Below are positions 1 to 64,000 of a DNA stretch of 64,000 nt, piece by piece (the stretch's first letter is position 1; each line of letters opens with the position of its first letter). Source of the DNA: Eledone cirrhosa (lineage: Eukaryota); contig OZ024741.1 in NCBI GenBank assembly GCA_964016885.1, positions 351,168,001 to 351,232,000 on the forward strand, written 5' to 3'. Below the pieces are notes generated by a model. It was not told the origin of the DNA and did no database searches. It worked only from the letters and a program-made list of their open reading frames with translations. The translations under genes were made by a program, and so were the position numbers.

Positions 1-6
1 GCTTAC

Positions 7-213
7 CAATGACATGTAGATTTGAATGCATTTTCTTAGCATCAACAACTAACTTGAAGTTTACATCTATGTTATGTATAACGAGAGGTTTCATCAACTG
101 AGTAAAGATCTGGTCACAATGTAAACGAAAAGTGTCTTTTTGTTCTCGTGATAAAGTCACACCAATCACTTCATAGCTGTCACTGATTCCGAAATACAAT
201 GTACAATTTCTTT
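7..213 (-). CDS. ARM-Schlafen gene exon (Schlafen core)
   Basis: QRNCTLYFGISDSYEVIGVTLSREQKDTFRLHCDQIF...HVI; ctacag / gtaagc. Confidence 0.85.
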
Positions 214-3200
214 CTGTAGAAAATATATATATATAAGAGTGATTGGTATTTATATACATGTTAGTGAGTAATAGGTTTACTAGGTAGCAAATATATATTT
301 TATTATTGTTTTTTAACACTTACAAAGGAGTTTTTGTAAGGGACAACAATGATGATGATGATGATAATAATAATAATAACTCCACCACAGTTGCTGCCTC
401 AGTGATAGCTGGAACAGGCAACAGCAGAAACAACAACAAAAACAACTAAAAGGCCAGGAAGGGGTCTTTAGCCTAGGTTAGTGACCTTCCTAATGATAGT
501 ATGATAGTGTCCACAATAAAAGCACTGGTAGTTGTGCAACCTTATAAACGCAATTCTCATGAAAATGTTCTTACTCTGGCTATCTCACTTTCAGGACATC
601 CTCTCCAACAACTTCTAGAGAGTTTCCCTTGCAGCTGAAGGAATCAATTTCATGTGTGCTGATGCTAGTGTTGGTGCCAAAATAAAACGCACTCAGTCAA
701 GTACAGGGTTGTATGTCAAGCCCCCAGCCCACCTGGACGTCTGAGGCTCTGCCTGAGTAATGACTGATGTGTGATGACATGTCCAACAATTGCTAGCAAC
801 AAAAAACGGACGTTAAACAATGATGATCATCATCATCATTATATATATATATGAATATATGACGCATGGCTTAGTGTTGGGCATGCAATCGTGAGGTTGT
901 GAGTTTTATTCCCGGACCGAGCGATGTGTTATTTCACATTGTCCAGTTTACTCAGCTGTAGAAATGAGTTGTGATGTTACTGGTGTCAAGCTGTATCAAC
1001 CTTTGCCTTTCCATTGGACAACATTGGTGGCAGGGAGAGGGGAGACTGGTATGCATGGGTGACTGTTTTCTACAAACAACCTTGCCTGGACTTGTGCCTT
1101 TAGGTCCAAATCCCATGGTCATTCGTGACCAAAGGAGGTCTTTACCCAAAATATATATCATCATCATCACTTTTACGTCCATTTTTCCATGATTGCATGG
1201 GTTGGATGGGTCCTTCTCAGCACGGCATCTTTCCACTTGTAACATTTCTTTGTCATCTCCCCTGTGAGTCTCATTGATTTGAGGTCAGCTCTCACAACCT
1301 CTGCCCAGGTCTTTCTTAGTCTACCTCTACTGTGGCTTCCTTCCACTGGCATTTCCTGGCACTTCGTCACACAATGATCATCATCCGTATGCAAATAAAT
1401 AGATGGATACATAAGGATAAACAGGTAAGTAGATAAAGAGTATGAGAATAAATGTATAGCTTACGGCAATTTAACATTCCACACACTGTTTTACCAATAT
1501 CAGTCACCTGATTTCTTTTCTCTACAGGGAGAATTGCATGAGTTGCATCTTTAATGAAAGGCACTGTGGCACCTGGAAGTTTGATGAAAATTATTAGATA
1601 CAGGCATGTATTGACTAAAGAACACTAATTTGTAAGGAGTAAATAAACTTAACATACTGCAAAATGGTTAGCGATTGAACAGAGACATATAGGGTTGAGC
1701 GGACTTTCAAGTCTGGCTGAACATATTATAACCTCTCTAGTGCTGCACCCAGTATATTGTCAGGTGATTGGCTTATAAAGGGCATTCAGTTGTAGAAACC
1801 ATGCCAAATATGGAACATAGTCTTAGACAATGACAACTTGTCCAACACTTGCCAGCACAGAGAGCAGATATAAAATTATGATAAAGATGATGAAGTCATG
1901 CAAATGTTTAAATTTAAGAAAAAACACACACAATAGATACAGAAACATAAAAGGCAGAAAAGAGTGGAAAATGATGTGTTAAATAAATAAAATATATACT
2001 TACCATATTGATAACTTCCATCCCATTGTCCACAAGGCTTTTCCACAAAATCATATCTGTCTTAATAGTAATAATAATAATAATTTCCTTTTATTTTCCA
2101 CAAGGGCCAACAAAAAGGAGCAATACAAAGAACAGGCACAGTGGGGATTTACATTGAAATCGAGTAAGGTGTATAAATAACAGATAACAATGAACAACAA
2201 AATGCATATCAATGAAAATTCCCCAATAGGAAGAGGACCACCCAGGGGTGACTAGGAACCCTACAAATCCTAAACCACCTGACACTCAGGAACACGCTAG
2301 AAGGGTGTCCCTCTCTCCTCTTTAAATCAGCCAGCCTAGAGGCGCATGATCAGAGTAGGCCCATTCACACGAGCCATCCAAGCAACATTTATCCACTTTT
2401 TAACAAATGTATAGAGGAAGCAGCACTTCCATCTCCACCCTCACCTTCCTTTCTATGTGAAACTTGAGAAAGTTGATGAGGGACTGGCCAAAGAGGAAAG
2501 CTGCCTGTCCTTCCTACCCAAAAGATGGTGGTGGGGTGATTTTCATAATGGACTCATTCGCTAGCCGGATCCTTCATACATATGATAACAGTTGTTTGAC
2601 ATAACTTGACAGGTCAGTAATGCACAGACACTGGAAGAGTGCATGCAGGATGGTTTCATCAGTCTGTGCACATCTTGGACAGGTCCGTATTTCCATGCCT
2701 GTAGAATTTATCTTGAATTGGCAGTGCAAAACAATGGATTACTGGACTTTACCATTCACACTGACCACACTATTAATGCAAACCACCCTGATATTATTAT
2801 TGAAGATTTTAAAAAGAAGACCTGCTTACTCATTGATTTAATTGTACCGTCTGATAGAAATCTGCCAGCAAAAGAGTATGAAAAGCTTGCAAAATATAAA
2901 GATCTAGAAATCAAAATGAATAGAATATGGCAACTATTCCGGTAGTGATAGGAGCTCTAGGTATAAATAAAGGTGTTCAAAAGTTTCTAGAAAACATACC
3001 TCGTAAAGCTAGCATCTATGAAATCCAAAAGATAATTCTAAACAAGTACCATCCACATACTTCATAAATATCAACATACAATATTTTCTGTTTAATATTT
3101 ATTGTAAATTTAATTGATATTTAATGCCATTCAAATATCCTTAATGTAAAATCAATTCTTTAATACTTCTTTTTATCTCCTACCTTTTTATATTTATTTT

Positions 3201-5091
3201 CTCAACTTATTTACCTATCAACTTTTGTGATGTCACTTGTTAAATGAATGTGAGGATGAAACAATATATTAAAAAAAAGCTATAAAAAATGTCAAAACCA
3301 ACAGTGCCTGCCCTCAGTAGTCATTGCATATAAAGCAAAATCAAAGGTTGACCAATACTTTCATCATCCTCAACATCATTTAATGTCTGTCTTCTCTGCT
3401 AGCAAGATTTGGATGGGTTTTCACAGATCAAGTCAGTACCTAAGTGGTGTTACTGACTTCTCAGATAAGCCGAGGGCAAGAATCTCTCTTTCATATGTTC
3501 CCATTCCTTTGGCAGGTTTTCTATGGCTGGATGCCATTCCTATAATCAACCACTTTCCAGAGTGTACTGGGTGCATTTATCGTGTAGATCACCAACATGA
3601 GAGAGATTGTCATGTCTTTGACACAACTGACTTGAAGCCTGCCATATATCATCACATACACATAATTTAATGGTTCTACATAGATATTGATACAAATAAG
3701 TACAGGACATAAAACAGTATGAAGTTGATTGATTAAATCCTTTCAATAATATACCCCCAGCATGGCTACAGTTTATTGGCCGAAACTAGTAAAAAAAAAA
3801 AAATAACAAAACTGAAAAATTACCTGGTTTCTTTAGAAAGTCTTCACTGTTCATTTCAAAATGGTCTTTAACCTCAGGATGTTCACCACCACCATCCTGC
3901 AGAGATATGACAACCATACTGTAACAAACAGCAGTTGGACAATCAATATGGAATAGCAAGGAATATTTAGCTTAAAATCAATTCCATATTAACTCTTTTG
4001 ATGCAAAACTGCCTGAAATTACTCTTGGTTTCATCTTGTCGTGTCCACAAGAGTGTCAGTTACAAAGCTAGATGTGGTTCTGCCACAAAAACACATTGCT
4101 GTCCTTTCTCATTAAACTCTGCCAAGTCGAATTCTGTGCAGGGGTGTTCTAGCAGGGAGCAAATTAGGAGGTGCTGCATAGTCTGAGGTTCAATGCCGCA
4201 GTCATACACGTCCCCATCCTTTAAATATCCCCATTTTGCAAGAGTGACTTTTGCACGTCCAACACCAGATCTTAGTCTGTTCAGGCATTTCCACACTGTA
4301 TAGTTTGTATCTGCTCTTGGTTTAATGATATAAAGCTGTTTGTATTCATATTTAAATTCTAACTCCTATCATAATTTTATGTTCCAAATACCATATTAAT
4401 AATGAGAAAGTTAGTTATATTACTAAATCTCTACAAACTCTTGATATTAATTTGAAATCAAACAGTGTCTTTCATTATAAATATATTAACAAAAGGTTCA
4501 ATATTGATGGTATTATCATCATCAATTTTCAAATCAGTTTGGCTTGGTTTCTACAGTTGGATGCCCTTCCTAACTCCAACCACATTTACCGTGTGGACTG
4601 GGTACTTTTAATTGTGGAACTAAGACCTGCTTATAGTGTAAATTGGGTGCTTTTTGTCTTGACACCAACACAACCATTTTACAGTGTGAACTGATCACTT
4701 TTTGTTGTGGCACTAAGATGAATACTATACAGTGAGGACTGGGGGGCCGGGGCACTTAGCTGGTGAAGAGTGGAGTGTTAGGACATGGATGAAGGGTAGT
4801 GTTAGGACATGAGTGAAGGGTGGAGTGTTAGGACATGAGTGAAGGGTGGAGTGTTAGGACATGGGTGAAGGGTGGAATGTCATGTGGATGACGGGTGGAG
4901 TGTTATGACATGGATGAAGGATGGAGTGTTATGACATGGGTGAAGGGTGGAGTGTTAGGACATGGGTGTAAGAGTGAAGTGTTAGGACATGAGTGTAAGA
5001 GTGAAGTGTTAGCCAGATTAGTTGCCGACCACTTGATCATGAAGCAGGTTTTACTGGATAATGTGGTATCAGTGGCAGGTAGAAGCCTGAC

Positions 5092-5122
<31 letters not shown>

Positions 5123-8100
5123 CTCTGTAAGGTGCTCATGTTAGTGACATGACAGGAGGTACTCAGTTCATCTTGTAAAGTGGTCGCGTTAGGGCATAAC
5201 AGAAGGCACGTGGTCTGTCTTCTAGAATGTTCGGGCTGGTTACACAAGGAACAGCCTGTCTGCCTTGTAAGGTTGTTATGATGGTGACACGACAAAAAGC
5301 ATCCAGTCCACCCTGTAGAGTGGTCATGTTGGTGACACAACAAAAAGCAGCCAGTCCACACTGTAAATGTGGTTGGCATGAAAAAGGGCATCCAGCTGTA
5401 GAAACAGTTCTGTATGAGCAAAACATGGTTATCTCATCAGACTTGTCTCACAATGGGACAACTTGTCTAACCCATGCTATCATGGAAAATGAATATATGA
5501 TGATGATGATATATACGTAATGTTAACAAGGAGAACAATACAGTACAATGAAGATATATTTAACACTTGATATAGCAGGAAAAGAGTCTTAATATTTTGA
5601 ATGTTAGTTCTTCTTTAGAAGATAGACTGAGAGAGAAGAGAGAAGAAAAGGAAGAAATAATAGAACAAATTTGTTCACAGGAGGAAAGCACATATGTATT
5701 TATTCAGTCACATATATAATGTGCTCCTAAAGTTTCACTTGCAAAGCATTGGTCAACCCAATGCCTAAGGTGCCACACAGTGGGACAGAACCTGACACCA
5801 TGTTGTTCCATAGAGAACACCTTAGTCACACAGCCATGCCTCCCAAAGTAAAACTTACATATAGTCTGAAGTCAGCTAGATTTTCTTCCACAGTTTTTAA
5901 TGCAGGAGGATAACTTTTGATACAGTGATATCTGAAGAAAATACATAGAGAGAATTATTTACTTCTATTGAACGATGATTGTCTAATGTTAAATAGAGAT
6001 AGTGAATTGGCAGAACGTCAGATAGAAAGATCTAATCTCTGAGATCAAATCCTACCAAGGTTAACTTTGTCTTTCATCCTTTCTAGGTCAATAAATACTG
6101 TAACAGTCCAGTACAGAGTTGGTCCTTACTCTTTCTTTCTCTCTCTCTGGAAATAATTGGCTGTGTTCAGACCTCAAGAGAGATGGGCTCCACCATGCTC
6201 CAAACACGCTATGTATCATGAAAGCACCCCTACCATTTCATGAGGAGTTCAGGCCCCATAGATGGACAGATGGAATGTTAAATATAATCAGGAGTATTCA
6301 AGGAATATAGTACTACCCTACAGCAACAAGGAAAGGAACCAAACATCAAATAGGATCAAAGAAACTGTTTCAATTGGTCTTTTCATTGTTGATACACTGT
6401 GCCGGTCACAGCTCCTGGCAGAAATGAAAAGGAGCCAATCATCAGATTATCGAACCAAGGAAACTGTTTCAATTGTTTTTTCCATTGCTGATACTATTTG
6501 CTGGTTGCATCTCCTGACAGAAAGTGGTGGGATTTGAACTCAGAACCAAATCAGATGCTGTAAAGCATCCTGCTTGACACTTTGACAATTTCACCAATCT
6601 GCTGCTCCTGGATTGGTACTTAATCTATCAACAATAAAAGAATGATAGGTAAAATTGATCTTGGTAAGATTTGAACTCAGAGTGCAGAAAATTAAAACAA
6701 ATACTGCAGAGCATTTAACTGATGCCCTGAGAACTTAAAATGAACGAGAAGCAATTACTTCATTAAAATGAGACGACCAGAAGCAGTTAATTCATTAAAA
6801 GATATCGTCATCACTATATAACATTCATTAAAATGAACCAACCGGAAGCAGCTAATTTAGTAAAATAGGCCAATTACAACAACACAATATTTAAAAGTCA
6901 TTTTCTCTGCTAAAGTAGTGAGTAGTCTAGAAGGCACCAAGACAGGCTTAATACACATAACAAGGGGCCTTTTAGAAGTAATGTTTTACTGCAAGATGCC
7001 CTGACATCAATCCTTTTGTAATTGTTGTAATGCATACAGAACACTCTACAAGGTAGTTGAAAAGCATCTAGCTGTAGAAAACATGCCAAAGCAGATGGCT
7101 CCAGCCTATCTTAGAGGACAGTAGCTCCAATAATATACTGGCTTGATTTGTGACAACCCATCCAACCTATGCTAGAATGGAATAATGGACATTAAATGAT
7201 GATGAGGATATTGATGTAGTCCTAGATACTGGACAACTATGAAGTGATAAAACAAAGCATATTTACGATTTTCTTGTATGATTTCGATGAGGTTCCTTTT
7301 TGGTTAAGTGTAGCAAATGTTTCACTACATCCTGTATGAATGGTCTACAGAGCATAGATGTTGGGTATGAGTAAAGAAGTCTGGTGATCACCTGCATACC
7401 TTCATGATAGAAAGAAAAAAATACAGCTTACACCTATGCAAGTTTAGTTGGCCTCCTACAAGGTTGCACCTCATAGGAAGTTTCTCAGGTGTTTTAATGA
7501 TTGAATTATGTAAAAATGCAAAATGAAGTGTCTTGTTCAAGAATTCAACATGCTAACTGGTCCAAGAAATGAACCTTATATCATGATTGTGAGTTCAACA
7601 ATCTAACCACTTGGCCACATGCTTTTACACCTTCACAATAGATTAAAGGAAATAGAAATTTCAGTAAAAAATTTGATACTAATCCATTTGAAACTGGCCC
7701 CAACTTTACGATAAGCTGTTTCTTTTAAAGTATTTATATTTACTATCAGAAAACCACATTTCGGGTGGTTTTCTGCTATCATGTGTAATGTGCATATTGA
7801 TATTATACGCAAGTATATATGCATGTAGATATGATACATCAAATAAAATCGTAATTGACAATATACACAGAAATTGAACGAAACTGTGTTACACTGTCTT
7901 ATGTAATCAGTAACGTAATCCATGATACATTAAAAAAAGACAATATTATATATAAACTGCATTAGGAGAAAATTAGTAACGGAAATATATGAATGTTTAT
8001 TTAAGCGACCGCTAACCGGAAGTGTTGACATTTGAAAATTTTAAAGAAATGAATCTTAAAATAAGCAACAATATTATTTATATTTAACCAAGAATAACAG

Positions 8101-11100
8101 AATTTATTAGATAAATTATGTAATGTTCATTCATTATTTATTCAAAGTAATTCAACTTATTTTACAAACGGGATACAAAAATATATTCTGGACGCAGTCC
8201 CGCACTCCTTACTTTATTATAGTTTAGATTTAAAAACCTTCCATGATAATATTATGTAAGAACCTTTTTTTTAAAGCTATGTACAAAAGCATAAGATACA
8301 TAATCATCATCCTAGGATATTGGACTCACAATTACAAGGTTGTGGGTTCGATTCATGGATTGGTTGGTGCATTGTATTCTTGAGCAAAATGCTTTTCATG
8401 ATAGGATTGGGGGCTACACAAGCCCCTGGGAAGCCAGTGAACCCTACACAGCTGTGAGCCGTAAATTTCATTTTTCATTTCATATATATAATGAAGAGAG
8501 ATTTCAACAAGATGTTTCAGAAAAAAACTAAAATAAAAAATATAAAACAAAATTAAAATAAAATGTAATCACCTCCAAGTATATAAAACTGCTTTTTGAT
8601 GTTTTCACCTTTTTCCAAAGTATTGCTCAAATAGATCATACAGTGTTTCAGTAAACTGTCCACATTATTGCCAAACTGGAGTGTGTTTTCCAAATATTTA
8701 TTGCAAATTTCTAGAAATAAGATAATACAGTGTGTGTGTAGTGACTAATGGTAACAGCACAAATCAAGCAAGTTGTCAAGACACAGCAATGATTTCTTTA
8801 CATTGACATAAGTCCCTGGATATGTAAAAGATAGGTGGTGTAGAAGGATAATGATAGAGAAAGACATAGCCCAGTACATAGCCCATGGCCAGTCATGACT
8901 GGCCATGGGTTATGTACTGAAGATTGATTGATCATGGGTTTGTGTCTACGAGGCACAAGCCTTGGAAGAGAGATTTTGTAGAAGACCAACAGTAACCTGT
9001 ACATGCCAGTCTTCCCTCTCTATGACACTGATGTTGTTCGAAGGAAAGGCAAAGGCTGATACAGTTTGGTACTAGTGTTATTGTAATTCATTATTTCCAG
9101 CAGTCGACTGGCACAACATGAAATAAAGTGTCTTGCTCATGGACACAACATTCTGCCTAGTCTAAGAATCAAGCCCCCGACCTTATGATTGTGAACGCAA
9201 CACCCCAACCATATTTGGTATAGAAACATAATTGTTTCTACTTTTGGCACAAAGCCAGCAATTACCCAGTACATTACTGGTACTTTATTTTATCGACCCC
9301 GTAAGGATGAAAGGCAAAGTTAACCTCGGCGGAATGCCACACCAATTTATGACAAAATAACCACCAATATGTCTAACAGTATTATGTTGATCAAATTGTG
9401 AGATGGACATGAACCATTTTTGTATCAAACCACCTGAAACTGACCCAAGTTCTACAATATAAAACTGTTATTTATCTAAAAAGCTCCATCAAAAATGTAA
9501 GAACCTTTGTTGAGTTATGCTCCAAACACCATCTTAATAATGATAAAATTAGTTATGTTATTAAGTCCCATCAAATTATTGATTCTTTGCAAATTTATAC
9601 CCACAAGTGTGTCATCTCACAAGATCTTATATTATCAAACTGTTGGGTGGACATGAAATTTTTTCATACCAAACCACCTCTGGTTCTACAATATGAAACC
9701 GTTTATTTGAAAGAATTTGTATTTATCTAAAATCCTTCCATCATAATTTTGTGGAAGAATCAAACATCAGCTAAAACTGCAAAAGTACAAAACAACACTA
9801 TGGCTGCATTATATTAAAAATTAAAGTATTTACTCTATTCTAATTTTTTACAATGATCTGTCCACTTGTAAAGATATGATAAATATTTGAATTAACAAAC
9901 CTGTTTCTAAATATTTTCAGATAAATCTATTACAGGGTGTTAAGAATTAAGTCTTTCCAAATTCTTGATTATTTAGAAAATTACTTGAAAATCATAGAGT
10001 GTCTTTTACTAGAAATATTGTAACAAAAGGTTTAAAAGGAACCTACTTACCAATTATAAACTTCAAAATGTCTGTATTATCTAATATACTGTGTTTGGTT
10101 AAGTTAGTTTCCAAACAAAAATTACTAAAAATCTTGAGAACATCAATCTTCACAACTTGAGATGAAGTTTTGGCAGTCTTTAAAAGAATATCACATCCAA
10201 AAAGTTCTTCAAACAATGAACCTAAAATTAAAGAAAAAACAAAATGTAATATCTAAAAAATATATTTCTTGAATAAGGTAAATAAATTGAAGTGAAAGAA
10301 GTTTGAAAAAGGATGCTAAAAAAAGCAAATACTTTAACATGCTTTTATTTATACCAGAAATCAGGTTCTGTCATCGCTGTTGTCTATTTGTCTATCTCTA
10401 TCGATTTCTCTGTCTCATCATCATCAGCGTTTAAGGTCTCTTTTCCATGAGAGTATCAGTTAGATGGGTTGTCATGTTCTGAGGTGATAATGTCTTGCTT
10501 GTATGTTTCATTTTTGGATTGATTTCATTGGCTGGATGCCCTTCCTAAGGCCAACCACATTACAGCATGTACTGGGAGCATGTTTTCTATGATTGGATAC
10601 CCTTCCTAACACCAACCACTTTACAGCGTGAACTGGAAGCATATTTTCTATGGCTGCTCTTCCTAATACCAACCACTTTACAGCACGTACTGGGAACATT
10701 TTATTGTGACTCCGGTACTACCAACTTACAGGGTGCACTGGGTGCTTTTCTTCATGGCAACATCACTATCACTTTACAGAGTGGGCTGTGTGTATTTTTA
10801 TCGTGACACCATCACTACCTATATATAACCTGGAAAAAGATAGGCACCAATGGGTTTTAAAAATGACCAACATATGCCATATGTCATGACAACGCCCCTA
10901 TGATTTCATTTTGAGTTATAGCAGTAATTATAGATATAGATATATAATCCACAAACATAGCTTTGTTAGAGTCTGATGAAGAAACCAAATATTTCTTACA
11001 ATGAGTTATGTACTAGTCTTTCCATTAAAATTGTGCAACTTACCTAAATCCGTGTCAAACCAAGTAAAGTTGCATAAGCAGCTCACTGCAAACTTAGTGG

Positions 11101-11500
11101 TGCTGTCAGATTCATTCTTTGTAAGAGCCAAGAGAAGATGGAAAATAAAATTACGATTTGCTGAAATTTCTGAACAAATTTCTGGCACTGTTGACAAATG
11201 GTAGAGAACACTTAGAGAAGCCATTGACAAGAGAAGAAAAAGATGGCCACTATGTTCTGTTAATTTCTGGAAAATAGATTCTAATTTTAATAAAATACCA
11301 TGTTTCAAAAACAACCTTTTAATCTCAGCACATTTCTCAGATATGAAAATTCTGTTTATGAAATCTAAAATGGCTATTTCATTGACAATGTCCTCTTCTC
11401 TGTATATCACATAGTCCTCAAACTGGTCAATCAAACATATCACAACAGCTTCATTTATTTTTGGTGGCAATGGTGCACCTTTTAGAAGCAAGCTGGCCAT
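7..11500 (-). CDS. ARM-repeat + Schlafen/AlbA_2-like domain protein; spliced, 9 coding exons in window, 3' end outside window
   Basis: Exons 11500-11044, 10221-10051, 8710-8573, 7399-7267, 5931-5859, 3896-3824, 2060-2004, 1572-1465, 213-7 join in phase with GT-AG ends (472 codons +1 nt). N-terminal half has ARM-like motifs (AVSCLCNF, LKIFSNF, YILGGMQVITRLL). C-terminal IGKTVCGMLNCQRNCTLYFGISDSYEVIGVTLSREQKDTFRLHCDQIF matches the recalled Schlafen core. Confidence 0.8.
1465..1572 (-). CDS. ARM-Schlafen gene exon (start of Schlafen domain)
   Basis: GATVPFIKDATHAILPVEKRNQVTDIGKTVCGMLNC; ttccag / gtaagc. Confidence 0.8.
2004..2060 (-). CDS. ARM-Schlafen gene exon
   Basis: DRYDFVEKPCGQWDGSYQY using the aag acceptor; donor gtaagt; acceptor choice uncertain. 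Confidence 0.65.
2066..2700 (-). mobile_element. L1/Tx1-like LINE 3' remnant with AATAAA and (TAT)n tail
   Basis: Decayed C-terminal coding sequence and 3'UTR ending aataaaaggaaattattatt; family by recall. Confidence 0.5.
2735..3070 (+). mobile_element. R4/Dong-type LINE remnant (restriction-like endonuclease)
   Basis: DFTIHTD..NHPDIII..CLLIDLIVPSD.N..KEYEKLAKYKDL..RIW then PVVIGALG after a frameshift. Confidence 0.8.
3824..3896 (-). CDS. ARM-Schlafen gene exon
   Basis: DGGGEHPEVKDHFEMNSEDFLKKP; ctgcag / gtaatt. Confidence 0.7.
4040..4320 (-). mobile_element. Ingi/Vingi-like LINE 3' remnant
   Basis: WKCLNRLRSGVG..LAKWG..DCG..QTMQHLLIC C-terminal zinc-knuckle pattern. Confidence 0.65.
4762..5011 (+). 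repeat. ~26-bp G-rich minisatellite, about 9-10 units
   Basis: Unit approx. gagtgaagggtggagtgttaggacat. Confidence 0.9.
5120..5510 (+). mobile_element. RTE 3'-end-derived repeat with ~43-bp subrepeats and (GAT)n tail. Other copies near 10415-10820(-), 20815-21240(-), 25960-26345(+), 33985-34540(-), 39890-40150(+), 43440-43745(+), 44560-45065(+), 60165-60720(-), 62040-62305(-)
   Basis: Shares gaagggcatccagctgtagaaa...cccatgctagcatggaa...gatgatgat with the 3'UTR of the RTE at 54040-54333. Confidence 0.8.
5859..5931 (-). CDS. ARM-Schlafen gene exon
   Basis: YHCIKSYPPALKTVEENLADFRLY; ttcag / gtaagt. Confidence 0.75.
7267..7399 (-). CDS. ARM-Schlafen gene exon
   Basis: GMQVITRLLYSYP...HTRK; aag acceptor / gtaaat. 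Confidence 0.75.
7743..8228 (-). mobile_element. Non-autonomous Helitron, family A
   Basis: 5' TCTAAACTATAATAAAG, 3' hairpin with degenerate CTAG, between A and T; homologous to 15841 and 24860 copies. Confidence 0.8.
8573..8710 (-). CDS. ARM-Schlafen gene exon
   Basis: EICNKYLENT...KKQFYILG; ttctag / gtgatt. Confidence 0.8.
10051..10221 (-). CDS. ARM-Schlafen gene exon
   Basis: GSLFEELFGCDILLK...ILKFII; ttttag / gtaagt. Confidence 0.85.
11044..11500 (-). CDS. ARM-Schlafen gene, first coding exon
   Basis: MASLLLKGAP...WFDTDL; acceptor ttcag above 11513, donor G|gtaagt. Confidence 0.85.
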
Positions 11501-12499
11501 ATTTCACAATAATCTGAAAGAGAAAGAAATGAACCTGTTCATGACCATATTCATAATGAAATACAATCTACTTAAATTTAATAATGGATTTTAAGGGATT
11601 CATCATAATAATTATCTCATCACTAACTTAATATATGATTCTTATATAAAATTATGTTGGAAGATTTGAATTTACATAGGAAGTCTTAAAAAATGGGTGG
11701 TTTCGTTTCACAGAACTAACATGGGTCTGGCTGGCATTAAAAGGGTTCATGTGCTATAATATCAGTATAACTATAATTGGTTAACACCTCTTTCACTCAC
11801 AATGTCTTTATCTTCCTACAGGAATAAAATCAAAACAAAATAAAAAACAGACATAGCTTTGGATTCAGTCTCACTATGTGGCACCTTGGGCAAAACAAAT
11901 GAACTGAGAGAGAAACTGGGCATAAGAGGGATCTCATGCACTGATCTTTCAAGGCACAGTTGAGGGAGGGCTAAGAAGAGGCAGACAAGAAAACCTTGTC
12001 CGACAACCACAACCACACTTCTATGCATGACAGAGAATAGATAGTAGTGGTGATTGCTGACAGAGGGCACCCCAATGACTGGTTACATTAGCTGCCAGAA
12101 CTTCATGATATATATATATATATATCATCATCATCATTGTTTTGACACCCACTTTCCCTGCTATATATATATATTTACATGTATGTATATATTGAATGAT
12201 AGGTGGCGAATTGGCAGTCATTAGAATGTCGGATAGAATGTTTTGTAGTACTCATTTCGGCTCTCTGAGTCAAATCCAGCTGATGTCAACTTTGCTTTCA
12301 TCCATCAATAGTCAATAAAAAAAAGTACTGGGCCGATTCTTCCTCTAAATCTCTTTTTCTCACCCTCTCTATCCTTCTCTGGAAGAAATTTACTGTATCC
12401 ATGACTGGAGAGGAGATGGGCTCTGCCAGGTTTTAAAAAAAGATGCCCTAGAAACGCTGTATGTCAATATTGCACCCCAATGACTTCTCGGGAGTTACA

Positions 12500-13612
12500 G
12501 GTCCATACCATACCTTATATTGAATGGCTTGTGAAAGCAGTGCAAGCCATATACAGAGGTGCTGTCAGTCAGGTGAGAGTAGGTAATAAGTTTAATGAAG
12601 AACTCAATGTGCAAGTAAATGTTCATCAGAGATTAGTCTTCTGCACACTTCCGTTTATTATAGTTTTCCAGGCCATAACAGAGGGGTTTAAGACAGGCTG
12701 TCCATTGAAACTTCTGTATGCCGAAAACCTGGTTCCTATAGCCAAGGCTGAGGGCTTTGGAATTAAAAATTAGAATCAAAAGAGCTTAGAGTAAACTTGG
12801 GAAAAACCGAAGTTTTGGTAAGAAGGAGAGAAGACACGACGCTGATCTAATCAGGGAAGTGGCTTTGCTCAATAAGGGAGTAGGTAGAAACTTTATATAA
12901 TGTGCACAATGTAAATTTGGGGCACACAAGTGGTATAGTGGGACAACAAGCAAGCTAACAGAAAAGTTAAACGTGTATGTTGCAGATGTACAGGGATAGT
13001 TGGTAGTAAGAGCAATAGTGAAATAAACTTTTTCCAATCCCATAGAAGTAGTTGATAGCTTTTATTACCTAGGTGATCAACAGTGGAGGAGGTTCCACTG
13101 AGAGCATAATAGCTAAATAAGAACAGAATGAAAATAGTTCAGGGAGCTGCTACCTTTGTTGACAACAAAAGGTTTCTCTCTATAGAAAAGCTAGCTGTAT
13201 CATGTCTATGTGCGAAGTTGCATGGCAGTGAGATATGGGCAGTAAATGCAGAGGATATGTGAAGTGAACATGCTCTGACGGTTATGCAATGCTAATGGGC
13301 AGGCAGAACAAAGCATGAATGAGCTAAGAGAAAAGCTGGGTATAAGAGAAATCAGATGTAATGTACAGGAGAAGACTGTGCTAGTAATGGCCATGTGATG
13401 CGCATGGATGATGATAGAGGTAAAGCAGCATGAAATTCCAGTGGAAGGAAGATGTAGTAAGAGACCAAGGAAGATGTGGAAAGAGAGCCAATCTCAAATC
13501 GCTGAAATTCAAGAGATGGCGATAGACCGCAACGAGTAAAAGGATGTAGTGCTGGAAGAGAGTTAGCCAACACATACATGCAAGCATGGAAAAAAGCACG
13601 TAAAACGATGTA
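12500..13612 (+). mobile_element. Decayed RTE LINE (same family as 51553-54333)
   Basis: EWLVKAVQAIYRGAVSQVRV..FIIVFQAITEGFKTGCPLKLLYA with many frameshifts. Confidence 0.85.
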
Positions 13613-13764
13613 TATATATATATATCATCATCACCATCAACGTCTGAGGTGTACGCATACTAGGGTCGGTAACTGACTAAATCCGTTCAAGACGGTTCAC
13701 CAAGCATAGTCGCAGTCGAATGAATGAAACGAGTGGCGGAGTAACAGAAAATTAGTTTACTTAC

Positions 13765-13960
13765 GGTTGTAATTGAAAATTCTGTTTATTTTCAAGTGAC
13801 GACTTTAAAAAAATAAATATTGAGTTTTATTCATCAATTAGAATGTTTTTTTTTCTTCGACAAGGTTAAATAACAATTTCTTCTAAAATAAGAGAAATGA
13901 TTCCATTGTTGGTGGACGACACAAGTAGAAATGTAAAAGTTTCCTTTCGCTTTCCTGGAA
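13765..13960 (-). promoter_or_regulatory. Probable non-coding first exon / promoter of the ARM-Schlafen gene
   Basis: Strong minus-strand donor (gtaagt) just below 13765 in non-repeat sequence with GGAAA motifs; the ATG exon has its own upstream acceptor, so a 5'UTR exon is required. TSS not determinable. Confidence 0.45.
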
Positions 13961-13979
13961 ATTAAGAAGGGGACATAAT

Positions 13980-14165
13980 TGTTTCTACGTTTGGCACAAG
14001 GCCAGAAATTACCCAGAGCATTACTGGTACTTTATTTTATCGACCCCGTAAGGATGAAAGGCAAAGTTAACCTCGGCGGGATTTGAACTCAGAATGGCAT
14101 GGCCGTAACTCTATACGTCAAAGCATAGCGTCCGACCCTCTACCGATACTGCCAATCCACCGCCC
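13980..14165 (-). mobile_element. tRNA-derived SINE with 16-bp TSD. Other copies near 9229-9334, 16744-16927, 17118-17298, 26960-27515 (three), 32355-32557, 41495-41680, 47312-47411, 49655-49770, 56667-56875, 59100-59310
   Basis: A-box-like TGGCAGTATCGG, B-box GTTCAAATCCC, central GCCTTTCATCCTTACGGGGTCGATAAA, (ATT)n tail; TSD aagaaggggacataat at 13964-13979 and 14166-14181. Confidence 0.9.
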
Positions 14166-14607
14166 AAGAAGGGGACATAATACCGACTTATTCAATGCAA
14201 GTTATTTCCCCTTGATGTGGTTTAGGGAAACGATTGAATTATATAATGAATTGGTGTTCCAGTTAAAAATTCAAACCAATGCCTATTACAGGTACTCATT
14301 ACAATACCCAAGGCCGATTCCTGGGTATTTCGGTTAACAATTTATAGATTGGCAAGTTAACGAATCTAGTTACTGATATATATATATTTACATTTCTTGT
14401 TCTGGCCACGCTAAAAATATAAGCCTACATTTTCTATTACACAGCCCACACCAAATCCTCAGACAGGCCATATCATACGACCCTCTCAACCGCTTTACGC
14501 AGCAAAGATGCTTAAGAATTGATTGCAGGGAATTATTATAAATTTAATTATACAGACTGTGCATGTCTTCTTTTTTTTTTGTTTCTTCTGTAAATTATTT
14601 TAATTTT

Positions 14608-14756
14608 AATTAAAAATAGAAGCTTTCGCCGTATTTTTGACTAAAGAAATTTTAGCCTGATAGTAGGGTTTAGAACCCTCTTGACGTACATCTTTTTCCA
14701 CTATCAGGCTAAAATTTCTTTAGTCAAAATTACGGCGAAAGCTTCTATTTCTAATT
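14608..14756. repeat. Long inverted repeat (~57-bp arms, 35-nt spacer)
   Basis: aatagaagctttcgccgta...cctgatagt / actatcagg...tacggcgaaagcttctatt, nearly perfect. Confidence 0.92.
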
Positions 14757-14867
14757 TCAAAACATACTTACTTATTTTAATTTTATTTCAATTGTATTTT
14801 TGCCCTAATAAAATGTTAGTGTATTAAAAAAAGTTACAATGATGAACTGAAAATATTCCCTCACAGT

Positions 14868-15200
14868 TAGTGACTCTTGCTTCTTCCCACACCCTGGATG
14901 CTGCGGTTAGGGCGAGAGTCACAGCTTCCGCAGCCGAACGGAACAAAATACTAAAATACCGTGATTTGTCGGCCAACTACATTTTCCAGCCTGTGGCGTT
15001 CGAGACTTTTGGGGGAGTTGGGTTACTGGCTGCGAGATTCCTATCTTCTCTGGCGGTTCGCCTAACAGAGGTAATTGGGGAAGCTCGTGAGGGCGCTTGG
15101 TTGTTCCAGCGCATTGGCCTCGCCTCAAATATTATTAGAGCGATTTCCACGTGCTCTTTGCAATACTGTTATCTTTTACTCTAGTAGCCGTTCGTTTGTC
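14868..15200 (+). mobile_element. CRE-clade LINE 3' remnant (REL endonuclease); a more decayed minus-strand copy at ~30730-31055
   Basis: AAERNKILKYRDL..YIFQPVAFETFG..EGAWLFQRIGLA. Confidence 0.8.
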
Positions 15201-15840
15201 CACCCCTTTCGCCTGCCTTTTGTCGTATGTGGTCCCAGATGTGTTTTTTTTTTCTGTTTTCCCTTTAAAAGTCATCACTTTTTAGCAAGATTGCCACTTT
15301 AGGAAGATGGAGAAGTAGAAGTGTTCCAATGGTTCAAAAAAGTATATATCAGAAGGCGTAGTTTTTCTACAAAAATTATTTATTCTTTTGATTGGTTTGA
15401 ACACGTGAACAATGTGTTAGTGAAATGAATGTTTTTTTTTTAGTAGGCTAAAAATGTAAGACAGGCACTAATTTATCCTTAATTACTGTCACTATGAAAG
15501 TTGGTCGTAGGAAGGATAATAATGTTGCATGTAAGGGATTAGATATTTGGTAAAACAAAGTTGACGGATAAATGGTATATCCCTGAAAGGCCGTCTAACG
15601 AACTACTCTCATTGTTAGAGAGAAAAATAAAAAAAACAGTGGGAAAGCTAGTTAAGAACAGTTGCATTACCAGTGTCCAAAACGCAACTACTCTCCAGTT
15701 TTTGAAATAGGCGCGTTCTACTGCTGGACGGAAATGGTCATTTGTATTCATACGTCACCAAGCACGACCAAATTACGCCACAGTGATAAAATAGTACTAT
15801 TACATCTTGCTACATCCATCTCCCTTTCCTTTATATTATA

Positions 15841-16745
15841 CTAGCAGAAAAACCGCCCTTCGAGTGGTTTTCTGCTAGTCTGTGTAGTGGGCATATTGAT
15901 ATTATACGCAAGTATATATACATGTAGATATGATACATCAAATAAAATCGTAATTGACAATATACACAGAAATTGAACGAAGACTGCGTTACACTGTCTT
16001 ATGTAATCAGTAACGTAATCCATTGACGGGAACATATGACTTTATTTAAGCGATCGTTAACCGGAAGTGTTGACATTTGAAAAGTGAATCTTAAAATAAG
16101 CGACAAAATTATTTATAATTAATCAAGAATAACGAAATTTAGAGGATAATTTATGTAATATTCATTCATTATTTATTCAAAGTAATCCAACTTATTTTAC
16201 AAACGGGATAAAAAATATATATTCTGGACGCTGTTCCGCACTCCTCCCTTTATTATAGTTTAGACTAGCAGAAAAACCACCCTTCGGGTGGTTTTCTGCT
16301 AGCATGTGTAGTGTGTATATTGATATTATACATGTAGATATGATACATCAAATAAAATCGTAATTGACAATATACATAGAAATTGAACGAAGACTGCGTT
16401 ACACTGTCTTATGTAACCAGTAACGTAATCCATGATACATTAAAAAAGACGATATTATATATAAACTGCATTAGGAGAAAATTAGTATGTTTATTTAAGC
16501 GATCGCCACCGGAAGTGTTGACATCACACACTCTCTCTTTCTATATATATGGTAGTTGAAGTGGTGGCGACGATATACCGGAAGTACAACTTTGAAAAGA
16601 AGTCAATTTTAAATTATTTATTTTTACGAAATTGAGTAGATAAATTATGTAATTATTTATTCAAAGTAATTCAACTTATTTTACAAACGGGATAACAAAA
16701 AATAAACCAAACACAATCCCGGAGATCTTCCTTTATTATAGAGGA
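15841..16745 (-). mobile_element. Head-to-tail tandem of two Helitron family A copies (15841-16264, 16265-~16745)
   Basis: Each ends in the hairpin CAGAAAACCAC..GTGGTTTTTCTG plus CTAG; junction reads CTAG|TCTAAAC on the minus strand. Confidence 0.85.
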
Positions 16746-18318
16746 TTGGCAGTATCGGTAGAGGGTCGGACGCCATGCTTTGACGCATAGAGTTACGGCC
16801 CTTGCCATTCTAAGTTCAAATCCCGTCGAGGTTAACTTTGCCTTTCATCCTTACGGGGTCGATAAAATAAAGTATGAGTAATGCACTGGGTATTTGATGG
16901 CCTTGTGCCAAAAGTATATAACAATTATAGTTTAGATTTGTTTGTACTTTTGTTCTGGCGCAGCACTTCTGCCCTTTTGCCCGAGGCCCAATCACCCTCC
17001 CTTTTCTTCTGCGACATCAGAACTCTTGCCATCCCCTCCCCGTTCTTTTTCTTCTACATTTCCCTATTCTTTCTCCCCACCCCCATTTTATTATTGCTGT
17101 CATTATAGTTTTCTTTTTGGCAGTATCGGTAGGGGTCGGACGCCATACTTTGTAGCATAGAGTTACGGCCCTTTATGGTCTGAGTTTAAATCCAGCTGAA
17201 GTTAACTTTGCCTTTCATCCTTACGGGGTCGATAAAATAAAGTACCAGTAATATACTGAGATAATTGCTGGCCTTGTGCCAAAAGTAGAAACAATTATTG
17301 TTACTGTAAATAATATCATGTTTATACAGTTTTTATCATAAATAATTTGTCCAAAATATTTGCATTATTATATCTCTTTTTATATAACTGAAAAAAAAAA
17401 ATGAGTATAACTTCCCTCAAACTTTTTCATCACTGTGACTCGGGTTCAGGTAGAACATTTTTGTTTCCTTGTTTCTTTCGTGTTTTCAACGAATCTTATC
17501 TCCAAACCTGTCGGAAAGTTTTTGTTTTTCAGATATCGGAGGGGGATATGTTTAATGTTTTATAGTTCCGTTAGATAATGCTTTCATTTATAGAATACTT
17601 TCGATTTGTGTTTCTAATAGGCTAAACAAACTCGGAAAATTGTTCATATCTTCCAATTTCATGTCAATTAATCAGGATAATGTTCATATATATTTACAGA
17701 AATGTAATGCCATTTCTACAACTATATATATATTATAAATTTGATCGGTATAATAGCAATTTATCCTTTCGAAATGTAAAATTCCATTAAATACAAAGTT
17801 ATGCTGAAAGTTAGGGACAATAAAAATGTCTGACGCAGCAGATAACACGGGCTGTTTTTCGCGACAAAACTTTAGCCATGTTGTCAACACGATGTGTCTA
17901 TGTACATGTATTGAATAGGTAAATGAAATAGAATTTGCTAGATAAATATTATAAGCCATGTCGTAATAAAGATAATGAAATTGTATCGCAACCTATTTAA
18001 CCATAGCACCTCGCAAAAATATAATTCTTCAGACCATCAAAACATTCTTTATTAAATGATAATTGTTTCTACTTTAAGCACAAGGCCAGCAATTACCAGT
18101 GCATTACTGGTACTTTATTTTATCGACATGATAATGATGGTTTGTAATATAGGCGGGAGCTAAGACACATTGGATGATGTGGTAATGGATACGCTTTGCA
18201 AAAAAAATATATAAAAATAAAGACGAACGATTAAAAGTCAACAGAAAAATAAACAACAGACGGACGGATATGAAATCAGTATAGCGTGGCACAAAATAAA
18301 CAACTACATCGTCTAAAG

Positions 18319-18456
18319 CAGTGGTTCGCAACCTTTTTTTTATTCATGGACGCCTTTTCCCTTATTTTTTTTTGGGGGGGTACCCCCCTCATAGCTATTC
18401 GACAAAAGAAAAGCTTATTCTATTTTTTGCCTGTGGACCCCGGTTGAGAACCACTG
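18319..18456. mobile_element. hAT (Charlie-like) MITE
   Basis: TIRs cagtggttcgcaacc / ggttgagaaccactg; perfect 8-bp TSD gtctaaag. Confidence 0.9.
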
Positions 18457-19589
18457 GTCTAAAGCGATAAAGGAAATAGAAAAGCACTAGAAACATGTGT
18501 AAACATACCTCATAACAAAATGTAAGACGAGTCAATTGAACCGCTACACGTTCGCTCTGCTAGAAATAGCAACCGACTTTCCTTTAAATCAGACCCTACC
18601 ACTTTAAATAAAAAGTCCTTGAATAATGTAGTCTTGGATACACTATGTATGAGGGGGAGAGGTGATTCTGGAACACAAATATTAAATTTGGGGGCTAAAC
18701 AACAACAAAACCGGAAATACTTTCATTTTCTTCCCAATGGCTGAAAAAAAAAAAGAATGACGGAACTACTCAACTAGGTAGTCACTCTATCTGCTAGGAA
18801 TGGCAGCCGAATGTCCAGTAAATGATCACACCCTACCCGTTCACAGATTGTCACACGATAACACATACAATTAACCACTGTGTATCAAAATACGTTGTAT
18901 GGTCCTTAAATAAACAGAGCATGTATAGTCAGGGGCATCCTAACTGAAACTTTCATCAAAGTTAATAGTGGTCGCAAAAAAAGACCCATGGCTGCAGTCC
19001 AGTCAACCCATCTATCAAATTAGCGGTTACATACATTTATTAATGTACACACAATAAAAAAAAAGAAACTTACCAATTAAATTATATAATGTGCAAAAGG
19101 AATAAATCAATATAAAAAAAAAAAGAATCAGAAAGGAGAGAAAGTAACATGTGCACACACTTCAACAAGGGATAAAAATATATATAAACAATAAAAGTAC
19201 TTGATAATGTTTTATGCAACATATATTCCTTTAGTATTGCATAATATTACACAATAATTTCCTCAACCCTCATCTTCCAATATTCTTTAAAAATTTCTTT
19301 TTCTTGAGACATTATGAATGCACACAATAACAACGTTTTTACATCCAATTTTTCATGCTTTATGACTTAAACAAGACTTTTTGAAGCTGAATGCTCATCT
19401 CAATGCCAACTTTTAAAGTAAGGTAGTTGTGGTAGCAGTTAGTTTGACTGCTTTCTTCAATGAACAAGTATATTTTTTCACTACCTCTTATGCTGTTAGT
19501 CACAGTATTTTAAAATTTCATTTAGAAAGGTGAACCCAGTTTAAAAATCTGGGGAAATTGTCAGTTTTGGGGGTATCATTGGTTTGGGA

Positions 19590-21545
19590 TAGCAGGTACA
19601 ATGCTTCTTCGCCCACTTATTCCTGAGAGGGTCATGGGGACAGTGTCTTCAAGCATGCTATCCAGTGGGTCCAGTCAGAAGCAACATCTCCAATTGATCT
19701 GGCTGTATCCCCAAACGAAACCAGCTGAGCTCATGGATGTTATCCAACCCTCTTTCTTGGATTTCTTGCCAGTTGGTTTTGCCCATAAAATCTGTTCAAC
19801 GATTCTTTTCCGAGACATTCTAACCACATATCTGTAATATCGGGGCTGTGATCTCTCAATAGAAGTAACATTGCTACCTGGAGCGACTCTGATCTTTGAG
19901 CTACGCACCCTATCAAGTAACATTATTCAGAAAACATGTAGGGGAACCCCATTTCAGTCGCTTGTATTCACAATCGTATTCTTTCGTTCATGACCATAGG
20001 TAAGGATAGGCATAAACACCAAATCGAAGATAGTAAATTTGGTCTACTTCCCTTCTTCTGAAGCTGGCACATTACTACTCCAGCTCCTGCAATTCTTGCA
20101 CTTAATTTAGCATCCTAACTTCCATCACTTATGAACATGGCCTCAAGATACTTGAATTTCTCCACCTGCGTCAGTGGGACTCCGCTCATGTAGAGTTCAC
20201 TGCAAGGCTTCCTTGAGAGGATGAGTGCCTCAGTTATTGCAGAACTGATTTTCATTCCTGCTGTGCAGCAAACCTATCAAGTGCATGTCAGAGATCAGTC
20301 TCTGACAAGTTAAGTAATACCATGTCATCCAAATTCCAACCAACTGATCCTACACCAGCCAGTCTTGATACCATTTCTAACCTGGCTGCACATGTCAATC
20401 CTGTCCATGAAGATTATGAATAGGAGAGGTAAGAGTATGGCCCCTTGGTGGAGTCCGACACCCACATTGAATGATTTTGACATAACACCATTTATCTGAA
20501 TACAAATACTAGAGCATTCATACAGAAACTTCAGGGCAACAAGAAGCTGTCCACCGATCCTATGCTCCTGCAGAACCTTCCAAAACAAGTCCCATGGAAT
20601 GTGATCATATGCCTTATTGAGGTCTATGAAACAAGCATACACCTCTTGGCAATACTCCCATGATTTCTCAAAGACCTGCTGCAGTGTGAATATTTGGTTA
20701 GCTGTGCTGCGACTGGGGCAAAAACCACAACGTTCATCAGTTAGTTTGGACTTGACAATCTCCCTACATCTTTTTGTCAAACACTACCAAAGGGGCTTAA
20801 CAAGATCTCTCTATCATCATCATCGACGCTAGCATGGGTTAGACGGGAGTTGTCCCACTTGAGGCAAGGTTGGTCGGGTGACCGTGTCTTGCTCATATAG
20901 GACTATCTGGCAGGTTTTCTACAGCTGGATGCCCTTCCTAACACCAACCACATTTACAATGTGGAACTGGGAACTTTTTACTGTGTTACCTACACAGCCA
21001 CATTACAGCGTGGACTGTGTGTTTTTTTGCTGTGACACCTACACAATCTCGATTTCATTATCTTATTTATTTGGACTGGATGTTGTGGTACCAACTTTAC
21101 AGAGAGAGGTTGGTGGGAGTGGGATGATAGGGTAAGGGTAGTGGATTGTGGTGTATATTTGGTTAAGAGGTGCCTACTGACTGTAGGTTTCGCTTTGTAC
21201 ATAGGCAAGGCAGGTCTTCTGTATTACTGAACTTTCAGAACACCTTCCGCCACTGAATTGAAACAATCTCTTTTGTCTCCCTCTTTTAAAATTGAGATTT
21301 TTCTCCCAATTGACATTGCTTAGGTGTTATTGTGACCAGGTTTAGAAGACCAGCTAAGTATTCTCTCTATCTCATGAGGATGCACCTCTCTGAAAAAAAG
21401 AACTCCAGATGTGTTCCTGATAGCAGGTGTAGAGGAGGACTTCTTATTACGAAATTGGTAGATGGTCTGCCAGAACACTTTAGTTGCTGATCTGATGGAT
21501 TCCAGTTTATCCTCAAAGTGCTCCCATGTCTTAACCTTGGACAAT
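19590..21545 (-). mobile_element. Decayed RTE-clade LINE (second family), interrupted by an RTE-3'-end repeat at ~20815-21240
   Basis: CGFCPSRSTANQIFTLQQVFEKSWEY..FIDLNKAYD..GLHQGAILLPLLFIIFMD. Confidence 0.85.
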
Positions 21546-23684
21546 GCAAATTAGAAATACAAGAGTGAAAACAAAATATCAAAACAGAACAATAGTTTAT
21601 ATTTCGAGGTTAGGAGCCCCTTTTCTAAAGAAAGGAAGTGATGTGCACAAATAAGTGTAGTCACAATAGTTAATTGGTTTCATGTAACTTATGCCTGCTG
21701 TTTATAAATGGTCTCATATTTGATATGCAAATTTCTGATGTTTCATTAGGTAGCCTTTATGGTAACTTTGAAAACTCTTGATCTTAGATTGTGATTTGAG
21801 TGAAATTTAGTTGCTGCTTTTAGCAGGTCGAGTGATCACATAGAAACTTTTTCTGTTAGCTTATTTAACCCTTTTGATAGCAAAAATGCCTCTGGTTTTA
21901 TAAAACAAAATCACCCATTTTAAAGGGTTTCTATTTAAATTAAAGCCTTCCAATGTAATTTCATATAAGAATCTTTTGTTATGTTCAATCATTACCATTT
22001 AACATCCATTTTCCCTACTAGCATGGGTCAGACGGATTTTCACATAGCAAGTCAGAGAGGTTGTTGTTCCCTTGACACAACTGGATGCCCTTCTTAATGA
22101 CAGCCACTTCACAGAGTGAACTGGGTGCATTTTTCGAGGCACTAGAGAGGATGTTATGTCATTGACTTGACTGAAGAGCCCTAATAATGAAATAATGAAT
22201 TATTTTAAATCCCTCCAAATTCTTCATTAATTAATTCAGATACATCATCATCATTATTTAATGTCCACTTTCCCTGCTAGCAAGTTTTGGATGGGTCTTC
22301 ACAGATCATATCTGTACTGAAGCCAGTCTACTGACTTCTCAGACAGGCTAGGGATTTGCATCTCACTTACATTCAGTTCCATATGCTATCATTTATTGTG
22401 CATTTTATCATGGCACCAGCAATAGAGAGGTTGTCATATCTTTCACAAAACTGGAGGGTCACAGAAATGCACAATGGAAAATCAATTGATACATTAAAAT
22501 AATATATTGATGCTGGCATGGCTGAGTGGTTAACAAATTCACTCTGCAATCATGAGGTTCTAGGTTCAATCTCACTGCTTATCTTGGGCTAGTGTGTTTA
22601 AGTGAAATTGGCTGGATAGAAACTGTATAGATGGATTGTACTTGTAATTCAAAGATCCAACTTTGTCACAATGATTTGGCTTAAGAATTATGTCAAGGGT
22701 ACACGTCTGTGGAATACTCATCCACTTCCATGTTAGTTCACATGTTGGACGTTCACTTGATTAACAACTGAATGCTTAACACTGAAACTGACAGAGGATC
22801 TACCATAGTAATTTATTCAGACTAGGCATTGTCTATTTAGTACCAGTATATTTCAGGTTCTAATTTTATTATTCCAACTCAGATCTAAGAGAAATATACT
22901 AAGTTTAATAAAACATGAAATCCATTTTGATCTACCAGAAATATCAATCAAATCTCCCCCTACTGTCTTAAAAAAGAGATTATATTATCCTAGATATGTT
23001 ACACCTTAAACAAGGATGATCGCAGTTTAAACGCCTTTGGTCATGAATCTGTTCAATATGGGCTGATCTGGTTTTAAATAACAGCAACAACATAGAAGGA
23101 ATACAAATAATTTTCACCATTAACATTTTTGAAGAATCAATAATGACGTGAACAGTTTAAGGTAAAGAAAACATTAATTCACAATGTTATTTACATCTAA
23201 ATTGCTCCATCAATTTGCCAATCTTTTTAAATTAGTTAATTTTTATAGTTAAAAAAATATAGGGCTTTAAAAAGAAAACGAAAAAATTGATTTAATTAAT
23301 TATTGTAATAAATATTAAAATATGAATTGTTACGGAGTAGCCTGTACCATGTAAGACGGATTTGCATGTCTTTCATGAGAGAATGCATGTACACACATAC
23401 AGTCTTGAAGTTCCTTTAGCTTATCTCATGAGTTGATGATGCTAGATGTGATGTAAAGTGATGAGAATTTTGGTTGTAGTCAATTGTTTATATATATATA
23501 AGTTCAGACAAGTTGAGAAAACAACTCTATGCTTGCCAAAGTAAACCTTAAGCTTGATGCAAGTTGATAATCCACAGGTGCGAAGGGTGTAAAGCATCTG
23601 GAGTTAATCCAATGAGTATGTTCCAAACACTGTATGGTTATGTTTTTCACAGGACATATATACAAAACAAAACAACCAAATTGG

Positions 23685-23908
23685 TAACTGTACATTTAAT
23701 TGACCAACATATATTTCGCTAGGCTATATACATTCCTGTAGACCAGCTCATCGGGGATCTATAAAAAAATTCAATTAAAATTAACAAGTCAGTCTTGTTA
23801 ATTTTAATTGAATTTTTCATAGACCCATATGAGCTGGTCTACAGGAACATATTGCACATTCATATGTAGTCTGACAAAACATATATTGGTCAATTAAATG
23901 TATAGTTA
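23685..23908. repeat. ~220-bp palindrome, each arm containing a degenerate hammerhead-like motif
   Basis: Arms pair around a 5-nt loop at 23789-23793. Confidence 0.85.
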
Positions 23909-23925
23909 ACAGTTTTGCTTGTTCG

Positions 23926-23926
<1 letters not shown>

Positions 23927-24012
<86 letters not shown>
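23927..24012. repeat. (TG)n(TA)n microsatellite just downstream of the TAF5 stop
   Basis: Direct reading. Confidence 0.95.
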
Positions 24013-24014
<2 letters not shown>

Positions 24015-24121
24015 TGAAAATTATTGATGTCTTTGAGTTTGTTGAAGAATGGAACGTTATTCTATTTGTTTATTTACATTTCATTTTTCTTTATTCTGCA
24101 ATTACTTTTATTCAGCGTTAC

Positions 24122-24236
24122 TTATGGCACAAATGGTCCTGTAGCTAAAAGTAGATTTCGTTGAGTAAAATGCAGGCCTAGAACAGGTGTTGATTTAGTA
24201 GGGAAGGTTCCAAGAAGTAAATTTGAGTTATCATTA
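24122..24236 (-). CDS. TAF5: TAF5 exon 19 (stop TAA)
   Basis: LLLGTFPTKSTPVLGLHFTQRNLLLATGPFVP*; AATAAA immediately downstream (~24107-24112). Confidence 0.95.
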
Positions 24237-27200
24237 CTGGAAAGAAATAAAAAAAAAAAATTATTTAAATTAAATAGAAAGTGACAAAACAATTAGATAC
24301 TATTTAACACATCTTAAACTAAAGTAGTTAGTTGGTGATAGGAAGGGCATTCAGCTGTAGAAATCATGCCAAAACCAGAACATATGTAAGAGTGACATGG
24401 CCCATAGGCTCATTTGAGAGTATAATACCTCTGATTGAGTACTGATTTGGTCTGTAATGACTTGCCCAACTCATGTCAGCATGGAAAAACAGATGTTTAA
24501 TGATGATGACGATAAACTATAAATTACAATTGTTAAGAATTGATCTTATGAATGCGTGAAACTTATGATCATAGTTTTTACATCTACTTTTCCACACTGG
24601 CATTTGTGAGACAGGACTTTTTGAAGCTGTATTTTACATCTGGATACACTTCCTGATTCCAACCATTTTAGTCACCTTTTATGACATGCAAAGATACAGT
24701 GTATATTATAAAAGCTGGTATACACATGAAACATTCTTAAAATTGGTATGACATTCTTAGCCCTTTTGATATCCAACTGCCTGAAACTGCCCCCGGTTCT
24801 ATGAGACTAAATTAGTTATATTAAAGTATTTATATTTATTTTATAATCTTTGATCATAATTTAAACTATAATAAAGTAAGAAGCGCGGGACTGTGTACGG
24901 TTTATAATTTTTTATCCCATTAGTAAAATAAGTTGGATTACTTTGAATAAATAATGAATGAATATTACATAATTTATCTACTAAATTTTGTGGCTGTTCA
25001 TTAAATATATTTTAATATTTATTTAAAGATTCGCTTCTTTAAAATTTTCAAATGTCAACACTTCCGGTGGCGATCGCTTAAATAAACATATTAATTTTCT
25101 GTCACTAATTTTCTTCTAATGCAGTTTATATATAATATCGTCTTTTTTTTTAATGTATCATGGATTACATTACTGATTACATAAGACAGTGTAACACAGT
25201 CTGTGTTCAATTTCTGTGTATATTGTCAATTACGATTTTATTTGATGTATCATATCTACATGTATATATACTTGCGTATAATATCAATATACTCACTACA
25301 TATGCTAGCAGAAAAACCACCCGAGGGATGGTTTTTCTGCTAGTTTTACGTAAGAAACTTTGTTAAATTATGTTCCAACATCAGCTTAATAATGCAAAAG
25401 TTATATGACTAAATCCCTCCAAATTCTTGATTATTTTCAGAATGATTTTAAAATTAGAGGCAGTGTCTTTCATACGAAATATGGTAACGAAAGGGTTAAA
25501 CTACTATAATAAAATCGATATTATATTATATTCTTACAATATAAACTGTTTAAATAACAAAACAAATTGACACTTACACATGAATTGTGCTTGGTATATT
25601 GGTGTCACCATCTGAATCTTGATCTTCGAAAACCTTCGTTACATCCCACAGCTTCACAGAATTGTCTAAACCTCCTTAATATAGCAGAGAAATCAAAGCA
25701 GATTTAAGATCCAAGTTCACATATTGAATGACTGAGATTTCTTGATATAATCCCTTATGGAAAGAGGCATGGTTAATTGGTTATCAACACAAGATAGATG
25801 AAAGGACCCTTGTGTGATATCAATGTAAAAGGAAATAACTAAGTAGCGCAATGTATTTTGTCCATTCCACCAATTCTACCATCCACCAGCAGTCAAACCT
25901 TAGGACTTACATGCACATATTTATGTATGTGTGTACACACATATATATATTATATATCGCTAGCCTACCCCATAAGACAATCATGCTGGTAACACAACAG
26001 AAGCCCCTAGTCCACCATGTAGGGTGCTCATATTGGTGTTATGACTAAAGAGTGCCCAACCCACACTGTAAAGTGGTCATTTTGGTACTGTGACAAAAGG
26101 TGCCCAGTCCACACTGTAAAGTGGTCGTTTGGAACCATGACAGAAAACTCCCAGCCTTCACTGTAAAGTGGTTGTGATGGTGACATGACAAAAAGCACCC
26201 AGCCAACACTGTAAATGTGGTTGGTATTATGAAGGACATCTAGCAGTAGAAACCAAGCTAGGAACAGCTTGTCACACAATGGGACAACTCATCTGATACA
26301 TGCTTGTTTGGGGAAAATGGACGTTAAACAATAATGATGATGCTATATGCTAAGCTATATTGTATATATCTTCTATATGCTAGGTACTAGTACTTGTGTT
26401 TGTTAAAGCATAATTATTTGAGATGTTTACATCAATGATTTCATTGGTATTAGTGTTTCTACTTTTTATTGAGTCTTGTGATTGTATTAATGTTTGTGTT
26501 TATAGTTGTGGTTATGTATCAAAACTTTCTATTCATATGTATATGTGTGAGGGTGTGTGTCTGTGTTAGAATTAGAATGGTTTTTCCAGTTAATTCTTGA
26601 AAATAACGTAGCTAAATTTTCATTACATGTTTCTGAAATCTACATGAAATGTGGAAGTGCTTATTTATATGGTTTAGGGGGAGGGGAGATTGTACTAAAT
26701 ATTTCTTAGTTGTGTCAAGGACATAACAGCCTCCCATAGACAACTTCAGGCCCATAACTCTGCTAAACACAGAGTTCAATTTGGCCAAAGTGCTAGCAAA
26801 GAGGTTGGCACATGTCGTCAAAAGACAGATTAGAGAGGCAAAGACATGCAGCATCATAAACAGTGCTATCTGTAACAACCTCCACAAACTACCCACTCCT
26901 GCAACAACACTATCAACAACAAACACAAACTTAACAAAGAATAATAATAATGATAATAATGGTTTCTACTTTAGGCACAAGGCCAGCAATTTGAAGAGGG
27001 AAGGGAAAGTCAATTAAATCGACCCCAGTGCATTACTGGTGCTTTATTTTATTGACCCCTTTAAGGATGAAAGGCAAAGCTAATCTAGGCAGGATAATAA
27101 TAATTGTTTCTACTTTTGGCACAAGGCCAGCAATTACCCAGTGCATTACTGGTACTTTATTTTATCAACCCTGTAAGGATGAAAGGCAAAGTTAACCCCG

Positions 27201-30200
27201 GTGGGATTTGAACTCAGAATGAAAAGGGCCGTAACTCTTTGCGTCAAAGCATGGCGTCCGACCCTCTACCGATACTGCCAATCCACCGCCTAATAATAAC
27301 GGCGTCTTATATAGGCACATGGCCAACAATGTTGGGGTAGGGGAAAGTCGATTGAATCTACCCCAGTGCGTGACTGGTGGTTTATTTCATCAACCCTGTA
27401 AAGACGAAAGGCAAAGTTTACCTTGGAGGGGTTTGAACTCGGATCATAAAGGGCTGTAACTCTATGCTGCAAAGCATGGCGTCCGACCCTCTACCGATAC
27501 TGCCAATCCACGGCCCTAGGCAGGATAATAATAATAATAATGATAATGCAATAAATTTTCTTACCAGAGGCGAGAATAGCTCCTTCTTTACTGAAACATA
27601 ATGAATAAACTGTATTACTGTGTCCTTTCAGTTGAGCAACAAGGTTCCCATTTGCCATGTCCCATAGGTGAATAACTTGATCAACACCTAAATTACAGAT
27701 AAACAGAAAAAAAAAGTCATAATTTCAATACAACAGGGTATTGGTGTGTTTATACCCATATTTATGTTAGGCTCATGATCGTATTTTTTTGAGTTTGATT
27801 ACTGGCCCTGGTAGCAGATTGTGTCTTTGAGCAAGATATATTTTATTCAACATTGTTGCAGTCCACTCAGCAGATAAAAATGTTTATCTATAATTCAAAG
27901 AGCCATTCTGGTCCCATACAGTGCCACAATGAATCTTTCTCAGAATTACGTTGAGAATACATACACGTTTGTGGAATACTCAGTCACTTGCATATTAATT
28001 TTATGAGCAAGCTGTTCTATTGATTGAATAACCGGAACAGATATTGTTGGAACCAATGAAGGCATAACTTACATTTATGTATGAGAGAAAAGGAGAGTGG
28101 TAAAGCAATCAGTATTTATCATGTTAATTTCATAATGAATTCTTATTGAACAGACCAATGATCAAACATTCCATTTGTGACACTCCTGTCTTTTTTGTCA
28201 GGCATAATGTTTTTAATATTTAATACATTATCCAATATATCTCTTCTTTTTTTTAAAGATAGTAGTGTGTGATTTGAAGCAGATTTGGCAGTTATTTCTA
28301 GCAGGCTCACCATAAATCACCAATGTTCAATGAACTGTTGAGTTGCAAGGCATAAATAAACATCGCTATCTGCTTTAAACACTGTTGACACACAGTTAGA
28401 TAGACACACATACAACAAGATTCCTTCAAATTTCTGTCTACCAAATTCATTCACAAGGCATTGGTTGGTTCAAGGCTAAAGGTGAACATTTTAACGACGT
28501 AGACACATCTGCAGCTACAATATTATAGCGTAAAAACAATGAAACAAAAATATCCTCTTTATCCTTGACTCAACCCTTATGTTACAATATTTTTAATAGC
28601 ATACAATATATTTGAATTAAGACAGAATTTGAAAAGATTTTCAAAAATTATAAGTATTTCATTGTTAACATACTAGTCGTAACATAAAGGGTTTTAAAAA
28701 AAATATAAACCTATCTTAGAAGGTTTTAGTTTAAACAGGAACTCTTTAAAATGAGTGGTTTTGTTTTATAGAAACAGAGCTGGTTTTGGCCAGGTTGGTA
28801 TCAAAAGAGTTAAACTAAACAGAAACTAGTAATTAAAAATATAATACTGACCTGCTGAAGCAAGATAACGTCCATCAGGAGAGTACTGTAGGACATGGAT
28901 TGAGGCCTGTTTCAAAATATTTTGGAAACAAAATCAACAACAGTCAAGATTTGAACAACAACAGTCAAGATTTGAACAACAACAAAGTTAATTTGACATC
29001 CTTTATGTGAACACTGAACCTGTTGGAAATAGCAGCTAAATTACCCTCAAACTATCTTACCATTTTAAGAAAAGGAAATACTGGATAAAATAATTAAATC
29101 CAATGATTTTAAAATAATTTTGAAAATAATCAAGAATTTGAAGGGATTTAGTAATACAAGTAACTTTCTCATTATTAAGCTGGTATTTTGAACATAAAGG
29201 TTCTTACATAAAATTATAATGGAAGGGTTTTAGATAAAGGTAAATATTTTAAAATATACAGTCTAGTGTTATAAAACCAGGTTTCAGGGTTAATAGGAAA
29301 CAGATAAAAACTAAAAACAACAGGTTCACATACCTTATGACCAGTCATGAAGCGAATACAATCTCCAGTAAGGACATCCCAGACTCGAACTGCTCGGTCA
29401 CTAGAACCAGTGGCTATATAGTTGGAATTGGGGTGAAACTGGACACACTGAAACAATTTAATCCAAATGAAATTGAAGCAGGATTAAGCAGGAATGCATT
29501 CACTGACATTTTATCATTTACATTATGATAGGCCTTCTTCACACACAACTGATCATGGGTTTGCATCTGGAAGGCTCCACTCCAAGGTGCAAGCTTGAGC
29601 AAGGTGTTTTGTGGAAGGCCAGCTGTCACCTGTGCATGCCAGTCTCCTCTATCCACATCACCGATGTTGTCAAAGTGAAAGGTAAAGGCTGATACAACAT
29701 GGCATGGGTGTTGTTGCCCATCTTCGCCAGTTGAGTGGACTGAAGCAATGTGAAATAAAGTGTCTTGTTCAAGGACATTACTCTAACCATTATGCAATAT
29801 GCCTTTATGAAGTAAATATTCTTCAATGTAGGAAATACACTGAAATTACTCAATACTAGCAGACAATCAATACATTTGTAGAATTAAGGGATATTAAGTA
29901 AGGTTTCTTACATCAACATCACATAAATGGTCTGCAAATATACGTAAAGGCTGTGGATGATCTGTTGACCATAAACGAGCAGTACGATCATGACCAGCTG
30001 AAGCAAAATACATTCTGTGAGGACTGAAAGCAAAAAAACATTTTAAAATGTAAAATATTCAAAAACATGTTTTCTTTTCTTATTTTTGTTTAAGTCTACA
30101 ATAAATGAATGAATAGAAGATATAGTGATTTAATATTCATTTAAAATCTAAAATGCTCCAGTTTAGAAACTAACAAAATTTCTTTAAGCCTTGCATTACT

Positions 30201-33200
30201 ATATTTCTTATGAAAAATAATCAGGAATTTGAAAGGGGATAGTAATATAACTAACTTTTTCATTAAACTGGTATTTGGAACTTAATTTAATAAAGGTTCT
30301 TTATAAAACTATAGCAGACTAAATAGGACTAGGTGATTGAACTCCAGAGGAGTGATGGAAATGAATGTGGAAGGAAATAGAGGAAAGGGTAGACTATAAA
30401 AAACATGGTTAAAAATGATGGAAGATGAAATGAAAGACAAGGAGTTAGCAAAGGGGTGGGATGATGATAAAGCAAAATAGGAAAGTTTATCATGAGACTC
30501 GCAAGTCTAATCCCTGTTTTAGCAGAGAAAATTGTTTTAAATTGGTTGTTGTTGTCGGAGTTGGATGTCCTTACAGCCCAAAGGGAAACTATTGTCATTA
30601 AGGCATAACATATAGCCCTTTTGGGAGTGTGTGACTAAAAGGGAATCTTATTTACTTAAATATTTCATATAGTAAACAAGAAGAGGAAAAAAGGGAAAAT
30701 GGAGAAAGAGAAAGGAAAATATAGACTCTACACCCTTGGCTAGGTGGTATATCTCAGCTGCACTTTGTGGAGAAAATGGCAAAAGCATTGCTGTGGAGAA
30801 GAGCCAGTGACACTTGCTGCATCAGTCACTCCATTTCATAGGGTTTCTTAGACAGGATGAATTCCTCCTGATTTTGCTTTAGAAAATGGCAGTCTGTGGA
30901 TCAAGGACACGGGAGGTCTCAATGGCAACAGGCACAGTCTGTCAAGTCCCAATATTTGGATATCTTCTGCTCCTCTGTATTATGGGCAGCAGTGCTTCGG
31001 TTTGTGGCTGAAGCAACAAAGTTGGAGCTGGAGAATGTGTCACAGCATGTGGTGAATGAGAGAGAGTAAAACCTAAACATGACATATCATGTGCCAAAGA
31101 AGGAGAGAGAGAGTAAAACCATACCTAAACTTGACATCCCAAACAGGATAATTGTGACCTTTATAGCAGACTAAATTGGACCAGGTCATTAAACTCCAGA
31201 GGCGAACTAAGGAAAAAAGATATGAACATATAAATATAAAAATAACTGTCCAAACAGAAAGAACATTATCAAAATTTTATGTCTGTTTTACAATGCTTGC
31301 CAGGGTTGTATGGGTCTTTTTCGGCACAGCAGCCCCATACTCCTCCCCTAAATCCCTTAGATACTCTCATTATCGCACACTAGTAGCTACTTTCTGCATC
31401 CCCCCACCACTATCACTCCTTAGCTATTCTCTCCACCACTACACCTGTTTCTAGCACTGGTGAATGCTACCCCCACCACATCAGTATTCTCATCTTCATG
31501 AAAAAAAAAGGTCAAGAGGAAACTTCAGTTGTACCATGATATGGCAGTCTCTCTTGTATTGGTGATTTGCATCATTATCATACCCAGTACATGCGGTAAA
31601 GGAAGGGCATCCAGCTGTAGAAAGCTTGCCAAACAAAGGTTGGGAGTACCCTTCACTTGTGTCAAGGACACGACACTCTCCCTAGTGTTGGTGATCTACA
31701 CAATAAATGCACCCTGTACATGCTGTAAAGTGGTTGGTGATCGGAAGGGCATCCATGTGTAGAAAGCTTGCCAAACAAAGGGTTGGGAAGATCCTTCAGT
31801 TTGCGTGAATAAACATGACATTTCCTGTGCACTCGGTGGAACACGAGACTGTACTTAAGTGAGATGCGAACCCCTCCTCCAAGGCCAGTCTGGGAGGTCA
31901 GTAGCCCCAATTCAGTACTGACTTGGTCTATGTAGACCCATCCAACTCTTGCTAGCAGGGAAAGCGATATTTAGATACTTAAACCTTTTTTTACCATATT
32001 TCTAATGGAGGACACTGTCTATAATTTCTAAATCCTTTTGAATAAATAGGATTTAATAAATGTTCTTACATTAAATTATAATGGAAAGTTTTTAAATAAT
32101 AATATGAACACTTTAAAAGGAACAGTTTTGTATGACAGACCCAAGGACAGTTTCAAGCAGTTTGGTGTCACAAGGGTTAATAACATATATTACTTACTTG
32201 TGCCATCAGCAGCAGCAGATACTAAACAATTCCGATCAGGGCTGAAACTGACTGAATGGACAGAGTTACTGTGGCCAAGCAGTGTTTTGAGGTCAGAACC
32301 TGACCTATCATCCATCATCCTTTCTAGAACATCATCTACAATGAACAAGAATGAATAATAATTATAATAATAATTGTTTCTACTTTTGGCACAAGGCCAG
32401 CTATTACCCAGTGCATTACTGGTACTTTATTTTATCGACCCCTGTAAGGATGAAAGGCAAAGTTAACCTTGGCGGGATTTGAACTCAGACCGTAAAGGGA
32501 CGTAACTATGCTAGAAAGCATGGCGTCCAACCCTCTACCGATACTGCCAATTCACCTTTGCTACATGGTCACTGAAAATTACAAAATCAAGTTATATAAA
32601 TTAAAGGGGTTTACAGGCTCATGCTGAAAATAGAACCATTTACACTTGCTATTTTTGCTAGTCACCCACCTTTTTTTAAATTCTCAGGAGCAAAGCACTT
32701 CTCTCCCCATGCTCAACTTTCTTTTCAAGTGGAATGGGAAAAAGTTGACGAGAGCTTGACCAAAGAGAAAAGTATCGGTCCCCAGTCCTCTCAATTTTGT
32801 TCATCACATGACCTCTTTTGCTATTCTTGGCTAGGAACTTCTCTTGAAGTTGCCTCACTAAAAAGAAGGCATCTTTACTACTTTTCCCAAGCATGAAAGC
32901 AAATTGCATCTCATCTAATTTCCATTAGTTTTATTCCTCTATAGTGGCTCCATTCTAGAGCATCACTTTTGCCCTTGTAGCAATTTATGATTGCATTGCT
33001 GCGCCAGTTATTGGGTATGACTCTGTCCTGCATTACATGATTGACTATGCGAGTTACTAGTTCAGACTCCTACTTCTCTTGACACTTTTAACATCTCAGT
33101 AACTATCTCTGACAGTCCTGCAGCTTTACCATTCTTCATATCCTTGATTGCTTCTTTGACCTTATAACTGCCAACTTCAATAGCTGGCCCTTCTATCAGC

Positions 33201-36200
33201 TAGGTTGGGGGTAGTCATTCCTCCCATTCATCAGTTTCTCATAGTAACATTATATATATATATATATATGCTCATTTAATGTCTGCTTTCCCTACAAGCA
33301 AGGGTTGGACAACTCTACATAGACCAAGTAAGTACTGAAGCACAGCTATTGACCTCTCAGATACGCCTTGGTGGGTGGGAGTTCTGCATGTTACTTACAT
33401 ACGGTCTTCATTCTATTGAGTGCACATGAGAAGTTATATTTTTGACACAAATAAAGGGTCCTCACAACCCTTTGTTTGGTAAGCTTTCTATGGTTGAATG
33501 CCCTTCCAAATATATATATGTATATATACTGTATGCACTCGTACATAAGCTGGCTGAGAAATATGCGACAAAAAAAAAAAAATCAATTGTAAAATGAGGG
33601 GACCTATATTCGAGATTAGTATTTTGCTAATTTTTTCACCAAATTTTACGTAAATGAGGCGAATATTACACCGGTTTCACTTTCAAGGTGAAATTCATAT
33701 TTTCTATTGTTTTGAATGACTATGGCCTTCAAAACGGTCAGAAATTGGTAAAAAAAAAAGCATTATGTAATAGAGTTGTGAAACAAAAACTATACTCTAA
33801 AGGACACTTAAAACATCAAAATATTAAAACTTCATAAATTTATTCTCCACTCATGAGGATTTCAAAACTGCACCATCTAAATATAATGTTTATAAGCCTT
33901 GGCTTATAAATGGGGTTTGGATTTTTGCCTATTTCTCAAACATAAAATAGGCGGCTGGCTTATATTTGATTATATATGGTGTATATCATCATCATCATCA
34001 TCATCATTTAACGTCCATCTTCCACGCTTGCATGGGTTTGGACGGGAGTTTTCCCACTTGAGGCAAGATTGGTTGTCCTGCTCGTATAGGACTGTCTGGC
34101 AGGTTTTCTACGGCTGGATGCCCTTCCTAACACCAACCACGTTTACAGTGTGGACTGGGAGGTTTTTACCGTGTTACCTACACGGCCACATTACAGCATG
34201 GACTGTGTGTTTTTTTGTCATGACACCTACACGTCTGGTGGGATTTCTACGGCTGGGTGCCTTCCCAACACCAACTACGTTTACAGTGTGTACTGGGAGG
34301 TTTTTACCGTGTTACCTACATGGCCACATTATAGCGTGGACTGCGTGTTTTTTTTGTTGTGACACCTACACGACCTCATTTGTTTCGGACTGGATGTTGT
34401 GGTACCAACATAACTTCACATTTAAGGGGTGGTGTGGATGGGGTGGGGGTAGTGGGACGGGGGTGTATTTTGTTAGAGGTGCCTACTGACTGTAGGTTTC
34501 ACTTTGTACTTAGGCAAGGCGGGTCTTCTGTATAACTGTGTAGCGCCAATGATCTCGGTCCAATATATATATATATATATTAGTCAAATCGCTCTCGAGT
34601 GCTACTGGTAGCATGTAACCCAGTACAACCTGTCTCATGGTCGGATCATCGGCGACTAAAAGGGCAACCCCACCAAGCTTGCTTGGTGAGGAGGGTGATA
34701 TTTGGACACCCTGTGGGATGAAATACAAGTCCCGGCAAAGGGCGGAGGAACTCAGTAGAGTCAACGGCCATCCAAATAGTATTTTTTTTTTTATACGGAG
34801 GGGTTAAACTCCGAGGCATAAAAAGCTGAAGGCTGTCGTATTTTCCATGGCAAACATTTGCACCGAAGATGTGTCATCAGTTCCAAAAAGTGTGGTCGTC
34901 CTACACAAGCCTTTACCACTTAAAACAAAACCTTGTGTCGGTAGTTTAACATCAGTTCACTTTCTTACATCAACTTTTGTTGGACACTCATACATCGGAT
35001 ATCAATGGGAGAGTCCATCATATATATATATATATGTATATTTATGAACTTGAAGTCACAAGGTTGCAAAGTAAAATCCTTAACCACACAGCCATGCCAG
35101 TGCCAATATGATAATGATTTCCTAGTTGACAAAATTTCTACCTCCAAGCAATAATTAACACAACATTAACAACAAGTGATAACTTACCTGCCTCTTTGTC
35201 AATGATATTTAATTCATTTGAAGGTTTAACATTTCGTAGCTTTGCAGGTGTTAGAGCCCATACACGTATCACTCCATCACCAAATCCAGCGCACAGGAGG
35301 CTGGAGTCATCAGAAAAGTCTACTGCAGTAACTCTAGAGTGAGAATAAAAAATTATAAATTTTTAACTCTTTTGATACCGTATTTCAAATAAAATCATCA
35401 AGAATTTTAAAGGATTTAGTAATAGAACAAACTTTCTCTCTAATAAGTTTTTTTACATAGAATGGAAGGTTTTTTTTAAAGATAAATATGAACACTTTAA
35501 AATAATTAGTTTTGTATCATAAACCAAGGGTAGCTTTAGGCAGGCTGGTATCTTGAGGTGGGAGAGAGCGAGCATGAGAAAGGGATATATCTATATATAG
35601 AGAGGGGAAAGACACAGAAGAGTGTGTTTTTCTTTACAGGAATTTCAAACCACCAGCGTGAAGAGAATATAAGCTAATAGAGGCATAGGAAAAACATTAA
35701 AATTAAAAGTATAAATTAAAATGAGAAACCAACCTCATATCTAAGTCACACATGTACAAACTCACCAGGAGAATGCTTCGCCATTTAAGTGGGTCATCAG
35801 CATATATATATATGTGTTTGAACAACAAAAACAGAAGTCAGACTTCTGTTTTTATTGTTCAAACACACATATATGTAAATGACTCTGAAACCTGGACTGG
35901 TTTTTTACGAGGATACCTTAGGCGGTGATCACCTACCACAAGAACTACTGGTCACACTACCGATTCTCACTGCAACCATCCTTCCTAGGATACATTAAGT
36001 TCTAACAACGTTATCAGCCCCACCACAACCAGGTGGACTTAGATATATATATATATATATATACGCTAAAACTATCCACAACCTCTAACTGGATTACCTA
36101 TAACGATATTTTGTTATCCCTTATATATATATATATATATATATAAAGATTTGAGAAAGAGAGAGCATGAGAAAGGAAAAGACAGAAAGAGAGACGCCCA

Positions 36201-39200
36201 ACAAGTAAGCTAAGCTATATCTGTTGCATCAGCCTGGAAAAGATATAAGGCACAGTTAGTTACCAACTTCCTAAAATTGCCAATGTTATTTACCCTTGAT
36301 AGGAGTTCATGAAGGTATAGAAACAAATTGATGGCATTGTATCAGGTCCGAGTTTGATTCTCTTCATGGTCTCACGGAAAGTATTGATTTTTTCCATTTT
36401 GTCAAAGTCCTTTCTGAAAGTTAAAAAAAATGCAAATGAGTTTAATGTTATTTAGCTTTGCTATGAGATATTTTCATATATTTATTTTTCTTCTTCTCTC
36501 TCTCCAAAGTCAATTGCATGAGCCAACACTTACTCTCTCCCACTCACACACACACTTTTATCTGAATTTCAACCTCTTTGTCTAATCATACCAGCATGGG
36601 AAGCCAAGTACACCCCACAATACTGCCAGACATCACTTTTAAGGACACCCCTCCTTCACCTGGCAAGAAACAGGTAGCCTACTTTCACCCTTACTCCCCA
36701 ATACACTCTGTAAAGTGTTTTGCATTAGCAACCAGGCTAAATATGGAATGTATGAGTAAGATGTGGTTCTCTGACTACTTGTGTCTAGGACTGTAATGAC
36801 ACATCAAACCCATGCTAGCATGAAAAGCAAATGTAAAATGACAATTACCATCACAATAATGTGAAATTCATAAGAAAATTAATGTCACCCAGGTACTTAC
36901 AATTCTGGAAGAGGTATTCTGGTGTTGGAAGGGGCATTTGGATCATTTTTCGATTTCTTCAACTGAAGTGGATCTTTTTTAGGTTTTTTTTTCTAAAAAT
37001 AAAATGAAAAAAATTAACATAGAATATCATCAAGAGAAATTCAACATTGTAAATAAATTTGAACTTTTTAAAATGGGGGTTTTATGGTTGTTTAACACAG
37101 GTCAGCCTTAAGTACACATATGATCAATGGCATTCCAGCTTTTACATTATACAATGGAATCTTTTTAAAAGGATTGAATTCAAGTAAGATTTTAATGTTA
37201 TTTCTAGCAGATTGAGCAATTAAACCTGAGCCTACTCATTGTTGTATATACTAAGTATTTTATGAGTACTTTACAAAACCATGGAAGGATGAAGCCAAAT
37301 CCAAACCTTTGAATTTGAATTTTGAATGGAGGGATATGAAACGAAATTAAAAGGAAAAAGGAAGAAGCTGAACATCAGATCAGACCAAGAACTATGTTTA
37401 CATTGATCTCTCCATTGCTGATATACTTTGCTGGTTGTATCTAATTGAAAAAGGTGAGATTTGAACTATGTCAAACAAATACAAAGGCATTTAATCTGAC
37501 CTTCAAATGACTGACAATTCGCCATCATACTACTAGAAGGCAATTATTTAATTCAGAAAAAAACATAAATACCTTTGGCTTATCATCATCTCCTGTTTCA
37601 TCTTCTTCTTCTACCGGAATGTTAAGTTCAGGTTCTTTGAGTAAACCATAGTACATCCTTGATTTGTTGGCTAAACAGATAGACAAACAGACCATTAAAC
37701 AAGTAGATCAACTAATGAAATAGAGTTGAATAACAAAATAACAGAAATTAGTGAAATAAAACACTCAAGTCTTAGGAAACTAGTGCTGTTTTGTTGTTAG
37801 AGAAAACCATTTCTAGAAAGCTTACCAATTCCATTTTGTGAATTAATATGATTGAGACAACCCTTAACCCTTTTATTACCCTATTCCTATTAAAAAGCAG
37901 TCTATGATTTCCAAATCATTTTGAAAATAATCATCAAGAATGTAGAAGGATTTAGTAAAATAAATTACTTTCTCGTTATTAAGCTGTGTTTGGAACACAA
38001 CAAAGCTTCTTGCATAAAATTATGATAGAAGTTTTTTGATAAATACACACTTAAAAACAGTTTTGTAACATAGAACCAGGGATGGTCTCAGGCAGTTTGA
38101 TATCAAGAAGGTTAACATAATCACAAATACAAAACAAATAAGAACAATCTTAATTATTTTATGGACCAGTCATAGGAGGAAGGCCAACGTTCATAACCAT
38201 TTTCAAAATTGATTGGGAGAAACTGAAAACTTGGTCAAAAGGTTTACAACAGAGTGAACTCAAAGGCACCTAAGAAGGTGGTATTGAACTGGGCAATCAA
38301 TTAACTCTTTCATATTTCTAATGAAAAACACTGCCTGTGTATTTCAATGGATTTTGAAAATAACCAAAAATTAGAAAGAATTTAAGGAAATGACTAAGGT
38401 TTTCATTACTAAGCTGATGTTTAGAACATTACTCAACAAAAATTTCTGAATAAAAATTGGAGGTTTTAATATAAAGACAAATATTTTAAAATTAGCAGTT
38501 TTGTATCATAAATCCAGGGCAGTTTCAGGTGGGTTAGTATAAAAGGTTTAAGTCAGTTACATTTAGAGCCTATACGGAATAAATCAGAAACATGTAGAGT
38601 CTATCTGAAGGATTTCTTCAGTTCTGTCAACTCAGTTTCATTCACTATGCTTGGGTCAGTCCATACTGCAGCCAGATTTTCCTCAAATTACATACTACTA
38701 CTTAATAAAAACACTTTTAAAAAAAGGCTTAGATATGCATACATTTTGAATAAAAAAAGATAGGATGGTGATGGCTGAAATGTTTTATTTACTGACCTGT
38801 TTGATCAGAAACGATCAACTGATTAATTAATAAAATTGACTATTTCATTGAAGTTTTTCATATTTTAGGATATTTTTTAAAATAGGCAGTAAATTACTGT
38901 TAGAAATATAGTGATGAAAGGATTAAGTTACTGTTGGCTGTTAACAAACCTTCTCTTTTTGCTTCTCCCAGAAATCCTCCAGCCACCGCATCAATCTGCT
39001 GCTTTGTTCGAGGTACTCCATCATAAACTAAAATATTGACAAAATAACCAGTTTAACACATTGTTCATCTAATTGGAATATTCATACAAACACACTATCA
39101 TATATACTGTATATACTCAAATATAAGTTGACCCCACTATTTTATGTTTGAGAAATGGACAAAAATCCAAACCTTATTTACATAGAATTTGAAGTTGGTG

Positions 39201-42200
39201 TAAATCATCAAAATATACCCGCCAGCCACCATCGAGTTTTGTTTCCTCGGCTTATATTCAAGTATATACAGTAACTGATACTCTTTCTGAATTTAAGAAA
39301 TTTTTAAGAACCATGATACTGGCAGATATCATCTGTTTAGTCATTCACTCAATGATATGTAGGTACCCTTCAATCTACAAATACTCACCCTCCATCTTCC
39401 ACCTATGTCACTAACTTTCCAGTCTTACTCCTCTAACACCTCAATTTTCCCATCCTCCCTATCTCAGTTCCTAGTTCAACCATGCCAGCATGGATAAATA
39501 TGCACCTGACTGTATGCTGCTAGAAATTGTTCTGAAAGCCACCTTCGGTCAGCAATATGTGGTTTCGCACTCAGGCCTCAAACTGGTCAAGGACATAGTC
39601 AGTGATCTGATCTTGAAAATATTAGTGGTGGTGCCGAGATAGACGAACTTAGCCAAATCTGAAAGTTGGTGGTGCTAGTGCCAAAACAGAGGCATCAAGT
39701 CCACTCAATTAGGTGGTGGAGTGCTGTAGGAAAGGGGGTGGTCGTCCAATCATAGAGATCAGGCTAAACATATAACATATAAGCAAGGTGTTGTTGCATG
39801 GCATGTCTAACCTCAGAGCATGATGACCCATCTGGCTCATACAATCATGGAAAGTAGATGCAGAATTGTGATGATATACATACATACATTGTAGCCTACC
39901 CTGTAATGTGGTTGTGTTCATGAGAAACAAAAGAACCCAGTCTACCTTGTAAGATGGTCATACTGGTGTCATGATAAAAAGCACCCAGTTCACCCTGTAA
40001 AGTGGTTGTGCTGGTACCATGACAAAAAAGCACCCAATCCATCCAGTAAGGAGAGTTTCCTGGTATCACGACAAAAGCACCCAGCCCACACTATAAAAAA
40101 ATTGGCATTAAGAAGGGCATCCATTCATAGAAAACTAAGCCAAAAACAGACTGTAATTGTTGAGTCATTTTAGCCATTTAAAACCACATGGAAACTTAAT
40201 TCATTTTACATTTATCATTTATTTTTTGATGTCCGAATTTTCGTTGCCAACACTACAATGAAAATTTTGATAAATGTAAAGAGAATTTAACCGCTTTTGT
40301 GTGGTCTTGAATATCTAAAATTACCCTTACACAACATAATATAAAAACAGACTTACCATCAATAAAAAGATGTTCTTGAATAATATTTAACAAAAGATTC
40401 AGTTGTTTGTCTTGTAGATGCCTCTTCAGTTGGTTATAGGAGTCGCGAGACATCTTGATACTAAAGCTACTTGATCTGAAAGTTTACAAAAATTACCCCT
40501 TTTGTTAAAATATTTCCAATGAAAGACACTGCTTATAATCTTCAAACAATTTTGAAAATAATCAAGAATTTGGATGGATTTATTAATATAACTAACTTTC
40601 ACATTATCAAACTGTTGTTTGGAACATAAATCGTCTTGTATAAAATTATGATGGGAGGTTTTTAGATAAATGGAAACAATTCAAAATAAACAGTTTAGTG
40701 TCATAGATAATACTAATTCCTCAAATGAACATAAGGCCACAAACTCACTTGAAGTTTTCCATAAGAGTGTTCCCTTTCATATGTTCCTTTTTCGAGACAG
40801 TTGACAACTTCATTAAATCTTCACTGTAGTACTTTTCCTGATATTTGAAGAATTTATCAAAAAATTCTTTAGCTGAAAATAGACAAGATATAAAAAAAAG
40901 ATTTAAATTTAATATTAAAATATGAACTGGATTCATGAATAAAGTGTGGGGTGCATCGGGGTGAAGAGAGTAGAGTAGCTACCAGGGTGCAATAGTGAGG
41001 GTATCTAATGAGGGGACATGAATGGAGTGGGGGATAATAGTGATGGTGAGGATATTAGTTAGGGTGAAGATGTGGGAAACAGAGATGAGTCAGGTGACAT
41101 TGTATGCTGTTAGCCGGGTTTTCACAAGCACAGCAAACCAGAACACTTCATGACACAACACGTGTGAACTACTTTTCTGTCTCTCCTCACTATTCTTTCT
41201 ACCATTTATTGCTTTCTTTTTCCTCCATTCCTCCAGTCTTGTCTTTTTCGTTTAATGGCTCTTTATACCTTATCATTACACGACCATGTCACCCTCTGTC
41301 TTGGTGGGACCTTGATCCAGCCGCAGACCTGGCTCATGGCCTCCAGCAGGTTGTCCCATAGAAATTCCCAATTTTTCTGTTATATGTCTCCAACTCTTCT
41401 TCCTTATTGTCATAGACATCAAGTAGGATTTCTCTGAATTTGTTACCTACAGAATGTTCTCTCAGCTGCCATGTCTTCCTTCACCTTATTATGCAATAAT
41501 TGTTTCTACTTTAGGCACAAGGCCAGCAATCACCAGTTCATTACTGGTACTTTATTTTATCGACCCCGTAAGGATGAAAGGCAAAGTCAACCTCGGCGGG
41601 ATTTGAACTCAGATCGTAAAGGGACGTAACTATGCTGGAAAGCATGGCGTCCGACCCTCTACCGATACTGCCAATCCACGGAATGATGACACAATATGAT
41701 GTTTTGTGTGATTTTCTCTAGTTCATTTTTTCATTTTCTCCATTTTCTTCTTTTGCTCCTTTCTCTTAATTACTGCTACGAGCCAACACACTTTTAACTG
41801 TTTATTCCTGTCCTTTGAGGTAAGATTTTAACTGATACCATCATTGACAGCATATTGCTGTTTTGGCAGCTATCCTTGCATTGAGTTTTACTCATTATTC
41901 TATAAATTCTAATACACTCGCATCTCAACTCAATCTTCAAGAAAATATATATCTGTATTTATGTTTACTGTTTATATTGTATTCTGAACAATGCTGTCTT
42001 AGTACTATTGCTTATTAGTCATAATTAAAATTTCAAATATACAAACCATGTGCTTCATGTTCATTGTAGACTAATTCCAGGTACATGTGAACAAAGATAG
42101 GATAAAGTATAATTGACACTTCAACCTGAAAAACAAAACAAAAAACAAGAACAATTCATCATATATATATATATATACAGTCCTATATAAGAGAGATATG

Positions 42201-45200
42201 GTCACCCGACCCAACTTGCCTCTAAATGGGACAAACCCGTCTAACACATGCTAGCATGGAAGATAGACGTTAAACGATGATGATGATGATATATATAATA
42301 TATTGAAGAGAACCAAGGTCTTTAAATTAAATTCCTCTTTAATTCCTACAATTATTTCTATATAGATGAGAAGCTTGTATATACATGCAAACAATGAATG
42401 AATCTGTTATAATTAATTGATAATTATTCACATAGTATATAAACATACCTGCATATCACCAGGAGTATTTAAAAGGATTAAATTCAACACAAACACATAT
42501 CAAGAACATTAGCAAGTAATGAATATAGGCAAGCAACCTTCAGAAGACTCTTTCAATTGTTCTGAATTCCTACTTACTGTAGACCTCAAGTGCACATTGA
42601 GCCTTTCACACCTTACCAAAATTAATAGTGGAATATTCCATTATAATCACTCACACACATTTATATATAGGCAGGCTAGCAAAGAACGCAGGTTTTATGT
42701 CGTCGTTGCACAGGTGCAGTAATTAGCAACGGCCCACAGGATACTAACTCCTTTAAATGCCCAGAAGGCTTGGTAGAAGTAGTTAATAGTTTCCGTTACC
42801 TGAGCAACTAAATTAGCAGTGGAGGTGGATGTTCCAAAATTACTGTAGCCAGAGTGAAAACGGGATGGAGAAAGTTCAGGGAGCTACTAACACTGCTAAT
42901 CATAAAAGGTTTTTCCTTCAAAACAAAGGGCAGATGTGTGTATACAAAAAGCAATGTTGCATGGCAGAGAGACTTGGGCTCTGTGTGTAGAGGATATACG
43001 AAGATTGGAAGGAAATGAAGCTTCTATGCTTTGATGGATGTGTCATAGTAATATACATGAACAGCAAAGCGTAAATGAACTGAGAAAGAAACTCGGCATA
43101 AAAAGGATGAGATGCAGTCTGCAAGAGAGGAGAATGCTTTGATATGGACATGTGATATATATGAAGGACGATAGCTATATAAAAAGGTGCAGGTGTCTCA
43201 AAGTTGATGGAAGACTTGGGATGAGGTGATGAAAGCTGACCTTGCACAATTGCACCTCTCGAAGGCAATGAGACAGGATCAAGATCTCTGGTGCTATGCA
43301 GTAATACAGAAGACTCATCTTCCCAAGTGAACAGGTTGAAGCATACATCTTGTATGCACCGCCTTCCCCCTCGCCTTTCCAGACACATCCTAACACTCCA
43401 CCATAGACCTACCTCTCCAATCTCACCTTACCCAATACTGTATAGTGGTTGTATAGGTGACAACAAAAAATGCCTATCCCACGCGGTAAAGTGGGTCGTG
43501 TTGATGACACAAAAAAAATCGTCCAGCTCACACTAAAGTGGTCGTTTAGGTGTCACAACAAAAAGCACCCAACACACACTGTAAATGTGGTTGGTGTTAG
43601 GAAGGGCATCCAGCTGTAGAAAGCAAGCCAAAACCAGTTCTGTATGAGTAAGACACAGTCATCTGACCTGGTTTGTCTCAATGGGGCGACTCATTTAACA
43701 CACCTAGTGTGGAAAAATGGATATTAAATGCTGATGATGATGATATATGGTGGTGTCACAGTCTAATGACTGAAAAAAGTAAAAGATTGTATATAATGAA
43801 CCCAGTGCACTCTGTGAAGTGGTACAGCTGATAAAATGCATTCAGTACACTGTAAAGTGGTTGGTATTAGCAAGGGCATCCATGTGTAGAAACAATGCCA
43901 AAATCTGGAACATATGAGCATAATATGGCTCTCCAATACCAGCTTTATATGTGGGACCAGATGATGGAAATTGATATTAACCTATCAGATGGACTATTGC
44001 TGTATAATCCATATTGTGGTTCCATCATCATAATCATTATTAGCTGTTCTTCCATGCTGGCATAGATTAGCCAGGTTGTCACAGACAGTACTTATTAAAA
44101 GCTACTCTTCTCCCAGACGGACTGAAGGCCATTTTATGCTTGTGTGTGTTTTAATTTTGGCATGGTTTCAACAGCTGGATGCCTTCCCTAACATCAACCT
44201 CTTTACAGAATGTACTGGATGTATTTTAACTTGACACCAATGCTAGAAAACTTGTCAGTTACTGACTCAACTAAAGAGCCTCTCAACCCCACGCTATTGT
44301 TACTGGTGGAGTATTTTTTAAAAATAAAAAAAAATATAGGACATTGAATCTCACCTTATGAACATCCAAACAAGATTCAATAAAATTCATCAAGTCTGTA
44401 TAATAATCATCATAGAGGGTTGGATCATCTTCACTACAAACAGAAGAAACAGATATTCTACTGGTTAACATTCATTATAATTGTGTTTTCTATTTACAAT
44501 TGCAGGGCAATCAAAATTGATGGAAGTTACGGAGTAGGTAGACCCAGAAAAACCTGGGACGACTAGATAAATTACGACCTTGCACCTCTCTAAGACAATG
44601 CCACTGGATCAAGATCTTTGGCGCCACGCAGTAATACAGAAGACCCGCCTTCCCTACGTGCAAAGTTAACCTACAGTCAGTAGGCCCCTCCAAACCAAAC
44701 ATACACCCAAACCCACTACCCCATCCTTCCACTCCCACCAACACCACCCTTTCTCTATAAAGTTATGTTGGTACCACAACATCCAGTCCAAACTAATGAG
44801 GTTGTGTAGGTGTCACGACAAAAAAAAAAAAAAACACTCCACGCTGTAATGTGGTTGTGTAGGTAACACGGTAAAAAGCTCCCAGTCCACACTGTAAATG
44901 TGGTTGGTGTTAGGAAGGGCATTCAGCCATAGAAAACCTGCCAGATAGTCCCATACGAATGAGACACGGTCACCCAACCAATCTTGCCTTAAATGGGACA
45001 ATTCCCGTCTAACCCATGCTAGCGTGGAAGATAGACGTTAAACAATAATGATGATAATGATGATGAATGAACAACAAGCATTTTAAGCCCATTTTTTTTT
45101 TTTGCCAAAGAAAGCTTAAACCTTTCATCAACATACTTTTAATGAAATACACTCAATTTCAATTAATTAATGAAGAATTTTGAGGGATCTACTAAAATTA

Positions 45201-47910
45201 TTAATTACTCTCTTACTGAGATAGTAACATATAGTTCTTATATAAAATTCTTTTGGAAGATTTTAATTTAAAATGGGTGGTTTGGGCCAGGTTGGTATGA
45301 AATGGATTAATAATAATCCTCCTGGGATCCTTTTTTTGAGGCAAGATTTTAAGGTCAGATACCCTTCATGGAGCCAATCCTTTTGTCTCTTTTAACATGT
45401 GGAGATACAGTGTACCTATTCTAATACATAGAAGATAGAATAAATGTTGCGAACAAAGAAATTCCAGTTTCCTCCTCAACTGTTAACCTGCATCAAATCA
45501 AATGTTATCTTTGTTAACCCTTTCATTATCATATTTCTTATAAAAGATACTGCCAATGATTTACAAATAATTTTGAGAATAATCAAGAATTTGGAAGGCT
45601 TTAATGATATAACTTTCTTATTACTAAACTGATGTTTGGAGCATAACTTAAAGGTTCTTAGATAAAATTATGATGGAAGTTTTTGAGATAACAACAAACA
45701 GTTTAGTACCATAAATGCAAGGGATGTTTCAGGCAGTCTGGTATCAAAAAGATTATAGCATGACCGTATTGTTAAGAAGTTCACTTTTCAGATTCAACAA
45801 AAATCATGGATATAATTAAAGAAGACTGATCACAAACCTTTTGTAGGCAGCCAAAGCATGAGACACTTCAGACTCGCTGGGTTCTGCACTTTCAATTTTA
45901 ACATCTTCATCTTTAATGTTAGCTTCTTGTCGAAGAAGGGACTCTGTACTCTAAAACAGAGAAAGAGAGAAAATGGAAGTGAAAAAAAAAATTTTTTTTT
46001 AAATATCAATAGAATCAATTTACACCTTTTGTTGAAAAGCCCCATAAATGTTTTAAAGGTCATTTTGCCTCCCAATTAGCTTTGCAGTCCCAATGACAAA
46101 CTTCTTTATTTTGCCTTATCCCTTTCATCATCCCTCACCAACACCATGGCTTTCATTTCCTCTTCCATCTCTTTTGGTGGTGCTCTTAAATTAATGGAAA
46201 TAAAAAGAAAGATTTCTCCTCTGACATTAGAAACGGTTGGCATCTAGCACAAGTTACTTTGTGAAAAGCTGACAAAGGATAAATCTGACCCCTGGATAAG
46301 AAACTAATCTATTTTAGGGAATCTGATTTGAACTCAATATTTCGAATGGCCAGGGGAAACTGAGGTTTATAGAATTAAATCTATCTACATACACAATTGT
46401 GGATCTGAACTCAATACAATTTGACTTGGTAGTCTAACATCAGATCAACTTGGCTATTTGTGTGAAGGGTTCAACTGAAAACTTCATTTGGCTCAATCAC
46501 TCACAACACAAAAATATTGGTGGAGCCAAACAGAGATAAGAGGCATTTAATCATTTGGTTACTTTATTTCTAATGAAAAACACTGACTATGATTTTCAAA
46601 TAAGTTTGAAATTAATCAAGAATGTGAAGGGATTTAGTAATATGACCAACTTTCTCCTTAAGTTGGTGTTTGGAGCATAACAAAAGAAAACCTTTTAGAT
46701 AAATTTCTCTAAAACGCCAACAATTTTACAGAATGTATTGGGTGCATTTAATTCATAGAGAGGTAATATCCTTGACGTCTAAACAGGTTTTAGGAAAAGG
46801 GAGGACACAATGTCGTTCAATATAGTATATCGTAGTTAGAGAAGCGATCTGCCCTGGGCACCATTGAGGAGGTGGCACTTTTTTCGTTGGATAGCACATT
46901 CTAGTTACGTGATTGTCTAAATAACTGTAAAAAGACGAGATTGTCACAGCTGGAATGCTTTGGGCGTGACATTGAGATGAAAAAACAAAACAACTATAAT
47001 TAAGGTAACGATGTTACACTTCCATAATTAACTAGGACCATGCTTGAAACATCAAATCCCGCTCACCAAAGCTTATCAGCTGTTTTGGTATTATATCAAC
47101 ATAGATCAGTCATGTTTACTCGAACTGTAGATATTGTTTAAAACACGGTGGTCAGCATTGACCCAGCTGTAATCATTCCACCTTAACTTCAGACACTGTA
47201 TGATATTAGGGAGTCCCAACCAGTCCGTCAGCTAAGTTTAATATTTAATCATAATATTCAAATAAAAGGGGTCCTTGGTAATGAAAAGGTTGGCAACCTC
47301 CAGTGCATATCCAGGTTAACTTTGCCTTTCATCCTTACGGGGTCGATAAAATAAAGTACCAGTAATGCACTGGATAATTGCTGGCCTTGTGCCAAAAGTA
47401 GAAACAATTATTTAGTGTTTTTCATTTTTTAAATGTTTGTGACTTAAGGAGATCCAACTGCTATTTCTGGAAAATCAATCGACCAAGTAGAAGCTCCCTC
47501 ATAAGATAGTCGGATTATATTCGCTATCATAAAAATAACAGATAATATCAATAACCATGTTCTGTTTGTTTTCCCCACATAACGAAAACGAAATTTCAAG
47601 AGTCTTAATAACTTATAAAAAAAAAGAATAAGAAAAAAGGGCCAGTTTTTCATCTAATTTACTATATGTATTAATTATATAAAAATATGTAAAGGTAAAT
47701 TGGATTTGAATACAAATATAGCGGTGGCATTTTGTTATAAACGATAATATAACATTATACAATAATTTAATACTTCGTAGATTATTTTTATTTGGACGTT
47801 ACCTTTAGATTGCTTTTCCGCAAGAACTGTAAGACAGCTAAAAGTGTTTGTTTATCAAAATTCTCCGGTTTCTGTGTATCTACAACGTCCGATACTGCAG
47901 AGCTCGCCAT
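24122..47910 (-). CDS. TAF5: Transcription initiation factor TFIID subunit 5 (LisH, NTD2, WD40 repeats); 19 coding exons, 1992 nt, 663 aa
   Basis: All 19 exons join in phase from ATG to TAA. Motifs DKQTLLAVLQFL, LYPIFVHMYLELV, PSICFYT, YKGHNYPVWDV, FHPNSNYIATGS and TKSTPV..LHFT.RNL match known TAF5. Confidence 0.97.
24860..25343 (+). mobile_element. Non-autonomous Helitron family A nested in a TTAA-type MITE
   Basis: TTTAAACTATAATAAAG ... hairpin + CTAG|t; MITE sequence continues on both sides (~24760-25497). Confidence 0.85.
25578..25674 (-). CDS. TAF5: TAF5 exon 18
   Basis: GLDNSVKLWDVTKVFED...; AAG/GAG tandem acceptor. Confidence 0.92.
26725..26890 (+). mobile_element. L1/Tx1 RT fragment
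   Basis: DNFRPITLLNTEF..LAKVLAKRLAHVV. Confidence 0.7.
27565..27687 (-). CDS. TAF5: TAF5 exon 17
   Basis: VDQVIHLWD...LKGHSNTVYSLCFSKEGAILAS. Confidence 0.95.
28852..28906 (-). CDS. TAF5: TAF5 exon 16
   Basis: ASIHVLQYSPDGRYLASA. Confidence 0.93.
29334..29447 (-). CDS. TAF5: TAF5 exon 15
   Basis: CVQFHPNSNYIATGSSDR...MTGHK. Confidence 0.96.
29912..30023 (-). CDS. TAF5: TAF5 exon 14
   Basis: PHRMYFASAGHDRTARLW...PLRIFADHLCDVD. Confidence 0.95.
31125..31206 (-). CDS. TAF5: TAF5 exon 13
   Basis: RLWSLMTWSNLVCYKGHNYPVWDVKF. Confidence 0.95.
32198..32335 (-). CDS. TAF5: TAF5 exon 12
   Basis: DVLERMMDD...LLGHSNSVHSVSFSPD...DGT. Confidence 0.95.
32700..33250 (-). mobile_element. Decayed RTE fragment
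   Basis: MQFAFMLGKSSKDAFFLVRQLQEKFLAKN, homologous to the 51984 ORF. Confidence 0.8.
33529..33979. mobile_element. pogo/Tc2-like non-autonomous DNA transposon; shorter relative at 39107-39271
   Basis: TIRs of type CTGTATATACTCNAATATAAG with TA flanks (clearest at 39107-39271). Confidence 0.7.
34581..35020 (+). mobile_element. Probable LINE 5' end (structured 5'UTR plus ORF start) between (TA)n tracts
   Basis: GC-richer segment with several hairpins, then ATG ORF leading to a frameshifted VGS-FNI APE motif-I-like stretch. Confidence 0.5.
35188..35333 (-). CDS. TAF5: TAF5 exon 11
   Basis: VTAVDFSDDSSLLCAGF...IIDKEA. Confidence 0.95.
35801..35875. repeat. 75-bp near-perfect palindrome, 1-nt loop
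   Basis: tgtgtttgaacaacaaaaacagaagtc-a-gacttctgtttttattgttcaaacaca. Confidence 0.9.
36294..36413 (-). CDS. TAF5: TAF5 exon 10
   Basis: KDFDKMEK...MPSICFYTFMNSYQ. Confidence 0.95.
36901..36992 (-). CDS. TAF5: TAF5 exon 9
   Basis: KKKPKKDPL...DPNAPSNTRIPLPE. Confidence 0.95.
37573..37670 (-). CDS. TAF5: TAF5 exon 8
   Basis: NKSRMYYGLLKEPELN...DKPK. Confidence 0.95.
37868..38111. mobile_element. Old ~250-bp TTAA-flanked (piggyBac-like) MITE; many decayed copies (e.g. ~28575-28812, 31980-32180, 35365-35550, 38300-38550, 40495-40700, 45117-45310, 45515-45755)
   Basis: ttaa|ccctttt ... aaag(g)g|ttaa ends; shared core gaaaataatcaagaatttg.agggatttagtaa. Confidence 0.7.
38950..39027 (-). CDS. TAF5: TAF5 exon 7
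   Basis: YDGVPRTKQQIDAVAGGFLGEAKRE. Confidence 0.95.
40357..40475 (-). CDS. TAF5: TAF5 exon 6
   Basis: MSRDSYNQLKRHLQ...IIQEHLFID. Confidence 0.95.
40749..40872 (-). CDS. TAF5: TAF5 exon 5
   Basis: AKEFFDKF...HMKGNTLMENF. Confidence 0.95.
42047..42125 (-). CDS. TAF5: TAF5 exon 4
   Basis: VEVSIILYPIFVHMYLELVYNEHEAH. Confidence 0.95.
42690..43745 (+). mobile_element. Decayed RTE 3' portion with 3'UTR
   Basis: Homologous to 53380-54333 (GWRKFRELL, LEGNEASML, GHV). Confidence 0.8.
44355..44433 (-). CDS. TAF5: TAF5 exon 3
   Basis: EDDPTLYDDYY...LDVHK. Confidence 0.94.
45838..45950 (-). CDS. TAF5: TAF5 exon 2
   Basis: STESLLRQEA...VSHALAAYK. Confidence 0.92.
47803..47910 (-). CDS. TAF5: TAF5 exon 1
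   Basis: MASSAV...DKQTLLAVLQFLRKSNLK. Confidence 0.93.
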
Positions 47911-48299
47911 AATTACAAACTCTGAGAAACAGATGAAAACTAACAGTGAACCTGCGCAAAATATCACCAGTCGTTACATACTTCCGGTTGTCAAAGGGAA
48001 GTAAATCTTGAATCATATTGAAGCAAGTCTGCACGAATTGTCTCCCTTCGATTGGTTTAAATGTTGCAACAGTAACAGTATTGCCGCCAACCCGGTGTAA
48101 TTTTCAAGAATATCCTTCATTACAATTGTTTTTACTTTTGGGGCAAGGCCAGCAATTATATCAGGGTATTACTGGTACTTTATTTTATCGACCCCTTCAT
48201 TATAATGGTCGGCCTCCCAACTTGTCTGCATACATGTGGTTTTCTAGAAAAGATCTCTGCCGGCTGGTTCATTGTGACGTTTCACATGTCCAGCTAATG

Positions 48300-48575
48300 C
48301 GAGCCTACTGCGCAATATGATGTAGGAAAGGCGAGGGTGTGAACCTTAGAGCGATTTATTTGCTACGTATGTTTTTCAGATGCTCTAGACTTGTCCCAGC
48401 ATTCGCGTGAATGCGCCATTAATCCCCTTTGTGGGTGTTTTGTTAATGTCCATAGCTCACATCCGTAGAGGAGAATGGACTCGACCATTGCTTTGAATAG
48501 CTTCATTTTCGTGGTTTTCTTGATACACACACATTTGATACGGAGTTGAGAGCCCAACACCTCCACCCAAGCCTA
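48300..48575 (-). mobile_element. RTE-clade fragment
   Basis: KMKLFKAMVESILLYGCELWTLTK. Confidence 0.7.
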
Positions 48576-48990
48576 AAAATACTTTGATCAAAATAAATAA
48601 ATAAAACCAAACTCCAAAACACTAACGAATACATCACAAGCATATTAATAATTCTATAACAAAGAATGAAGATGTAACTTCGTACGAAGTATTCACACTT
48701 GTTTAAAGCAGACGATAATTACTTTTGTACGTGCGTCATCGTGTTTGTGTGTATCATTTAAGTGATTGAACAGTTTTTAATGAAAATACTTTTGTATGTA
48801 CAGGCTCTGCTTATTTCCTAAATGCATCACTAACTCTTTTCACGCTCTAACCTAACTCTCTCTTAACGCTTGTTTTGCAGGATTTAAACATTGAGCAAAA
48901 TGCCTCGGTCCGTGGCTGGCAATTACAACCAATAAACCTGTCTCTACTCTACTTTGAAATGTGAATGTATACTTCCACTTTTGATAGATA

Positions 48991-49091
48991 CAGGGTGTCC
49001 CCCCAAAATGTATACACACTTTGATTACCTGTACAGACAATATTTAGTTATCTGTTGTTGAAGTGTGTATACATTTTTGGGGAACACCCTG
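48991..49091. mobile_element. Tc1/mariner-type MITE, 101 bp
   Basis: ~30-bp TIRs cagggtgtcccccaaaatgtatacacactt / aagtgtgtatacatttttggggaacaccctg, TA at left flank. Confidence 0.85.
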
Positions 49092-49607
49092 TGTGTGTGT
49101 GTGTATATATATATAGAGAGGGAGAGAAAAAGAGAGAGCAGAAAATAAATAAGTAGTTAGAGATAGAAAGGGTGTGGAAGATAGACATGCAGTAAAGAGT
49201 GGTAGGGAGAGAGATTCTCATCCGGCGGAAACAGTGAAACTGCGGGAAATACAGTCAGTGTGTTTATATTGTTTTGCTTAAAAAAAACCTCTAAAACTTT
49301 TGAACTTTTTTCAAAGTGGACGATATTACGCAAAAAGGTAATATAATACAGTATAAGATTATTTCAATGAAATAATATTCTTAAAAGTAATCAACAGATT
49401 GATTTTAGTGTTATGGATTGCATATATTTATGTTGTTTAATTCACGTCTGTCCTAAGTAGCAGCTCCGTTCGTTTGTTTGTATATATGTGTGTATTCCTT
49501 TCAAATGGAAAAGCGAAGGAAAATATTAGTCATGAATATAAGTGATCAGAATAAGTATAATCGTAACATTCTGGTGATATATGTATGTGTGCGCGCGCGA
49601 GTGAAAT

Positions 49608-49647
<40 letters not shown>

Positions 49648-49834
49648 ATTATAGAGGTTGACTTTGCCTTTCATCCTTACGGGGTCGATAAAATAAAGTA
49701 TCAGTAATGAACTGGGTAATTGCTGGCCTTGTGCCTAAAGTAGAAACAATTATTATTATTATTATTACAGCGATTCTTTGCTTAAACTTTAATCTGTTAT
49801 TTTTAAAAATATTTGCTCTACGGTTCTTATATTA

Positions 49835-50780
49835 AAGAATGCCACAGTACTAAAGTACGCAGACGACATCAAGCTGTACCATGAGGTAAAAAGGACAGAT
49901 CCTGAACACTATAGATCTTGCTTGCAGTCTGACCTGGACACAATGCAACAATGGATCTCAGACTGGCAACTCAAGCTAGCTGTGGACAAGTGCACCACCA
50001 TGCATTTTGGGAGTAAAAACCCAGCGTCCACATACTCCCTCCACAGCACTAATATCAAGAAGTCTTCTTGTGAACGTGACTTGGGCATTACGGTCAGCAG
50101 CGATTTGCGTTGGACGAGGCACGTCTCTAAAATTGTCAAGAGGGCCGAGGGTGTCTTAGCATCACTCAGCAAGACCTTTGTCAGCCGCTCTCCAGATATC
50201 TATTTAAGGCTGTACATGGCTATGGTGCGGCCACACTTAGAATTTGCATCACCAGTCTGGAACCCCTATCTTGCTCAGGACATTGACCGCCTGGAAACTG
50301 TTCAGAGACGTGCAACCAAGTGAATACCCTCCATCAGGCATCTACCATACTCTGAGCGCCTTGCTTCCTTGGGCATGGATACATTGAAGCTCCGACGCCT
50401 GGCAACTGACTTGGTAAACACCCACAAAATTGTTAACCATGTTGCCAACAACAACCCTGAGTACCTTTTTGATTTCCATGTGTCTAACATACGTGGACAT
50501 GCCCACAAAGTAAGAAAACAGCACAGTTCCCATGACTTTTGGAAACATTTTTTCACGCTCAGAGTTGCTGAAGCATGGAACAAACTACCTGCATCAGTTG
50601 TTAGCTGTCGAGACACTGCATCCTTTAAGGCCTCCATGCTTCCCCAGATCCGCCAACACTACAGCTAACACATACACACACGTACTTCTCTGACATTTGT
50701 GTATTATTCTATGTACTATACATACACCTTTGACGAGTTGTAGTGCACCTGAGCACTTTACACAATAATTTGATTATATT
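49835..50780 (+). mobile_element. 5'-truncated CR1-clade LINE (RT C-terminus, one premature stop, 3'UTR)
   Basis: KYADDIKLY..LQSDLD..ERDLGI..LYMAMVRPHLEFASPVWNPY..LETVQRRATK*..HFFTLRVAEAWNKLP. Confidence 0.92.
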
Positions 50781-51552
50781 ATATATATATATTTTTATAT
50801 ATTTGATATATATTTATCCTTATCGAGCCCTCTTTGGATTTTAGTCTTCAAATTTATTATTATTACTATATATATTATATATATATATAATATATATAAT
50901 ATAAATAACTTTTATATATATATTTATTTACATGGAGTTCTGATCTACTGATGTTAGTGGTCAACAAAGAAGGAAATTCACCCCCACCACTCCCCCGTAA
51001 CAGCTATATTGCCTCCAACGCCCCCATCCCCCTCATCCGAACCCCACTACCAGAGTTAATGTTGTTCACCCGGTTCTCCCCTCTACTTCTATCGCTTACC
51101 TACCACCACCGTCTTCTCCACCCTGTTTGAATCCTAATCCCCCTGATGCTGCCAATTCACCACCAAACTGTTCTTTTCTCAAGTCGATATTTGAAGACCA
51201 TCAAATGTCACTCATGTAGCCTAAGCTATCACCGGAGCTGAGTTGGCGTTACTAATACTCAAGTTGAAAATTTCTCAAACTAGATGTGAAACAAATGCCA
51301 CTTTGTTACCTCTGTGCCTATCCAACAACATCTTGGATTGGCAGAAACTATTCTTGTTTCCCCTAGTTTTTCTCCACATGTCCAACGCAAAATCCGGATC
51401 CCTCACATCTTCCCTAAAACAGCAGTTTGAGCTGTTTGAATCCATCTCAATTACTGTTCATTTCAGGTCGGTGAGCAACTTAATTCTGATCAATGGACGA
51501 TCGCTGAACTTACAGAAGGCCATCAACACCAAATTCAATGAATGTCGATATG

Positions 51553-54333
51553 TAACACAAACTTCAAAAAACCCGACAACCACCTGATCACCTATAGATC
51601 AGGGGAGCATTCTAGTCAGATAGATTTTATCCTCATCAGAGGACGTGACAGATGGACGGTCGTAGTGACAGATGGATGGTCGTAAACACAAAAGCCTTCC
51701 CTAGTGAGGAATGTACCTCCCAATTTAGCTTAGTTGTCAGCGACCTCACGGTCAGAACTAGACAAACCTGGAAACAGAGTCCAACCTGGAGAAGAAAGAT
51801 CTGGAAGCTGAAAGACCCCTCGGCCAGTAACAGATTTAAAGATATTTTACTCAACACCTACGACAGTAAAGAAGAACAGATAGAGACATTCAATGTAGAA
51901 GAGCACTGGGAGTTCCTAAAAATAACTTACTAGAAGCAACGGATGAGATCTGTGGCTGGAGTAAGACCACAAGCAGGAGGAGAGTGACTTGGTGGTGGAA
52001 CAATAAGATAGATGAGGCAGTTAAGGCCAAGAGACAGGCATGGAAAGAATGGAAGAATGGGGGAAGCAGGGTACATTACATAGAGACCAAAAGGGAAGCT
52101 AGGCGACAAGTATACTTAGTTAGGAGGGAAGCAGAGGATAGAAAATTCAAGCATGTTTTGCAACGTGAGGACCAGAAACAGGAGGTGTTCAAGATTGCGA
52201 GGCAGTGTGTCAGAGAGAATTGTGATGTCATTGGAGAGAAGTGTATCCGGAATGATAAAGGTGAGCTTGCCCTCATAAGTGCTGAGAAGAAAGATGCATG
52301 GAAGAGCCATTATGATAGATTACTAAATGAGGAGAATGCATGGGAAGAAGAGACCCTACCCCAAGTAGACCCTATAGAGGGGCCAGCAGTACAAGTCAGC
52401 AGCAGCGTAGTAAGTAAGGCAATCAAAGATATGAAGATGGGGAAGGCAACCGGTCCATCGGGTATAGCTGCCAAGATGCTGAAGGCATCTGGGTCTGTAG
52501 GTCACAATATAACCACATGTATTGTTAACCAGGTAATACTAGAAGGTGTCATACCAAAAGATTGGTGCAGTAGAATCATTGTCAACTGCTACAAAGGTAA
52601 AGGTGATGCACTATATAGAGGAAACTATAGAGGTATAAAGCTGATGGACCAGGTCATGAAAGTAACAGAAAGAGTTATAGCACAGTTGATTAAGGACCGG
52701 GTGAAACTAGATGAGATGCAATTTGGGTTTGTACCAGGAAGAGGCACCACTGATGCCCTCTTCCTTGTGAGGCAGTTACAGGAAAAGTACCTAGCTAAAA
52801 GTAAGCCACTCTACCTGGCATTCGTCGATCTCGAGAAAGCCTTTGACAGAGTTCCACGTGCTGTAATCTGGTGGGCTCTTAGAAAACTAGGAGTAGATGA
52901 ATGGCTTGTGAAAGCGGTACAAGCCATGTATAGGGGAGCAGTCAGCAAAGTTAGGATTAGCAATGAGTATAGCGAGGAATTTTGTGTACAGGTTGGTGTC
53001 CACCAGGGCTCTGTTCTTAGCCCTCTCCTGTTCATCATAGTCCTGCAGGCAATAACAGAGGAGTTTAAGACCAGATGCCCATTGGAACTCCTGTATGCTG
53101 ATGACCTCGCACTTATAGCTGAATCTATGGTAGAACTAGAGAATAAATTCCAAACTTGGAAGCAGGGACTAGAAAGAAAGGGTCTCAAAGTCAACATGGC
53201 AAAGACTAAGGTCCTTGTAAGTAGACGAGAAAACAAAACCCAGATCCCCTCAGGGAAATGGCCTTGCTCAGTATGTAGGAAAGGTGTAGGTAGGAACTCC
53301 ATTCTCTGCCCCAAATGCAAACAATGGGTACACAAGAGATGTAGCGGGATCTCAGGAAGCTTAATTAAGAATGTAGGCTTCACATGCAGCAGCTGTGCTG
53401 AGAGAGCAAGCAGCAAACAGCCACAGGAAACAAGTACCACCAATCTCTGGGAGGGCTCTGTAGAAACAGTAGACAGCTTCTACTACCTAGGTGACGAAAT
53501 TAGCAGCGGAAGTGGGTGTTCAGAAAGTAAAATAACTAGGGTAAGAATGGGATGGAAGAAGTTCAGGGAACTACTACCACTGCTAGCTGCAAAAGGCTTC
53601 TCCCTCAAAATGAAAGGCAGACTGTATGATGCGTATATCCGAACAGCAATGTTGCATGGTAGTGAGACCTGGGCGCTGAAGGTGGAAGACTTACGTAGAT
53701 TAGAGAGAAACGAAGCCTGCATGCTCCAATGGATATGTAATAGTAATATACGCGAACGACAAAGCATAAATGAATTGAGAGAGAGACTGAGCATAAGAGG
53801 AATCAAATGCATTGGTATGGACATGTGATGCGTATGAAGGATGACAGCTGCATAAAAAGGTGCAGAGCACTAGCAGTCAATGGAAACCGCGGAGTGGGGA
53901 GACCCAAGAAGACCTGGGATGAGGTGATAAAAGCCGACCTTACCCAATTACACCTCTCAAAGGCGAGGACACACGACCGTGACCTCTGGCGTCACGCAGT
54001 AATACAGAGTACCCAACCTCCCATGGGTACAAGCTGAAGCATATAGACAATATGCCCCCACTGCAAGGTGGTCGTGGAGGTGCCACGGCAAAAAAGCACC
54101 CAGCCCACACTGTGAAGTGGACATGTAGTCGCCACGAAAAAGCACCCAGCACTCATTGTAAATGAGGTTGGTGTTAGGAAGGGCATCCAGCTGTAGAAAT
54201 CAAGCCAAATCAGTTCCTGTATGAGCAAGGCATGGTCAGCCGACTAGACACTGCCCACAACAGGATAACCCGTCTAACCCATGCTAGCGTGGAAGAACGG
54301 ACGTAAAACGGTGATGATGATGATGATGATGAT
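51553..54333 (+). mobile_element. 5'-truncated RTE LINE: APE remnant, RT (YADD), PHD-like zinc finger, 3'UTR, (GAT)n tail; frameshifts at ~51920 and ~53808
   Basis: LITYRSG..SQIDFIL; 614-aa ORF 51984-53828 with QFGFVPGRGTTDA, FVDLEKAFD, GVHQGSVLSP, LYADDL; WYGHVMRM..GRPKKTW. Confidence 0.95.
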
Positions 54334-54499
54334 TAAAAGGGCTGTTCAGTCTCCTCTCATTTCTGTCCTCCCTCACCCAGTGCACTACTGATTCACTGAA
54401 TCGGCTGAGGAAGAAACATTCTCTGGTCCCTCCAAATGACCACTTTCACTGGCCTAATCCACAAGGTTATTTACAACCTGTCTTCATCCTAGATAACTT

Positions 54500-55150
54500 C
54501 AGGAAGACAATTGTATCCTTTCCTGTATATTCTGGCGCTTGGACTGATGGTCTATGACCTCAGCACCTCAAGGATGGTGTCTTCTTGTCAGCTGGAGATG
54601 CCAGCCTTCAGCTCTTGAAGAACCTCACCTTGTTTGTTAACCTGTTCTTGTCAGAAAGTGACCGCCCTTATATTAGTCCCCTGTTCTTTGAAGCTAAACT
54701 GTTTGGCCTTACAAAGCCCAATGGTGACCTCCGTTCCATAGCATTTGGGTGCACACTGCAATGGCTCTCTGCGAAAGTGTGTCTGTCTTCAATTTCTGAC
54801 TGCCTGTCCGCCAATTTTCTCCTATTCAGCTAGGGGTGGGTACCAAGCTGGATTGTGAGGCTGCCACTCATGCCACCAGAGCATTTATTAACTTGCCTTC
54901 TGAAACTCCAAAGGTTATCATCAAACTAGATCTCTGGAACGCTTTCAATTCCATCAGTTAGAATGTCATCCTCTGTTCATTAAAAGAGAGAGCTTTACCA
55001 TTTTGCTTGACAAGCCTATTGGGAGTCCTACCCCTCCTTCGGTGACCATTTCTTCCTATCTGCCACAGGAGGTCCAACAGTGTGACCTCCCCAGACCTGC
55101 TCTTTTCGTACTGGGTATTGTTGACGTCACCAAGACGGGAGCTGACCTGG
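54500..55150 (+). mobile_element. Decayed CRE-clade RT fragment
   Basis: LFGLTKPNGDLRSIAFGCTL..QLGVGT..CEAATHATR..KLDLWNAFNSI..VQQCDL. Confidence 0.8.
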
Positions 55151-55444
55151 ATTTGAATGACCAGATAAGGTCCTTGTTACTGCGAAGACAATAATTGAGG
55201 AACGTGGTTGTAGGGGGCCTTCTGTTTTTGTATCATTGTGTATAGTTATATTCCATAGCGAAGTATATACAAAGCTGTAGATCTTGCATGAAGTACATTG
55301 ATTTTCTATTACCACTGGCTATATATAGAAAGTGAGGATGACCTCTAGTGAACAGGTGATGGAACCACACTAGGCAACTGGTCTGTCTGTCTCACCTGTC
55401 AATATACTGGAGGTCCTAAGTAAGTCTAATGCTGTCTTATTATA

Positions 55445-56340
55445 CGAGGTGTGTCAGAAAAGTTCCAGGACTGATGTCACAAAAGATTTATTTCAAACCA
55501 AAACTTCACACTAAGAGTTTTCTCCTTCAAAGTAATCCCCCTGGAGTCTAATACACTTTTCCATCCTTTTCTGCCACGCTTGCATGCACTCCTGGAAGGA
55601 TTCTTCCGGGATCCTCCGCAGTTTTGTCGTCATGGCCTTTTTGATGTCGTCCACGTCTTCAAAACGGGTCCCCTTCGGGTCGTACTCGAAGATCCATGAC
55701 TCATCACCGGTGATGACTGTCCCTAGCAAGTCTGGTTCGGTTTCAAGACGCTCGAGGATGTCCTGGCACACTTGCATGCGTCGACCCTTCTGGTCATCGT
55801 TCAGCAGTTTTGGCACCATCTTCGCGCAGACTTTCCACATGTCCAAATCTTCAGTGAGAATCTTCCAGACGCTGTCCCGATTCATGCCCAGCTCATTTGC
55901 CATCAGTCGAACAGTCAGCCGACGATCGCTACGCACCATCTGCCTGACGCGCTCAACATTGACCTCAGTCCTGGTTGTTGAGGGCCTTCTGCTCCTGGGG
56001 TCATCTTCCACGTCCTCGCGTCCTTCTTTAAACCTCTTGCACCACTCAAAAACACGTGAGCGCGACATCGTCTCATCTCCATACACTTGCTGCAGCAATC
56101 CCAGTGCTTCTGATGGAGTTTTCAAGCTTGTTAGTTGCTCTGTGCTCATTGCTTGACGACCTGAAACAGAAGACATGTATATAAAATTACGAAGAAAAAA
56201 GTTTGATCGCTGCAGAGAGCTAAGATTACAGTTACATACTCCAGGAGGATTACTTTGAAGGAGAAAACTCTTAGTGTGAAGTTTGGGTTTGAAATAAATC
56301 TTTTGTGACATCAGTCCTGGAACTTTTCTGACACACCTCG
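55445..56340 (-). mobile_element. mariner element, internally deleted, 103-bp TIRs, TA TSD, open truncated transposase ORF
   Basis: TIRs 55445-55547 / 56238-56340; YGDETMSRSRVFEW..DDPRSRRP..KVCAKMVPK.L..ITGDESWIFEYDP|KGTRFED..GDYFEG. Confidence 0.95.
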
Positions 56341-57584
56341 TATTATAATTCCATTCATCAGATGGTGCATGGATTAATTGTTAGGGTGTTGGTGTAGCAA
56401 CCATAAAGTCAGGAGTTAGATTCTTGGACTGTGTGGTGCGTTGTATCTTTGATCAAGACTTTATTACACTCAGATGAGTTGGGATGATACTAGTGCCAAG
56501 CAGTATTGACCTTTACCTTTCCCTCAGATCACATCAGTGTTGTGGAGAAGGCAGACTGGTATGCATGGGTAACTGCTTGTCTTCTACACATACCTTGCCA
56601 GTTTGGTTTGTTATGATTGAAGGGAGGAAAAGAAATTCCATTCCTATTGAGAATGTATTATAGAAATTGGCAGTATTGCTAAAGTGCCGGACGCCATGTT
56701 TTGCAGCATAGAGTTATGGCCCTTTATGATCTGAGTTCAAATCCCGCCGAGGTTAACTTTACCTTTCTTCCTTACGGGGTTGATAAAATAAAGTACCAGT
56801 CACGCACTGGGTCGATTTAATCGACTTTCCCTTCCCTCCAAATTACTGGCCTTGTGCCTATACTAGAAATCATTGAAATCATTATAGAAATATAAACTGA
56901 TACCAGTACTTAACTTGTACTTCATTTCATCAACCCTGGATGGATGAAAGGTAATGTTGACCTCGATGGAATTTGAATTTTGAACCTAGAAGGGATAAAA
57001 AGCAATGTAACTCTAGCGATATCAATTATTGTAAGGCATATATATAATCTTATCCTCTCCTACCAAATCTGTCATTTGTCATGCAACTTATTTAATATTT
57101 CCTTTGTTTAACTTTAATATCAAAGGATTAATAACTATATGTTATACTGACAAACGGCCAGAGGCTTTGGGAGAGGAATATAATAAATTAACCATTTCAT
57201 TTGCATATTTCTAATGAAATACATAACCTGTGTTTCAATTATTTTTTTGAAAATAATCAAGAATTTGGAGGGATTTAATAATATAGCTTTTTTCCCTATT
57301 TAGCTGATGTTTGAGAGCAGTAGCTTGGCAGAATATTTAAGGCACTGGACAAATGTTTTGCAGTAGTCGTTCTGATTTTACATTACAAAGTTAAATCCCA
57401 TTGAGGTCAACTTTGACTGTCATCCTTCCAGGATTAATAAAGTGCCAGACAAATATTGGGTCAATTTAATTGATAGGGTCAATAAAATAGCATGCCAGTA
57501 AAGTACTGGGTCAATTTAACCCTTTAGCATTTACATTACTCTATATTTACTATTGTATTTTTGTTTTAAAGGCTTTATCTTACA

Positions 57585-58512
57585 CTAGCATTAAAGCCTG
57601 GCGTTGCTCGGGGTCAGTAAGTTACCAAAGTTAGGTTGCACCACCCATTTTATGGCAGCACTTTTTTGTCTGCCAGGCACTGGGTGAATGAATTCCAGAC
57701 CTAGACTGCCGAAGCAGGAGCTGCGCCAGCAGTGACAATTGTAGTTTCGCCTATGGATATTATCTCTGTGCAAAGAAGTGTTGAAATTTATTGTTTCACA
57801 GTACTTGCGCAACACGCCCGTAGACGATGCCAGCCGAACAACAGAACTGCGATGGAGTTGTTCTGCATGGTTGTCTAATGTGTGTTTTCTAAATTTAAGA
57901 CAGTAGGGAGGGGTGTGATATGGGAGAGAGTTAGCTGCTGTTTCTAGCAGGTTTAGTGACCTCATAGAGGATATGTTTTCTAAATTTAAGACAGTAGGGA
58001 GGGGTGTGATATGGGAGAGAGTTAGCTGCTGTTTCTAGCAGGTTTAGTGACCTCATAGAGGATATGTTTTCTAAATTTAAGACAGTAGGGAGGGGTGTGA
58101 TATGGGGGAGAGTTAAGTTCTCTTTGTCATTGAAGTAAATAAATGTTTGACCGTTCCACACTCAAAAACAAACGTTCTCTCTCTCTCTCCTCTCACTCTC
58201 TTCTCTCTCTCTCTTCGGCGTTCCTAAAGGAAGTTTGTAAGCATGTATGTAGTTTTATTGAATTTGAAGGGGAGTAGAGAGAGGTAAGCAGATTCTATTA
58301 GAGGGGTAAACCATCATGTATTTAGTTTTATCGATTATTTCCATAATTGTGGGTGAGTTTGAATGGAATAAATAGTCGTTGACCTAAGTTAGACCATTTA
58401 CAACATTCTCACAGACTTTGAGTCGAATCGGTTTGAAATTGTGAAAATGTATAAACATGGAACATGTGCACACACACACACACAACAACAATCTGCCTTT
58501 TATAGATAATGA
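57585..58512 (-). mobile_element. Non-autonomous Helitron family B
   Basis: Minus strand 5' TC..TATAAAAGGCAG with (TG)n, 3' hairpin CCCGAGCAACGCCAGGC then CTAG|t; absent from the empty MITE. Confidence 0.75.
57883..58115 (+). repeat. 91-bp tandem repeat, ~2.5 near-identical units
   Basis: Units start at 57883, 57974, 58065. Confidence 0.95.
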
Positions 58513-58788
58513 TAATTGTCTCACATAATATCGAATCTATGAGATTTTGATGTTATTTATTTTGAGAACAATACTTTAACATAAGTATGAGCAGCCGGTT
58601 ATAGCTGGTTTGAACAGAAAGAGGTGAGAGAATTCTGGCCGGATATGACTGGTTTAAATGCTAAAGGGTTAATTGACTTTCACCTCCTCTCAAAAATTAC
58701 TAGAGAGCAGTTTCAGGTGAGTTGATATCAAAATAGTAAATGCATTTATAATTAATCTCAGTAATAATACCATTATTTTAATTCCAGC

Positions 58789-58937
58789 ATGGAGTTTGAT
58801 GAGCCACATGCTTTGTTCCTCAACTATTTTCAAAAGCTATACTTTGATGACAAATTACAGAATGGTACAGCATCTGAAAAAGCTGACATATTAAGAAATA
58901 TCATTGTTCAAATCACTCTTGCTGCCAGGTCAAATCT
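58789..58937 (+). CDS. FIGNL1: FIGNL1 first coding exon
   Basis: ttccag|C ATG ... CT|gtaagt. Confidence 0.88.
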
Positions 58938-61900
58938 GTAAGTCATGATATTTTCTAACACTTGAAATAGTAAAACTTTTCCTTTTTCATACATCATCAT
59001 CATCAACATCATCTACAATACGTTTATGTAAACATAATATATATGGCTCCATATATGTTTTTATTCTGAATCGCACTGTGTTAGTGTTATCGTTAATTAA
59101 TGGTTTCTGATTTAGACACAAGGCCAACAATTTAGGGAAGGGAAAGTTGATTATATTGACCTCAGTGCATGACTGGTACTTTATTTTATCTACCCCATAA
59201 TGATGAAAGGCACAGTTAACTTCGGCAGGATTTAAACTCAGAACATAAAGGGCTGTGACTCCATTGCGTGAAGCATGTTGTCCGACACTCTACTGATTCT
59301 GCCAATCCAACACCCTAGAGTTATCACTAATTAATATTAGCCAGTTAAGTTTACACTATATGTAAATAAGCTTTCAACAAAAATAGTTCACAAAATAAAC
59401 TGTCCACATACTAGAAGCATTTTTAGGCCTGTTTCCCTGCTAAAGCAGAGGTTAGACTTGCATGTCCCATGACAAGCTTCCTCTTTATCATGGTCATTTA
59501 CAGCCAGATTAAGATATTGTCTTCTACTTCAGCATCCTGTAGTAACTGTGAATGCAGCACAGTCGAATGGTTAAGTGGTTCACTTCCCAAATATTAGGTA
59601 CCATGTTCGATCCCACTGTGTGGTATTTTTGAAAGTGTCGTTTACTATAGTTTTGGGTTGACACATGCCTTGTGCATGAAATTGGGTAGATAGAAACTGT
59701 TTAGAAGCCTGTTGATTAGACTGTACCTATAATTAAAAAGTTTAGCCTTGTCACACACTGTGTCTCAGTGAATCTCCCTGAGAATTACAGTAAAGATACA
59801 CTCACTGTAAATGAGGTTGGTGTTAGGAAGGGCATCCAGCTGTAGAAATCAAGCCAGAATCAGTTCCCGTCCCACCCTTGCAAGCAGGGAAAAAGCAGAC
59901 GTAAAGTGAAATGATGATGATGATGATGAAATGATACACTTGTTTAAGGAATGGTCAGCCACTTATATGTTAATTTCATGAGCAGGCAGTTTCATCGTAC
60001 AACTGGAATACTCATCATTGAAAATGATAGAAGTCCTTTCCATTCCTGTAGTAAGTGTACATTGATGAGGAATTAAAAAAATCCTGAAATTTATGTATAT
60101 ACAGAATTTTCTCACTGGTTCTGAGATTGTTGCATTATGATAAAATTACCCTGAGTGAGATGTATCATCATCATCATCATCATCTTAATCGTCATCGTTT
60201 AACATCCATTTTCCATGTTCACATCGATTAGATGGGTTGTCAGGTTATAAGACAAGTCAGGTCAGATGACCATGTCTTACTCAGATGGATCTGTATTTTT
60301 TTGCCTGGTTTCTACAGCTGGATGCCCTTCCTAATGCCAACCATGTTATAGTGTGGACTGGCTGCTTTTTATCGTGGTACCACAACGACCATTTAACAGA
60401 GTGGACTGTGTAATTTTTGTCATGTCGCCAGCATGTCCACTTTACAGTATGGCCTGGGCACTTTTTCTCGTGTCACCAACACAACCAGCATCACTACACT
60501 ACAATGTGTATGGTGCTTTTTGTTATCACCACCACAAGCACCTTACAGTGAGGATTGGGTGCTTTTTCTTGTGTCACCAACACAACTACCTTACAGGATG
60601 GACTGGGTGCTTTTGTTGTGGCACCAGATCAGGGTGGAGTTTGGGATTTTTGTCATGACAGCGGCATTGTGGGATATCAGATGTCGAGTGTGTCCAGCTT
60701 TCATGGGTTGGACAGGTGAGGTGTATCAGGGGTAGGGAGAAGGGATAGGTAAGCAAGATTGACATTGAAGAGGTGTGTGGGATATTTTAGCAGGTGTATA
60801 GTGCATGGGATATTTAGCTGGTGAAAGTGGGGTACTAAGATGGATGAAAGAGGATAGGGCTGGGGTGGAGAGAGAATTGGTGCAGACTAGTATGTCCATA
60901 ACATGTTTGTTTCATTTAATTTTGTGCGCATGGAAAGGTGGGTCTCCTACAGTACAGCATAATGCCAGATATCTCGATCCTGTCTCATCTCCTATGTGAG
61001 GTTTAATTGGGCAAGGTTAGCTTTTATCACTTCATCCAAAAATCTGTGAACTGCATTTTTAGCTAAGCCTGTTTTCTATGCAATCATCCTAAGACTTAAT
61101 TGATGATCTTTTGCCATCATCGCTTGCACCACTTCCACATCACATTTTGCTCATTTGTTGATGAGATTAGATTTCCAGAATGAGGTTTGTGTTCAACATT
61201 TCCTCAACCCTCTTTGTAAGTTTTGTGCCACTTAGAAACCTTACTTCTCGACAGAGTGGTATTTCCTTAAGCTTGTGTTAACCCTTTAGCATTTACATTT
61301 CTCTATATTTACTATTGTATTTTCACAATAAAAGTTTTACTTCACATAATATCGAATTTACGAGATTTTGATATTATTTATTTTGAGACGAATACCTTAG
61401 CATAAGTATGAGCAACTGGTTACAGCCAGTTCGAATAGAAAGGTGAGAGAATTCTGGCTAGATATGGCCGGTTTAAATGCTAAAGGGTTAAAGAATTAAA
61501 TGTTTTAGTGGCAAATTTGTTGATATTTTGATATTTTCCTGCATCACAAACATAACAGAGATTATAAACATGTCCCTACATAAACAGCAATAACTCATGA
61601 ATGTCTCAATCGATCATGTTGAAACAAATATGTATGTACAGCCAAGGACATAACCAACATGGTTATATACATCCAAATGTTGCATTAACATGTCATACAC
61701 AAGAAAATCAGTAACCTTATTTTTGGAACAAACCTCATATATATATATATACGTGTGTGTATATATATATGGATGTATGTGTCTGTATGTATGTGTGTGT
61801 ATATGTATGTGTGTGTGTGTATGTATGTGTATATACATATGTATTTATATATGTGTGTGTGTATATATATATGTGTGTGTGTATATATATATATGTGTGT

Positions 61901-63109
61901 GTGTATATATATGTGTGTGTGTGTATATATATGTGTGTATGTGTGTATCCTCATCATTTTACGTCCGCTTTTCCCTGCTTGTAAGGGTTGGACACGGAAG
62001 TGTTGACATTTGAAAATTTTAAAGAAGTGAATCTTTAAATCATCATCATCATCACCGTTTTTACGTCCGTTCTTCCACGCTAGCATGGGTTAGATGGGTT
62101 GTCCTGTTGTGGGCAGTGTCCGGTCGGCTGACCTTCACTTGCTCATACGGGAACTGATTCTGGCTTGATTTCTACAGCTGGATGCCCTTCCTAACACCAA
62201 CCTCATTTACAGTAAGTGCTGGGTGCTCTTTTTCAGTGGCACCTACACGTCCACTTTACAGTGTGGGCTGGGTGCTTTTTTTTTGCCGTGGCACCTCCAC
62301 AGTGGAATGATAGGGACCCCAATCCTATCATTGCATTTCTACAGCTGAGTAAACTGGAGGAATGTGAAATAAAGTGTCTTGCTCAAGGAAACAATACATC
62401 ACTTGGTCCTAGAATTGAACTCACAACCTTTTGATTGCAAGCCCAATGCTCTAACCACTAAGCCATGCTATATATGTGTATGTATATGTGTGTGTGTGTG
62501 TGTGTGTATACATGTATGTATATATATGTGTGTGTGTGTATATGTATGTTTATGTGTGTGTTTGTATATATATGTGTGTGTGTGTATATTTATATGTACA
62601 CACATACATACACAAATGCATATTTATGTACACTAATATTTTTTTTTCAATGTTTTTTCTTTGTAGAATATCTTGTGAGGCAGCTAAGATGTTGGTCTCT
62701 TCTTATAGCAACAAGTATATGGCAATTGTGGATAACTTCGATACAATGCAAGGTACAGCACATCAGATAATGGTTTTGATTGCTTTGAGAAAGCTGGTAC
62801 GATGCAAGTTAGAAATGCAAGATTGAAAGCTATACTAGAGAAAAGCAGTTATGGGTTAACCCTACAGTTCAGGAATAGGTACCAGCCATCTTACAAATCT
62901 TGGCTTGCTTGAAGCTATGGTTGAAGACAAAAATTTACAAAACATCATTTTACATCTGCTTTCCATGCTGGCAATGGTTGGATGGGTTGTTACTGTTTGC
63001 TTGTACTGTCTAATTTCTCATTTACTGATTTAAAAAATTATTACTATCTTTTCAGGTTTGAATAATTTTGCTGGAGGAGCTCTTCATCTTTGCAGTAAAA
63101 ACAGAAATG
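58789..63109 (+). CDS. FIGNL1: Fidgetin-like protein 1, N-terminal exons (AAA+ domain outside window)
   Basis: Exons 58789-58937, 62667-62752, 63056-63109 in phase: FQKLYF..KADILR..ISCEAAKMLVSSYSNKYMAIVD..GLNNFA, matching recalled human WQKNYF..KADAYR..ISQVCATKLFKKYAEKYSAIID..GLNNYA. Confidence 0.9.
61282..61487. mobile_element. piggyBac-like MITE, 206 bp
   Basis: 14-bp TIRs and TTAA on both sides. Confidence 0.9.
61737..61947. repeat. Compound (TA)/(TG) microsatellite; another at ~62468-62630
   Basis: Direct reading. Confidence 0.95.
62667..62752 (+). CDS. FIGNL1: FIGNL1 coding exon 2
   Basis: ttgtag| ISCEAAKMLV...DTMQ G|gtacag. Confidence 0.85.
63056..63109 (+). CDS. FIGNL1: FIGNL1 coding exon 3
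   Basis: tttcag| LNNFAGGALHLCSKNRN G|gtaact. Confidence 0.88.
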
Positions 63110-63159
63110 GTAACTTCCTTTTTTATATATACACACACATATATACACCTACACCGATA

Positions 63160-64000
63160 TCTGCAGATAGAGACAACTTTCCAACAAATATAAAATAACT
63201 TCACCACCAGAAACAACAGACTACCAACATTCTACCTCATTAAAATCAACAAAACCAATGTTAATCTCCAGATTAGACCCATTGTCTCTATTATAGAAGG
63301 ACCCCTCTATAAAATCTTGTTCCTCTCCCAGATCCTCAAACCTATGCTTTTTACTTTTATTAGACATGTCAGCAGCTCCAACAAAGTCATACAAAGACTA
63401 CATCAACTACAATCTAACCAACTTAAACTCAACAGATATACCTTTAGCCTCGACGTTGTCTCCCTCTACATGACAGTACCCGCTCACCCAGCGATCAACA
63501 TAGTGACTGACTGCATCATTTCATACAACATATACTGCTTCGGCCTCACTCCACAAGACATACATCAGCTTCTATCTGTCATCGTAGAAAATACATACTT
63601 TACTTTCCACCATCACACATAAAAACAAACAACAGGCCTACCCAAGGGATCTAGTCTTTCAGGCCTTCTGGTCATCACCTATATGAACCAACTGGAACGT
63701 TGAGCGCTCCACACCTGCTGCTCCTATTTCTTCTTCACCTGATACATTGATGATATATTCATCTTCACATCATCCCGTGAAGAGACCGACATAACATCTA
63801 CGACATTCTCAAACATAGATAACAATATGAGATTCACCGTAGAACACCCCGATAAAAATGTTTCCCTGTCGCTGCTGGACTTCTACCTTAGAATTACAGA
63901 AGATGCTATATACACCAACTTCTATAGGAAAGCTACCAGCAGAGATCTATGAGTACATTATAGGTTAGCTCTTCCTCATGGTGCTAAAATGGATACATAA
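63160..64000 (+). mobile_element. Penelope-like element RT remnant with stops and frameshifts
   Basis: RPIVS..FSLDVVSLY..ENTYFTF..*KQTTGLPKGSSLSG..YIDDIF..FTVEHP..LLDF..FYRK. Confidence 0.9.

Follow-up and report, generated by a model that had tools for sequence, protein, structure and literature searches.

A Tudor-less cephalopod ARM-repeat protein with a catalytically degenerate Schlafen domain, predicted to pair with a stand-alone Schlafen nuclease

Active Schlafen proteins carry the motif E-x4-(E/D)-x-K (available excerpts of PMC13056530 and PMC13462974). In SLFN11, SLFN12, SLFN13 and SLFN14, as far as the excerpted sources go, the nuclease domain is built from two Schlafen folds, of which the C-lobe holds Ex4ExK, and both lobes lie in one chain. 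A different solution is realised in PUCH, a piRNA nuclease of C. elegans with a link to PETISCO, composed of TOFU-1 and TOFU-2 together with SLFL-3 or SLFL-4, where only TOFU-2 possesses the catalytic residues, while TOFU-1 binds an extended Tudor (eTudor) domain at a site other than the aromatic cage of that domain (PMC10567574, excerpts). Within the literature searched, which was partly available as excerpts, PUCH is the only nuclease whose subunits are different single-fold Schlafen proteins. The authors of that work speculate on similar Schlafen combinations elsewhere (PMC10567574, same excerpts).

The gene described here lies on the minus strand at one end of a 64,000-nucleotide stretch of the Eledone cirrhosa genome (the window). 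Nine exons splice in frame and free of stops to 472 amino acids (aa), just as the preliminary description had proposed; the acceptors are AG and the donors GT. That model was nevertheless incomplete, as it missed exons 10 and 11 with the C-terminal helix. Coordinates are those of the window unless stated otherwise:

11044 to 11500, minus strand: exon 1, coding part (aa 1-152) with the N-terminal ARM repeats; in the transcript this exon begins at 11513
Interior of exon 1, about aa 122-134: junction at which relatives carry an extended Tudor insert
10051 to 10221, minus strand: exon 2, aa 153-209, ARM repeats (spliced contig, AlphaFold model)
8573 to 8710, minus strand: exon 3, aa 210-255, ARM repeats (splicing, contig)
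7267 to 7399, minus strand: exon 4, aa 256-299, final ARM helices (splicing, contig)
5859 to 5931, minus strand: exon 5, aa 300-324, linker of low confidence that includes a single short conserved helix
3824 to 3896, minus strand: exon 6, aa 325-348, linker (splicing; length consistent with the contig gap)
2004 to 2060, minus strand: exon 7, aa 349-367, last part of the linker and beginning of the Schlafen domain (splicing; length consistent with the gap)
1465 to 1572, minus strand: exon 8, aa 368-403, Schlafen domain (splicing, contig)
1529 to 1552, minus strand: degenerate motif, K375-x4-A380-x-L382 replacing E-x4-E-x-K
7 to 213, minus strand: exon 9, aa 404-472, Schlafen core including D415 (codon 181-179)
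1 to 6, minus strand: donor of intron 9; the gene extends past the window edge
L002:7765-7674 (G000:C2:351165674-351165765): exon 10, aa 473-503, end of Schlafen domain
L002:3837-3724 (G000:C2:351161724-351161837): exon 11, C-terminal helix (predicted dimer interface) and stop codon

Exons 10 and 11, located 2.2 and 6.2 kb past the window edge, were recovered by a translated genome search with the O. bimaculoides orthologue as query, which detected no second full copy of the gene in the genome. The full 11-exon protein of 540 aa comprises ARM repeats, a linker, a Schlafen (AlbA_2) domain and, at its C-terminus, a long helix. Stops come into frame with acceptors at 7391 and 2056, whereas those at 7399 and 2060 give an open frame. 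A 2817-nt Logan contig (run X1, kind unrecorded) contains exons 1-5, 8 and 9 spliced together, with a gap of 130 nt that equals the combined length of exons 6 and 7; the ARM and Schlafen exons, suspected from the outset to form one transcript, are joined in it. Runs X2-X4 (kind unrecorded) hold pieces of the gene unspliced, and exon 3 is absent by skipping from the O. bimaculoides isoform X2 (P0001). The other open reading frames of at least 130 aa in the window are only what we take to be LINE- and mariner-like frames.

Judged by sequence profiles and predicted structure, the protein has a tandem helical ARM solenoid followed by a Schlafen/AlbA_2 fold. For AlbA_2 (PF04326; Pfam cut-off 25.3), the orthologue from O. 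vulgaris, with about 70% identity, reaches 41.6 bits, and exon 9 alone stays below the cut-off at 18.7 bits. The Pfam ARM families gave no match in P0002 or any single exon; of the two Pfam domains that the preliminary description had proposed to look for, only AlbA_2 was obtained. Its ARM-like helices are real nevertheless: the family profile matches the ARM repeats of plakophilin, p120 and beta-catenin at E 1e-15 to 1e-17, and the AlphaFold model resembles the ARM repeats of APC and designed ARM proteins (Foldseek, TM 0.6-0.8 by target). The structural motifs quoted at that time are likewise present in the spliced protein. In the model the Schlafen fold is kept and matches SAMD9, SLFN12, SLFN11 and SLFN13 (Foldseek, E 1e-5 to 7e-4), the best match being SAMD9/SAMD9L (9o0d, 7ksp). 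Among PDB sequences, the best match to P0002 was rSAMD9 at E 0.16. The ESM Atlas yielded no usable feature match for P0002 and P0007, and its structure matches for P0007 were generic AlbA_2 clusters. Like the SAMD9/SAMD9L tRNase, the window protein has a single AlbA_2 fold, and D415 occupies the position of SAMD9 D241. SAMD9 differs in its E/E/D triad and large multidomain architecture; the window protein has Ala at E196 and Leu in place of the next Lys. With SLFN11 to SLFN14 it shares the fold, from which it departs by one inactive fold instead of two lobes, by ARM repeats and by the lack of a helicase.

The loss of the E..HEFK signature was read correctly at K375, A380 and L382; as a correction, the third acidic residue is retained as D415. 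This position is Asn in O. vulgaris, and the Asp is retained in 3 of 5 cephalopod rows. The pseudo-nuclease claim holds for the whole family: none of 48 rows keeps the full E/D-x4-E/D-x-K (0/5 cephalopod, 0/43 other), the latter rows including 33 in which the second Glu is still present. The same motif is intact in 37/37 covered rows of a stand-alone Schlafen family and in 30/42 other Schlafen matches. Sequence comparison therefore supports a Schlafen domain without catalytic motif across the family. One might speculate that cleavage proceeds in a non-canonical way, by D376, H379 and D415 or by residues lent from a partner. D376 and H379 are indeed kept in 5/5 cephalopod rows and in 35/43 and 31/43 other rows, respectively. 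However, they look structural, because active-family members normally have D and H there too; the two Glu positions are occupied by Lys and Ala in the window protein; and the catalytic Lys, essential in Cash according to the excerpted source (K24A), is missing from 48/48 rows. We regard such a nuclease as very improbable.

The gene has orthologues in Octopus and Argonauta. An orthologue comparison had been called for in the preliminary description, which overlooked the wider family, the cephalopod Tudor loss, D415 and the helix interface. By sequence, the gene is the cephalopod representative, lacking the Tudor, of a family with the architecture ARM–extended Tudor–ARM–Schlafen–helix. This family occurs in molluscs, hemichordates and amphioxus as well as in ticks and an annelid. 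The literature searched contains no description of this family; Burroughs and Aravind 2020 may mention the architecture. Profiles of the N- and C-terminal ARM segments built without cephalopods match the window protein at aa 16-122 (25 bits) and aa 134-273 (58 bits), respectively, while its 197-bit score against the family Schlafen profile is circular and was left out of the evidence. In a 43-row tree the family forms one side of a branch with 97/91 support; a grouping of the cephalopods with the stand-alone family was not rejected by the AU test (p 0.128).

No extended Tudor match was obtained in the window protein or in four other full-length cephalopod-type rows, where the two ARM segments adjoin directly; the Tudor module is, on this sequence comparison, lost in cephalopods. 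A strict-mode genome search with P0007, which misses weak matches, found only this gene and the stand-alone Schlafen locus L007 and no Tudor-bearing paralogue, and none of the 29 Tudor loci of the genome has so far been tied to the family. In non-cephalopod relatives the insert matches the structures of TDRD1 (E 7e-13) and TDRKH (E 4e-11). It differs from TDRD1 and TDRKH/Papi in its position inside the ARM solenoid and in its cage. At the positions that we presume to form this cage, an aromatic residue precedes the conserved Arg in 7/28 and Asn is found in 2/28 relatives, while Tudor domains of this genome, at the same presumed positions, have Tyr in 6/7 and Asn in 5/7. By the aromatic cage and Asn typical of sDMA readers, the methyl-arginine cage of the relatives is thus degenerate in sequence. 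A circular permutation of their eTudor is a lead only, with 1.7 bits for the best single sequence and a profile pair probability of 64.

Given the lost Tudor insert and the length of the cephalopod branch, 1.2 changes per column, the gene could be envisioned as a decaying relic with no Schlafen-related role left. We consider this extremely improbable, as the 11-exon frame is intact, a spliced contig exists, four other cephalopod-type rows are orthologous, and among cephalopods the Schlafen domain (44-71% identity) and the helix (50-77%) are better conserved than the linker (20-51%).

The preliminary description had pointed to PUCH-like assembly of Schlafen subunits and left the partner unnamed; the idea now stands as a co-fold prediction with an active paralogue. 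An intact gene of the stand-alone family is present in this genome on a different contig (G000:C24, locus L007), and the two families co-occur in 7 named species. They are homologous over the whole domain including the helix (hhalign probability 99.9). Two stand-alone members are named 'schlafen-like protein 2' by NCBI, and TOFU-2 is SLFL-2, which is a lead only. The co-fold of P0123 (12-269) with P0004 (352-536), both O. bimaculoides proteins and not those of this genome, reached an ipSAE of 0.75, a score that a shared homodimer surface could also give because of the homology just described, against 0.00 for the best of 3 controls, none a homodimer. At least 96% of the contacts are shared between runs, the partner has a pLDDT of at least 84, and the predicted interface of this pair is a parallel coiled coil via the C-terminal helix. 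The co-fold mark is reached by 51/78 solved microbial complexes and 2/108 mismatches, in eukaryotes by 71/105 solved complexes and 2/126 unrelated pairs, and also by 10/12 close relatives of the true partner.

In the dead protein the interface is better conserved than the rest, comparing P0004 with the window protein (24/28 vs 102/157), Argonauta (22/28 vs 87/157) and P0006 (17/28 vs 62/157); in the active protein it is no more conserved (26/33 vs 169/225; 21/33 vs 141/225). The helix charges are asymmetric between the families: the dead-family helix has E508 in 35/45 and E509 in 38/45 rows, their active-family counterparts being V247 and mostly K/R248. In the active family R/K is found at 244 in 27/35 rows, and 244-508 is among the predicted contacts. 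Conserved extra interface residues in the dead protein only, homology across the helix and a co-fold scoring that cannot separate family members would all fit a self-associating scaffold or RNA-binding adaptor, in which the helix forms a homodimer, RNA is bound by the dead domain and proteins by the ARM repeats, while the heterodimer score mirrors paralogue likeness. Several mammalian Schlafens without catalytic residues have suggested non-nuclease roles as well (excerpt of PMC13462974). Nevertheless E508, conserved family-wide, and E516, conserved in cephalopod rows, sit at core-facing helix positions, where they should work against a parallel coiled coil that is symmetric; we hold this scaffold to be unlikely, yet deserving serious attention.

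Our preferred reading, to which we assign a probability of roughly 0.45, is that of an inactive targeting and partner-recruiting subunit of a PUCH-like, two-gene split Schlafen RNase, in a predicted heterodimer with a stand-alone E-x4-E-x-K Schlafen. The dead domain would pair by the parallel coiled coil with the active protein (L007) and may complete its RNA-binding surface, like TOFU-1 for TOFU-2 or the SLFN11 N-lobe for the C-lobe. The ARM repeats might target the nuclease to a protein or an RNA granule, a role that outside cephalopods the eTudor insert might share. As in PUCH, single-fold Schlafen proteins with one catalytic subunit would assemble in trans, here by prediction, and an eTudor is tied to the inactive subunit, TOFU-1 binding that of TOFU-6, whereas in the non-cephalopod family both are one chain (PUCH details from excerpts). 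In contrast, PUCH is a trimer that includes a third subunit with a transmembrane anchor and cleaves capped piRNA precursors, with no ARM repeats described in the excerpts of PMC10567574, while a long coiled coil is predicted for the cephalopod pair, and neither a transmembrane anchor nor a SPRY domain is seen in the window protein. A third PUCH-like subunit was not found, the PF04326 genome search giving one locus only, because split exons escape it. By analogy, germline small-RNA precursors or tRNA are candidate substrates; a piRNA role is unproven, with a degenerate Tudor cage in the family and no Tudor in cephalopods.

The predicted binding is equally compatible with inhibition: the dead domain could fill the dimer surface and block the RNase for as long as the ARM repeats have sensed no trigger. 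The same co-fold fits, and, according to excerpted sources, active Schlafen nucleases are toxic, and those of bacterial Cash and RorSlfn5 are kept inactive until triggered. However, in PUCH the known binding of a dead single-fold Schlafen to an active one is activating (PMC10567574, excerpts), and such a safety catch appears quite improbable to us.

Starting from the split RNase, a bolder and doubtful scenario can be drawn, namely an ancient, overlooked endoribonuclease for animal RNA processing or defence with an active stand-alone subunit (sponge to amphioxus) and an ARM-eTudor dead subunit. PUCH of nematodes, in which TOFU-1 is linked to the eTudor of TOFU-6, would be derived from it, and cephalopods would have deleted the Tudor cleanly and co-changed coiled-coil charges.

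The gene and its family provide a concrete, testable pair of two small domains in molluscs, annelids and invertebrate deuterostomes. If the pair forms an enzyme, it would point to a conserved invertebrate RNA-cleavage pathway and to how PUCH and the vertebrate Schlafen core with its two lobes arose. If the pairing is true, PUCH-like split RNA-cutting enzymes would be much commoner than currently known.

The window covers G000:C2:351168001-351232000. The preliminary description had placed nine minus-strand exons, running from 11500 to 7, in one frame of 472 aa, and splicing bears this out. Exon 9 terminates in a GT donor, and two further exons in the adjoining stretch L002 extend the product to 540 aa and a stop codon. 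The same layout is present in O. bimaculoides LOC106871329 (542 aa) and in the O. vulgaris protein (541 aa); protein identity to the Octopus orthologues is about 70%, which suggests an octopod source. A translated search of the 3.0 Gb genome with LOC106871329 gave 11 matches and no second full gene copy: nine lie at the locus itself, exons 10 and 11 included, one weak match lies at locus L007, and another, weak and stop-riddled, on contig C4. In sequencing run X1, a single 2817-nt contig joins exons 1-5, 8 and 9, with exons 5 and 8 spaced by 130 nt, the length of exons 6 and 7. Since introns are skipped in this contig, ARM and Schlafen parts belong to one transcript of one gene, as had been proposed, and not to separate transcripts. 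The contig carries 40 nt ahead of exon 1 with no placement shown within window 1-12500; thus a short 5' exon probably lies upstream of 11513. Two annotated O. bimaculoides isoforms deviate: X2 (P0001) skips exon 3, one ARM unit, and X3 (P0003) stops within the Schlafen domain, short of the C-terminal helix, and would therefore be unable to form the coiled coil predicted below. The window also holds two element-derived features, which we take to be LINE-type and mariner-like, respectively:

51870-53828, plus strand, 652-aa reverse-transcriptase frame
55511-56380, minus strand, transposase fragment

The proposed fusion of ARM repeats to a Schlafen fold is supported by an AlphaFold model built for the O. 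vulgaris orthologue from an alignment of 29 rows (mean pLDDT 78.6), with these parts:

about 17-285, helical repeats
288-354, low-confidence linker
about 360-495, Schlafen alpha/beta domain
496-537, single helix of 42 residues

Foldseek matched this model to SAMD9, SLFN12, SLFN11, SLFN13, SLFN5, SLFN14 and APC or designed ARM repeats. A Pfam scan placed AlbA_2 above the cut-off and gave no match to the ARM family.

Schlafen nucleases share the catalytic motif Ex4(E/D)xK, according to the accessible text of PMC13056530; likewise, E17, D22 and K24 of Cash are each reported as required (PMC13462974, in part), and SAMD9 as using E184/E196/D241 (PMC11221667, in part). We aligned 131 domains after removal of 19 isoform or near-identical rows and weak hits, and profile alignment confirmed the register of the motif columns. 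At the catalytic positions the window protein reads K375, A380, L382 and D415. The suggested degeneracy consequently holds for the first three positions but not for the third acid, D415. Loss of the motif is shared by orthologues and relatives: it is intact in none of five cephalopod rows and none of 43 other family rows (3/43 if Arg is allowed for Lys), and the catalytic Lys is missing in 48/48, with P0070 and P0092 doubtfully aligned at the motif. Among the controls it is intact in 37/37 covered rows of the stand-alone family, which has 38 rows with one truncated, and in 30/42 other hits. However, the second Glu persists in 33/43 non-cephalopod family rows and D415 in 3/5 cephalopod rows, which counts against motif loss. 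Residual catalysis appears very improbable. A further architecture that we did not recognise is P0057 (1836 aa), which combines a CCCH zinc finger with an intact-motif Schlafen domain.

A search of 1.84 billion representatives returned 93 hits. Besides Octopus, the cephalopod rows are P0005 from Argonauta and the 40% identical P0006, and the best matches outside cephalopods, mostly 750-1000 aa long, come from bivalves, gastropods, a chiton, the annelid Owenia, Ixodes, Saccoglossus, Ptychodera and Branchiostoma; all are named "uncharacterised" or by domain only. More than half of 34 proteins have a Tudor match beside AlbA_2 in the Pfam scan, and 30 rows pass our own extended-Tudor profile at 40 bits. 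Outside cephalopods the chain runs ARM, extended Tudor, ARM, linker, Schlafen, helix. Profiles from which cephalopods were left out hit aa 16-122 and aa 134-273 of the window protein, and the family profiles found no Tudor in it. These ARM segments adjoin, and an insert of about 200 aa is missing inside exon 1. In a tree of 43 chosen Schlafen domains, cephalopods and the ARM-eTudor-Schlafen family share one side of a branch (97/91), and a quick 103-row tree gives the same grouping, with an SH-aLRT of 90 and six unclassified rows among its members. Cephalopods sit on a long branch, whose grouping with the stand-alone family an AU test does not reject (p 0.128). Since Tudor-bearing members are spread across protostomes and deuterostomes, we infer that the module was lost in cephalopods rather than gained elsewhere. 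In the Tudor-bearing member P0007 (aa ~113-335) and its relatives the extended Tudor looks circularly permuted (hhalign probability 64): the part usually following the Tudor barrel would come first, and the module would so plug into the ARM solenoid. Its aromatic cage is degenerate. Such a cage would suit a Tudor that docks proteins and speaks against methylated PIWI tails being read directly. Elsewhere in the genome, a long-exon gene with about ten tandem extended Tudor domains (G000:C3:337726978-337742812; L010-L015, L020, L024, L026, L031, L036) is presumably Tudor/TDRD6-like.

A candidate partner exists. The PF04326 profile found one locus in the genome, L007 on contig C24:

L007:1450-2226 (G000:C24, ~22301050-22301826), plus strand, stand-alone Schlafen of 258 aa, single coding exon, intact catalytic motif

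Its 36 relatives, where named, come from sponge, coral, molluscs, an annelid, a brachiopod and amphioxus, and NCBI labels two of them 'schlafen-like protein 2'. The stand-alone protein, too, closes with a long helix (pLDDT of the model 92). Its family keeps H28 (two residues past the catalytic Lys), H150, C158 and C160 invariant, which suggests a putative zinc site adjoining the active site. Dead and stand-alone families co-occur in O. bimaculoides, Argonauta hians, Mercenaria, Mya, Patella caerulea, Babylonia and a Branchiostoma hybrid.

Co-folding of the O. bimaculoides pair, P0123 (12-269, stand-alone) with P0004 (352-536, dead), gave an ipSAE of 0.75, where the best of three controls scored 0.00; contact agreement was at least 96% and partner pLDDT at least 84. 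In calibration, this mark was reached by 51/78 solved and 2/108 mismatched microbial pairs and by 71/105 solved and 2/126 unrelated eukaryotic pairs; close cousins of a true partner also pass, and likeness to solved complexes can carry the score. Among solved structures our search gave none resembling the stand-alone protein closely (best TM 0.47 by query), but the PDB does contain Schlafen-Schlafen pairings. The predicted interface would pair the two C-terminal helices in parallel, together with short strands. A self-associating scaffold, in which the dead protein would pair with itself, is a possible reading of lesser standing. We lean towards the heterodimer on sequence patterns, because E508 (35/45) and E509 (38/45) of the dead family would lie near R/K244 (27/35) and K/R248 (19/35) of the active one. 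Octopods have lost both Arg244 and Glu509 and gained both Arg254 and Glu516; being one evolutionary event, this is weak evidence. The interface is better conserved than the remainder in 4/4 comparisons of the dead protein and hardly so in the active one. That the dead protein is a relic seems highly unlikely.

Neither the domains nor the split-nuclease principle is new. Our full-text literature search, with subscription papers mostly outside it, found no description of the ARM-eTudor-Schlafen architecture, which a domain survey could list; in the accessible text, PMC12680541 mentions neither Tudor, armadillo nor molluscs. Architecture, family and proposed pair thus appear undescribed so far. 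In PUCH, the C. elegans piRNA-precursor nuclease, the Schlafen domains of three proteins build the enzyme, catalytic residues are described in TOFU-2 only, and TOFU-1, itself inactive, contacts the extended Tudor of TOFU-6 at a site outside the cage (PMC10567574, in part). In contrast to the separate TOFU-1 and TOFU-6, the family studied here carries dead Schlafen and extended Tudor in one chain. The same active partner might instead be inhibited by the dead protein, which we consider rather unlikely, and a role specifically in piRNA biology is doubtful, though conceivable. With a probability of roughly 0.45, we favour that the window protein and its family would serve as activating or targeting subunits of a split RNase, formed with an active Schlafen partner.
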